A DNA stretch of 64,000 bases, from assembly GCF_030684315.1 (NCBI RefSeq), contig NC_081379.1, positions 43,543,404 through 43,607,403 of the forward strand, given 5' to 3'. The position numbers and the translations under genes were made by a program. The DNA is from Stegostoma tigrinum (lineage: Eukaryota). The notes beneath the pieces are model-generated. The model had not been told where the DNA came from. It worked only from the letters and a program-made list of their open reading frames with translations, and did not search any database. How positions within the stretch are numbered: the stretch's first letter is position 1; the number at the start of each line of letters is the position of its first letter. Positions 1 to 64,000 of this stretch are shown piece by piece.

Positions 1-1067
1 AAGCCATCATCAGACAGTATCTTTTGTGAACTGATCCTCAATACTATTGATATTGGTTACGTGTCTGTCCATGGCTGTAATAGTCATAATGGCCTGTCCC
101 CAATTGCCTTGGAGTCTCAGTCTCACCTCTGGTTGCATAGTAGGATAGGAAATATAATCAGAGTGATATAAGCAGGTGATTTTGCAGGTGACTTTGAAAA
201 TTTTGCAGAGAGAGATTAGGCTGAGGATTCAATGATAATTTCAAAGGATGATGGAGCCAAATTTGTTTTCTTTTAGGAGAGAGTTGATGATAATCAATTT
301 AAAGGGAGGTGACCGAGTATCCCTAGTGATGGAAAAAAAAGCTTTAATTGTTTAAGTTCACATAGAAAGTGGCCAAGGAAGTTACAAAAGCCGACTTACT
401 GAGGAAGAAAGAAAAGAGTGTAATGTACAGAATGAGGTGCAGTTGACAATTGTGATACCAATCTATCAAATTTATAACATCAGACTCTCTACTTGGCAAA
501 CAGTGAAAGCAGCATAATCTATAGGGAGCTGAGAGATTCCACAATCAATGAATCAGTTCAAAACGTTGCTTCATTGTCAAATTCAGTCATGAAAAATGGT
601 GGGGGGGTGGGGGGTGTAGTTAAGGAACAAAAAGGAAGAGGAGATTATGTGAACATCCCAATAAGTGAATGATTTCAGAGCTCAAAACTGCACCAGAATG
701 GACAAAACAGAAACATTTTAAGCCAGAACTGTGAACACAAGGTGAGGTATTTAGCAGTGGAGTGAGAGTGAATTGTCACGAAATAAGGCAGAAATTGACT
801 AAATGTAATTCAAGGTAGACCTTAAATACCTTCGGATCGGTGGAAAACTCGTCAACATTTTTAGTCAAATGTAGCACAAACATGAATGGGCTGTGGTTGT
901 AAAGACTAATGACTTTGCCCTACTTCTTTGCTTCACATGCTAACCTCATCCATCTCCAACTGCTTCATTATGACATTTCCCGCTATCAGAAAGTCAGAAA
1001 TTGGGCTATTGTCTGCTGACTTCTCAGCTCCATTCAGAATTCATCAGATAAATATGCCTATATTAGC

Positions 1068-1490
1068 TTTGATTTATTATTGTCACATGTACCAATTGCA
1101 ATGAAAAGTATTGTTTTGTGTGCTATCCAGACAGATCATTATCTTACATAAGTACCTCAGAGTACCAGAACAGAATGAAGAATGTTGTGTTACAGCTACA
1201 GAGGAAGTGCAGAGAAAGATTAACTCTAATATATGGGAGTACGTTAATAAGCCTGATAACAGGAAGGAATAAGCTATTCTTGAATCTGTTGATACATGTT
1301 TTCAAACTTGTATATCTTTCATCCAATGGAAGAAGGTGGAAGAGAATGTAACTGGGATGGGAGGGGTCTTTGATTATGTTGGCTACTTTTTCAAGGCAGC
1401 GGGAAGTATAAGTGGATGCACTGGAAGGAATGCTAGTTTTTGTGATGGACTAGACTATGTTCACAACTGTCTGGCGACTCTACATCTGGC
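1068..1490 (-). mobile_element. Degenerate non-LTR retroposon 3' fragment (same family as 62595-62882)
   Basis: Begins TTTGATTTATTATTGTCACATGTACC; the reverse complement of about 62790-62882 is clearly homologous (TTTGATTTATTATTTGCACATGTACCAAT...GTGCTA.CCAGACA.ATCAT). Confidence 0.55.
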
Positions 1491-2580
1491 AAGATACAGC
1501 CTAGTTACTTACCTTGGCATTTAATGATTTTGCAATCACCATTCTATTCTCAAGGACTGACCCATTGTCTATTGAAGTGAGGCAGACACTAGGTTTCCTG
1601 CAGGAGGCTGGTAAGCTCTCCCAACGCCTTGATATAATTTACAAACCAAATGTCAAAAATGTGATGGAACACTCTTGCCTTCCTTTACTGTAGCTGTACC
1701 AATGATTAAGATGTTCAGCATCACCTAGGAAAGAAAAATAATCCACTTATTCAACACTTGAACAACCATGCTCAGCGTGGACTCATTTAATTTCTTTATT
1801 TTTCGCAGTATATACTGTCTGGAGTGCAACAAGGTATCATTTATACAATTTTCAAACACATGAACTCAATCATTTAGAAGGACAGAGGCTGCAAATATAT
1901 GGGGATATCATAATCTCCAGATACTTTTGCAATTACACACCATCCTGACTTGGGCACTTTCAGCTGTTCCTTCACCATCATTGCATCAAGTCTTTGGAAC
2001 TCCCTAAAGTGCAGGGCATTGGGAGACTTTAAATGATATTTAGTGCACATTGAATGAATTGGATTAAGTGGAAAGGTGCATTACCATCTTCTCATGGGAA
2101 ACTCTAGAGAATGGCAATAAATGCCTGCCTTGCCTGTGATACATATTGTTGTAGAGAGAAATATCAAGTAGGAGTCTTGAGTTCTGAATTCACCAGTAAA
2201 AGTGACCATTATTCAGACCTCTTCTACAACTCATGTAAAAGGAACCTGAGATGGCTCCAAATCTGGATTTCATGTGGGGCCCAATTGCCCCTTTAATTGC
2301 AGCTGAGATCAGAGGAGAGACCAATGACACTCCGAGTTCCCCAGCCTAGGTGCGCATTTTTATTCCTTTCATGTTACAATACTTACAGGCAATATTGATG
2401 TCATTGTTAGATATATCCCCCAATCCAATAAACACACAATCAATGATGGACAACTCTATGTACAGCCTTAGGCCCTCCAACTAACTCATAATGTTTACCA
2501 GACACCTCCATTATCTTTCTTTGGGATCTTACAATGCTTCTGGCAGTCATACTTTTGCCAGTTATTTGTCAGCAGCAATA

Positions 2581-5500
2581 CATAGAACATAGAACGTAGA
2601 ATAATACAGCGCAGAACAGGCCTTTCAGCCCTCCATGTTGTGCTGACCTGTGAACTAATCTAAGCCCCTCCCCTACACTATCCCATCATTATCCATATGC
2701 TTATCCAAGGACTGTTTAAATGTGGCTGAGTTAACTACATTGGCAGGCAGAGTGTTCCACGCCCTTATCACTCCCTGAGTAAAGAACCTGCCTCTGACAT
2801 CTGTCTTAAATCTATCACCCCTCAATTGGTAGCTATGCCCCCTTGAACAAGCTGAAGTCATAATCCTCGGAAAAAAAGACTCTCACTGTCCACCCTATAT
2901 AATCCTCTGATCATCTTGTATGTCTCTATTAAATCCCCTCTTAGCCTCCTTCTCTCCAATGAGAAGAGACCCAAGTCCCTCAGCCTTTTTTCATAGGGTC
3001 TGCACTCCAGACCAGGCAACATCCTGGTAAATCTCCTCTGCACCTTTTCCAATGCTTCCACATCCTTCCTGTAATGGGGTGACCAGAACTGCACGCAATA
3101 TTCCAAATGATGCCGCACTAGTGTTTTGTACAGTTGCATCACAGCTCCAGAACTCAATCCCTCTACCAATAAAACCTAATACACTGTAAGCCTTCTTAAC
3201 AGCACTATCAACCTGGATGGCAACTTTCAGGGATCTATGTACATGGTCACCAACATCCCTCTGCACATCCACAATACCAAGAATCTTTCCATTGACCTGG
3301 TATTCTGCCTTCCTATTATTCCTTCCAAAGTGAATCACCTCACATTTATCCGTATTAAACTCCATTTGCCACCTTTTGGCCCAATTCTGCAGTTTACCCA
3401 AGTCTCCCTGCAACCTGCAACATTCTTCCACACTGTCCACCACTCCACCGACATTAGTGTCATCTGCAAACTTGCTAACCCTTCCACTATGCCTGTGTCC
3501 AAGTCATTTATAAAAATGACAAACAGCAGTGGTCCCAAAACAGATCCTTGAGGCACACCACTAGTGACCTGACTCCAGGCTGAATATTTTCCATCAACCA
3601 CGACTCGTTGCCTTCTTACAGAAAGCCAGTTTCTAATCCAAACTGCTAAATCTACCGCCCTCAATCCCGTGCCTCTGTATTTTCTCCAACAGCTTACCAT
3701 GTGGAACCTTATCAACGGCTTTACTGAAATTCATGTACACCACGTCAACTTCCCTTCCCTCATCCACATGCCTGGTCACCTTCTCAAAAAACTCAATGAG
3801 GTTTGTGAGACACGACCTGCCCTTGACGAATCCATGCTGACTATCTCCAATCAAATTGTTGCTTGCTAGATGATTATAAATCCTATCTCTTATAATCCTT
3901 TCCAAAACTTTTCCTACCACAGACGTAAGGCTCACAGGTCTATAATTACCTGGGTCATCCCTACTGCCCTTCCTGAACAAGGGCAGAACATTTGCAATCC
4001 TCCAGTTCTCTGGTACTAAACCTGTAGACAATGGGGACTCAGAGATCAAGGCCAAAGGCTCCGCCACCTCCTCCCTAGCTTCCCAGACAATACTTGGAAA
4101 AACCCCATCTGGCCCAGGGTATTTATCTACCTTCACACCTTCTAGAATTGATAACACCTCCTACTTACTAACCTTAATCCTTTCAATTCTAGTAGCCTGT
4201 AACTCAGTCATCCCCTCTACAATATTCTCCTGTTCCTCAGTGAAAGCAGATGAGAAATAATCATTTAGCACCTCTCCAATCTCCACAGGGTCCACACACA
4301 ACTTCCCACTTCTGTCTTTGACTGGCCCTATTCCTACCCTAGTCATCCTTTTATTCCTCACATACCTATAGAAAGCTTTAGGGTTCTTCTTTATTCTACC
4401 TGCCAATGTCTGCTTATGTCCCCTCCTTGCTCTTCTTAACTGTCTCTTTAAATCCTTCCTAGCTAATCTGTAACTCTCCAATGCCTCATCTGAACCATCT
4501 CGTCTCGTTGTCACATAAGCCTCCCTCTTCTGCTTAACAAGACATACAATTTCTTTAGTAAACCACAGTTGCCTTACCTCATTGCTTCCTCCCTGCCTGA
4601 CAGGGACATACCTATCAAGGACACGCAACATCTGTTCCTTAAACCAGCTCCACATTTCGATTGTCCCCATCCCCTGCATTTTGCTAACCTATTCTATGCC
4701 TCCTAAGTCTTGGCTAATGCATTATAATTGCCCTTCCTCCATCTATAACTCTTGCCCTGTGGCATGTTCCTATCCCTTTCCATTGCTAAAGTAAACATAA
4801 CCGAATTATGGTTACTCTCTCCAAAGTGCTCACCTACCACTAAATCAAACACCTGGCCTGGTTCATTACCAAGTACCAGAACCAGTGTGGCCTCCCCTCT
4901 TGTCGGCCATTCGACATACTGAGTCAGGAAACCCTCCCACACACATTGGACGAAAACTGATCCACCTGATATACTAGAGTTATAGCATTTACAGTCAATG
5001 TTAGGGAAGTTAAAGTCTCCCATAATGACCACCCTGTTCCTTTCACTCCTGGCCAGAATAGTTTTGCCAATCCTCTCCTCCATATCCCTGGAACTTTGTG
5101 GAGGTCCATAAAAAGCTCCCAGCAGTGTGGCCTCTCCTCTCCTGTTTCTGACCTCAGCCCATACCACCTCAGTAGACGAGTCCTCATCAAAAGTTCTTTC
5201 AGCCACCGTTACACTGTCCTTGACTAACAAAGCCACACCCCCCCCCCCTCTTTAACCACCTTCCCTGACCTTAATGAAAGATCTAAACCCTGGAACCTGC
5301 AACATCCATTCCTGACCCTGCTCTATCCGTGCCTCCAAAATGGCCACAATATCAAAGACCCAGGTACCTATCCATGCTGCAAGCTCACCTACCTTATTCC
5401 GGATACTCCTGGCATTAAAGTAGATACACTTCAATCCAACTTGCTGTCTGCCAGCACACTCCTATGACAGTGAGGTCCTGTCCATGTCCTCCCTACGCTC

Positions 5501-6363
5501 ACCCTTCTGTGTACCAGGACTACACCTCAGTTTCCCATCCCCCTGCTGAGCTAGTTTAAATCCACCCGAATAGCACTAAAAAATTTCCCACCCAGGATAT
5601 TAGTGCCTCTCTGGTTCAAGTAGAGACTATCCTGTTTGTAGAGGTCCCACCTTCCCCAGAATGGCCCCAATTGTCCATGTACCTGAAGCCCTCCCTCCTG
5701 CACCATCCCTGCAGCCATGTGTTCAGCTGAAACCTCTCCCTGTTCTTTGCTTCACTAGCATGTAGCACGGGTAACAAACCAGAGATAACCACTCTGTTTG
5801 TTCTAGCTCTCAGCTTCCACCCTAGCTCCCTGAAATCCTGCCTGACATCCCTATCCCTCTTTCTACCTATGTCGTTGGTGCCTATGTGGACCACGACTTG
5901 GGGCTGGACACCCTCTCCCTTCAGGACCCCAAAGACATGATCTGAGACATCATGGATCCTGGCACCTGGGAGGCAACACACCAATCGTGAATCTCTTTCA
6001 TTCCCGGCAAACCTTCTATCAGTCCCTCTAACTATTGAGTCCCCAATGACTAACACTCTCTTCCTATCCCCCCTTCCCTTCTGTGCAAGAGGGACAGACT
6101 CTGTGCCAGAGACCTGCACCCAAGTGCATGCTCCTGGTAAGTTGTCCTCCCTAACAGCATCCAAAATGGTATACTTGTTTTTCAGGGGAACGACCACAGA
6201 GGATGCCTGCCTTCTAACAGTTACCCAGCTTTCTTCATGCTTAGGAGTAACTACTTCCCTGTAACTCTTGTCTATCACTGACTCTGCCTCCCGAATGATC
6301 CAAAGTTTATCCAGCTCCCACTCCAGTTCCCTAACGCAGTCTTGGAGAAGCAAGAGTTGGGTG
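2581..6363 (-). mobile_element. CR1-clade LINE, 5'-truncated and frameshifted: ORF1 (SGNH esterase-like) plus ORF2 (APE endonuclease, RT)
   Basis: ORF 5616-6353 has VLVIGDSIVR, CLPGA and VHIGTND (SGNH motifs). ORF2 pieces: CIYFNARSIRNK (5252-5434), IMGDFNFP (4703-5236), PGPDG/NYRPVSLTS/QHGFVKGRSCLTNL (3633-4157), [13 protein letters not shown] (3335-3715), [10 protein letters not shown] (2858-3169). The 3' tail (TTCTATG)n reads as catagaacatagaac at 2581. Confidence 0.95.
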
Positions 6364-8796
6364 CATATTATTTGCCAATAACCTTAAATACTTGCTTATC
6401 ACTAAGAACTCTTTCAAATTCTGTAATAATAACTTTAGTATGACAGATTACCAAGGCTGTTACTCTCTACCAATTGTTTTTAAGTCTTCAAAATCAATTC
6501 TAATGTAAAGTTACTGCAATTCTGTGACACAGCTGACAATTGATGACAATCTCTCTTTCACTTCAGCCTGAAAGATAGAACAAACAATCCCTCTGACTTG
6601 CAGCTGCATTTTACGACCCCTACTATTTGCATGCTGTAACTAAAGTTTCATTTCTAAATTAATATTTACTGTTTCTACTCTAAACATTTTCCATTACTAA
6701 TTTTCTTAATATAGAACATCTATTTGAATTCCAATGATAAGGGTGAAATGCAATCACATTGCAATTTTATAAGTCTTTGAACAAAACTTGTCTAGATTCC
6801 ATAAATAACTAGGGTACATAACCATTCTATATTTTGTCATCTGCCTTTGCCACGTTTCCCTTGATATCTGGGTGTAAAAATTTGTTCAAATTATTTACAT
6901 CTGCACGTAAACTTCAACTGTTTATCCCTCCCCATTCGTGATCTTTTTTTGCAACGTTCTTCTGCCTTCTTCCCGTGCAATTGGTCTTTTAGATGTCATG
7001 TTTTCACCATTTATAACATTATCTTCCATAATAATGCAATGGGCCTCTTTATTGCCTACAGATATTTGTTTAGGGAATGAAACTAACCTTTTTACATTAA
7101 TTTGTTGTTTGTCTTCCTAATTCTATAATTATCTAAAAATTCAGAATACTGTAAGATCTGGGTTTTCTTTCTGCATTTTACTAAATAACAAATTTAGGAC
7201 TATGGCCAAACTAAGTATTTCAAAAATACCCCGCATTAAAGTGCTTATATGCTTAGAACTGCCTGTTTGCAAAAACCTGATTAAATTCCCTAACATTCCC
7301 TCCCATGGAAAGTCTTATCCAATATCTCTAAATGGAGATTACAAGCCTGGCTGTGAACATCTGCTATGTGTAGCTGCCAATCCCAGTTGGCCAACTTGTC
7401 AACTTTACTCGTGGGCTGCTACAAATGTATCCACAGAATGGAAATTAATGTGCTCTTAAACAGGCCCAGGCAGTGTTATTTCCCCAAAAGAATTACATGG
7501 AAAAATTTAATTAACAAGATTAATACATAATTAACAAGATTTAATTCTCTTTTTCATTTGTGGATGTGTTTGTGTGGTCGATGATAACCACCCCCACCAC
7601 TGCCCACCGTGCACACAGAGTGCTAATGATGGGGCATCCAGTGATGGTAATGCTATTCGCCATGAAGGGAAGATTGTGAGGTTCTTTATTGGAGATAGAT
7701 GTTCCCTGGGACTTTTCTTGTATGAATGTTACATATCAATTATCAGTTCCAACCTGTAAGATGCCCAGGGCCTGTTGGATGCCAACACAGATTACTTCAA
7801 TGTGTGAGAGATTATGAATAGTAGGAAACACTGTAATTATTAACATATATTCCCACTTCAGACTTTCATTTAGAGGCAGGGTAATTAACAAAGTATAATT
7901 ACGTCTAGGACACCTACTTGAGGAGCCCCTGCAGCTACACCCTGGCACTGAGATAGTAGGGCACCAACAACCACAACCTTTGTGCAATGTATGGCTCCAA
8001 AAATTGAAGAACTTCTATTTGACTTCCATTTACTTCAATTTTGTTAAGACTCCTGGATGTCATACTCAATCAAATGCTGTCTCAATGTCACCTCTCTCCT
8101 CTCACCATACCTCTAGAAGTCAATTTTTTTTTGCTATGTCTGAATCAAGGCTTCAATGAAGGCTTCTGGTACATGGACTGATCAGAACCCAATCAGTGAG
8201 CAAGTAATTGTTGTCGATGGTACAGTCAAGGACACTTTCTGTTAGTCTGATTGAGTGTAGGCTGACAGGACAGTATTTGATTGACTAGACTTTTCACCCA
8301 CTTGTGAACTGCATGTAATGTAACAATCTTCTGCATTGTTGGGTGTTGCAGCTCTCTTGGAACAGCTTGGCTATGTGTATACCTATCCCTGGGACAAAGG
8401 TCTTCAGTCTTACAGCCGGTTAATATCAAACCCCATAGCCTTTGGAGATAATGGGAATGGGATAGCCTTTGTTCTATTCAGTGACTCCAGCCACATCACA
8501 GTCATGCCGTGAAGGCTAAAGCCTCTGATTCTAGAGACCTTAGGAGGAGGACAGCGCTGTTTATCTCATCAGCATCTCTGGATGAAGATGGTTGCAATGC
8601 TTCGGCCTTGTTTTTCATTGAAGATGAGACAGTTTTGCAGCATCTTTCTCCAGTCAGTTGTTCAAGTGTCCACTATCATTCATAATTGAATGTGGCAGGG
8701 CTGAACATCTCTAACCTAATGTATTGATCATGTGATTCCTTAGTTCTGTTTATAGCATTCTTCTTTTGCTACTTACCATGCACGTGGCAAACAATC

Positions 8797-9112
8797 ATCG
8801 AATCCCTACAGTGTGGAAACAGGCCTTCGGCCCAACAAGTCTACACTGAACCTCAGAGCATCCCACCCAGACCCATCCCCCTATAGCCCACCTAATCTAC
8901 ACTTCCCTGAACACTACAGGCAATTTAACATGGCTAATCCATCTAACCTGAACACCTTTGGACTGTGGGAGGAAACCAGAGCACCCAGAGGAAACCCATG
9001 CAGACATAGGGAGAATGTGCAAACTCCACACAGTCGGCCGAGGCCAGAATCAAACCAGGGTCCCTGGTGCTGTGAGGCAGCAGTGCTAACCACTGTGCCA
9101 CCGTGCCGCCCT
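8797..9112 (-). mobile_element. tRNA-derived SINE (shark type)
   Basis: The minus strand starts GGGCGGCACGGTGGCACAGTGGTTAGCACTGCTGCCTCACAGCACCAGGGACCCTGGTTTGATTC (A/B-box-like head). Homologous copies lie at 10581 and 61229. Confidence 0.85.
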
Positions 9113-10580
9113 AAATGAAACCTTCTTTCCTTCTTCCCCGCAGAAGTCTGATATCTACAACACAAGTGTTGTATCTTCACCAACTTGGCAACTAATTTCA
9201 AAATTCTTAGTACTGCTCCTGGCATGGTCTCATCATTGAGCCCTGGTGATTTTACTGACCTTGTAGTTATGGTAGAGTGAGATGTTTGCAGTGCAATGAG
9301 GTGATGGATTTGTGTTGAATGTAATTCCTGCTGCCAAATCACCCACAATGCATCTAGGTTGCCATATTTTGTGTTGCTAGATCCGTTCTTAATTTATCTC
9401 ATCATCACTGTGGTAGTTTTGCACAACCAGGTGGAACATACTCTCAACTTGAAGATAAGTTTTCATTTCCAGAAGAGCTGTGAAGTTATCACTTCTATTA
9501 TCATAAGCAGGTTCGCCCAGCATAAATGGATTGATGAACTAGATTTTCCTTCTTGGTGGTTTTCTCTCCAACTGTCATTGGCCCAGTCTGACAGATAAAT
9601 TCTACAGGACTGAGCCAGCTCAGTCTGCAGTAGTGGATGGGAACCACTCTTCATAATGAACTTTGGAATCCCACACGACAACTCTCAGAGCCTTTGCTAA
9701 ATTCAGTACTTCTTCCAAGTGGTATTTAACACACAGGAATATTGATTCCTCAACTGATGAAGGAGGTGAATGAATAAAAGCAGGGGATATCATTCCTTTT
9801 GTTTCATAACTGGAACGTTTTCCTTATATTATCCTACATGAATAAATGATTCAGCTTGACTAAGTAAAATGACTTCCACCTTCCTTCCTGCCTTTCACTT
9901 CTTGTGTTAGTTGAAACCTTTCCACGAAAGTTTTGCTGAAATATTTTATTATTGTCTGTCTCTGTGTTAAATAAATCTTATTTTAGCAGTCACAAAGAAA
10001 ATATCCAATAATTGTTATTGAGCACCTAGGACCAGAGTTTTGCCAGCCCAGTAGACATAAAAGAATGTATTAAAAGAATCAACAGATCTAGGTAGACGAA
10101 TCATTTACTGTGTATGATATTTCGGGATTCACAAAGCGAAATATCAGTAGATTAATTACAGCTCCCCTTATTTATAATAAAACTCACGACTACAATTTGA
10201 TTTAGAAATCGAACGTATTTTGTGGAAAACGACTGAAAAAGAAACTTGAAACGTACAAATCATATTGATTACTTGTCCGAATCATGACAAATTAATGGTG
10301 ATGGCATCCTACTGTTGACGAAAAGATAATGATAAATACAGTGTATTCTGCTGCTGGACAGTTCACATTGAAAGGTCTACTATTCTCTCATTACTGCATC
10401 TAGAGGTTAGAATGGATTCAAGCTATGTCAGTTTCTTTTGGTTAACTGTGATTGTGGATGTATTTTCAGCTGCTGATGTTTTTGTTTAAATAAAATAACT
10501 GAAAATTTATTTTTTTGTTAGGACGCAAGACAAATGCCGCAGAAGTCTAAATCAGCTGATTCACAGGAAGTCACGAATAT

Positions 10581-10864
10581 TTAGATTAGATTCCCGACAG
10601 TGTGGAAAAGGCCCCTCGGCCCAACAAGTCCGCACCCCTTGAAGCATCCCACACAAACCCATCCCCCTCTAACCCACGCACCCCTGAACACTACAGGCAA
10701 TTTAGCATGGCCGATCCACCCTAACCTGCACATCTTTGGACTGTGGGAGGAAACCCACGCAGACAACGTGCAAACTCCGCATAGACAGTCGCCCGAGGCT
10801 GGAATTGAACGCGGGTCCCAGGCGCTGTGAGGCGGCAGTGCTAACGACTGAGCCACCGCGCCGC
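10581..10864 (-). mobile_element. tRNA-derived SINE (shark type)
   Basis: Head GCGGCGCGGTGGCTCAGTCGTTAGCACTGCCGCCTCACAGCGCCTGGGACCCGCGTTCAATTCC; 3' tail (AATCT)n. Confidence 0.85.
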
Positions 10865-11199
10865 TCCACCTGCTGCGTTAAACGTAAATTTCAGGTATTT
10901 CCTTTAACTGCGCAATTCTTCGGAGGTTCAGGCATTTTTGACGCGACTGTTTAAATAATTGCAGTAAAGACGTGAGCAGGGGTACTGAAGAGTCCTTAAA
11001 GGATTAAAAGAGCACGACAGCATATTGCCTCTTTTGACTTTCAGGCAGGTTGATCGGAATCGGGTTGATCGCTTTAACGATGAATCCGCCCGGAAGGTCA
11101 AGGAACTTGTGTCACGCAGTCCGCAACTGAGGGAATCAAAGTGAGCCGTTTTGTTAGGAAGCCTTTGGTTTTGGACAATCCTATTAGGAATTAGCCGTG

Positions 11200-11720
11200 A
11201 GAGGGTTTGCACATTTTCCTATTTCAAGTATTTATCTTACCCTTTCGGAACTCCGTATCGCATTTGTGTCCAGCACCTTTTCAGGCAAGGCGTGCAATGT
11301 TATGAAAAATAAATGTTGCATCGAGGTATTTGTTTCCATCGTCACAATTCTTTCACGCACAGCATCTAATCAGTCTCCCCTGTCATCGGGAACAGTTTAT
11401 TCCTATTTCCTGTCTAAGGCAGCTTCTTCGCTTTCTACAGCCGGATCAAAGCACCCTTCAACAATCTCTGCTCGGAGAATACCAATGTCCGACATTCTCA
11501 TCGCTCCACGGTACCGAAGTCTTTCATGTCTGATATCACTCAAGTGAATGAGCGTCCTGTGCATCTTCACCGAGGCCTTGACATTCTTCTCTAAGTGTGG
11601 TGACCTAGGATTAACCACGATATTTTAGCCAGGTCGTGCTAAGCCTTTTATAGACCTTTTGCTCGGCTTCCTTGCTTTCGCAAACACTGCTGATAATAAA
11701 GCTATGGATATGATACGTAT
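11200..11720 (-). mobile_element. Old, highly degenerate CR1-like RT 3' fragment
   Basis: Translation resembles the CR1 ORF2 C-terminus (RSPHLEKNVKASVKMHR...ERLRY vs [18 protein letters not shown]...YEKRLR in the young element). Confidence 0.5.
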
Positions 11721-12644
11721 TTTTAACAGCTTGTTCAACTAGTCCCGTCAACTATAGCTGTTCTTGTACCGTGGTGGTAGGTAGTGTCTCTACCTATGAG
11801 CTAGGAGACCCAAGTTCAAGTCTCCCCTGCTCCAGAAGTGTATAATAACTTTGCTGAGCAAATTGATCTGAGAAATCAACAATTGCCTTCCAATGTTTAA
11901 ATCACGCTCTCCCATTCCTCCTACACCAACGAATCGTTTGACACCTCTCTGCGTTGTGTAGATATTTTTCCTAATCAACCTGTTCAGACATGGTTTGACA
12001 CAGAACAAGGATAGATGGGAATTGACCCCAGCCTTACTAGTGCAAACGTAGGGGCTGTACCCTTGCACCATAAGAATCCCCATTCCTGCATTAAGTATAA
12101 ACTGTACTAATTTCTCTATCCTGACGCAAGCATTGTAATTTCAATTCGGGCAAAGTCACAAATCTCCAAATAATGTACTGTCAAAACGTTTAATTATTCA
12201 AACCAAATAATTTGATGTTTTTATTGAATAAAGTAGTAAATATGGTATAAATTACCTTGAAAATTCACGTGAAACTAATCTTCCCTAGATGCCATTAATA
12301 TTTTCAAACTCCATAAAAATACTTCATTTTAACGGTAATGTATCTGAACATAATTTCATCTTGTATTCTGTCAGGATGTGGTTGAATTTCTAAGTATTGG
12401 TTTCAAAGTTTAATACGAAGGTTGTCTTGGCGTATTGTACAGCTAGGACAACATTGCCTTCAGTAGAAGTTTCCCCCAAACCTTCTGTGTTAAAGGAAAG
12501 ATCAACTGATCGTGATTTATGTTGAAAAAACTGACTTCGTCGTACTGTTTAGGCAACTGTTTGAAACGTCAGGACGATATTGCGTTTTTGCTCAATCCAA
12601 TGTCTCCTGACTCTTTGCAAATCCTATAACTTGGATCAATGGTC

Positions 12645-12682
12645 GATTGGAGTTTGAACGCCAACCCATATTTGCATAATGG
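12645..12682 (+). promoter_or_regulatory. Ig promoter of pseudo-cluster 1: inverted CCAAT plus octamer
   Basis: GATTGG near 12645, ATTTGCAT at 12670-12677 followed by AATG, about 120 nt upstream of the leader ATG; same layout as at 29243. Confidence 0.8.
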
Positions 12683-12790
12683 AGAGCCACATGACAATCT
12701 GCCCTCTTTCTGAACATTGACAAAATAAAGCGACCTTGGTAAGCGTTAAAGCCTTTTGCCTGCAAACCTGCCGGACTCTCTGAATTCAGG

Positions 12791-13275
12791 ATGTCCCAAT
12801 GGGTGTGTGTCATCTCAACTCTGCTCATCGCCACAGTCTGAAAGTTCTCAAGATGTCATTGTAGATAAGATTTTGTTACATAGAGAAACATCATGTCAAT
12901 CAGATGAATGCCATATTCTAATATTGCTGTATCTGTTACAGGTTCAAACGCGCAGATTACATTAACAACCGAAATCGCCATCCATCGCACCAAGGGAGAT
13001 TAAGTTATAGCGTGTCAGGTGGAAATTTGGGAAACGCTGATATAAGATGGCACCAGCAGAAACCCGAGTCTACTCTTCGATTCGTACTCTACCATTGTCT
13101 TAACCGTGATAGCAAAGGCCCCGGGATCCCTGATCATTTCTCTGGCAGGAGTCAATCGTCAACAAACGCCGCGAATTTGACTATCAGCGGAGTTTAACTG
13201 GAGGACAACGCCGATTATTATTGTGGCAGAGCAACGCTATTTACTTCGGCGGAGGGACCAAACTGACAGTTCCGA
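12791..13275 (+). pseudogene. Ig light-chain leader plus germline-joined VJ exon, pseudogene (paralog of the 29428 gene)
   Basis: Leader MSQWVCVISTLLIATV at 12791-12839 with the donor mutated to GAAAGT. VJ exon 12942-13275 has FR1 deletions, WHQQKP...FSGRSQSSTNAANLTISGV then TAA (13195-13197), DYYC, an out-of-frame CDR3, J FGGGTKLTV and donor GTTAGT. No RSS between V and J. Confidence 0.93.
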
Positions 13276-13489
13276 GTTAGTAACATTTGCTTCATTCACT
13301 CTGAACAACAGATTTTGCTTTTCCTTTATCCAACGTATAGTCAGAAATATTACTAATTGCTTCATGCATGTTACAATATCAGGTACGCCAAATAATTTGG
13401 TGCTGTGGACTGTAACCAACTTTTTATACAAAGGCCTATTAAATATAGGACGCAAAATATAAAGAAAGAATAGGATAACAACAGATCTC

Positions 13490-13622
13490 TGCTCTCTGAT
13501 GAAGGGTCTAGGCCTGAAACGTCAACTTTTGTGCTCCTGAGATGCTGCTTGGCCTGCTGTGTTCATCCAGCTTCACACTTTATTATCCCGGATTCTCCAG
13601 CATCTGCAGTTCCCATTATCAC
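13490..13622 (+). mobile_element. Penelope-like element 3' terminal fragment with hammerhead motif
   Basis: CTGATGA(13496)-agggtctaggcct-GAAACGTC then the family tail ...CAGTTCCCATTATC; flanked by ATAAAGAAAGAA(T/C)AGG at 13459-13474 and 13623-13638. Confidence 0.85.
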
Positions 13623-14510
13623 ATAAAGAAAGAACAGGTTTTATTCTCTGATTAGCAATAGTGAACAATGATTCAATGGGTGTAATTAGCATAATTTGAA
13701 AAATAACCTGGAAGTACTTCGCTCAATAATAACAAAAAAAGTGCGGATGCCGGAACCAGGAACACAAACAGAAGTTGCTGGAGAATTCAGCAGGAGGGAA
13801 AGTAGAGTTAATGTTTAGGGTCCAGTGTGTCTTCTTTAGAACTCATGTTTGTGCAAAAGGAGAGATAGAAACACATAGAGAGAAATGGAAAAACAGAGAC
13901 CCAGAGCGATAGATAAAAAAAGGGTAAACATGGACACCTCTCTTAATTCCTGATGCATTTGAGAGATATTAATATGAGATCGAGTGCAGTGATCACTAAG
14001 AGCTTCTTTAATATTCAAAGTAGTACCAAAGAATTCAGGTCAAGCATTCGGGAATACAAAAGCAGAAATTGCTAGAGAAACTCACCGGGTGTGGCAACAT
14101 CTCTGGAAAGAGAAAGCAGTGTCAATGTTTCTAGTCCAGTAGCCCTTCTTCAGAAAACCAACTCTTATTTTTCTAGCTGCCACATCAGCTGTATTTCCTG
14201 CTTACGTTTCAGATCTCCAGCGACGGTAGTTATTTGTTTTAGTCGAGAATACATGGTCTTCTGATTGTTTCTAGGAGAAAACCTTCCTCTGCGTGCCTCG
14301 TGTAACGAATTATTTGACCTGGATTGATTCTGGATTAATTTGCACATGGCTCATTTGCTCCTGACTTCAACGTCATCAACTGCCTTTCGTAAAAATAAAA
14401 TGAGATTTAAAAGTGGACGATAATCGTTCTTTAATAGGGTGTGTAAAATATCTAAAGGCGCTAAATTTGAGGAAGAATGTCAAGATCAATACTTATCCTA
14501 CAACCAAGAT

Positions 14511-14625
14511 CTGAAGGGTCTAGGCCCGAAACGTCAGCTTTCCTGCTCCTCTGATGCTGCTTGGCCTGCTGTGTTCATCCAGCTCCACACCTTGTTATGC
14601 ATCTGCAGCTCCTATTATCTCGGAT
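14511..14625 (+). mobile_element. Penelope-like terminal fragment
   Basis: gaagggtctaggcccgaaacgtcagc...gcatctgcagctcctattatctc matches the family terminus. Confidence 0.75.
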
Positions 14626-16379
14626 GCAACTTATAGGAATTTGACTTGCCAGAATTGGTCGCCAAGCGCCTTAAGCTACTATAATTTTAAAAGCACCCAA
14701 TCTGCCCAGAGGCAATTCTCGGAGGCCATGAGAGGCGATATATAAATGTAAGCAATAAATGACGAGCAACAAACACATTTTCTTCCTTAAATCTGGCCAA
14801 AGCGAAATGGACATTCTATTCCTTTGGGTGTGTCATGTCAATAGAGACGTGATGCAGTTAAACAGAATCAAAATGCATTTCCAACTATTTTAAATAATAA
14901 TACGTCCGAACCATAGTAGGTGCACTGAAACGGTAGTGCCGCGTATTTTCCCTCCTTGTCGTTAATATTGTCATATTATTCAAGCTAAAGGCCGTTTTAC
15001 TGCTCTGTTTATATGTTTCGTCCTCGAGCTCTTTTGCAAAGGCATGTGAGTCAATGCTTGCAGGTAAACTTCAGAATTGAAACGCTGGTTTGCTATTGTT
15101 AATCGCCATTCTTTCCTTCTGTAGGCATATTTCTTAACTCTATATAATGAAATGTGTGATTGTGAAGGAAGGAGTTTCACTGTGGTCTATGAAGAATATC
15201 TGTTTTAGTTTTGTCTGATAGATGTTGACGTGCTTAGTAGCAGGCTCGAAGGGTCGAATGGCCCATCCCTGCTCCTATCTATATGTTACTATGCTGTCAA
15301 ATCGATAGTAAAGTGTGACCACTGCTGAAACCTGAGCCAACAACATGGATTAATATTGACCCAAATCTTACCAAGACCATCCTAATCAACATTGTGGCTT
15401 TAATAGTCAGACAGAAGCTGGCAATGTTGTGATGAGTAAGTCAGCCTCTCACTTCCAAAACCCTTATCTACCATCTGAAAGGCACAGGTCAAGAATATGA
15501 CGGAACACTCTCTAGTTGCCTGGATGGGTGCAGCTCCAACAACGCTCAATAAGCTTGGCACCATCCAGGACAAAGCAGCCCCGTGTTACCTTAAAAGTTG
15601 TGTCCAACAGTGGTAGCATGAACCCTTTTTCTTTTCACGGCACCGTCCGAACCCATGTTCTCTACCACCGACCTCCCACAAGGGCAGTGGATACATTGTA
15701 GCTCCAACACCTGCAAATTCCCCTCCACTGTTCTGACTTGTAACGATACCGCTGCTCCTTCATCGTTCCTGGTTCAAATGCATGCAGCTCCATTTTAACA
15801 GCGCTGCGGAGCGCTGCACAACACGTGGACAGCCGTGAGTCAAGAACATTGAGAGACGAGCAACAAGCACAGCGTCAGTAACGCTCACATCCTGCAAAAG
15901 AATCGAAAGAAGCCAAGCGTCTGGCAAATCGATCCATGAACTGCGATTAAACCCATTCATCCTCGCCAAGATTGAGGGCAACGTGAGGAAAGACCTTATA
16001 TTTATGTAGCGCCTTCTCCCGGCCTCGGAGAGTTGTCTCGTGGCAGCATTTGGCAGCAAAGTTGGGCGCAGCAAGATCCTACGCATTATCCCGTTATTAC
16101 GACCAATATTTTATTGACATCGGTTGAGTGATAATTGTTCTCGACGCTCGTTTTCGAAATATGGCCATTGCGCTTTTTTGTGTGTGTTGAAGGCTGCATT
16201 TAATCCTCTCAAGTACTTTCTACCCCAGCACTTGGAGTGGGACTTCAGCGCTCACTACCTGATTCAGAGCTGTTAAAGCTACTGTCCGGTAAGGAGCTTC
16301 ATTATACCTGCGTGTGATGTGTGTGGTACGAATGCGCTGATTTTTAAAAAAATAATGATCACAATCCGGTTCATTACAG

Positions 16380-16714
16380 CCCGGGAAGCGACTCGCCCTT
16401 CGGTATCACTTCTTGCGCTATCGCCCGATCAGATCTCCGCAGAAAGCCAGGCGACCCTGGTGTATTTGGTGAATAATTTCTTCCCCGGCTCGTTGGAGGC
16501 TTCATGGACTGTGTAAGGCCAGACCACGGACGGTGGTGTCCAGACAACTCGGTTGGTGCGGGACACCGACGAGGCCTACAGCGTGAGCAGTTACCTGACC
16601 CTGACCCTGACGGCCTCCCAGTGGAACACACATAAAGTCTACACCTGCGGCGTTAGACATGAGTCTCTTGGATCTCAGCTCAAGCAAAGTATCAATAGAT
16701 CAGGCTGCGAGTGA
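16380..16714 (+). pseudogene. Ig light-chain constant exon, pseudogene (C of cluster 1)
   Basis: Acceptor TTACAG at 16374-16379; REATRPSVSLLALSPDQISAESQATLVY (first Cys changed to Tyr), in-frame TAA at 16514-16516, a 6-nt CTGACC duplication, ends SINRSGCE-stop; AATAAA at 16875-16880. Highly similar to 31714-32042. Confidence 0.93.
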
Positions 16715-18959
16715 AAGCGCAGGATGAGACCACTTGCTGCAAGCTGTTATCCACAGCATTTACGCGCTAAGGCGGGTTTAGTTATTCGCGTCCGGCCCAT
16801 GGTAGTGATTTATATATATTCACATTATGGAAGGAACGTCTACCCAAGTAAATGCGACATGGAAGCATTTGTTTAATAAATGATGCTGTTCATTTATGAG
16901 ATGCATTATCTTTTGTAAGTGCGCATCTGTGGATAGCAATTGAATTTAATACAGATGTTTTTTTTAAATAGTTATGTGAATGTCTTGCCCTATTGAATCT
17001 TATGTTTCGCATCATTCCACTTTCCCGACTGTCTACCTTAGCAACCTCTCCACCCCAACACCTTTAACTCCCCAAAACATCAAAAATCTAACAATATACA
17101 GACCCCATTGCATTTCTGTAATTAGTTTGCACAAGTAGAAATATGGAATATTTTAAAAATCCTAGCCCTTGTTATTAAACACAATGACGTTTAAGGTCAC
17201 TTTTGTTTAAAAAAATAACTTAAGAAACGTGCTTGCATTTTACACTTTTCGCTTCAGTCCAAAGTGATATATCACAGCATTTACAAACTCTGCACAGAAA
17301 GTTCATACAATAGAGCGCACTTAACACACATATATTTTCGTGATTTGCTGCTTTAAACCATTTTACCCACCAAAATGAAAATAACTACTTGGGGCTACAT
17401 TTTCCTAGGTGCATTAGTAGAAATTTTCACTTTACGTTAATTCGGAGGTGGGATTGGCCCAAAGAGCGGAGAGCCGAAATATTTCCGATTTTTTGACGTC
17501 TGTAAGGAAAGGAAGGAGTAACTTGTATTTGTAAAAGTATCAGCAGATTAGCTGTCTGCCTATGGCTTGTATTGAAATGACTGCCATTTCTCAGAAATTG
17601 GACAATGGCTCGAAAAGACCTTGCCCCTGAAATGGCTCCCTAATTTGAGCTTGAATTTCCTGTCTTTCCTGCGTGGAATACACCGATGTTGACAGGAATG
17701 CGGTTTTTCATTTGTGCATTATGCCCGATACTACGATGACACCAAAATTCCAAGGGGAATGCATACGCACGGCTTGGAGAAAATAATTCGTCGTATTTCC
17801 AGACAGCGGCTGAAAATGCTTCTGCCTGCATTTCATGCTACCTTTCAGGTTCAACAGTGTAGGGTCAAGCTTTTGTCGCAATTGACAATAATTTCCGCAT
17901 TATCCACTGCGCTCGACACTATCAATATTGTATCCCATTGAAAGGAGTGCCTCATCGGAAATTCACAGTAAGTTTCAGGCGCGCCTGGTCAAAGTGGCAT
18001 AATTTTGCGGGAGGGGGCAAGTACGAAACGGAAAAACTGTGGCGGGATACAGATTCAAAGTTTAAGGGATATGCTCCTGATACCGTGGCCGCCAGCGATA
18101 GGGTGAAGGAAGTGTGGGATGCACAAAAGCCCTGATTTGAAGAGCACAGAACACGCCCTATAATTTCTACCGACTTCGTAAAATTGTACTTGCACCTTCA
18201 TACTTGCACAGAAGTATAAGAATATAGGTACGATTTGACGTAGGCTATACAGCGCCTCCAGGGTGCTGCACCCCAAATAATAAGATCATACCTGATCTTT
18301 ATCATCGAATCAACTTTTCTACCTGATTCCCATGTCCCTTGATTTTCCTAATTTCCTAAAAAAAATCCAACGGTTTCAGCTGCAAAGACTCAACGCACGG
18401 CTGCCTGTTGGGATAAAGAATTCCAAGCAGTCCAAACTGTGTGAATTAATTTCTCCTTATTACCCTTCGATTTTCAGAATCCTTTCTTCAAACCGTAAGT
18501 ATTTGGGAGAAACAATGTTGCGGCCCCCGCTCTGTAATGACACCTCTAAGAAGGCTTTACATTTCAACAACTTTGTCTCTCATTTCCATAAAGTTCAAGA
18601 AGTGTAGATCCATTAGACTCAGTCTCTCCCCATAAAAAATAGCTCTTCATCCAAGAAATCAGTCCAGGTGGATGTTTTTAATCCCTGCCATGTCAACTGA
18701 ACATTAGGCAGGAATATTAAAACTGTAATTTGCACTCCAGATATGTTCTCACCGAAGCATTAAATAATTGTAGAAAATTTCTTTGTTCCTATACTGCAAC
18801 TCTGTGTTTGTGCTTTATACAGGTTCAGAATAACTTATGTGCTTTTGCAATCTATGCCTGGTTTTTGGTCCTGGATCCTGAATGTCTTGATAACCTGTTT
18901 TCCAACCAGTCTACCAGATTTAATGCTTTGTGTACACTCACGGATTCTTCTGCTCCCTT

Positions 18960-19907
18960 TGAGATGTTATTGGGATAACATCCGATTGATTTCTATATTC
19001 TCTGTAAATTAATGCTTTTTATCTGCTTACACAGAGGTATACAGACACTGCCTTATAACTAAGAACCAAAAGAACTGCGGATGCAGGAAAGCAGGAACCA
19101 AAACAAAATTGCTGGAAAAGCTCAGCAGGTCTGGCAGCATCTTTGGAGGAGAAAACGGAGTTAACTTTTCGGGTCCGGTGACCCTTCCCCAGAACACTGC
19201 CTTATGCCACTGCCTTATAACTTTCTGCCTGATTAGAATTAGGTGTAAAACTTTGTGAATCATTATCTTCCTACACCTAGGTAGAAAGACACTGCCTTAA
19301 GCTTCCAGCCTGAATAGAATTAGGTGTAAAACTTTGTAAGTCTTCATCTTCCTGCACAGGGGTATGTGGAAACTGTCTCAAATAAGATTAGGTGGACAGC
19401 GTTTGTAAAGGTGTGAGACTTCTGAGATCCTGCAAATAATGTAACTTCTGTTTCTGCTAAAGGGGTCGGGGAACTGACTTTTGTTCAAGCCAGACACTTT
19501 GCCGGCTGGAAATTACATTCTGTCACTTCAGCAATTTGAAATCGCCTCCTGCCGTTTGCAGCCACTTCACGAACAATCAATACTGTAATCCTGCTCTCTT
19601 TCTGTTTTTGATGTAGTGATTGTTTGTGTGTCATGTCCTTGTCCAATGTAGTGATTGTTTCATGTAACATGCCATTGTGAGGTGTAAAATTGCTTCATGT
19701 ATTATGCACTCGATAAGGTATAAAAAGCAGGGACTGTCCGCTGCTCGGGGAGAATCGCTTACGAGACTCTGCGCTCTGTGCCGGGTTGACTACAGTGATC
19801 CTCCACAGCTTGCACTTGCTTTGTAATAAAGGATTTGTGTTTTTCTAAACAGGCCAGTGTCTTGTCATTGCATCAATCCGTGAGGGTCTCCGAAAACGAA
19901 CCTGACA
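18960..19907 (+). mobile_element. Solo LTR (TG...CA) with internal tandem repeats
   Basis: Starts TGAGATGTT and ends AACCTGACA; TATAAAAA at 19719, AATAAA at 19825; repeated ACACTGCCTTA...GAATTAGGTGTAAAACTTTGT units; flanks CCTT/CCGT. A second copy of the 5' end begins at about 63898. Confidence 0.7.
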
Positions 19908-22900
19908 CCGTGTCCCTTTTAGAATTGTATCTTATATAGAGCACTGCCTCTGTTCATTTCTCTTACAAAATATGTCACCATGCATTTGTCTACATTAATT
20001 TTAATCCATCTTACGTCTGTCCATTCTACCCCTGTCTATCTCCTTTTGTAGTCGGCTACTCCCATCAGTTTACATTACGCTCAACTTTTGTTTCTAAAGT
20101 AATGAAACTATAGCCTGCAAACCTATTTTAGTTGACAAATCAAGAGGCGCAGCAGTTCCAATACTGACAACTGAGGAACGCCATCACCCACCTTGCTTCA
20201 GACGGAACAAGAACCGTTCAGCATCATTCTCCACTTCTGCCAGTCAGGCAACTCCGTATCCACCCATAACGTATCTCCTGTTGTACCATAGGTTTTAATT
20301 TGTTGATACACCCACTGCATGGAACTTTAGCAAATGTGTTTTTGAAATCTATATATAGTACAATAACCATATTACACTCACGAACCCGCTGAACTGGATT
20401 ATGTCTGCCCATTGCCAATAGCCTGCATTCACAAAGATTGGAAAATGGTGTGGTAAGGTGTTAGGAGAAGTACCCAGTATCTTCTAGCTGCCCAAGGCAT
20501 TTTCCAACAGAAGTGAAGTTGGAAAATGGCCATTCGAGCCATTTGATTGACTTGGCTGCAGGATCATTTTGCATGCATTATATGAGTTTGTGGATACAAG
20601 TGGAAATCACCCAGAGAAATGTGGTGAAGTGGATCCTTGTATTTTCCAGGAGCGGGGTCCTCCTTCATGGATGACCTGGCCCTCAAAGTCACCTCATCCC
20701 CACATTCAAATGAAATATCTACTGCTACGCTAGTATTCATCTTTGATTTCAAATTGTCTCATCCTCATCCCTTTCCCATTGACAATTCTGTTCAATACAT
20801 ATCTGGAATTAAGAGTGTAATGATGACCGTGAATCCATTGTTGATTGTTGGAAAAACCCATCTGGTTCACTAATGTCCTTTAGGGAAAGAAACTGCCATC
20901 TTTATCTGCTCTGGCCTACATGTGACTCCAGACCCACAACAATATGGTTGACTCTTAACTTAGGGATGACCAATAAATGCTGGCCCAGCCAGCGATACCC
21001 TGCATCCCATGAATGAATGGGAAAATAAAACTTGTCAGTCATTTCTTTTAACTCTGGCTTATTCCTTGGTCATTTTCACACCTGGCCTAAATGATTTATT
21101 TGCTGTTCCCTAAGTACTTCTAGATGGATGTCCTTTGATCCACTTCACCAATCTCATTCCCAGATATATTATTGGTTTGGAACCATCTTGACCTAGAAAA
21201 ATACCCTAAAATGTGCATCAGAAATTGTTTCCCCTTCCTGTCCTATCCGTTACGGCCATCCACCATATAGGATTATTTTAAAAATTGCATGATAACTGCT
21301 CAATAGTTTTGTGCCTGCCATTAGTTTACTCACAATTTTGTTTCTCTATATCCTATGCACTTGTTTGTAGGGCGTAGGGGACGCACTTGATACAGTAAAG
21401 GTACCTAGTAGCATAATGTTACCTCTATAGTTCTTTAACTCTAACCAGATAGATTCTGTCCTTGAGTGTACTGGGATGCTTTATTTGTCCAGCAGACTGA
21501 TAGTTTCCTTAATCAATGCCATCTCCCCTACTACATGCCCCTTCAACATCTTTCCTGAACACTTTGAATCTAGGAATATTTAGTAATCAACGTTACACTA
21601 CTTCCAACTGGGTATCTGTTAGAATTGCAGAACATTAAATTATTCAAAATATTCCATGGGTTCACATACATCAATTATAAATCTCTAATAGACATTACTA
21701 TATTTACTCTTAGCCTAACTCCACCTAATGACTTAATATTTCTTCCTCAACTTCTTTCTGTCTTTCCCAAACCTATATGTACTCGATTTTCCATTGTAAT
21801 ATTAACTTCTCATTCATACCCCTCTGTGTAGTTAGCTTTAACTCTCCCCAGTAGCAAACCACCTCTGAAGAACAACGGCTTTTTAAGATATCCAGCCCCT
21901 TGAGGTACAATATCCACCAAAATTAACACAAGTTGCTCAAAAGTCTAAAGCCCTTCCTCTGAATTTATGTTTCCAACCATGTATTCATCTGCTTTATCCT
22001 TCTCTTCCTACATTCACTAACGTATGACATTGGGAAATTAATACATTCGTCTGCTTGATATACCTCTTCCTAGCTCACCAAAATCTGCTTGCATGACCTA
22101 CTTCATCTTTCTACTTTGTGTTTTGCTTGGTTCTGGAATAGACCAGGACTGTGGACTGTCTATCTGTCCCAAACCCCTTCAGTGCACTCTGCAGATGCTC
22201 AATGCTCTCATTAACCTCGCAACCAGAAAACATTGGGATCCCTATCACTTTGCTTTTCCAATTTTACTACCATTTCTAGGCCTTTCATAACACCATGGAG
22301 TTTTCTCTAGTTTCACTTATTCCAAAAATGATTGGTCATGATTACAAATGAATACTATCTGGAGAGGGAGATGCACTCAGGGAAATCTCATACACCCTGC
22401 TTTGTCCTGCAACTCTGTCTAGTGATCAACATTTACCTCTCTTTGCGCACATCCTTGTGCTGTCCATATACAGAAGTGCTCCATTAATCGAATATGCAGT
22501 CTTGCAGATGCTTTGCAATGTCACTACTTTTTAAATCTATGACACATGATTAATGTGGCTGGCAAGGCCAACAACTTTTGCTCATCACTAATTACGACTA
22601 ATAAGGTAATGGTGAAAGAAGTTCTTGAATTACTGCTGTCCATCTGGCAGAGAGACACTTGCAAAGCTGTTAAGGAGCCAACAACAGTGACGGAACAGCA
22701 ATATGTCCCAACTCAGGATGGCGTATGAATTGTAGAAAAACTTGAGTGTAATGGTGTTCCCATGCATCCACTGCCCACGCGCCTGGTAAAGTTTGAGATA
22801 TGAAATTTGGTGCCATTGCGGATTTGAAATTTACTGCCGAAGCAGATATGTCATTTTGCTGCAGTGTACCATGAATATATTATACACTGCTACCACTGTG

Positions 22901-25562
22901 CATCAGTGGTGGAGGGACTAAATATTTAGGAGGGCAGGTGAAGTGCTAATCAATAGGGTTGCTTTGTCTTTGATTATGTTGAGTTTCCTGAGTGTAACTT
23001 GAGCAGCACTCATTCTGCTGTGTGGGTCTATTCCATCACACTTCAAACTTCAGCCTTACAGATGGTGGCAAACTTTGATCAATGAGGAGGTGAACATTTG
23101 ATCTGCAGTTGTTATGACAATATTTACATGGTAAGCCCAGTTAAGCTTCTGCTCAATTGCAACACCTAATGGGTTGATAGTGGGGAATACAAGAATGGAT
23201 ATAATGCTTAACATTAAGGGGAAATGATTGGATTCTCTCCTATTGGTGATGGTCACTGGTGGAAATTACTTTGGGAAAATGTTATTTACTGCTTATCTAT
23301 AGAAGCTTCAATATTGTCCAGAACTTGCTACACATGGTCAAGGGCCGGTTCACTATCTTCCCAGGACTAAATATCGCACTTGGTGATGTAATTGCTACTT
23401 TGCTAGCATAGTTTAGTAACCCAGAGACGAAAATTAATACTCAGGGGACAAGGATTAAAATCCTACATCCGGTGAAATTTAAATTTAATTAGTAATACTG
23501 GAATTAAAAATTAGTGTTGGAAATAGTTGCATGAAGGAAGCAAAACATCTTAAAAACTTATCTAGTTCACAAATTATGTTTAGGGGAGAAGATCTATTGC
23601 CCTTATTGGTCATTCCTACAGGCAATTCCAGAACCGGAGCAATGAGATTAACTTTAACTGCCCTCTGAAATATGGCGAAAAGCCAATCATTTGTGATCGG
23701 GTTACGAGGATCTATTGCACAGCAAACTGCTACACAAAAATTGAAAAGTAATAAAACTGAATAGACTACACAGCATTTGGCAAGGCATCCAAAACAAAAT
23801 GACATACAATCCACAACAACTCTGCAATGTCAGCCTTATAACCACTAGAGGAATTACTATATAAGTGTAAGATGTGCTTTAAAGACTGGTCCAGCAAAAG
23901 TACCACGCACCATTATTATTACTCCTGGGCCTGTCCTGTCCCAGCAGTAGGACGTATTGATAGGTATGGTGGCACAGAGGTATACATTCGAGAAGGAGAT
24001 ACTCCGGGTGTTCTAACACATTGACTGTGAACCTCATGAAGACGCATACCATCAGATCAAACATGGACAACAAATTTCCAGCTGACTACAGTGCACCATA
24101 CTCCCTTGGCTGTGGAATCAGTACGCTTACATGTTGAACAGCACTCGGAAAGAAGCAGCGAAGGTAGCAAGGCCACAGAATGTTTTCTGGCTGGCTGATT
24201 TCAAAATCCTTCAAGTGGCTTCGTAGAACCACTATTGACGAAGCTGGCCGAGTGCCAGCCTGAATCTGCGGCATATGGAAAGGAAGGTAACAGGAAGGAA
24301 AATCTACCTCACTGTGCTCTCACCAATCTACGTATCACTGATACATTTGTTCATGAAACAGCTGGTAGGAGTGATCGGCAGATGGCCATTGTGGAGACAA
24401 TATCATATTTATACACTGAGAATGTAGAGTAACGTGTTGCGTTCAGTACGCTAAACTGGATGAAAAAAAGTCACTTTAAATCAGAATTTTAATGGAGAGT
24501 GCTGCGGAAATTGCATCGAAGTGTGATGAGAAAAGTAATTACAGATCTGAGGGCTTTGATAACGGAAGGGTTGGCTGCCGTTAGTGGAAGAAAGTGCAGG
24601 TAGAAAAGACGTTTATTGAGCTTTCTGTACAACAGAATTTGAGATTCACGTTGCTAATGTCAGCACATCCTGAAATGCCCTTGGTAACCGATGGGGGGGC
24701 TGCTCACTGTTTCCATTTGCTCTCATATATTTATACATTCACGGTACGGACAAACCTGTTGGCTTTTCACTTTTGATTTTTGTTGAAGTTATTAATGGCT
24801 GCTTATGTGATCGGTGAAAATTTAATTTCTCGATATGCTGGTATAAAAATTTGCCTAAATAATGAATAACTGCCGACCTGAATTTTGCAGCCAGCGGGAG
24901 AAGTATTTGCCATTCACGTGCTTACAGCAGCACGCAGAGAACCTTTGCACGTATTTGGCTGTGCGCCCGATACAGCACGTGGAGCCTATGAGGATCTATG
25001 ATACGTTTTGAGCAGGAAAGGACATAATATCTCTTCGTTCAATCAAAGTGCCGAGTCCCTACCGAGATACGGGATGGAATTGTATCAACATTTTTTTTAG
25101 TGAAAGGGGAGACCTTCTGAGTGTAATGGGTCTTCGAAATTAATCCTGTGGAGTTAACCCAATTAAGAAGCCACCTGCAGGATCGGAGGCCATCTAAGAG
25201 TTGGATGAAAGGTCCAAAGCTTAAATGAGTGTGATGTACTTAACGGAGGGAGATGTGGTTTAAAGATAACAAGTCTCCCATTTAAGACATAATTGTCCAC
25301 AAAGAGTGTTATAAGCTATGTAATTAAATATTTCGAGGTAGAGGTAAACAGATTCTTGACTAACAAAGGAGTTAATGGTTATCTGAGAAAGGTGGGAACG
25401 TGAACTTGGGACCATAGTCAGATCAGCCATGATCTACTGAAAAATAGATTTGGCTAGAGGGCTTGACTGGTCTATCCCAGATTCTAATTTGTATGGTAAT
25501 GTGACATTATTGAAAACTTCTGTGATGATTTATTTCTACACAGCTAGAAAAGATTATAAAGA

Positions 25563-26094
25563 CCCTGCAGCCATATGGTATCAATGTGGACTTCACCAGT
25601 TTCAAAATCTCCCCTTCCCCTACTGCATCCCTAAACCAGCCCAATTCGTCCCCTCCCCCCACTGCACCACACAACCAGCCCAGCTCTTCCCCCCCACCCA
25701 CTGCATCCCAAAACCAGTCCAACCTGTCTCTGCCTCCCTAACCGGTTCTTCCTCTCACCCATCCCTTCCTCCCACCCCAAGCCGCACCCCCAGCTACCTA
25801 CTAACCTCATCCCACCTCCTTGACCTGTCCGTCTTCCCTGGACCGACCTATCCCCTCCCTACCTCCCCACCTACACTCTCTCCACCTATCTTCTTTACTC
25901 TCCATCTTCGGTCCGCCTCCCCCTCTCTCCCTATTTATTCCAGTTCCCTCTCCCCATCCCCCTCTCTGATGAAGGGTCTAGGCCCGAAACGTCAGCTTTT
26001 GTGCTCCTGAGATGCTGCTTGGCCTGCTGTGTTCATCCAGCCTCACATTTTATTATCTTGGAATTCTCCAGCATCTGCAGTTCCCATTATCTCT
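25563..26094 (+). mobile_element. Penelope-like element, 5'-truncated (GIY-YIG C-terminus, pyrimidine-rich 3' region, hammerhead, tail)
   Basis: TLQPYGINVDFTSF coding remnant; hammerhead core at 25966-25993; TSD TAGAAAAGATTAT at 25545-25557 and 26095-26107. Confidence 0.9.
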
Positions 26095-29000
26095 TAGAAA
26101 AGATTATGTTCTGCTTTTGTGGTGCTGGCTGGTGTTGCAGGGTTGGAAATTTTCTTCACTGTCATGTAAATAGCTTTGTTGCACTGTATTGGAGCAGGTT
26201 GATTCGAGGCCAGCTAGATCTGGAGAACATTCCTTAAGCATAACAATCAAGTATCTTTAGCTGTTTCTTAATATTATATAAGTACAGCAAGCAATCAGGA
26301 CAGCAAATTGAATTTTGACCTTTATTACAAAGAGATTCAAGTACAGGTTCAAAGAAGATTTGTTACACTTTAGAGGGTTACAGCAAGACCACATCTGGAT
26401 TATTGCATGCAGTTTAGCCTTCTCATTTACAAAGCTATGTACTTGCATTGAAAGCAGTACCGCCAAGATTCACTAGATTGGTTCCTGTGAAGAGTTAATT
26501 ATCCTATAATAAAATGCTGAGCAAATTGGGTCTGTTTTCTCTGAAATTTTAATGAGAAATGCACAAGATTCTGAAGGGCAATTATAGGGATGATGTTGCA
26601 AAATTGTTTCCAACGATGTTGGAGTCTAAAACATGGGACCAATCATTTAGGACTGAGATGAAGTTAAATTACTTAACTCAAAGAGCTGTAATATCTCTGT
26701 AGCAAAGAGATTTGGCTGTAATTTTTTGCAAAAGCCTCCGTGTTGTATCTTTCGCTAACTTCTTGGGTTGTACCGTCCATAAGAATGCTATTAAATGGCC
26801 ACTACCATTCACGACTGTACAGAACATGACTGGGTCTGATCTCTGGTTCGAGATCCCTGAGCTTTTTCTTAGCATCGTGTGCCTGGTGTTTCGATGTTTG
26901 TGGCTGCAGAAGGTCCAACCTAATTTTTATTCATGCCTGGTGGTGCACTCCTGCACTTCTTATTGAACGAGGGGCGGACGAGGTAATGCTAATGTGAAGG
27001 ATATGGCAGGTCAATTGGTTTACAGGCTATGGTGGATTGTAATTCTGCTGCTACCGGCGAGCTGCTGGAAATGAGGCAATTGATATCTTACCTATAAATG
27101 TGTTCTCGGTGACATCTACGTCTGGAATAACAAATGACGGACAAACAAAACACCGCGTAAATTTGGTAAACAACTTTTAACGTGGTGTACCGTACTTGGC
27201 TCTCAGATCTCGCTTTTAACGGTGAAACTCTATTTTTGAAATAGAAATATTTACGCCATGAATGTTTAAGAAATGCGTCTAATGATCTGAACAGGTGACA
27301 TGGAAGTAAATAGCGAGGTGTTGCGCATATACTTTTGTGATTGCTATAGGTCTTCCCGCCTTAAGAGTGAATCCAGTAGTGAAGATGTCTGAGTATCACA
27401 ATTTGTAAGCACGAAAATCAAATGGAAAAACGTGCAGCCAGAGAGTAAAGAAAATTGTGTTTTTTTGTCGTTTATAAAGTACTACAGAAAAAATGAAGAG
27501 GCTCCAGCGCAATATATTTCCCTCTTCAATTATTCATCGTTTTCTTTTTAAAATTACTTCTACTCCCACCGTGCAAATGTACAGACTGCCACATTGCGCT
27601 CTGCATAATCAGTCCGATCTGCAAGATTTTGTTAAAAGATTTTCCGGCCTCATCTCGTCTCCGCTTCTTTTGACTTTTTTTTAAAAGGATCTATCTATTT
27701 AGAGATGTTATTACATAATTTTGGAGCAGGTGCGACTTGAACCTGGGTTATTTGGCTCAGAGGTAGGATCAGTACCACCGTTCTAACTGCCTTAAATCTG
27801 TTTATCTTGTCTAATTATCCGTCTGCCGATGGAAAAGGTTTCCTCTCATTTACTTTGTTGGAACCGTTCATGATCGTGAACATTTCTGTCATGTGTTCTC
27901 TTTAATTGTTTTTGTTCTTGGAGGGTATAATCCCAGTTGCTTAAAACGTCTTTACCTAAACAAAATGTTTTATTCAGGGCACCATTCCAGCAAATGTCCT
28001 CTGAGCCGTCTCCAGTGATAACGTGCAGTGTCCATTCTTGTCTACGATATTCTGCCTAGGGCCGAACCCCTTCGGTGGGCAATGGATTAGTTGTCTTGCA
28101 TTTGTTCTTTTCATTCCCCATGATCATGCCAAAGATTTACGATGTCTTTTTTTTAACAGCTTGCTGAACTATCCCTTCACTTTCGAAAAATTATGCACGT
28201 ACATCTTCAGATTTTTCTGTTCCTGATCGGCCTCTAAACTTATGATCGTTGGCCTATATTGCGTCTCCTCATTTTTCCTTCGCAAAGGAATCACTTCACA
28301 ATCCTCCTGTGTTAGAATTAAGCTGTTGTGTATCTGTAATTGCCAATTCCCCATCATTATGCGAATTAGCTTATTTCCACACAACTTCAAATTTCACGAA
28401 ATATAGCAAACTCGAAGGTAGAGAAGTGTTTTATACCATTAAAAGCAATTGAGTGTAAAACTGTTTATTGATTCCTGCTGCAGTACGTGTTGAAGGAAAC
28501 AGTTATTTTAAGAAATGATATCGATTGGGTTAGATTTTCTCAAGTAACTGCACCTGGTAAAGACGATTCAAATCAACGGTGGTGTGCTTTACGCCTTTGG
28601 ATTGTTCATGAAAATATTGTAATTGTAATTTTTCACGAATATAGTTGAATTCAATGGATAGGGCTGAATGTGTAAAAAAAATTGCCTATACATTGGAATA
28701 AAATAAAGAACTGCGGATACTGGCAATCTGAAGCAAATGGTCACTGGACTCGAAATATTAACTCTGCTATCTTCATAGATACTACCAGCTATACTGAGTT
28801 TTTCCAGCAATTTCTGCAGAACTGTTTTCCAGCATCCGTAATTATTTGTTTTTTTTCTATCTAAAGGATTACTGGAGTCGAAACATTAAGTCTGCTTTCT
28901 CTTTCCTTGGATACAGCCAGATCTGCTGAGTTTCTCCAGCAATTTCTGCTTATAGCTTTCAGAGCAGACGGGAACAACGATCAAATTCTCTTTCTAATGC

Positions 29001-29195
29001 TTAGGATGCCGTGTAGAAAAGGAAAGATATATTTCAGTGTATTCATTAAAACAATAATTTCTTGACACAGTGTACAAAATGCACAAGTTTCAAAAAGGTA
29101 TCGCACTAATTAACGCATCCTACGAGCGATACACAATATTACAACATAAATCTGTCTGATTTCCCATGCTAGTTTGTCCAGTTTAGAAGTCATGT

Positions 29196-29257
29196 GATTG
29201 GGAGGGCCGAACACGATTGTCAGTGGTCAACAGTCAGCCTTCATTTGCATAATGAAG
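29196..29257 (+). promoter_or_regulatory. Ig promoter of the intact light-chain gene: inverted CCAAT plus octamer
   Basis: TGATTGG at about 29196; ATTTGCAT at 29243-29250, 185 nt upstream of the ATG. The octamer is the canonical Ig V promoter element. Confidence 0.85.
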
Positions 29258-29427
29258 AGCCCTTGTAGAGAGGTGTCACCATTAAAAACATTGATAAGGC
29301 AAAGCGAGACCGACAAACAATAACACTTGTCGACTGCAGCCTGGCGACAGGTCTGAGCCACCTGATACACCTTGTTATCTCAGAGTCTCCAGCATCTGCA
29401 GTTCCTACTATCTTTCTCGCTCAAATC

Positions 29428-29479
29428 ATGATACTTCAGTGGGCGCGTGTCATCACAACGCTGCTAATTGGCGCAGTCT
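29428..29479 (+). CDS. Ig light chain exon 1 (leader) MILQWARVITTLLIGAV
   Basis: ATG at 29428, hydrophobic signal peptide, phase-1 donor GTAAGT at 29480. Confidence 0.9.
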
Positions 29480-29570
29480 GTAAGTATTCAACAAACGTCT
29501 CAGGCAGGTAGAAAGTGACGATATTAATCAACTGAAGCCAACCCTTTGACTTTGCTCCATTTTTTTGCAG

Positions 29571-29912
29571 GTTCGAACGCCGAGGTTACATTAACCCAAC
29601 CACAATCGATATCCATCGAGCCGCAAGGCACTGTTAAATTAAGTTGCACTGTGTCTGGCACCTCCTTGGGAAACAGTGACGTGGGATGGTACCAGCAGAA
29701 ATCCGGGAATACGCCTCGATTCCTACTCTATCATGATCTGACCCGCGAGGTGAGGGGTGAGGGGGTCCCCGCTCGGTTCTCTGGGAGGAGCCAATCGTCA
29801 ACTAATGCCGCGTATTTAACCATCAGCGGAGTTCAAGCGGAGGATGACGCCGACTATTACTGTGGCAGGTATAGCTACGGCTTCGGCGGAGGTACCAAGC
29901 TCACTGTTCTAA
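29571..29912 (+). CDS. Ig light chain exon 2: germline-joined VJ (lambda-like)
   Basis: Acceptor TTTTTTGCAG; (C)SNA-EVTLTQPQS...LSC...WYQQK...DDADYYC-GRYSYG-FGGGTKLTVL; donor GTAAGT at 29913; open frame, no RSS. Confidence 0.95.
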
Positions 29913-31713
29913 GTAAGTAGCCTTAATTTGCCTCAGACCCTACAGTGAACCCTTCATTTGTGTGTCTAACAATTAGTCAAACTCATTCTGGCTGGAGCCG
30001 AACTTCTGGTTCCTAAAGGTTGAGTTGCCTTCTAACATGAGTAAAATGAAGCAACTGTAGCTGTAGATCGGCATCAGCAATTGTTTGCGATATAAAGCTA
30101 TCACACGTTCAAATTGTAAAAGAACTTTCTTATCTACGAAAAGTTTCACTTCTAAATTTAGAATTAGTATCAACGCATTTTGTGCATTGAGTTCAATCAG
30201 TGTTTTTCTTTAAAGGCCGTTGATAGCACAGCTAGCAGATAATAATACTAATAGCAGATAATGCGACGGCGTCAAATGTGAGCGGGCGGGTCACTTGGAA
30301 AGGGCCAACAGCAGTTTTTGTCTCGCAGCTCCACAGCTTGCCAAACTATCCAAGAGTGTGAGCACGGCTTTAATCTTGATTTGCGTCTCTCCATTGTCCA
30401 CCGCTGTGAGACTTTCCAACGTATCTGACCAGCCGCCCATTTATAGACATGGTCATATTTACAAGTTCTATTCTCCTATAAAGATATAACTTTTTAAAGG
30501 AAAACACTATAAAATGTTGTGTCTTTGTACACACCACGGGTGAAAACACTGTTTTTAAAGTTACCCACATTTTAGACAATATTTGAAAGACATCATTCTT
30601 CAGAATTGAAAGGAGTTTAACAATCTCCTTCTATCAAAATATTTTCTCTCGGCTATATCTAATGAAATCGTTCAAGTGCTTTCAAAGACAGGGTTTGCAA
30701 CTTATGGCACCGGAAATAATCGTTTAGTTTGTTCAGTGGAAAGAGTTCAAATTGACAGTGAGACGCATGGCCATTTAGTTCTAGAAAATTGATCCTTACA
30801 ATTAAATCCGAAAAGTAAAGGAACCAAGATTTAAAATGCATCTTTCACAATTGCGGATAAATGTTTATAACAAATGAAAAACAAAACTTTGCCGTGTGCT
30901 GAGCATTGTAATTTGGAGTAATGGGAGCCAAATTAAATATAGAATGGCCCCACAAGCTGCAATGTGATTAAGATCAAATCGTCTGCTTTATAGATTTAGT
31001 TTGCGGCATGCATATTGACCAGGGCTGAGAGAGGATTATTGTTTTTCTTCCACTCGAAATAGCACTGAAATTTTCTTCTGGTCAAACACCACTGTTAGTA
31101 TGATACGGTCTTAGTGATGCCCGATATGTTAGTTCATATGAACAGAGACCAGAAAGATCGGATTCTTGTTGAGACGGATGTCTTCAAGTTTTTTTTATTA
31201 AAAACACTTACTGTTTGTATTGCTGCAACATCATAGAGAAACGCGTGATCTGGGCCTCCGTGCTTTCTGGTATTGTTATGAATTACATGCTCATAACTGG
31301 TTAACTGAACAGACTTACACTGATTCCATTACCCAGAGAGAGTCGAAGACGAGGTCGAAAACTTTACACCTAAACATCACATATTGCGATGTCATGTAAC
31401 TACATTAAAGATAGGCCCCTCTGGTCCGGAATTAATGCCATTATACATGTACGTCCAGATCATTTAAAGCTATCACAAATAATCGATTAACGACAGTTAG
31501 ATGTTTACCATTAAGGAAGGATTCGAGGATAGTGCAACTCACACTCAACACCTAAATCATCTGGTCAAGAATTTGGCGTGTGTTTTGAGCCCATTATAGA
31601 TAACACAAAGCAATAATTTATCACGTGCTCATTTATTGCAACGGATATTTAATTATAATTATTTCTACGATTGCTTTTTTTAAAATTGACTAACATAATC
31701 CGCTTCATTACAG

Positions 31714-32042
31714 CCCGGGAAGTGACTCGCCCTTTAGTATCTCTTCTCCCGCCGTCACCCGATCAGATCTCCGCAGAAAACGAGGCGACCCTGGTGTGTT
31801 TGGTGAATAATTTTTTCCCCGGCTCGGTGGAGGTTTCATGGAGTGTGGACGGCCAGACCACGGACAGTGGTGTCCAGACATCTCGGTTGGTGCGGGGCAC
31901 CGACCAGACCTACAGCGTGAGCAGTTACCTGACCCTGACGGCCTCCCAGTGGAACTCACACAAACTCTACACCTGCGGCGTTACACACGAGTCTCTCGGA
32001 TCTCAGCTCAAGCAAAGTATCAAGAGATCAGGCTGCGAGTGA
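31714..32042 (+). CDS. Ig light chain exon 3: constant domain
   Basis: Acceptor TTACAG; (T)REVTRPLVSLLPPS...ATLVCLV...W...YSVSSYLTL...YTC...SIKRSGCE-stop. Both domain Cys and the penultimate inter-chain Cys are present. Spliced CDS 52+342+329=723 nt, 240 aa. Confidence 0.95.
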
Positions 32043-32192
32043 ACGAGTGAAGCCCATCCCCTCCACCGGCGCAAACTATCATTCAGAACGTTCATGTTTG
32101 AAAGCAGTGTCTCGTTATTCGAAATGTATTTCTTTCTTCCCATTTTTGCAGAAACGTTTAATGCTTAAATCTGGAATTCGAAGCCATTGTCT

Positions 32193-32198
32193 AATAAA
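32193..32198 (+). terminator. Polyadenylation signal of the intact light-chain gene
   Basis: AATAAA about 150 nt after the stop; an equivalent signal is at 16875 in the paralog. Confidence 0.65.
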
Positions 32199-32653
32199 GA
32201 ATGATTTTGATCGCTTCAGTGAGTTTTATAAATGAGTTAACGAAGCCCTCCAGGTTAACGCTAATAGCGTTCCAGTCACTCACGCAGGACGCGTCCTTAA
32301 ACGCAGTCGACCGATACTTGCTCCTGGACACTTGGCAGTCAGTTTTACCATCCTCCACGTTCTAGATTGTTATTTGCTTACTTTCAAGGGTAGAGCTAGG
32401 AGGCAGATCCTAAGTCTACCTCACGAGGAATGGGAACCCAACGAGCACCGTTGGCATCGAAGTTAACCGGCCCTAAACAGCATCTCTAGCCTTGTGAATG
32501 CATTGCGCTCTTGCATCCTGTTTTTGTACTCAATTCGATCTGGTAAACGATCATTATTTGTTTGATAAGTAGCTTGCACAAGCAGAACTCGAGGATCAAA
32601 TTAATTAATTGACTCATTGGGATAGTTAATGTTAAAAACGTTTCCAAACAAAT

Positions 32654-33455
32654 GATAATGGGAACTGCAGATGCTGGAGAATCCAAGATAATGAAGTGTG
32701 AAGCTGTATGAACACAGCAGGCCAAGCAGCATCTCAGGAGCACAAAAGCTGACGTTTCGGGCCTAGACCCTTCATCAGAGAGGGGGATGGGGTGAGGGTT
32801 CTGGAATAAATAGGGAGAGAGGGGGAGGCGGACTGAAGATGGAGAGAAAAGAAGATAGGTGGAGAGGAGAGTATAGGTGGAGCTAGGGAGGGGATAGGTC
32901 AGTCCAGGGAAGACGGACAGGTCAAGGAGGTGGGATGAGGTTAGTAGGTAGGAAATGGAGGTGCGGCTTGTGGTGGCAGGAAGGGATGGGTGAGAGGACG
33001 AACAGGTTAGGGAGGCAGAGACAGGCTGGACTGGTTTTGGGATGCAGTGGGTGGAGGGGAAGAGCTGGGCTGGTTGTGTGATGCAGCGGGGGAGGGGACG
33101 AACTGGGCTGGTTTTGGGATGCGGTGGGGGAAGGGGAGATTTTGAAGCTGGTGAAGTCCACATTGATTCCATTGGGCTGCAGGGTTCCCAAGCAGAATAT
33201 GAGTTGCTGTTCCTGCAGCCTTCGGGTGGCATCATTGTGGCACTGCAGGAGGCCCATGGTAGACATGTCATCTAAAGAATGGGAGGGGGAGTTGAAATGG
33301 TTCGCGACTGGGAGGTGCAGTTGTTTATTGCGAACCGACCGGAGGTGTTCTGCAAAGCAGGCCTGCGCTTGGTTTCCCCAATGTAGAGGAAGCCACACCG
33401 GGTACAGTGGATACTGTATACCACATTGGCAGATGTGCAGATGAACATGAATACT
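32654..33455 (-). mobile_element. Penelope-like element, 5'-truncated, GIY-YIG endonuclease remnant
   Basis: FICTSANVVYSIHCTRCGFLYIGETKRR (33272-33469) and VANHFNSPSH...RRLQEQQLIF...GINVDF; hammerhead core on the minus strand at 32751-32778. Confidence 0.92.
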
Positions 33456-34159
33456 CTCTCTAATGGCACTGTGCAGCAGCCCAGGGAGGCAGCTTACAGC
33501 CACCTTCTCAAGGGACAACACGCAGAGGCGATAAATTCTGGCCCATCCAGCGATGCTCACGCCCAATGAATCAACTGTGAAAGTACAAGTCAATTTGTCA
33601 ATGTCCCACACTGAACTGGTTGAACGGCGAGTGGGGTTATTCTGGCGAAGCTTCACTCTAAATATGCCCACTCAAACATTCGTTTATTAAATTAACCATG
33701 CAGCACTACATTGAGTAACTTTGAGTGACTCTGCTTTAAAGACATTGTTTGCCATTTAATATGTTACGTTTAAAATCATGCCTAACACATGCCCCCAATC
33801 CCCATTTATTTTGCCTTAACCCTAGCCCACAGCAAATTGAAAAGGAGGAAAAATATTTTCTCCAATCTCCTAGTTCCCTTTGTGTACAAATTCCATTGCA
33901 TACATGGAAATGTTATCTTGCAAAGTATTTTCGGGATATCGGAAACGTTTCGAAATTGTGTGATAATGAAGCAAATAGGCACGAGGGGAAATCTCCTCGC
34001 CATTAGTCAATCGACTCCCTGGCCAGCGGCCATGGCATTGTGACTATCATTCTCATTTTAGCAATAGAAACGAATGTTCCGAAAAGTATAATGGAAGACA
34101 TACCTTCAATTACGACTAATATTAAGCATGGATACTAAAGCAATTCAAGATCACTTTAG

Positions 34160-35000
34160 GTGGTAGTAAGAACTGCCGATGTTGGAGTCTGAGATAGCAA
34201 GGTGTGGAGCTGGATGAACACAGCAGGCCAGGCAGCATCAGAGGAGCAGGAAGGCTGACATTTCTGGTTGGGGCCCTTCTTTAGAAATGGGGGAGGGGAA
34301 GGAGGTTCAGAAATAAATAGAGTGGACGGTAATAGCAGGTAGATAGTGAAGCGGATAGGTGGAAGAGAAGATGGACAGATCAAGGAGGTGGGGATGAAAC
34401 TAGTAAAGGTGTGTGTAGGTATGTGGTGGTGGGGATTGGTCAGTGAGGAGGGAGAAGCTGATAGGTCACAGAGAAGACAGACCGATCAAGGAGGTGGGGA
34501 TGAGAGGGGGCGCTGGTCTTGAGATGAAGTCAGCGGTGGGGAGATTTTGAAGCCAGTAAAGTCCACATTGAGGCCATTGGGTTGTAGGGTTCCAAGGCGG
34601 AATATGGGGTGTGGCTCCTGCAACCTTTGCGTGGCTTTGCCAGGGATGTAAACAGAGAGGTCCAGGAAGAAGAGAGAGGCATGGGAGATTGTCCAGGTGA
34701 ACTTGAGGTTGGGGTGGAAGGTGTTAGTAAAGTCGATGAACTGGTCGAGCTCCTTATGGGAGGATGAGGCGGTGCCAACACAGTCATCGATGTAATGGAG
34801 GAAGAGGTGGGGGATGGGGCCAGTGTAGCTGCGAAAGAGGGATTGTGAGTTTTGAGAAGAGGGATTGTTCCAAATAACCTACAAAGAGGCAGGCATAGCT
34901 TGGGACCATGCAGGTACCTATGGCCACGCCCTTAGCCTGTAGGAAGTGTGAGGTGTTCAAGGAGTAGTTGTTAAGGGTGAAGACAGTGAAGTGGAGAAGG
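34160..35000 (-). mobile_element. Older, internally deleted Penelope-like element with RT remnants
   Basis: FTLNNYSLNTSHFLQAKGVAIGTCMVPSYACLFVGYLE (RT B' motif) and LFLHYIDDCVG (YIDD, near 34785-34810); related terminal tail at 34160-34260. Confidence 0.85.
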
Positions 35001-35019
35001 GACCCAAAGGGAAACTGGA

Positions 35020-35712
35020 TTTGCTGAAAAGAAGCAACGTGATCTGCCAAATTCAATGCAACCACAGCACCAAGCACTACATCGGGCAAACCGGAAGAAA
35101 GCTGTCTATGAGAATCCATGAACACCAGCTCGCCGCCTGAAGGCACGACCCAATGGCACTGGTATCCGTCCATGGGGACCAAGAGGGACACCAGTTCGAC
35201 TGGAACAATGTGAAAGTACTGGCACAAGGAAGTACCAAACAAGAACGGGAATTTATCGAGGCATGGTACTCATCTGAAGAAGCAATAAACAAGCACATCG
35301 AAATTGATCCAGCCTACCAACCATTACAGACAAGGGAACAACGAGCTCGGGGAACCGGGGAAGAGACCGAACGCCACGAACCAAGGCGTGCAGAAACAAT
35401 GCAAACAGCCTCCAAACAGCCAATCAAATGGTGACTTGACAAACCATAACACTAACTTGATTTAGGTTACTAAAATATCTACCAATCAATATCGAGAACA
35501 TTAGCTACTAAACTATCTACCAATCAAAATCGAGAACATTAACTACTCTTCGGCAACCTATGTAAAGGCGAGCACCAGAGGAATCACCCACCTACGCACT
35601 GATGATGTCTTCTCGACTGGAGACGAAACGTTTGCAATTCATTTACCAAGCTCGGCGAACAAACCAACAACCAACCAATTTACCCGAGCTACCAATATTT
35701 CGCAACATCTCT
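35020..35712 (+). mobile_element. Second Penelope-like family, 3' part (GIY-YIG plus hammerhead)
   Basis: NVICQIQCNHSTKHYIGQTGRKLSMRIHEH...HQFDWNNVKVL...REFIEAWYS...INKHIEI; hammerhead at 35596-35635. Confidence 0.88.
35596..35635 (+). ncRNA. Minimal hammerhead ribozyme motif (PLE-associated)
   Basis: gca-CTGATGA-t-gtcttc(tcgact)ggagac-GAAA-C-GTT-tgc: stem I gca/tgc, 6-bp stem II, palindromic AACGTT in place of stem III, GUU cleavage triplet. Confidence 0.75.
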
Positions 35713-37549
35713 AACAAATAGCGCGGCCTGTTGGGATTCAAAAATCCTAGTCGTAGAAAATGGAATGACTAAATACAATGAAACAATCTCCGACCGATAT
35801 CCCATGTAGCACCCTTCAAGTGTGTGGGAGGGTCTTCAGCACACTAGTCAATGATAGGTTCCCCCAAACCCCTGCACTTCGCCAACTATAGCATAAATGC
35901 TGTCCCTCCACACCATTGTAGCTGCGATGAAGAGTCACCTAGACTAGAAACGTTACTTTGCTCTCTCTCCATGGATACTGCCTGACTCGCTGTGATCTCA
36001 GCATTTGTTGCTTTCAGTATAAGTTCCAGAATCCGTACTAATTTGTTCCTACAGCTGGGAAAACATTATTTGTGTTACTGAACACTTCTGAAAGTGTAAT
36101 AATGAGGCATCTTACACACTCGATCAAACCTGGGTCATGGGGGAAATGGGATTCATTCTGCCCTTTTTCGGGATATGTATGCCCAGATGATACGTACAAT
36201 GACCTTGTTGTACGGGCAGCACCGATTTAGGAATGAATATCAGCGCGGCTCCTCAGCACTAATCTAGACAACTGTGTGCAATACAAAGTTGCTGGAAAAG
36301 CTCAGCAGGTTTGGTAGCATCTGTGAAGGTAAAAACGGAGTTAACATGTCGGATCCGGTGAAGTTCTGAGGGAGGATGCTGCCAGACCTGCTGAGATTTT
36401 CCAGCAACTTTCTTTTTGTTCCTGATTTACAGCATTCGCAATTCTTTCAGTTTTTAACTGTGTGCAACATGCAGTTATCGCAATGAGGGATTCTTGGTTA
36501 CAAACCCTCTTCGTGGCCCCAGCCTTCTGAAAATAGGGCTCCCCGCTTTAAGGTCCAGCTCAAGGGCGAACTCTTGTTCTTCCGATTATGCCAGTTCCTC
36601 TAAATTTGGATCTAAAATGGCGCTGCAAGTGGCGACTTATAAACTGTACCAGTGCGAGGACATGTGACAACAAAGCTAATTCAAATTTGACACAGTCTCA
36701 ACAACGATTCTTTTAGGTCCTCAGTCTTCAATTCGTTCTCCACCATTCGTTCAATGCTTCGGATATTTTGTTTATCTAATTTGGTTTAGCCCTTTTTGCC
36801 GTACATTAGCGCAACTTCAGTTTCACTAATCTTCTTAGTTTCTTTAAATTTAGAAACGTTAAGACTGTTTATTCAATAACTTTGCTGAACTACTTTCCAG
36901 CGCTTTCCTCTCCGCTTATCAATCGCTTGATGTTCGTTTGTTGAATGCTGCAATGCTCAGGCATTGTACTCTACGAGAGACATATGACGTGTCCTTTTTA
37001 GCTTTGCACACACAGATAACACACATTTACAAACCCACTCGGATTCACACGCACGCGCGCTCGCACACACGCACACTTAAACCGACTTTCAATGACAGAC
37101 TTACTTTGGGGCCTTGGGGAACAGCATGTTTCATCGAACCCTTGAGCACTTTGCAAACGTTTTTCTTCCGGGAGCGTTTAATTGCTGAAGCCACAATAGA
37201 TATGGCCCATACTGGCAGAGCTGAAAGGCACGAAAATGGATGCTGCGTTTGATGTTCGATCATTTGTTATATTGAACTGCTCCATTGGGATCGACTCATA
37301 ATGATTAAATACTCAAGAAATAATCACATGATTGTTGTGTTTTAATTGACTTGATCGGATCCATAGGCGCAAAGTATTAATCAATGACATTTCAGGTAAC
37401 ATGCAAGTCCGTAAAAAACAGTTACTTTTACACCGCGATGAGCATATTTAATTTACCGAAATGCAAACAATTTCCACCATATTGCCACATGGGAGGTATG
37501 AACAGGAACGAACGAACTTTCTCAGTTGATTCAAGCGGCAATTTCGAAA

Positions 37550-37872
37550 TCACATACAGCTCGATCTCGAGATGCTTGTCTGAAACGGAGTTGCCTGAGT
37601 CTCGTGTTTAGCCGCACAGGAGTAAAGCTCATGTGAGTTCCAGCCTGAGGCTGACAGGGTCAGATAACTGCTCACACTGAACGTATTGTCCGTCTCCTGC
37701 TGGACCCGACTGGTCTCAACACCATCGCCCCTGATGTTGCCATCTACCGTCCACTGAATCTCTACGGCGCCCGGGTTAAAACTGCTGACCAAACAGACGA
37801 GAGTCTCCCTGTTGTTTTCCGTGATTTGAACCAATGAAGGCGGAAGGAGGGAGACTAATGGTTGCCGCGGAC
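37550..37872 (-). CDS. Ig light-chain constant exon (shark lambda/type II-like), open frame but its VJ partner is a pseudogene
   Basis: Acceptor AAACAG; (S)PRQPLVSLLPPS...TLVCLVSSFNPGAVEIQWTVDG...VETSRVQQETDNTFSVSSYLTLSASGWNSHELYSC...QTSISRSSCM-stop. Confidence 0.9.
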
Positions 37873-39892
37873 CTGTTTAAATTAGGTTCATTTGAGTTAA
37901 GGGACTGCGTTTTTTAAAGCAGGAGATTCCTTTCAAGATAATCCAATTTAAATTATGTCAACCATGGAATATAATAATTGGTTCACTTAGTTTTGCGCAC
38001 ATTTCAATGTAATATTTAATCCGAGAAGGACTGAATATGAGAGACCGATTTGATTTCGGTCCGACGATACAAAATGTTGGAATGTTACAATGGGTCTGAC
38101 CAAGTTGACAGAGAATATATATCTGTTCTATTTTGTATGGCATTCCTTGAAAAACATAAAGAACACGTTTGTATCGCTGCTGATGACACTTCATAAAGCT
38201 GCTATGGCTCCACCTGGAGATAGGTAGGGGCCGGCAATTGTTAGAAACAGTAATGATAATATGACAACATGAACATATGTTAAAGTTGTTGTGGTCTGCT
38301 AACGTGAAGAAATTGTGATCAGTTTTAGTCCAAATGGTACGCTCAACTGTTGCTAATGTAAAGCAAATAAGTAATAGGCAGCTCTCATCTCCTCTTGATA
38401 TTCAAAGACATTGTTACCGCATTACAGCCCCGCTATCGATACATCATGGGTTATCATTTACCAGAAATAAAACTGTTCTAACCATGTACTTGAAATGGCT
38501 ACAAGAACAGGGCAGTTACTAGGAAAGCTGCGACCAATAACCGCGCTTCCTGATTCCCCCACGTCTGGTCGGCCATTCAAACACAGCTTCAACAGCACTC
38601 TCCAAACCCGACATCATCCCAAACGAAACAGTCCACCTGACTGGCACACCATCCACCAGTTTAAACATTATACCGTATACAAGATGCACTGCAGCAATCT
38701 ACCGAGGCTCTGACAGTTGCACCTTCCAAACCCGAAAGCTCTACCGCCTGTAAGGGTGTGAACAGCAGATGTATGGGGAGACCACCAGTTGCAAGTTCTC
38801 CAGGGTATACACCATCCTGTGCTGGAACTATATCGCTATTAATTCACTACGACTGTTTTTAACTTGAGGTACGCCATCCTCTTTTACACCAGCTCTCTGC
38901 TTCCCGCCCCACCCCCTCCATCCGTACACGCATACTTTGAAAGAATGGGTGGGTAAGTAGACATCTTGTCACAGAAACACCAACAGAAAAATGCAAATAG
39001 GCAGCCCTCCCATTAGCAGCTGTTTCGCTCTGCCGCCAAGTCCAAAATCTCACCAATGCGCACCTGTGTTGCTTGAATACGTGATTTATCTATCTAGCCA
39101 GGATTACCTCGAAAAGATATTGCGCGAGGCTAGGTCTATTATGTCAGTCAATTAAATATTCCCAATTCCACTAATGCGGTTCAGAGTGTGATTTGCATTA
39201 GGTCTTCTCTGATAACTGACGTCAAACTAACCAAAAACTGAGCTCAGATTCCAACAGCAGAAAGAACAGGAAATTTCGGTCAGTACTGTCTATTCTCAAT
39301 GCACTTGACGATCTGACAACGTCAGTACTTACAGTGCAATAATAAAATGTGATCATGCTCCTGACCTCATGCTCACCCCTAAGTTCATTTTAACAAGATT
39401 GTGCACTGGTTCGGAGTTTTACCAGATTTTGTTGACCACAACTGATACACCTGAATGCGTCGATTTAATTACAGTCCCGCATTTGCTTCTTCAGGGAAGT
39501 ATTCGCGCATTATTTGTGCGTCGTTTTGAGAATTCACAGTTTTCCATTAGGTGCACCTCACTTAACCAATACGCAACAAACGAAGAGTTTCCTGGGTCCT
39601 TCGATTACGTCCTATGCGCTCAATTTAAATCAACATTCGGACTGAACTTCAGTCGTAGTTCGAAGCCGCCAGATTCAATGCAACAGTGATCACAGCGGAG
39701 AAAACCAAGAAAATCGAGAATGCAAAACATGGAAGCTTAAATTTACTAGATCTGAACAAGTGTCACTGGACCTCTCTACAGATGCTGCCAGATTTGCCGA
39801 GTTTCTCCAGTATATTCGGTTTAAATTTCAGATCTCCAGCATCCGCCGTTCATTCTTTTATTTAAGGCTAACGTTACCACCCATTTTTAGCT

Positions 39893-40281
39893 TGAGGCCA
39901 TTTTCGTTAGAGAGAAGAAGGTTAAGAGACAACTTAATAGAGACATACAAGATGATCAGAGGATTAGATAGGGTGGACAGTGAGAACCTTTCTCCTCGGA
40001 TGGTGATGGCTAGCACAAAGGGACATAGCTTTAAATTGAGGGGTGATAGATATAGGACAGATGTCAGGGATATGTTCTTTACTCAGAGAGTAGTGAGGGC
40101 GTGGAATGCCCTGCCTGCAACAGTAGTAGACTCGCCACGTTTAAGGGCATTTACATGGTCATTGGATAAACATATGGATGATAACGGAACAGTGTAGGTT
40201 AAGTGGGCTTGAGATTGGTTTCACAGGTCGGCGCAACATTGGGGGCCGAAGGGCCTGTACTGCGCTGTAATGTTCTATGTT
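39893..40281 (+). mobile_element. CR1 LINE 3' fragment (same family as 2581-6363)
   Basis: [26 protein letters not shown]...WNALPATVV, then the 3' UTR ending TGTTCTATGTT. Confidence 0.9.
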
Positions 40282-40821
40282 TCCGATGCCCTTCGTGTTC
40301 TGAAGGGCTAGTTTCTACGGGGTTACCTTTCTCGCCTCACCAATCAATTGGTGAGGGTCCATTCCTTGTGTTCCCCGACGAGACGGCGGAACGGAAGTGT
40401 CCTAAGTATTTCACTAAAATTAACAAGCAATTGCAGATTGTGGGGATGTCAAACAAAACAGAAATTCCTGGAGAAACTCAACAGTCTGGCAGCATCTACT
40501 GAGAGAAAGCAGAGTTAACATCAAGCTGTGATGTAGAGTGATCCGGTTCGAAATGGCAGCTCTGCTTTCACTCCAAAGATAATGTCAAAACTGTAGAGTT
40601 TCTCGAGCAATTTCTGGTTGTGGACATTTTCTCGTGGTTGCGGTAAAGCAAGCTCAACACGAACAAACCGTAGAATCTCTGAGCAGAAAACCTCATAGCC
40701 CTGCAAGTCTCAGTCCTTAACCAGTTAACAGGGCAGCTCTAGATCATTTGGACTAAATCTATATTCCATTGTGAGCAGGATGTTATAATTGTTGCAGAAT
40801 AGAAGGTAGACATGAATAGTA

Positions 40822-41080
40822 GGATAGTAGGAACTACAGATGCTGGAGACTGAGATAACAAGGTGTAGATAACAAAGTGTGAAGCTGGATGAACACAGCA
40901 GGCCAAGCAGCATCTCAGGAGCCCAAAAGCTGACGTTTCCGGCCTAGACCCTTCATCAGAGAGGGGGATGGGGAGAGGATTCTGGAATAAATAGGGAGAG
41001 AGGGGGAGGCGGACTGAAGATGGAGAAGAGAAGAGCTGGGTGAACACAAAAGGCCAAGCAGCATCAGAGGAGCAGGTAGA
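40822..41080 (-). mobile_element. Composite Penelope-like terminal fragments in the J-C intron
   Basis: Family tail and hammerhead core (reverse complement at 40932-40959). Confidence 0.8.
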
Positions 41081-41146
41081 CATGTATAATACGTTACTCA
41101 ACGAAATCAAGTTTTGAACTCTTGTGCGGAAGGGGGTTTTACTCAC

Positions 41147-41662
41147 TGCCAATACTGAGCGTGGTGCCTGTGCCGAAGAAGTAAATATTCGTTTCCATAT
41201 GGCACACTCCGCGACGTCTCCGGATTCAACTTTGCTGATACTTAACGTTCCTGTGATTCCGGACACAGAGCCCGAAAACCGAGTCGGAACACCTGAGGGT
41301 CTGTTCGTGCTGCTGCCAGCGTAGTGATAGAGCAAATACCGAGGAGCATTTCCAGATTTCTGCTGATACCAAATATGTTGCTGCTTCCTAAGGAGTGACC
41401 AGACAGGGTGCAACTAATCTGGGCGGCCCCTCCGGGAGCAGTCGATTTTGAAAGCGGTTGATTTACCGTAATCTGCGCGCTTGAAACCGGGGAGGGGAAA
41501 AAAAAACATCAAAAATCTTACTACTGTGTACTTTGATCAATTATCGAAACTGTTGAATATCCACACAGCAGGCAATCTTCACAAGGCGGACTTTACCTAA
41601 ACATGAAAACACTCACCGGCCGCACTGAAAGAGAACACAACGGCAACACGTTTCCAGTCCGT
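41147..41662 (-). pseudogene. Ig light-chain leader plus germline-joined VJ, pseudogene (second lineage)
   Basis: Leader 41617-41662 with ATG changed to ACG (DWKRVAVVFSFSAA), donor GTGAGT; acceptor AG changed to GG. VJ 41147-41486 reads SSAQITVNQP...[49 protein letters not shown]...; 1-nt deletions, loss of YY before Cys, [11 protein letters not shown] out of frame, donor GTGAGT. Confidence 0.92.
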
Positions 41663-41772
41663 CCTTGTGAAAAGTTTAAAGACGCTGCGTTGGCCTGACA
41701 GTTATTTGATCAGCTGAAAGGCAAACTCTTCTAAAAAGTCCTGACCCCAAGAAGGCGTTACCCTCTGCTGTT

Positions 41773-41797
41773 ATGCAAATTAATATTTTAACCAATC
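41773..41797 (-). promoter_or_regulatory. Ig promoter octamer plus CCAAT for the minus-strand cluster
   Basis: ATGCAAAT at 41773-41780 (ATTTGCAT on the minus strand), CCAAT at about 41792, about 110 nt upstream of the leader. Confidence 0.8.
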
Positions 41798-44493
41798 ATT
41801 TTTTGAAACCCAAACACAATTTCAAATCACTTCAGCGAACAGCAAATACAGGAAGGTAATAGAAAATGCAGCGGATGCGGAAATTCCAAAACTGAACCGA
41901 AAATGCTGGACACATCAGTTTAGGATATATCTGCGGAAGGAGAAACTGGATTCATATTTCATTTCGTGACCTTTCTATACCAGCTAAAATCACCGTTGTC
42001 AAAAGCCTTAATACTCTACCAGAGTGTGTTCTGTGCATGCTAAATTGTTAAATTGGATTTGAATCCATGAAACAAGCAACAATAAATGGTGCCAGAAACA
42101 GATTTAACATTTCGAGTCGAGAGACTTCTTCAGTTCCAAAGAACTTGAATCGTTATCTCTGTTTTTCGCCCAACAGATGCTTCTCCAGTACTGTTTGTTT
42201 TTATTTATGATTTCCAGTATCCGCAGTATTTTGTGTTTACATAAAAGACATAATTTAGCTGCTGAAGCGTGCACCGTTTCTTTGACACATTTACCAACAC
42301 CCCAAAGTCTCAGTGTTCTGGGTAGAGTGATGGACACCGAGTCCTCCCAGTATTAGCTCCAACCCCATAACTGGGACAATTCATCACTGGGAAGGACAAC
42401 TATGCTCAAACACAGATGCTTCCTGAACTGATATTCCCAGAATTTCCTGTGTATTCTCTGGATTTCAACATCTGCTGCATTTGGTTTTGTATCACCTTCG
42501 TTATCTATCACCTTTCTTGCATTCGCTGTTAGTTGAAAAAAATTTGAGATTGTGTTTAGGTTTCACGGACTAACTGGTTGAGTTGAAAAAGTCTATTAAA
42601 TTTAATTTTAGCTCTGAGATAGATAAATGTTGTTAAGTGACTGTATTGAGGGATACTGGCCAAAATCAGGAATATGGGGCGGGTCAACGAACTGCGGAAC
42701 AGGGTCGAGAGGCTGAATGGTCTACTCCTATTCCTATGTTCCACAGTTTTTCCTTTGGTCGGTCATGACACCAAGGCAGGTTGTGAAAAGAAATCTGGCA
42801 AGTCAGGAACAAATGGCGTTGAGCGACGGGCACCATTTTCCAATTGAATTGGAACACCCTGGTGTGGGCGTTTTGCGCAACTTGCGCTCATTCCGCTACA
42901 GGTTGAATTATAAATGAAATTCCAATAATGTCTCACCGAGCCAGGATGGTAGGAACGAATCTTTGGAATAATGAGTTAATAGGCGATAGGTCAGTCACGC
43001 AGCGGGCGGTAGTTCATGGTTTGTGGGCCCAAAAGGAGCCTGTGAACGAGTATGGAATTAAATTCTAATCATTACTGACACTGCTTTCGCTTCTTCACCA
43101 AAGCACGCGATGATTACTGTTGCCTCCCTCTTGTTTAGTTTAACATCTGTTATGCTGCTGATTAAACATTTCTTACCTTGGGGATAAACCTTTATTTAAT
43201 TTCACTCTGCAGGTTTGACAAAAACTGTGAAACTTTCCTTCAGTCTCTGACGGGATACAGCCTCTTTATTTCCATGGGAATCAGCAAGACCTGTAGAGCA
43301 TTTCCAGCATTTTCGTGTTTTTATTCTAAAGGTTAAATTCGTTGAAGCTTAGATTCAAGTTCTTTGCAAAGTTTAACATTTACTGTTTGATTGAAGATAG
43401 ATTGTTGCAAATAGTTGCAGAACTATATAAAGCGGCATCCTACTGACAGAAAATAATGTACCAACTAAAATGTACTTTATGCCGTCCGTTTTGTGAAACT
43501 GGGTGATATGTCAGGAAACAGTCTGTATTATAGGCATTCGTATTTATTGGAAGGATTTTCACTTGACAGTATGACAGAATTTTTGTATATAAAACATTTT
43601 CTGTGATTTCAGACTGTGTTTTCTACGGATTATGCGTTGGCTAAATTACTGTGTCAAAATTGGAGTTTGATTTCTTTGCCTTCTATAGTACGTCATTTAA
43701 CCTTCGCCCCAGTGCTCACAGCAGGACGATCTTCTACCTCGTCAGTAAGTGACAAGCTGGAAAATCACAGCAGGTCAGATTACATCCGAGGAGCACGGAG
43801 GTCACTATTTCGGTCGGAACGCCTTCTACAGGACGTCAGGGCCTAAACTCTCCGAAATCCCATCCCCCTACCCCACACACCAGACGCTATTATCACATGG
43901 CCTGCCATTACACACTACCTATTGTTAGTAACTAACTGTCCCATTAACAGCTATTCATCCCCCTAGCCAAAGTGTTATCGATTCCTTTGTTTATCCAACT
44001 GTTCTTTCTCTTTGTTCCTGTCGTTTACTCATATCCCATCCCCCTTCCTATCTTCTGCATATAATTCGACGTTTTTCTACCTAACATCAGTTCTGAGGAA
44101 GGGTCACCGGACTAATATTTTTCTTCACAGTTGCTGCCAGACCTGCTGGGTTTTCCCAAAAACTTCTGTTTTTGTTGTCCATGAATACATGGGCCTGACC
44201 TTGAACGCTTCCGCTTCGATTTATTGGTTCAAAAAAAACCTCAGACTTAACGACAAGGTATACACCCTTCTCTCGGCGGCCGTCCTTAAGTATGCATAGA
44301 TCGTGACAAAGTTGTTTGGACCCGATTCAACGCTGGGGCTTCAGCGATTTATACATCAATAGCTTCATTCAAGTGAAAAAAAAGTATCCAAGTTTGCTGA
44401 TGATACAAATGTTAATGGAAACGCAGGCTGCAAGGAGGAGGCGGACACAAACAGCCTGAAATACGTGAAGAGGCATTGACTGAATCCGAAATG

Positions 44494-45615
44494 ATGTTAA
44501 AGTTCAATATGAATCGTTGAGCAGCTTCGGCCCATGATACTCGACCATGTCGGAATCCGCCGCCACCAATGTCTCAATTGTATCAGAGATAATGGGAACT
44601 GCAGATGCTGGAGATTCCAAGATAATAAAATGTGAGGCTGGACGAACACAGCAGGCCAAGCAGCATCTCAGGAGCACAAAAGCTGACGTTTCGGGCCTAG
44701 ACCCTTCATCAGAGAGGGGGATGGAACTGGAATAAATAGGGAGAGAGGGGGAGGCGGACCGAAGATGGAGAGTAAAGAAGATAGGTGGAGAGAGTGTAGG
44801 TGGGGAGGTAGGGAGGGGATAGGTCAGTCCAGGGAAGACGGACAGGTCAAGGAGGTGGGATGTGGTTAGTAGGTAGCGGGGGGTGCGGCTTGGGGTGGGA
44901 GGAAGGGATGGGTGAGAGGAAGAACCGGTTAGGGAGGCAGAGACAGGTTGGACTGGTTTTGGGATGCAGTGGGTGGGGGGGAAGAGCTGGGCTGGTTGTG
45001 TGGTGCAGTGGGGGGAGGGGACGAACTGGGCTGGTTGAGGGATGCAGTTGGGGAAGGGGAGATTTTGAATCTGGTGAAGTCCACATTGATACCATATGGC
45101 TGCAGGGTTCCCAGGCGGAATATGAGTTGCTGTTCCTGCAACCTTCGGGTGGCATCATTGTGGCAGTGCAGGAGGCCCATGATGGACATGTCATCAAGAG
45201 AATGGGAGGGGGAGTGGAAATGGTTTGCGACTGGGAGGTGCAGTTGTTTTTCATCAAGAGAATGGGAGGTTGGTTAATTGAATGACATTTCTCCTTCGCC
45301 GCCGGCCATCAGCCTTCTTCAGTGTCTTTCTTCCTTCAATCACTTTGCAGAAGTCATTCTTCAAGTGCTTATTCTTTGATGTAAGGGGCTGTTTGTGCCT
45401 GTAGATCTGGTGAGCTTCTCCACTGAATGATGAGTTCAATTTATTTATAGGTTCTATTGACAACAGGTCATCTCCAATCTGGATATATCCAAACACGTTC
45501 ATGACAGTCAATATGAACCGTTGAGCAGCTTCGGCCCCATGATACTCGACCATGTCCGAATCCGCCACCGTGAATGTCTCCACTGTATATTCATTGGTTA
45601 ATGTTAAAGTTCAAT
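44494..45615 (-). pseudogene. ADAMTS17: ADAMTS17-derived processed retrocopy with circularly permuted exons (probable circRNA-derived pseudogene), interrupted by a PLE
   Basis: Minus strand: [36 protein letters not shown]|[28 protein letters not shown]...FCKVIEG...[11 protein letters not shown]-[PLE][18 protein letters not shown]/AEAAQRFIL. This is recognisable as the ADAMTS17 prodomain end, furin site and metalloprotease start. Perfect 15-bp TSD ATGTTAAAGTTCAAT at 44494-44508 and 45601-45615. Confidence 0.88.
44585..45269 (-). mobile_element. Young Penelope-like element inserted into the ADAMTS17 retrocopy
   Basis: Nearly identical to 50355-51028; hammerhead reverse complement at 44685-44712; about 19-nt internal duplication TCATCAAGAGAATGGGAGG at its 5' junction; no TSD, about 5 nt of target lost. 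Confidence 0.92.
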
Positions 45616-45986
45616 GTGGGCAAATGCGAAGTATCCATTTGTTAAAATAAACAGCAAAGCAGATTATTTATTACCTACATGAAAAATCGAAATATTAATG
45701 GCCTCAAAGTTTTCAGTGTTCTATCACGAAGAATACAGGACAAGTACAGCAAACAATTTGCAAAGCAAGGCGATTGGAGAGTAAGACCAAATAACTCTCT
45801 CGCTAATTGCATGCGAATAGTCTGTGGGTAAGGGAGAAGGGTGTCGGGTGATGCAGTGCATACTTTGGACTTCATACTGAAAGAAGGATATCCTTGCATT
45901 GCAGCTGCTACAGGAAAGGGTATTTTGATAACTTCTTCGAGACACAGGGTTGTCCTATGATGTGAACCTGAGTACATTACGTCCAC

Positions 45987-46192
45987 GACAACAAGGTGTG
46001 GAGCTGGATGAACACAGCAGGCCAAGCAGCATCATAGGAGCACGAAGGTTGCCGTTTATCAGAAATGATAAATGGTCTAAGCCGAAACGTCAACCTTTCT
46101 GCTCCTAAGATGCTGCTTGGCCTGCTGTGTTCATCCAGCTCCACACTTTTTATCTCGGATTCTCTAGCATCTGCAGCTCCTATTATCTCTGA
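45987..46192. mobile_element. Inverted pair of PLE termini
   Basis: Minus arm then plus arm; TSD TACATTACGTCCAC at 45973-45986 and 46193-46206. Confidence 0.85.
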
Positions 46193-49100
46193 TACATTAC
46201 GTCCACATTTTCTGGAGTTTCCTCGAATGAAAGTTCATCTCATTGAAACATAACATTTTCTGAAGGACTTTCAGCAGCTAGGCACTGAAAAGGCAAAGGC
46301 CGGTAACTTTCAACCAGAATTCATACATCACGGTCTCAGTTCAAAGTGAAACAATTGACTTTATCTTGTCATCAAAACCTCCTTGAGAAACAATGAAGGT
46401 CAAACCTCTATAAACACTTGTAAAGACTTGTTGATTTGTCGTCTTTTAAAATATTAAACGTTTACCACTTCACAGATTACTTGCATGCTATTGTAGGATA
46501 GTGGGACAATTGGCAATGGCTGCAGTTTATGTGGAACAGGGCCAACAGATATGGTCTGAACTCGCAATTAACTATAAATAAAGAAGGCAACGAGAAGTTA
46601 GAGGGGGAAATCACCTTGCTGCCTGTGCCCGTGGGCTGTTATCTCAAAGAGGGCGGGGCGAGTGGATGTGCAGGATGTAACCTGAAGTCTATTTGTATCT
46701 TTCTGGTATCCGAGACCTGCCCTCCCCTGCCCCACAGGCCATGCTCAATGGCAGATAGTTCGGCGCTGGGTTGCTGTGGGACTATGTTGCAGCCGCTGTA
46801 AGTTCAGCGACCTGCTCAAGTAAATACACTGGTTGGCAGAGCCGGCGTTCTCTGGACTGAATGTAACATTATGATGCAAGAGGGCCGGCGTGCTAGCAGT
46901 GTAGGAAAGACCTGCGATCAGATTCTAGCCTCAAAAGATTTAATTCTTTTTGGAAAAATCAAAATTTTCCCAAAGCATCAGTTGCTTTCTACTAGTAGGT
47001 TATCACTGTCTCATTCGCAAAACCTGTGCACCTGCCGTTCTACTTGAGATCAATCTGACATCTTTAGTGAATATCGTAAAACTTGTACCTGCCAAATATG
47101 CAGGTGACTCACCGTCAATTTTGGACAGCTGCGACGAACTTTCCTTCTACTGAGCCCATGACATGAGTTTCGCGGATACCTCGCTCAGCGTGACGGTCAT
47201 GGAGCTGGAGATGGAGAAGCAGGGTTTCGACCAGCACAGATTCTCCCTTCTTCAAGCAGCACGTTCGAGGTGAGCACGAGTGTTACCGCATTGCCACCTC
47301 GGCCCTCACATACAGAATGCGCCCGCTGCTGTTCCATTCCACGATGTCTCCCTTCCGACTTCAAAAGATTTCCAGATCACCTTTGTTGAAAACCTACGAT
47401 TCTGTTCCTTCAACAACATTGCATTCTAGACACTAAGCAGCTGCCACTGCTGGCTGACTGCCGTCACCAGCTGATCTGCATATTGACCCTGTGGACCGCT
47501 CAGAGCAATGCATTTATAATTTTTTTTTGATGTAACTGTACCCCTCATCCACCACTTCCTCTGGAAGTTCATTCCACTCATGAACCACAGTCTGTGCAAA
47601 AAGAAGTTGCTCCTCATGCCGTTTTATAAATGTTCTCTGCTCACTTTAACAATACGTTCCCTATTCTTAAAATACCCCACCATGGGGAAAATTCCGTATC
47701 GTCACGGTCTTACAGAACTTTTGTAAAAGGCAAACATGCTAAACACCTTCTTAACCACCCTGTCCACTTTTGTTCCCGAATTTTGTTCCCGAATTATGTT
47801 CCCGATCCCCTCGGTCTGCCTGTTCTATTATAGTACCCAAGGCCCTACTTTTCATTGTATGATTCCTGCCCTTGCCCTAGTTTGTTTTAGCAAAATGCAA
47901 CACTTCACATGTATTCAATTAAACTCCATCTACCATTCCTCAGCGCATTAACCCGATTGTTCAAGATTTTGTTGTTATCTTGGATAACCTTCTTCATTTT
48001 CCATGACACTGCCAATCTTGGTGTCATCCGCAATCTTACTAACGATACCTTCTAATATTCACATCTAATTCATTCGTGTAAGTGAGAAACAGAAGTGGAC
48101 TCAGTGCCAGGTCCTGTGGAACAACGCTGGTAACGGGCCGCTAGTCCGAAAAACATCCCTTTCTGTCTCCTACCATAAAGGTAACTTTGTACCCAATTGG
48201 CGAGTTCACTGAATCTCATGTGATCTAACTTTGCTAATTAGCCTACCACGTGGAACCTTGTCAAAGGCTTTACTGAAGTCCAATCTAAACCTAACATTAG
48301 ATTGAACCCTATTCTGTAATCCCCAACATCGCTAACTCCGCCCTGTTAGGAGAACTAATTCAGGATCGTTTCCCATTCCCGACGTTGGAGTTCTTTCTAA
48401 AACGTGGGAATCCGGATCCGGAAAGTGGTGTTGTAGATTCAGTATTTTTGCGCTGGGAACTCGCACTCCCAGATGTATGAATACACTCAATCAAAGAGCT
48501 GTAGGTTAAAGCTCTACTCTTTGATTTCCGCTCAGTCATTAATAGAATCCACGCAGGATTATTTAGAGTGAACTTTCAGAACAAATCATTGGCCCGATTA
48601 GAGGTGAAATGATCCGAAGCCAGGCAGGCGCCCACAGAATTGGGCCAATGTGCCCCTCGATTCCTCAATGAAATTCAAACGCCACCAATCTGCTGTCAGC
48701 TCGTCTAAACACCCAGCCAATCGGAGTCTTCGTGGTATTTCGTTTCAGTTTCCAAATGATCTGAATGTGATTGGACAGAGAATGGTGGACGGGGCCAGTG
48801 TCTGGCCACCGACCTATTACCAAACTGATGCTTTGAAGTTCTGGATTCACTTCCAAGCTTCTAAAAAAAAAGCCAGCATAAACCACGAACACCAATCCCC
48901 AAAAGGACCTTCTCTCTAACGGTGCCTTCCTGGCTGAGAACCTGGTTTGCCGACTGGAGCACTAACCCCTCGGTCAAAGAGTACTCAGCAGGCGTTCTGC
49001 GCTGGTACCCCTCCGGAGAAGACAAGGAACTTACCTCTCCTTTGCGTTCATAGGCAGCAAGTAATAATGATATCGGATACATTAATTGTGAACTAGATGA

Positions 49101-50130
49101 CCTTTCATTCACTGCACTTCTTATTTTCGTTATTAAATAATTGCCCGTTCCTCAATTATTTCCCCCAGTTTAACCCTGTATTGTTCTTCGTCTATTAAAC
49201 AACTGCGCAATTATAAGATACGTTCAAACCCTCTGCTGGAATGCACTGCCCAGCTTTGGAATCTAGCATTTAGCGTTCAGTTACAAATGCCGCCATCGTT
49301 TTCTTGACTCCATGGTCCAATCGACATATGTCCTCGATTGAACCTCATTGGGCACCTAAAGTGGTTGGGTGAGCTCGGTTGGCTGGATAGGTTGGTTTGT
49401 GATGCAACTTGGCGCGGACTCAATTTCCGCACCAACTGCGATTGCCATGGAGTTCCCGTCTTCTCTGGCACCTTGCCTGTCGCGTGATGATCCTCAGGTT
49501 TCATTATAACAATCAGGTTATTCCAGTCAATTAGTTTGACTCCAGCACCACTTTGTTTTTAATTTTATTTTGATTATCTCTCTGCCTCACTAAATCGGAT
49601 TAGAGGTCATACCTTTGCCGGTTATCCAGCTGTTGACACTTTACTCGCTGTCTGACTCTCTTGGTCACCTGCAGAAATTTATTATCGGACAATCCACTCA
49701 CACCAGTTGAATGATCTTTTCATCTCTCTGACCTTGATCCCTCTGCCTATAAACTCCGTCTGTGTGCTCCACTCTCTCACTGCACCTGACAAAGGGGTTG
49801 CGCTCTGAAAGCTTGTTAAAATCACAAAAATAAAGGTGTCACATCATAATCGGGTGTAGTGCGATTTCTGACGTCGACCCTCAAATTAAATGTCGAGCGA
49901 ACTTTTCCCTTGAGAGGGCAAACTCTGAGAACACCACTTGCAGGACTCTGGTTCCAACTCCTTTGCCTTGTGAAGCATTTTATGAGCACTGAGCCTCTCA
50001 ACAATTTTCGTTTGACAAACAAAATATATTTTATTCCTGTAAACTGCAGGAAATAAACTCCTAGTTTGTCAAGCAGCAAATCTAGTAAACAAGAAGGAAT
50101 TGGAGCAAACACGGCCTTCTTTAAGTAAGA

Positions 50131-50327
50131 ACATAGAACATTGAAAAGCACAGCACAGTACAGGCCCTTCGGCCCACGATGTTGTGCCGTGGAATAATCC
50201 TAATCCAAAAATAAAATAACCTAGCCTACATTCCCCTCAATTCACTGCTGTCCATGTGCATGTCCAGCAGTCGCTTAAATGTCACTAATGACTCTGCTTC
50301 CACGACTACCACTGGTAAACTATTCCA
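50131..50327 (-). mobile_element. CR1 3' end fragment
   Basis: acatagaaca tail followed by caggcccttcggcccacgatgttgtgc; minus translation WNSLPVVVVEAESLVTFKRLLDMHM. Confidence 0.8.
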
Positions 50328-50354
50328 GTGTAAGGAGACACAATGTGCAGACAG

Positions 50355-51602
50355 AGATAATGGGAACTGCAGATGCTGGAGATTCCAAGATAATAAAATG
50401 TGAGGCTGGATGAACACAGCAGGCCAAGCAGCATCTCAGGAGCACAAAAGCTGACGTTTCGGGCCTAGACCCTTCATCAGAGAGGGGGATGGGGGGAGGG
50501 AACTGGAATAAATAGGGAGAGAGGGGGAGGCGGACCGAAGATGGAGAGTAAAGAAGATAGGTGGAGAGGGTGTAGGTGGGGAGGCAGGGAGGGGATAGGT
50601 CAGTCCAGGGAAGACGGACAGGTCAAGGAGGTGGGATGAGGTTAGTAGGTAGCTGGGGGTGCGGCTTGGGGTGGGAGGAAGGGATGGGTGAGAGGAAGAA
50701 CCGGTTAGGGAGGCAGAGACAGGTTGGACTGGTTTTGGGATGCAGTGGGTAGAGGGGAAGAGCTGGGCTGGTTGTGTGGTGCAGTGGGGGGAGGGGATGA
50801 ACTGGGCTGGTTGAGGGATGCAGTGGGGGAAGGGGAGATTTTGAAACTGGTGAAGTCCACATTGATACCATATGGCTGCAGGGTTCCCAGGCGGAATATG
50901 AGTTGCTGTTCCTGCAACCTTCGGGTGGCATCATTGTGGCAGTGCAGGAGGCCCATGATGGACATGTCATCAAGAGAATGGGAGGGGGAGTGGAAATGGT
51001 TTGCGACTGGGAGGTGCAGTTGTTTGTTTGTCCATCATGGGCCTCCTGCACTGCCACAATGATGCCACCCGAAGGTTGCAGGAACAGCAACTCATATTCC
51101 GCCTGGGAACCCTGCAGCCATATGGTATCAATGTGGACTTCACCAGTTTCAAAATCTCCCCTTCCCCCACTGCATCCCTCAACCAGCCCAGTTCATCCCC
51201 TCCCCCCACTGCACCACACAACCAGCCCAGCTCTTCCCCTCTACCCACTGCATCCCAAAACCAGTCCAACCTGTCTCTGCCTCCCTAACCGGTTCTTCCT
51301 CTCACCCATCCCTTCCTCCCACCCCAAGCCGCACCCCCAGCTACCTACTAACCTCATCCCACCTCCTTGACCTGTCCGTCTTCCCTGGACTGACCTATCC
51401 CCTCCCTACCTCCCCACCTACACCCTCTCCACCTATCTTCTTTACTCTCCATCTTCGGTCCGCCTCCCCCTCTCTCCCTATTTATTCCAGTTCCCTCCCC
51501 CCATCCCCCTCTCTGATGAAGGGTCTAGGCCCGAAACGTCAGCTTTTGTGCTCCTGAGATGCTGCTTGGCCTGCTGTGTTCATCCAGCCTCACATTTTAT
51601 TA
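50355..51602. mobile_element. Penelope-like element with long inverted arms (574-bp inverted repeat)
   Basis: Arms 50391-50964 and 51029-51602, 64-bp spacer; TSD ACAATGTGCAGACAG at 50340-50354 and 51602-51616. Confidence 0.93.
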
Positions 51603-52115
51603 CAATGTGCAGACAGTTCTCCAACTGTGACATTAATAATGTTTTATATAATTGTAGCGAAAATTCTTAAGTCTGAAACTCAAATTCCTTGCCAATAAAA
51701 GTTTACACACCATTTGCCTTCCGAATTGCTCGCTATGCCTGCATGCTCATTTACTCTCATTCGTTTATAAAGGCACCCACAGCTATCTGAATGGAAAGAT
51801 CTCCAGATTTTCAACATCATTTCTCCAATCAATGTGAATAGCATCACATTTAGTCATAATATCTTCTATGGGTCATGTCCTTGCCCAAATCTCAAAGCCT
51901 TCCATCTCTCTCCTGCAGCTTCTTTGTATCCTTCTCACAGATTGCTTTCTACCTGACTTTAATCACTCTAACACTTGGCTGCATCGTGCTACTCAGCCTC
52001 CTCATTTAAGTTATTTTTTAAAAAAATAGATAATGTACAGGCACAAGTATTGATTCCTGTGACATGCTGCTAGTTAAAGCCCGTCAACCAGTAAACAACC
52101 TTTTCATTATTCATT

Positions 52116-52341
52116 GATAATGGGAACTGCAGATGCTGGAGAATCCAAGATAACAAAGTGTGGAGCTGGATGAACACAGCAGGCCAAGCAGCATCTCAGG
52201 AGCACAAAAGCTGACGTTTCGGGCCTGGACCCTTCATCAGAAAAGGGGGATGATGAAGGGTCTAGGCCCGAAACGTCAGCTTTTGTGCTCCTGAGATGCT
52301 GCTTGGCCTGCTGTGTTCATCCAGCTCCACACTTTATTATC
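52116..52341. mobile_element. Inverted pair of PLE termini
   Basis: Two opposed hammerhead-bearing arms; TSD CTTTTCATT(A/G)TTCAT at 52100-52114 and 52341-52355. Confidence 0.88.
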
Positions 52342-52869
52342 TTTTCATTGTTCATGCCTGTTTCAATGCCTAGTAACCAATTTCATTGTGACCAAGCCAA
52401 TGAGCACTGATTTAGTGTTTTAAACTTCTCTGTAGCAACAAATTGACCTCGTCATTTTGGAAGTTCTAATAAACCATATCTGTTGGTTCCACTATTTTAG
52501 CACCACAAGAACTGATACTTTTAAGTAACCTGTTCTTGACCTCGTCAATAACAGGGGTCAAGTATTTTTCTTATTGCTGAAGATAGGTTAACAGGCCTGG
52601 AAATCCTTACTTCTTTCAACTTTCTTAAATATCAGGGTTATGCTTTCTACCATCAAATTCTCAGAAATTTGAAGACACAAGGAGTTTCTGGCAACCGAAA
52701 AAGTATGCATTTCTGCAGTTACCATTTTTAATCCCCAAGAGACACGTCGTCATGGATATTTTTCGCTATATTCCTCCTATTTTTGTATTTTTCAATTATG
52801 TCCTTCCGTAATCTCATCTGCTTGTTGGAAAACAACACGCTGTGCCCAATCTCTCTTCAAAATGAAACT

Positions 52870-53760
52870 CTCCAGTCCAGGCAGCATTTTGGTATATGCC
52901 CTCTGCAACGTCTCCAAAATGACCATGACAACAAGGAGCCATCCAAGATGTACGGGGCGGGGGTGCAGAGAACTGTAGTGGTGATTGGGGATCGTACAGG
53001 CAGGGGAATGGCGCTGTCCTCTGTGGCCAGGATGGAAAGTTTTTTTTCTGGCGCCCAGGTTCTGGGTGTTATAGAAACTTGGAGTGTAAGGAGAAAGATC
53101 CAGTTGTCACGGGCGATGTAGATACCAATCATATAGATAGAAAGAGGAAAGGGGTTATGCTGAGGGAATATGAGCAGTTAGGGGCTAAATTAAAAAAGCA
53201 GAACCAAAATGTGACAATCTCCGGATTATTGCTAAGGCAGGAGCAAAGTGCACCGATTCAATTAGAATAAAGATGTAAACACGTGGTCAAAGACTGTGTG
53301 GGAGAAACAGGTTCAAACCCATGGGACACAGGCAACAATACTGGGGAAGGGGGGGGGGTGGTGGGGAGCCATCCATTAGGACAGGCTACACCAGAATCAT
53401 GCTGGGTGGACAGTTCTGGTGAATCACACAACGAGGGCTTTACACTGAACAGTGGCGAGGGCTGGTATAGCTTCAGTTACATGGTTAACGTTACGGGGCG
53501 CGGAGGTCTCTGGAGAGATTATTAATGTTTTTTGAAAATGTAATTGACAGTCAGCATGGAAATGGTCAGGAGTCTAACTTCTGGCACAGCAGATCAGAGA
53601 ACAACTCCGAGAGGGGGCCAGTCATGGCAGGATTGAGGCTCTTGTACTTAAATGAATGCATTATGCAATGCAAAGTAAATTAACTTGCAGTGCAGATTGA
53701 AATCGGCAGCCCTTGTAGGTATCACAGTGTCAGCACATTAGGGATGGGAACTAAATATCC
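52870..53760 (+). mobile_element. Degenerate CR1 ORF1 (SGNH) and ORF2 start fragment
   Basis: RTVVVIGD, DPVV..VDTNHIDR...YEQLGAKLK...VTISGLL parallel the young ORF1; LRLLYLN at about 53634 parallels the ORF2 start. Confidence 0.7.
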
Positions 53761-53814
53761 AACCATATAGATCATAGAACTGTACAACATGGAAACAGAG
53801 CCTTCCCTTTAAGG

Positions 53815-54128
53815 TTATAGCAAAGATTTCTAGCTCGGGTCCTGGGTGTGGTTGTTGACTTGCTTACCGAGCTGGCTTGTTTTCATTCAGACGTTTTGTC
53901 ACCTTGCCAGGTAACATAATCACAATGAAGCCTCCGATGAAGCAATGTTGTTCTACTCCACTTCGAATTTATACTGTCAGGTCCAGTGTGGTGAGTAGTG
54001 TCGTTTCCGGTTTTATTCTGTATGGGTTTGCATTTGGGGTACAATTCTATATGTTTGTTGATTGTGTTATGGGTTGAGAACCATGCCTCCAGGAATTCCT
54101 GTGCGTGTCTATGTTTGTCTTGGGCTAC
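53815..54128 (-). mobile_element. Penelope-like fragment related to the 35020 family
   Basis: Minus translation VAQDKHRHAQEFLEAWFSTHNTINKHIEL; terminal CTCGG...ACCCGAGCTA motif shared with 35650-35690; decayed hammerhead. Confidence 0.75.
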
Positions 54129-54129
54129 T

Positions 54130-55420
54130 CTAGTAAGTTAGAGATGTGTAATTCAGAAAGACTATTGCTCGAAAAAGTGCCAGTATGTGGAATTCATGGT
54201 AAGATGAGAAGTGTAGAGGGAGCTTGGAATGTCCAGTGAGAAGTGGAGAAGTGATGGTAGGAGTACTGGAGAAACCCTTGGCTCCAGGAACACAAATTAC
54301 CCTTGGCAATGGTAGCTAGTGGAAAATCAGGCAACTGAGTTATTATAGGAAATATATCCCAGGAATTTTCCTGACTGTATGTTAATAAGGTCAGAAAGCC
54401 ACCAGTTGAAACAAGAGGAGCAATCAAAGAATACAGATAAAGAAGTTCAAGTAGAATGATCAGAGGCCATGTTTAATTGTACAGTTGAGAAGAAACAAGA
54501 ACAGGTGAAGGACAAAGTGGATATGTTTAGGTCAGAGAAATGAATTGAGTTACAACACAAAGACGAAAAACTGAAGCAATTGTATCAAAAAGCATACATA
54601 GAAGAAGAATCTGAGTGTATTCCTGAATGCTGCTATCTTAAAAATGATGTCTTTATGAGCAAATGCTGGCCATCACATATTCAGACAGATGAGAAATGGG
54701 CAAAAATTCATCGAGTTCTATTTCAAGTGGGTTATAGAAAGAAGATGTTGCAGGTAGCTCATGAATTACTAGTCGGATGTCATTTAGGTGTAAGGAAACC
54801 TCAAGCCAAAATACAAAAACATTTTTACTGGCCTGGACTGCACAAGGGTGTATTGAATTTTTCCAGACATGTCACCTGTCAGGCAATTGGAAAACCACAG
54901 GCATTAATAAAACCAGCGCTTATAATGCTCATTCCTACATTTGAGAAACCTTTTAAAGGGTCTTATTGATTGCATAGGACCCCTACCTGAAACAAAAAGT
55001 GGGAATCAGTATTTGTTGACGATAGTTGGTGTGTCCACTAGATTTCAGAAGGCTATTCCATTGCACACTATCACAGCTAAAAGGATTACGGAAGAGTTAC
55101 TCAAGTTTTTCACTTGATACGGATTGCCTGCAGACATTAAAATCAGATCCAGGGTCAAATTTTACACCAAAATTATTCGGAGAAGTTATGGACAGTTTAG
55201 GAATAAAACAATTCAAATCCATTACATTCCCTCCAGAACCACAAAGAGTGCGAGAAAGGGAGCATTGAACATTAAAGATCGCGTTAAAGGCTTATATTCA
55301 ATACTATCCAGATGATTGGGGTAAAATAATTCTATTTGTACTTTTTTTGCAAATAGGGATGTACCAAATGATCAACCAAATTCAATTGATTTGAATTGGA
55401 TTGCGCAGGAGGTGAGAGGC
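54130..55420 (+). mobile_element. Gypsy (Gmr1-like) LTR-retrotransposon internal fragment: protease remnant followed by integrase
   Basis: AHELLVGCHLGVRK...FYWPGL...CQ (zinc-finger region), IDCIGPLPETKSGNQYLLT and SDPGSNFT (rve core) in shifting frames. Confidence 0.85.
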
Positions 55421-55429
55421 CACTGAACA

Positions 55430-58400
55430 TATTTAAGGTGAAAAACACGAAAAATGAGTGTTGCGTTTGATGCTCGTTCAATCGTTTAATTGAATTGCTG
55501 TGTTGGGCTAGATTCATAATGATTAAGTGCCCAAGATACAATCACATTATTGCTGTTTTTTAATCGACTTGATCGGATGCATAGTTGTAAACGAATAGAA
55601 GCGTTTCAGTTAACACCAATAAGTCCGTTAAAAAAAAACTGGTCACATACAACTGGATCTCGAGATAATTGTCTGAAACGGTTTTGCCCGAGACTCGCGT
55701 TCAACCCCACAGGAGCAAAGCCCACGTGAGTTCCACTGTGTGGCTGACAGGATCAGATGACGACTCACGCTGACCGTGTTGTCCGTCTCCAGCTGGATCC
55801 GGCTGGTCTCTACATCGCGCCCCTTAACACTGCCATCTACCGTCCACTGAATCTCCACAGCGCCCAGGTTGAAACCGCTCACCAAACACGCTGCGGTCGC
55901 CTTATTCTTTTCCGGGATTTGAACCGATGAAGGAGGAAGGAGGGAGACTGATGGTTGCTGCGGGCCTGTTTAAAATAGATTAGGTATAGTTGATTGAGGG
56001 ACTGCGTTTTTTTTAAAGAACAGAAGGCTTCTTTTAAGATAATACAATTTAAATTATGTCTTTCCCTGGAGTACAACAAAAGAGAAGCTTACTTAGTTTT
56101 GCGTGCGTTTCAGTGTGTTATTTAATCTGAGAAATATTGAAGGTAACACACCTGTTGGGTTTTCGTTTTGAAGAAACAAAGTTGAGATTTAAGACGGGCT
56201 ACAGTGATATATTGGGTCTGACCGATTTTACAAAGAACAGAACATGTATCTTTTCTAGTTTCTGAACGGTACCCAAATAACATAAACAAGATATTTGTGC
56301 AAATGTACAGCTGATTATAACACTTTATACAACTCCATAGCTCTACATTGAGATGTCAAGGTACCAGTAATTATTAGAAACAGTATTAGTCATATGAACG
56401 CATGAATGTATGTTAAATTTGTTCTGATGTGTTCCCATGTGAAAAAATTGTGATCACTTTTATTACAAGTGGAACTTCGATTCGAGGTATATTGTTGTAA
56501 ATAGCTGTAGAAATTAATGAAGCGGCTTCCTATTGAAAGAAAATAGTGCAACAATTAAAATGTGCTATTTGCCGTCCATTTAGTGAAACCGTGTAAAATT
56601 TCAGGAAATAGATTGTTTTACAGGCATTTGTATTTATTAGAAGGATTTCTCTTAACAGTGGAACACAATTTTCATTTTAAAAAACTGATTTCAGACTGTG
56701 ATTTCTGCAGGATGTCTAATGGCTAAACTGCCTAACTTCCTTGCCTTCTACAGTTCGTCACTGAACCTTTGAACCATTGCTCTCAACAGGACCATCTTCT
56801 ACCTCTAATGGTTGTCCCTTGCTCATCAAGATCTGGAATTTCAACCCCTTTCGAGTTGTTGCAGCAGACTACAACGGTCTCAGCTACGCGCTGAAAGGAC
56901 TGTTTAAGGAAAGATGTTCTTGCAATGCAGTTGGTACAGTGAAGGGTCGTTTATAATTCCTGAGGTCACAGGGTTGACTTATAAAATGAGCTTGAGTACA
57001 TTGCGTCCGTATTTTCTGGAGTTCTACTGAACGAAAGTCCATCTCATTGAAACATAATATATTTTGAAGGGCCTTGAACTGCAAGACACTGCAAAAACGA
57101 ATTAAAAATCAGGCGTAAAAGTCTTACTTAAAAGTGAAACAAGTAACGTTATTTTGTCATCAAAACCCCCTTGAAAAACAATGCAGATTAAATAACTACA
57201 AAGCTTTTGCAACGGTGTTGTGCTGATTTGTCATATTTTTGAGAAAAAACAAACCCTAACGACTTCACTGATTACACGCATGCTAAGTATAGATTCGTTG
57301 GACAATTCACAATGACTGCAGTTTATATGCAACACGATCAACAGACATGAACTGTAAATAAATAAGGCAACACGAAGTGGCGGGGTGGGGGGTGGGGGGG
57401 GGGGGGGGGGAGAGAATCCTGTTGCCTGTAGCCGTGGACGGTTTCCGCAAGATGGACGGGGTGAGTGGATGTAAAGACCTGAAGCCTATTTGCATTTTCC
57501 CCGCGCCCATGATCTGCCATCTCCGGCCCCGCAGGCCACGCTCAACTGCAGATAATTCGGTGCTAGGTACCTGCGGGACTGAAGTTGCTGCGGCTGTTAA
57601 GTTCAGTGACTGACTCATATAAGTACACCCATTTTACACTGGCTGGCATAGCAAACACAGGCAGTCTTGTCTGTACAGGCTGAATGCAATATTATGGCTC
57701 AAGAGGATCGAAATTCCAGTAGCGTAGGAAAGACATACGATAAGATTCTCGTCTCAAAATATTTAACTCTTTTTGGGTCAAATTACAATTTTCCCAATTT
57801 ATCTGTTAATTTCTGCAAGTAGGTTATCATTGTCTCATTCGCAAAATATGTGCACCTGCCGCTGTAACTTCCTAACACGAATCTGGCATATCCCATGTGT
57901 TAGTGAATGTTGTGAAAATTGTACTTGCAAACTCGCACGTGCCCCCCGGCTGTTTTTGACAGCTGCGGCAAACCTTCTTCTACTGGACCCATGGCATCAG
58001 ACTCACAGGTATCTTGCTCAGAGTGAGACAGCCATGGAGATGAAGAGGCAGAGTTTCGACCATCACAGACTCTCGTTTCTTCAACAGACTGCAAGTTTGA
58101 GGTGAGCACAAGATTTACCGCACCGCTACCTCCGCACTAACACATAGAGTGCGCCCCCTTCTGTTCCATTCCATGGTGCCTGCCTTTTTCGTCAACAGTT
58201 ACCACATCACGTTTCAAACCGCTTGATGAATACATGGGCCTGATATTAAAGCTCTTCCACTTCGGTCTATTGGTTCAAACAAAAACCCAGCAGGGGATAA
58301 ATCTTCTCGTTAATTTTACATTTCTTCTCCAGTTGACCCTTTGTAAGTATGCATAGATTCCAACTCAGCTGTTTGGCGTCAGGTCAGCACTTGGGCCTCA

Positions 58401-59770
58401 GCGATTTCTATACTATATTAATGACCAAATACAGCGAAAGAGAGTAATGTGTCCCCAAGATTGCTGATGATAATACCTAAATGGTAACGCAGACTGTAAA
58501 GAGAAGGAAGACACAAACAGAAACCCAAAAGTACAATATGGACAAATGTGAAGTATCCACTTGTTAACATTAATAGCAAAGCAGAATATTTATAACCACT
58601 GTGAAACATCGATATATTGATGTCCAGAGAGGCTTTGGTGTAATAGAGGAATACATACAGTTAGCAGACAGGCACAGGAAACAATTTGCTAAGTAAACTG
58701 ATTACAGATTAAGAATAAATCAATCTCAATCCAATTCTGAGTGGCTTGGGGGAGGGATGCGGGGTGATGATTCCTGCACACTTGAAATATGGTGCACAGT
58801 TTAGGCTTCATATTTAAGGAAGGATATACTTGCATTGCAGTTGATGCAGGGAAGTGTCATTTGATAATTTCCGGGGGCTGTCCTGTAATGTGAGCCTGAG
58901 TATATTGCGACCATATTCCCTCGAGTTCTATAGAATGAAAATCACTCTCGATGTAACATAGAATCTTCTGAATGGCGTTGAGCGTCCAGACACTGAAATG
59001 GCGAAGTGCCTCGCCCTTCAAAGTGAAACAAGTGACTTAATTTGTCGTCAAAATCTCCGTGAAAAGAATGAAGATTAAATCGCTACCAAGCATTTGCAAG
59101 AAAATGTGCTGATTTGCTGCATTTGAAAATATTAAACTTGTACTACTTCATTGATTGTTTTCACATTAGTATAGAATTGTGGATAAATGACAAATGATAA
59201 CAGTTTATGTGCAACAGGAGTGGCATTATATTCTAACATGTAGGAAAGCTCTCAGAATCCAGTCTGGGATGTGGGACTGTGGTTTCAGTACCTCTGCATT
59301 GGGAATTCACACCCCAGCTGTGTGAATACAGTCAAGTGAAGAGCGCGCTGTCGGCTAAAGCTCTGCTCGTTGTTTTCCAGCTAATCGAAAGAACAAAACA
59401 AACCTGCGGGAATATTCACAGTGAACCTTCAGAACAAGTCGCTGGCCCGATTAGAAGTGAGATGACCTGAACTCACGCTGGCGCCCCGGAATTGGATGAA
59501 TGCTTCGCTTGACTCAAAATAGAATTCAAAAGCCACCAATTCCATGTCAACCCGCCAAAATCCCAGCCAATCGGAGTCCTCTTGGTATTTCACTTCAGTT
59601 GCAAGGAGCTCTGAATGTGCAGCGCTGTGTGAAGTCACGTGAGAGACGCCTCTTGGGAACGGGGGTGGGAACAGCTACTTGCCACTCGGTTACTGGTGAC
59701 CAATTACCAAACCGATGTGTTTAAAAGTCTTGGATTCAGTTCCAAGCTTCTAAACAAAAGCCAGCAAATG
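55430..59770. repeat. Rearranged segmental duplicate of 37220-48900
   Basis: 55430-56475 ~ 37220-38340; 56476-56810 ~ 43387-43745; 57080-58180 ~ 46300-47345; 58225-59000 ~ 44180-44450 plus 45610-46300; 59290-59770 ~ 48440-48900 (approximate, by eye). Confidence 0.85.
55643..55965 (-). pseudogene. Orphan Ig light-chain constant exon (duplicate of 37550-37872)
   Basis: PQQPSVSLLPPSSVQIPEKNKATAACLVSGFNLGAVEIQWTVDG...QTIISRSSCM-stop. The frame is open but conserved sites are substituted (SSYL to SRHL, YSC to CSC, HE to RE), and there is no VJ upstream within the window. Confidence 0.85.
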
Positions 59771-61002
59771 CCACCTACATTCCTCACCCCACCCCAGCCC
59801 CCAACCGGGTAAGTACCCACTCCCAAACCGTGCCGTCGGAGACAACAAAATGAATTAAAAACCTTGATGGCTGCTCACATTTTATTAAATATAAACATTT
59901 AAACATGAACATTTAAACTTTCAACTCATAAGTATAGAATCAGTGAATTATATCATACTGAGGAGACCATTCAGCCCTTCAAGTTTCTACCGCCATGTTT
60001 GGAGTCTGTTGAAAACAGACCAGAGATTCATATACAAACCCTGTCAAAATGCCATTGTGTATGAGTGATACTATTGAACACGTCAGCAGGAGTTCTTGTG
60101 TGCAGTGAAACTGTCGTAGACTTGTAGAATCCCAACATTGCAGAAAGAGACCATTTCGCTCATCGAATCTACATCCACCTTCAGAAGAGCACCCACCCAA
60201 ACCAGACTAGAGAAGATAGTGGGGTGCTTATGTAAGAAATGAAGCAAAGAAGCACTTTTCAGTGGAAGAGTTATTATTATTCACTCTTCAACACTTTGAA
60301 GTCCATGCCAATCCCTTTTGCAGAAAAAGAAACATTAAAATGCAGTGACTATTATCGCTTAGCTTTTATAGAGAAAGCTAAGACTCAAAGGTCCAGATGT
60401 TTCTGATAGATCTCATTAACTCATGCACTTAATGCACAGAAAAAGTCACATTGCTGGAAAGATCGCATGCCTGATAATATGAATTATTAAAAATGTGTTT
60501 ATCCTTGAACAGTTTGAGAATTTACAGGAAAATGACAAAACATGTTTGAATCGTGAATAAGGAATGAGTGAGAGTAGGTAAATATGATTTTCTGGTGTTC
60601 TGTTTTATAGTTCGTATTTGCTTGATGATGAAATACATTTAACAACGATGGTTCATTTCAATGGCGGAGGCATGTAAGGATCCACATCGTTTTCCGTTTT
60701 GCACCATGTACTGGAATTGAAGTCAGGCTCTGTTTAATAACTGACTAACAAAAAAGAACTTCGCAATTGGAAAAGCCAGCTGGTGCACGCTGTTTTGTTT
60801 TGGCTGTGCAAGATAATGTCGCTATTGGACCTGGAGATTATGGCATTATTGCTCTAGGGTAACACAGGAGATTTTTGATCTATGGTATGACTCACTGATG
60901 ACATTACTTGGATTGACTGAGCTGCAGTTTACTCCATACGGATTGGATCAGCCATACGAGAATCATCCAAAGCGAACGAGCAGAAAACACAGTGAAGCGA
61001 TT

Positions 61003-61217
61003 AGAGATAATGGGAACTGCAGATGCTGGAGAATCCAAGATAATAAAGTGTGTAGCTGGATGAACACAGCAGGCCCAGCAGCATCTCAGGAGCACAAAAG
61101 CTGACGTTTCGGGCCTAGAGTCTCTGATGAAGGGTCTAGGCCAGAAACATCAGCTTTTGTGGTCCTGAGATACTGCTTGGCCTGCTGTGTTCATCCAGCT
61201 TCACACTTTGTTATCTT
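61003..61217. mobile_element. Inverted pair of PLE termini inserted at the tail of a SINE
   Basis: TSD AGTGAAGCGATTAGA at 60991-61005 and 61220-61234; hammerhead core at 61124. Confidence 0.88.
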
Positions 61218-61228
61218 AAAGTGAAGCG

Positions 61229-61524
61229 ATTAGATTTCCTACAGTGTGGAAACAGGCCCTTCGGCCCCACAAGTCCACACAGCCCCTTAAAGCATCCCAG
61301 CCAGACCCATCCCCCTATAACCCACAAACACCACAGGCAATTTAGCATGGCCAATCCACCTAGCCTGCACATTTTTGGACTGTGGGAGGATACCGGAGCA
61401 AACCCACGCGGACACGGGGAGAATGTGCAAACTCCACACGGACAGTCGCCTGAGGTGGGAATCGAACCCGGGTCCCTAGCGCTGTGAGGCTGCAGTGCTA
61501 ACCACTGAGCCACCGTGCCGCCCA
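61229..61524 (-). mobile_element. tRNA-derived SINE (shark type)
   Basis: Head GGGCGGCACGGTGGCTCAGTGGTTAGCACTGCAGCCTCACAGCGCTAGGGACCCGGGTTCGATTCC. Confidence 0.85.
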
Positions 61525-62594
61525 AAGAGATTAAAAAACATAAAGCACCCCAACACACCTGATCAAATTGAACATCACTCCCGTACAGACAGCTGTTTGT
61601 CATCATTGCTACAGTCGGAGGGCCTGTGAGGGAGGATTTAGCCAACTCTTGTCAATTGAAATATTAATCTTCGGAAATTTGTTTTCCCTGTCTATACTTT
61701 TCCACCCATAATGTTTGCGTCAAACCATGTTTGCTCTGTCTGTTTTGTTGGTGAATGCATGTACGCGTGTGTAGTAGGCTTTTAATCGGGTAGAGGTTAA
61801 CTACTTTTACCTTGCCATCTGTTGAACAAGTGTGTTTAATAGAGTAATATTTCTGTTAGTGAAAGAAAAAAATTGAATTGCTTTAGTCGTGAATAACAGT
61901 CAATTAGAAAATTGTGGTGGTGTGAAGGGTTAATCCTCTGTCTCAATTCTAAAACATCGGAGTTCGATTATCAACACGTTCTTCCCACTTTGATCATGGC
62001 AAACAGAAATGTGCGCAACATTCCAGGTGCGGATTTCCCTTTTTTTAATGGCAAACGTATTACATTATTTTTGTCCTCTATGTTTCTACTATTTCAAAGT
62101 AAATTCTCTTTTGCACTCATTAGTATCAAATAACAATGGTATCGATTTCGCTTAATGTTGAACAGATGACCAACTCTCTTTCGTTATCTGCATATTCTCT
62201 TATTGCTTATAAACTAGTAGCCACTTCCTGATATATTTTCACCAATTTACATTTCCCTATATTGAATTCCATTTTGTGTACGACTACGCAATTACAAAAT
62301 ACATTCAAATTCACCGCTGGATTAATCGACTCAACTTTGGACCTTCTGGCGTTCGGTTAGAAATACCACCATCTTTTTTATGAATCCTTTTTACAAATCA
62401 TGAAATATATGAAATAAAATTTGTCCTCAAGAGAACATCATTGGACACCTAAAGGAGGTTGGTTTGTTCACTTAGATTGCAAAGCAGACTGATGCTGATA
62501 TTTCAATTTCAGCACAGGCTGAGGTGACTTGAAAGTCCCATCTTCTTAACCTGTCCCCTCGGTGCCTCGGATAAACAGCCAACATAATCAATGA

Positions 62595-62882
62595 TCCATC
62601 CCACCCGGGTTACACTCACCTCCATCCTCTTCCGTCGGGCAATAGATACAAATATGTGAAAACACTAGGAACAGGTTCCAGAAGTTTCTTCCCGCTGGAA
62701 AGGATCTCTCAGATATTAGAGTTGGTCTTTCCCTGCACCTTCGCTTTAGCTGTAACACTATACTCCACATCCTGTTCTATTACCTTGATGTACTTATGTA
62801 AGGCATGATTTGTCTGGTTAGCACTAAAAACAATGCTTTTCACTACATATTGGTACATGTGCAAATAATAAATCAAATCAAA
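62595..62882 (+). mobile_element. Non-LTR retroposon 3' fragment (family of 1068-1490)
   Basis: Ends GGTACATGTGCAAATAATAAATCAAATCAAA; reverse-complement homology to 1068-1380. Confidence 0.55.
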
Positions 62883-63897
62883 TATGGATTGTAAATAACT
62901 GGAGTCCAAAGCTGCAAGTAGTCCTGCTCTTTTGTTAGAGAGTTATGACTGGTGGAGGTTTATCATGATCCTCATGGACAGTGGCACAAGTCACAGACAA
63001 TCAATGTTAGAATGAACCATTTTTTTGCTGCTCTCTGCCAATTCTCAATCCATATCAGTGTGTTACCTCCAATGCAATGTAATCTAATTTTGTTTACTAT
63101 CTGAAATTCAAATACATCATGTATATTTCCCTTCTCTTTTATCTCTTGATTTCCAAGAATCTTTGGGAAGATCTTTGTGTCTTCTGCAATGAAGACAGAC
63201 ATAAAATACATGCTCAATGCTTCTACTACTTCTTTATTTCCCATTCTTAATTCAGCATACTCACATTTTAAGAGGCCAATTGACTCACATTGTAGTTCTT
63301 CTCATTTAAAATACTTGCAGGAACACTTCCTTTTTAATCTTTCTAACTGGCTAGCTCTCATATACTAATTTATCCCTTCGGCCAATATTGCAGGTAAATT
63401 ACCACAAGCTACCTGTAATTTAGCTACTTATTAAGCAATCTCATGGACATTCAGGTACTGAAGCAATGATTTAAACTTTATTGCATGTAGCAATCAAAAT
63501 AAGACACCTCAAGCAAGCAAGTTAGGCCTCGCAACCCATCTTGGCTATTATCCAATTAATGGTGCCATTTAGCTATGAATTCCAAGCCGAAGTGTTTGTC
63601 TCTGGCATCCAGAGTTTGATCCTTACACAGTGTTGTTCTTCAAAGTTCTGCTATTGAAGGATTCTGGTAGTGGATTCTTATACATATTGTCATCCTTTAG
63701 ATTGATGATATGATATGATTGATAATTCTTTAGATTCTTTCATCCAAATTATTGCCAGTCTGCAGCATGCCTTCTTATCAGAAGTAGCTTCTTTGTTACA
63801 TTTGGCCTTGACTGTTTGAAAATATTGTTTTCCAATGGTAAACTCCTTAAATTCTTCAGTAGGACTCTCTTTATCTTTGTGGTGTAAGGCATCCCAT

Positions 63898-64000
63898 TGA
63901 GATGTTTTTGGGATAACATTGCATTGATTTCTATATTCTCTATAAATTAGTGCTCTTCATCTGCTTACACAGAGGTATGCAAACACTGCCTTAAAACTTC
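63898..64000 (+). mobile_element. 5' end of an LTR of the same family as 18960-19907 (runs off the window)
   Basis: TGAGATGTT.TTGGGATAACAT...ATTGATTTCTATATTCTCT.TAAATTA...ATCTGCTTACACAGAGGTAT...ACACTGCCTTA is shared. Confidence 0.8.

Follow-up and report, generated by a model that had tools for sequence, protein, structure and literature searches.

Pseudogenes derived from circular RNAs (circRNAs) have been described in mouse and human (Dong et al., 2016, Cell Res 26:747; PMC4897178), where the main text names circRFWD2 (exon 6-exon 2), circSATB1, circDIAP3, circPRKDC, and circCAMSAP1 as examples and gives a reversed exon-exon junction and few terminal adenosines as recognition marks. According to the same main text, the mechanism by which they form "remains mysterious", and no duplications and no multi-turn copies are reported in it (PMC4897178). 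A non-mammalian circRNA-derived pseudogene was not found in any primary report in the one literature collection searched, which is no proof of absence. Here, we describe an insert in a 64-kb stretch of the Stegostoma tigrinum genome (hereafter, the window) that, judged from its sequence, is probably a processed pseudogene of a back-spliced ADAMTS17 exon 3-4 circRNA of 324 nt, copied over ~1.3 turns. Like the mouse and human circRNA pseudogenes, the insert is intron-less, contains the exons of the circle only, has a non-colinear junction at what would be the back-splice site, and has little or no poly(A); unlike them, it is found in a cartilaginous fish and involves a different gene.

The insert contains an open frame of 111 codons (45601-45269, minus strand) that starts directly after the first copy of a direct repeat, its first L codon using the final base of that repeat. 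An exhaustive profile-free search returned 70 relatives of this frame, the best being a 286-aa protein from the cloudy catshark, Scyliorhinus torazame (P0001, GCB60201.1), and, in the electric ray Narcine, a protein labelled "ADAMTS17-like" (P0002); named relatives were also found in Polypterus (ATS17), Synaphobranchus (ADAMTS17), and a gecko (ADAMTS17). When the window is compared with P0001, residues 166-201 come first (32 of 36 identical, 89%) and residues 95-168 come second (54 of 75 identical, 72%), in agreement with the permuted minus-strand order that had been proposed in an earlier, sequence-only reading of this DNA. All spliced models have the order ..CxGL/xGYIQIG..CKVxxG..RRNAIRLTxxYTVETLVVAD.. 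followed by /VYNMFQ.. (here and below, a slash outside brackets marks a limit or cut). The start of the catalytic domain stands ahead of the end of the propeptide in the window, that is, the copy is circularly permuted. All search queries were stretches that are contiguous in the window. A homologue search with the exon-3 peptide alone gave no candidates, and one with the 111-aa frame gave exon-4 fragments only, none of them from the parent gene of this species. Pfam returned no family for the 111-aa frame, and a sequence search of the PDB aligned residues 7-35 with the beginning of the catalytic domains of ADAMTS-1 and ADAMTS-4 at E values of 0.5-1.4, which are not significant, though the match agrees with the assignment.

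At the junction itself (45494/45493), ..ACT GTC ATG AAC GTG is followed directly by TTT GGA TAT ATC CAG. The exon limits were read at the protein level and across species, using unspliced ORF fragments, spliced models, and one human paper. For the end of exon 4, ~80 proteins with the sequence QRF(I/L)LT(V/I)MNM served as the test set. In ~65 unspliced genomic ORF fragments the sequence diverges right after TVMNM, where V and one of S, G, R, or K are followed by unrelated sequence; V+(S/G/R/K) is the translation of a GTRAGY-type donor (an intron starting GTR followed by AGY, GGN, or AGR). Spliced models continue with VYNMFQ after TVMNM, and four differently spliced models diverge immediately past its final M. 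Because both the fragments and the models diverge at this point, the M codon is the last one of exon 4, whose end is in phase 0. In the human gene, residues 264-291 are lost when exon 5 is skipped, and exon 4 contains p.Q254* and p.D218fs (PMC4057248); exon 5 hence corresponds to codons 264-291 and exon 4 ends at M263 of TVMNM, again in phase 0.

The start of exon 3 was located in the same manner. In three unspliced fragments (..FVLFCGQ/VGYIQ(I/L)G and ..FNFFKLQ/TGFIQIG), a T-rich tract ending in Q (CAG) precedes xG(Y/F)IQ(I/L)G, and in one alternative gene model a different upstream exon is joined at the same residue; taken together, the fragments and the alternative model place the start of exon 3 at that codon, in phase 0. 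The intron between exons 3 and 4 is a phase 1 intron, the exon-3 fragments P0065, P0068, and P0069 ending ..CKxVAG/ and the exon-4 fragments beginning /(E)KKK. It is absent from the window, where the sequence is contiguous across 45334/45333. The last codon of exon 4 is GTG in the window and ATG in the relatives, presumably because of a substitution. The sequence-only reading had given an exon 3 start and an exon 4 end, both in phase 0, for the human gene, and the fragments, the models, and the human exon numbering (PMC4057248) all agree with this; it had also staked its claim beforehand on the junction coinciding with a donor and an acceptor, which, at the protein level and across species, it does.

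The position of the junction bears directly on the possibility that the reverse transcriptase switched templates between or within linear ADAMTS17 transcripts, its jumps falling on both exon limits by chance, or, in a variant that follows a caution in the main text of Dong et al. (2016; PMC4897178), that it read across the gap between the closely spaced ends of a structured open RNA. Retrotransposition commonly involves template switching, and the repeat that interrupts the insert (see below) has a 20-nt switch-like duplication at its own 5' end, but both sides of the junction lie on exon limits and in frame, and simple arithmetic shows that random breakpoints in the 108-codon unit would hit both limits only ~1 time in 10^4. 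In addition, we know of no linear species with a 5' end at the start of exon 3. A template switch is therefore a very improbable origin of the junction.

The layout of the insert is given in Table 1. Read on the minus strand between the two copies of a 15-bp perfect direct repeat (ATGTTAAAGTTCAAT on the plus strand; 44494-44508 and 45601-45615), the order is the 3' part of exon 4, exon 3, the 5' part of exon 4, a 691-nt high-copy repeat, and exon 4 again, so that the ADAMTS17 copy is an intron-less sequence of ~0.4 kb in which two exons are joined tail-to-head. There are exactly two copies of the 15-mer in the 64-kb window, where 0.01 matches are expected by chance and 0 of 100 shuffles gave two. 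The duplication flanks the homology exactly at both ends (15/15 bp), and the DNA on either side of the insert is unique and non-ADAMTS.

Table 1. Features of the insert (window coordinates; circle position 1 is the first base of exon 3)
Feature	Position	Strand	Evidence or remark
5' target-site duplication (insert sense)	45601..45615	-	perfect 15-mer; last 1-2 bases also fit the circle
First pass, exon 4 3' part, circle 218-324, ending ..TVMNV	45494..45600	-	89% identical to P0001 166-201
Putative back-splice junction, exon 4 last base + exon 3 first base, phase 0/phase 0	45493..45494	-	ORF fragments, spliced models, human exon 5
Exon 3, FGYIQIG..CKVIE + first base of G codon, propeptide end	45334..45493	-	72% to P0001 95-168 (with next part)
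Exon 4 5' part, circle 161-224, furin-type site	45270..45333	-	exon-4 fragments begin ..CFL/EKKK
5'-truncated high-copy repeat, later insertion, same orientation as insert	44579..45269	-	copies in window, read depth, few private substitutions
Second pass of exon 4, circle ~236-305, 1-nt deletion + 8 substitutions vs first pass	44509..44578	-	alignment to first pass
3' target-site duplication	44494..44508	-	15/15 bp; first 5 sense bases ATTGA (44508-44504) also match the circle

The sequence TTAACCAA, present at 45601-45594 and again at 45277-45270, defines a period of 324 nt. Exon 3 (45493-45334) is 160 nt and exon 4 (45333-45270 plus 45593-45494) is 164 nt, which add up to the observed period. 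In circle coordinates, the insert covers positions 218-324, then 1-224, and, after a gap of ~11 nt (225-235), 236-305; the cDNA thus extends over 412-417 nt or 1.27-1.29 turns, the upper figure counting the shared ATTGA (to circle position 310). The second pass (44583-44504) is 88.9% identical to the first 81 nt of the frame, with one 1-nt deletion, and runs directly into the second copy of the 15-mer. It should be noted that, after correction, the second pass starts at 44578/44577, because ...TCTGATACA belongs to the tail of the interrupting repeat. Between the direct repeats no sequence of the neighbouring exons (exon 2, exon 5) was seen, both ends of the insert lying inside exon 4, and there is no A-run before the 3' repeat, ..CAACGATTCAT adjoining the duplicated target ATTGAACTTTAACAT. 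Neither tblastn nor blastn found further copies of the unit in the 64-kb window. The perfect direct repeats, the lack of introns and poly(A), the 324-nt period, and a copy of more than unit length had all been claimed in the sequence-only reading, and all were borne out here; the overall layout that it gave for the insert was also retained, whereas its boundary for the second pass had to be shifted and ~11 nt of the circle turned out to be lost.

The 324-nt circle, as reconstructed from 45270-45593 (minus strand), comprises 108 codons with no stop in the ADAMTS17 frame and two in-frame ATGs. Both limits being in phase 0 and the length a multiple of three, the circle would constitute an endless reading frame. 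If the circRNA reading is true, the limits at the parent locus should read AG/TTTGGATAT.. and ..ATGAAC(A/G)TG/GT.

Exact read-derived unitigs bridge every junction of the insert: 45449-45980 runs across the putative back-splice junction, the 5' duplication, and the flank, 45222-45364 crosses the 5' boundary of the interrupting repeat, and 44125-44602 extends over the 3' boundary of the repeat, the second pass, the 3' duplication, and the flank. These spanning unitigs have a depth of 4-5, which is the single-copy level of the flanks, although the reads may come from the assembled sample. Of the sampled words, 0.87 are also present in a run from a second individual. Repeats are abundant in this region, as would suit an assembly artefact or a DNA-level rearrangement of an ordinary colinear retrocopy, but the former is at odds with the bridging unitigs, with the same proviso about the origin of the reads, and a DNA duplication would not put its breakpoint exactly at an exon end and an exon start; we consider an explanation of this type hardly credible.

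The reads also contain an extra sequence at full depth (4.2) with nine differences over 45335-45478, wholly within exon 3. The possibility that this second exon-3 sequence is an allele was rejected; because its depth is full rather than half, it more likely represents the parent exon 3 or another locus. In the reads of three related species, neither an empty site nor an orthologous copy was found, the high-copy repeat being detected only, and nothing of the flanks.

Counts of exon 3 in the reads are pertinent to another explanation, namely that the insert is a retrocopy of a linear 3-4-3-4 RNA (arising by tandem exon duplication, trans-splicing, or exon repetition) that was internally primed and truncated at both ends, since such an RNA would yield an identical junction and an identical period. 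However, the catshark (P0001) and Narcine (P0002) ADAMTS17 models are both colinear (3-4-5), and at ≥80% likeness the exon-3 look-alikes in the reads amount to just about one full-depth sequence besides the locus. Moreover, a linear template offers no reason why both ends should be inside the 3-4 unit, nor why poly(A) should be missing. A linear template of this kind is accordingly improbable, and we favor the circle.

The interrupting repeat, which splits the ADAMTS17 copy and accounts for the missing ~11 nt of the circle, belongs to a family with at least 10 copies in the 64-kb window; relative to single copy, its read depth is 10^5-10^6-fold. The tail of the repeat terminates in ..CCCATTATC and is extended variably, as far as TCTGATACA; the ORF of the repeat ends ..LIFRLGTLQPYGINVDF. 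A CUGAUGA..GAAAC core is visible at ~44716-44686, and at the 5' end of the repeat 45250-45269 is a 20-nt repeat of 45190-45209, in which the first 19 nt are exact and the last base differs. Pfam gave no match on the repeat, and Rfam no hammerhead, even at E ≤10. The nearest Atlas clusters have no common Pfam family; the nearest with any is PF01541 (GIY-YIG; 15% of members, score 0.82), which is a lead only. Of the two parts of the proposal made in the sequence-only reading, that this is a later insertion of a Penelope-like element (PLE), the timing holds up well by virtue of the much lower divergence of the repeat, but the Penelope-like identity is plausible and unproven.

With regard to timing, this copy of the repeat has three private substitutions in 670 nt (0.45%) and is 1.9% from its nearest copy, whereas the two ADAMTS17 passes differ by eight substitutions and one indel in 80 nt (~10%), and the repeat therefore inserted much later than the ADAMTS17 copy. 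Six of the eight substitutions between the passes cluster in 22 nt beside the repeat, so that an age estimate based on the passes is rough. The two passes depart from the catshark protein at different residues (F/T vs I/A), as expected for the independent decay of once-identical copies. These differences in divergence also argue against a single chimeric event, in which ADAMTS17 RNA and the RNA of the Penelope-like repeat would have been co-copied between one pair of target-site duplications. The ADAMTS17 insert and the repeat do share their orientation, and, like the ADAMTS17 insert, other copies of the repeat in the window lack a poly(A) tail and are flanked by duplications, in their case of 11-16 bp; but beyond the repeat the ADAMTS17 sequence resumes in register save for the 11-nt loss, just as it would after an insertion into a pre-existing copy. 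We therefore give little credence to a combined origin and treat the repeat as a late arrival in an older ADAMTS17 copy.

Several further features of the repeat family were observed. Within the interrupting copy, 44932-45060 consists of three tandem 39-nt units (71-73% to the reference unit) that encode a proline/serine-rich stretch. Solitary 5'-truncated copies are located at 13492-13620 and 25562-26094, with direct repeats of 12-16 and 13 bp (ATAAAGAAAGAA.., TAGAAAAGATTAT); poly(A) is lacking, and the homology begins 10-20 bases after the upstream repeat, these intervening bases being unexplained. At 50352-51602, two copies lie head-to-head, meeting at ~51025/51029, and are 98.5% identical; similar inverted pairs are found at ~52116-52343 and 61000-61217. 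Two inverted copies of the repeat tail form a hairpin at 45993-46149, with 65-nt arms that are 92% complementary and a 27-nt loop, for which plant and animal miRNA precursor models of Rfam score below threshold (MIR8643, 64.9 bits compared to a gathering threshold of 135); these scores most likely reflect the hairpin shape alone.

Two other open reading frames in the window deserve mention. A 224-aa ORF at 40739-41413 (minus strand) continues into a copy of the high-copy repeat tail, and its first 66 residues are like framework-3 of an immunoglobulin or T-cell-receptor V domain (Pfam V-set, E = 0.0013, 19.4 bits, below the cut-off of 26). The 145-aa ORF at 39760-40197 (plus strand) has no Pfam match; it carries a motif known from the C-terminal region of ORF2 proteins in fish non-LTR retrotransposons.

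How might a circular RNA have been copied into the genome at this site? A circle has no 3' end, such that internal priming is to be expected, and the lack of poly(A) is likewise consistent with a circular template. At the priming end of the insert, ATTGA (44508-44504) constitutes a 5-base microhomology between target and template (p ~0.001, calculated as (1/4)^5), and at the other end the circle and the target share just 1-2 bases. We infer that the template was a covalent circle copied by target-primed reverse transcription, and, since the copy is inherited, that the event took place in germline cells or in the early embryo. In the course of events proposed here, a staggered break would be made at a unique genomic site, and the nicked bottom strand (5'-..TCAAT-3') would pair with the exon 4 sequence AUUGA of the circle and thereby prime reverse transcription. 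The polymerase would then copy back via exon 4 and exon 3, across the back-splice junction and into the end of exon 4, pass its own start point with strand displacement, and stop after 412-417 nt, whereupon second-strand joining would leave the 15-bp target-site duplication and no poly(A). Subsequently, the copy would have decayed neutrally to ~6% divergence, until, much later, the 5'-truncated, hyper-abundant Penelope-like repeat would have split it and removed the ~11 nt.

As to the enzyme, the 11-16 bp duplications and missing tails of the Penelope-like copies resemble what is seen in the insert and point in the direction of the enzyme of that family, but this is suggestive only. The full proposal, in which a poly(A)-independent reverse transcriptase, maybe that of the Penelope-like family, started at a staggered nick, where 5 nt of annealing provided the primer, and went 1.3 turns round the circle, is a speculative one that we regard as rather unlikely in this specific form. 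If it should nevertheless be true, the insert would document, for the first time at the sequence level, that a spliceosomal circRNA was copied by rolling-circle target-primed synthesis, and would tie the formation of circRNA pseudogenes to elements thought to copy ribozyme-bearing circles.

Retrozymes and hammerhead circular RNAs are said, by Cervera and de la Pena, to be mobilised by the reverse transcriptases of Penelope-like or LTR elements. As with retrozymes, we would be dealing with a circular RNA copied to DNA, in a genome crowded with Penelope-like repeats (no poly(A), 11-16 bp duplications); unlike retrozymes, the circle lacks a ribozyme and would stem from spliceosomal back-splicing of a transcript of a host protein-coding gene. 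That the insert is linked to a Penelope-like enzyme is, at this stage, only a hypothesis. Processed pseudogenes of the LINE-1 type share with the insert the loss of introns, a target-site duplication within 7-20 bp, and truncation, but differ from it in that the insert has no poly(A), its exons are non-colinear, and priming was apparently by annealing inside the RNA. Furthermore, the nick site, 5'-GTTCAAT/GTGGGC-3' on the primer strand (sense ..GCCCAC/ATTGAAC), is unlike the TTTT/AA (TT/AAAA) of LINE-1.

The shark lineage split from that of mammals >400 million years ago. The same host gene circularises in a mammal, human circADAMTS17 being hsa_circRNA_101659 (PMC9722670), for which the primer table lists 292 beside the circADAMTS17 construct, a figure that we take as its size in nt. 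The cloning primer appears to encode part of the zinc-site region and hence other exons (PMC9722670), and human circADAMTS17 does not speak for conservation of the exon 3-4 circle.

When compared with the mouse and human cases, the shark insert has every testable defining feature of circRNA-derived processed pseudogenes, to which it adds 15-bp target-site duplications, a 5-nt priming microhomology, and a length exceeding one circumference. It is also single-copy in unique DNA, in contrast to circRFWD2, for which 33 high-confidence copies flanked by LTR elements are given in the main text of Dong et al. (PMC4897178). These observations suggest that ADAMTS17 exons 3-4 underwent back-splicing in the germline or early embryo of the shark, that circular RNAs can template target-primed reverse transcription with strand displacement, and that non-mammalian genomes may be searched for permuted retrocopies as a fossil record of circRNAs once expressed. 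Next to its mammalian counterparts, the insert preserves an unusually complete set of formation marks, and it gives a precise junction sequence to seek in shark RNA.
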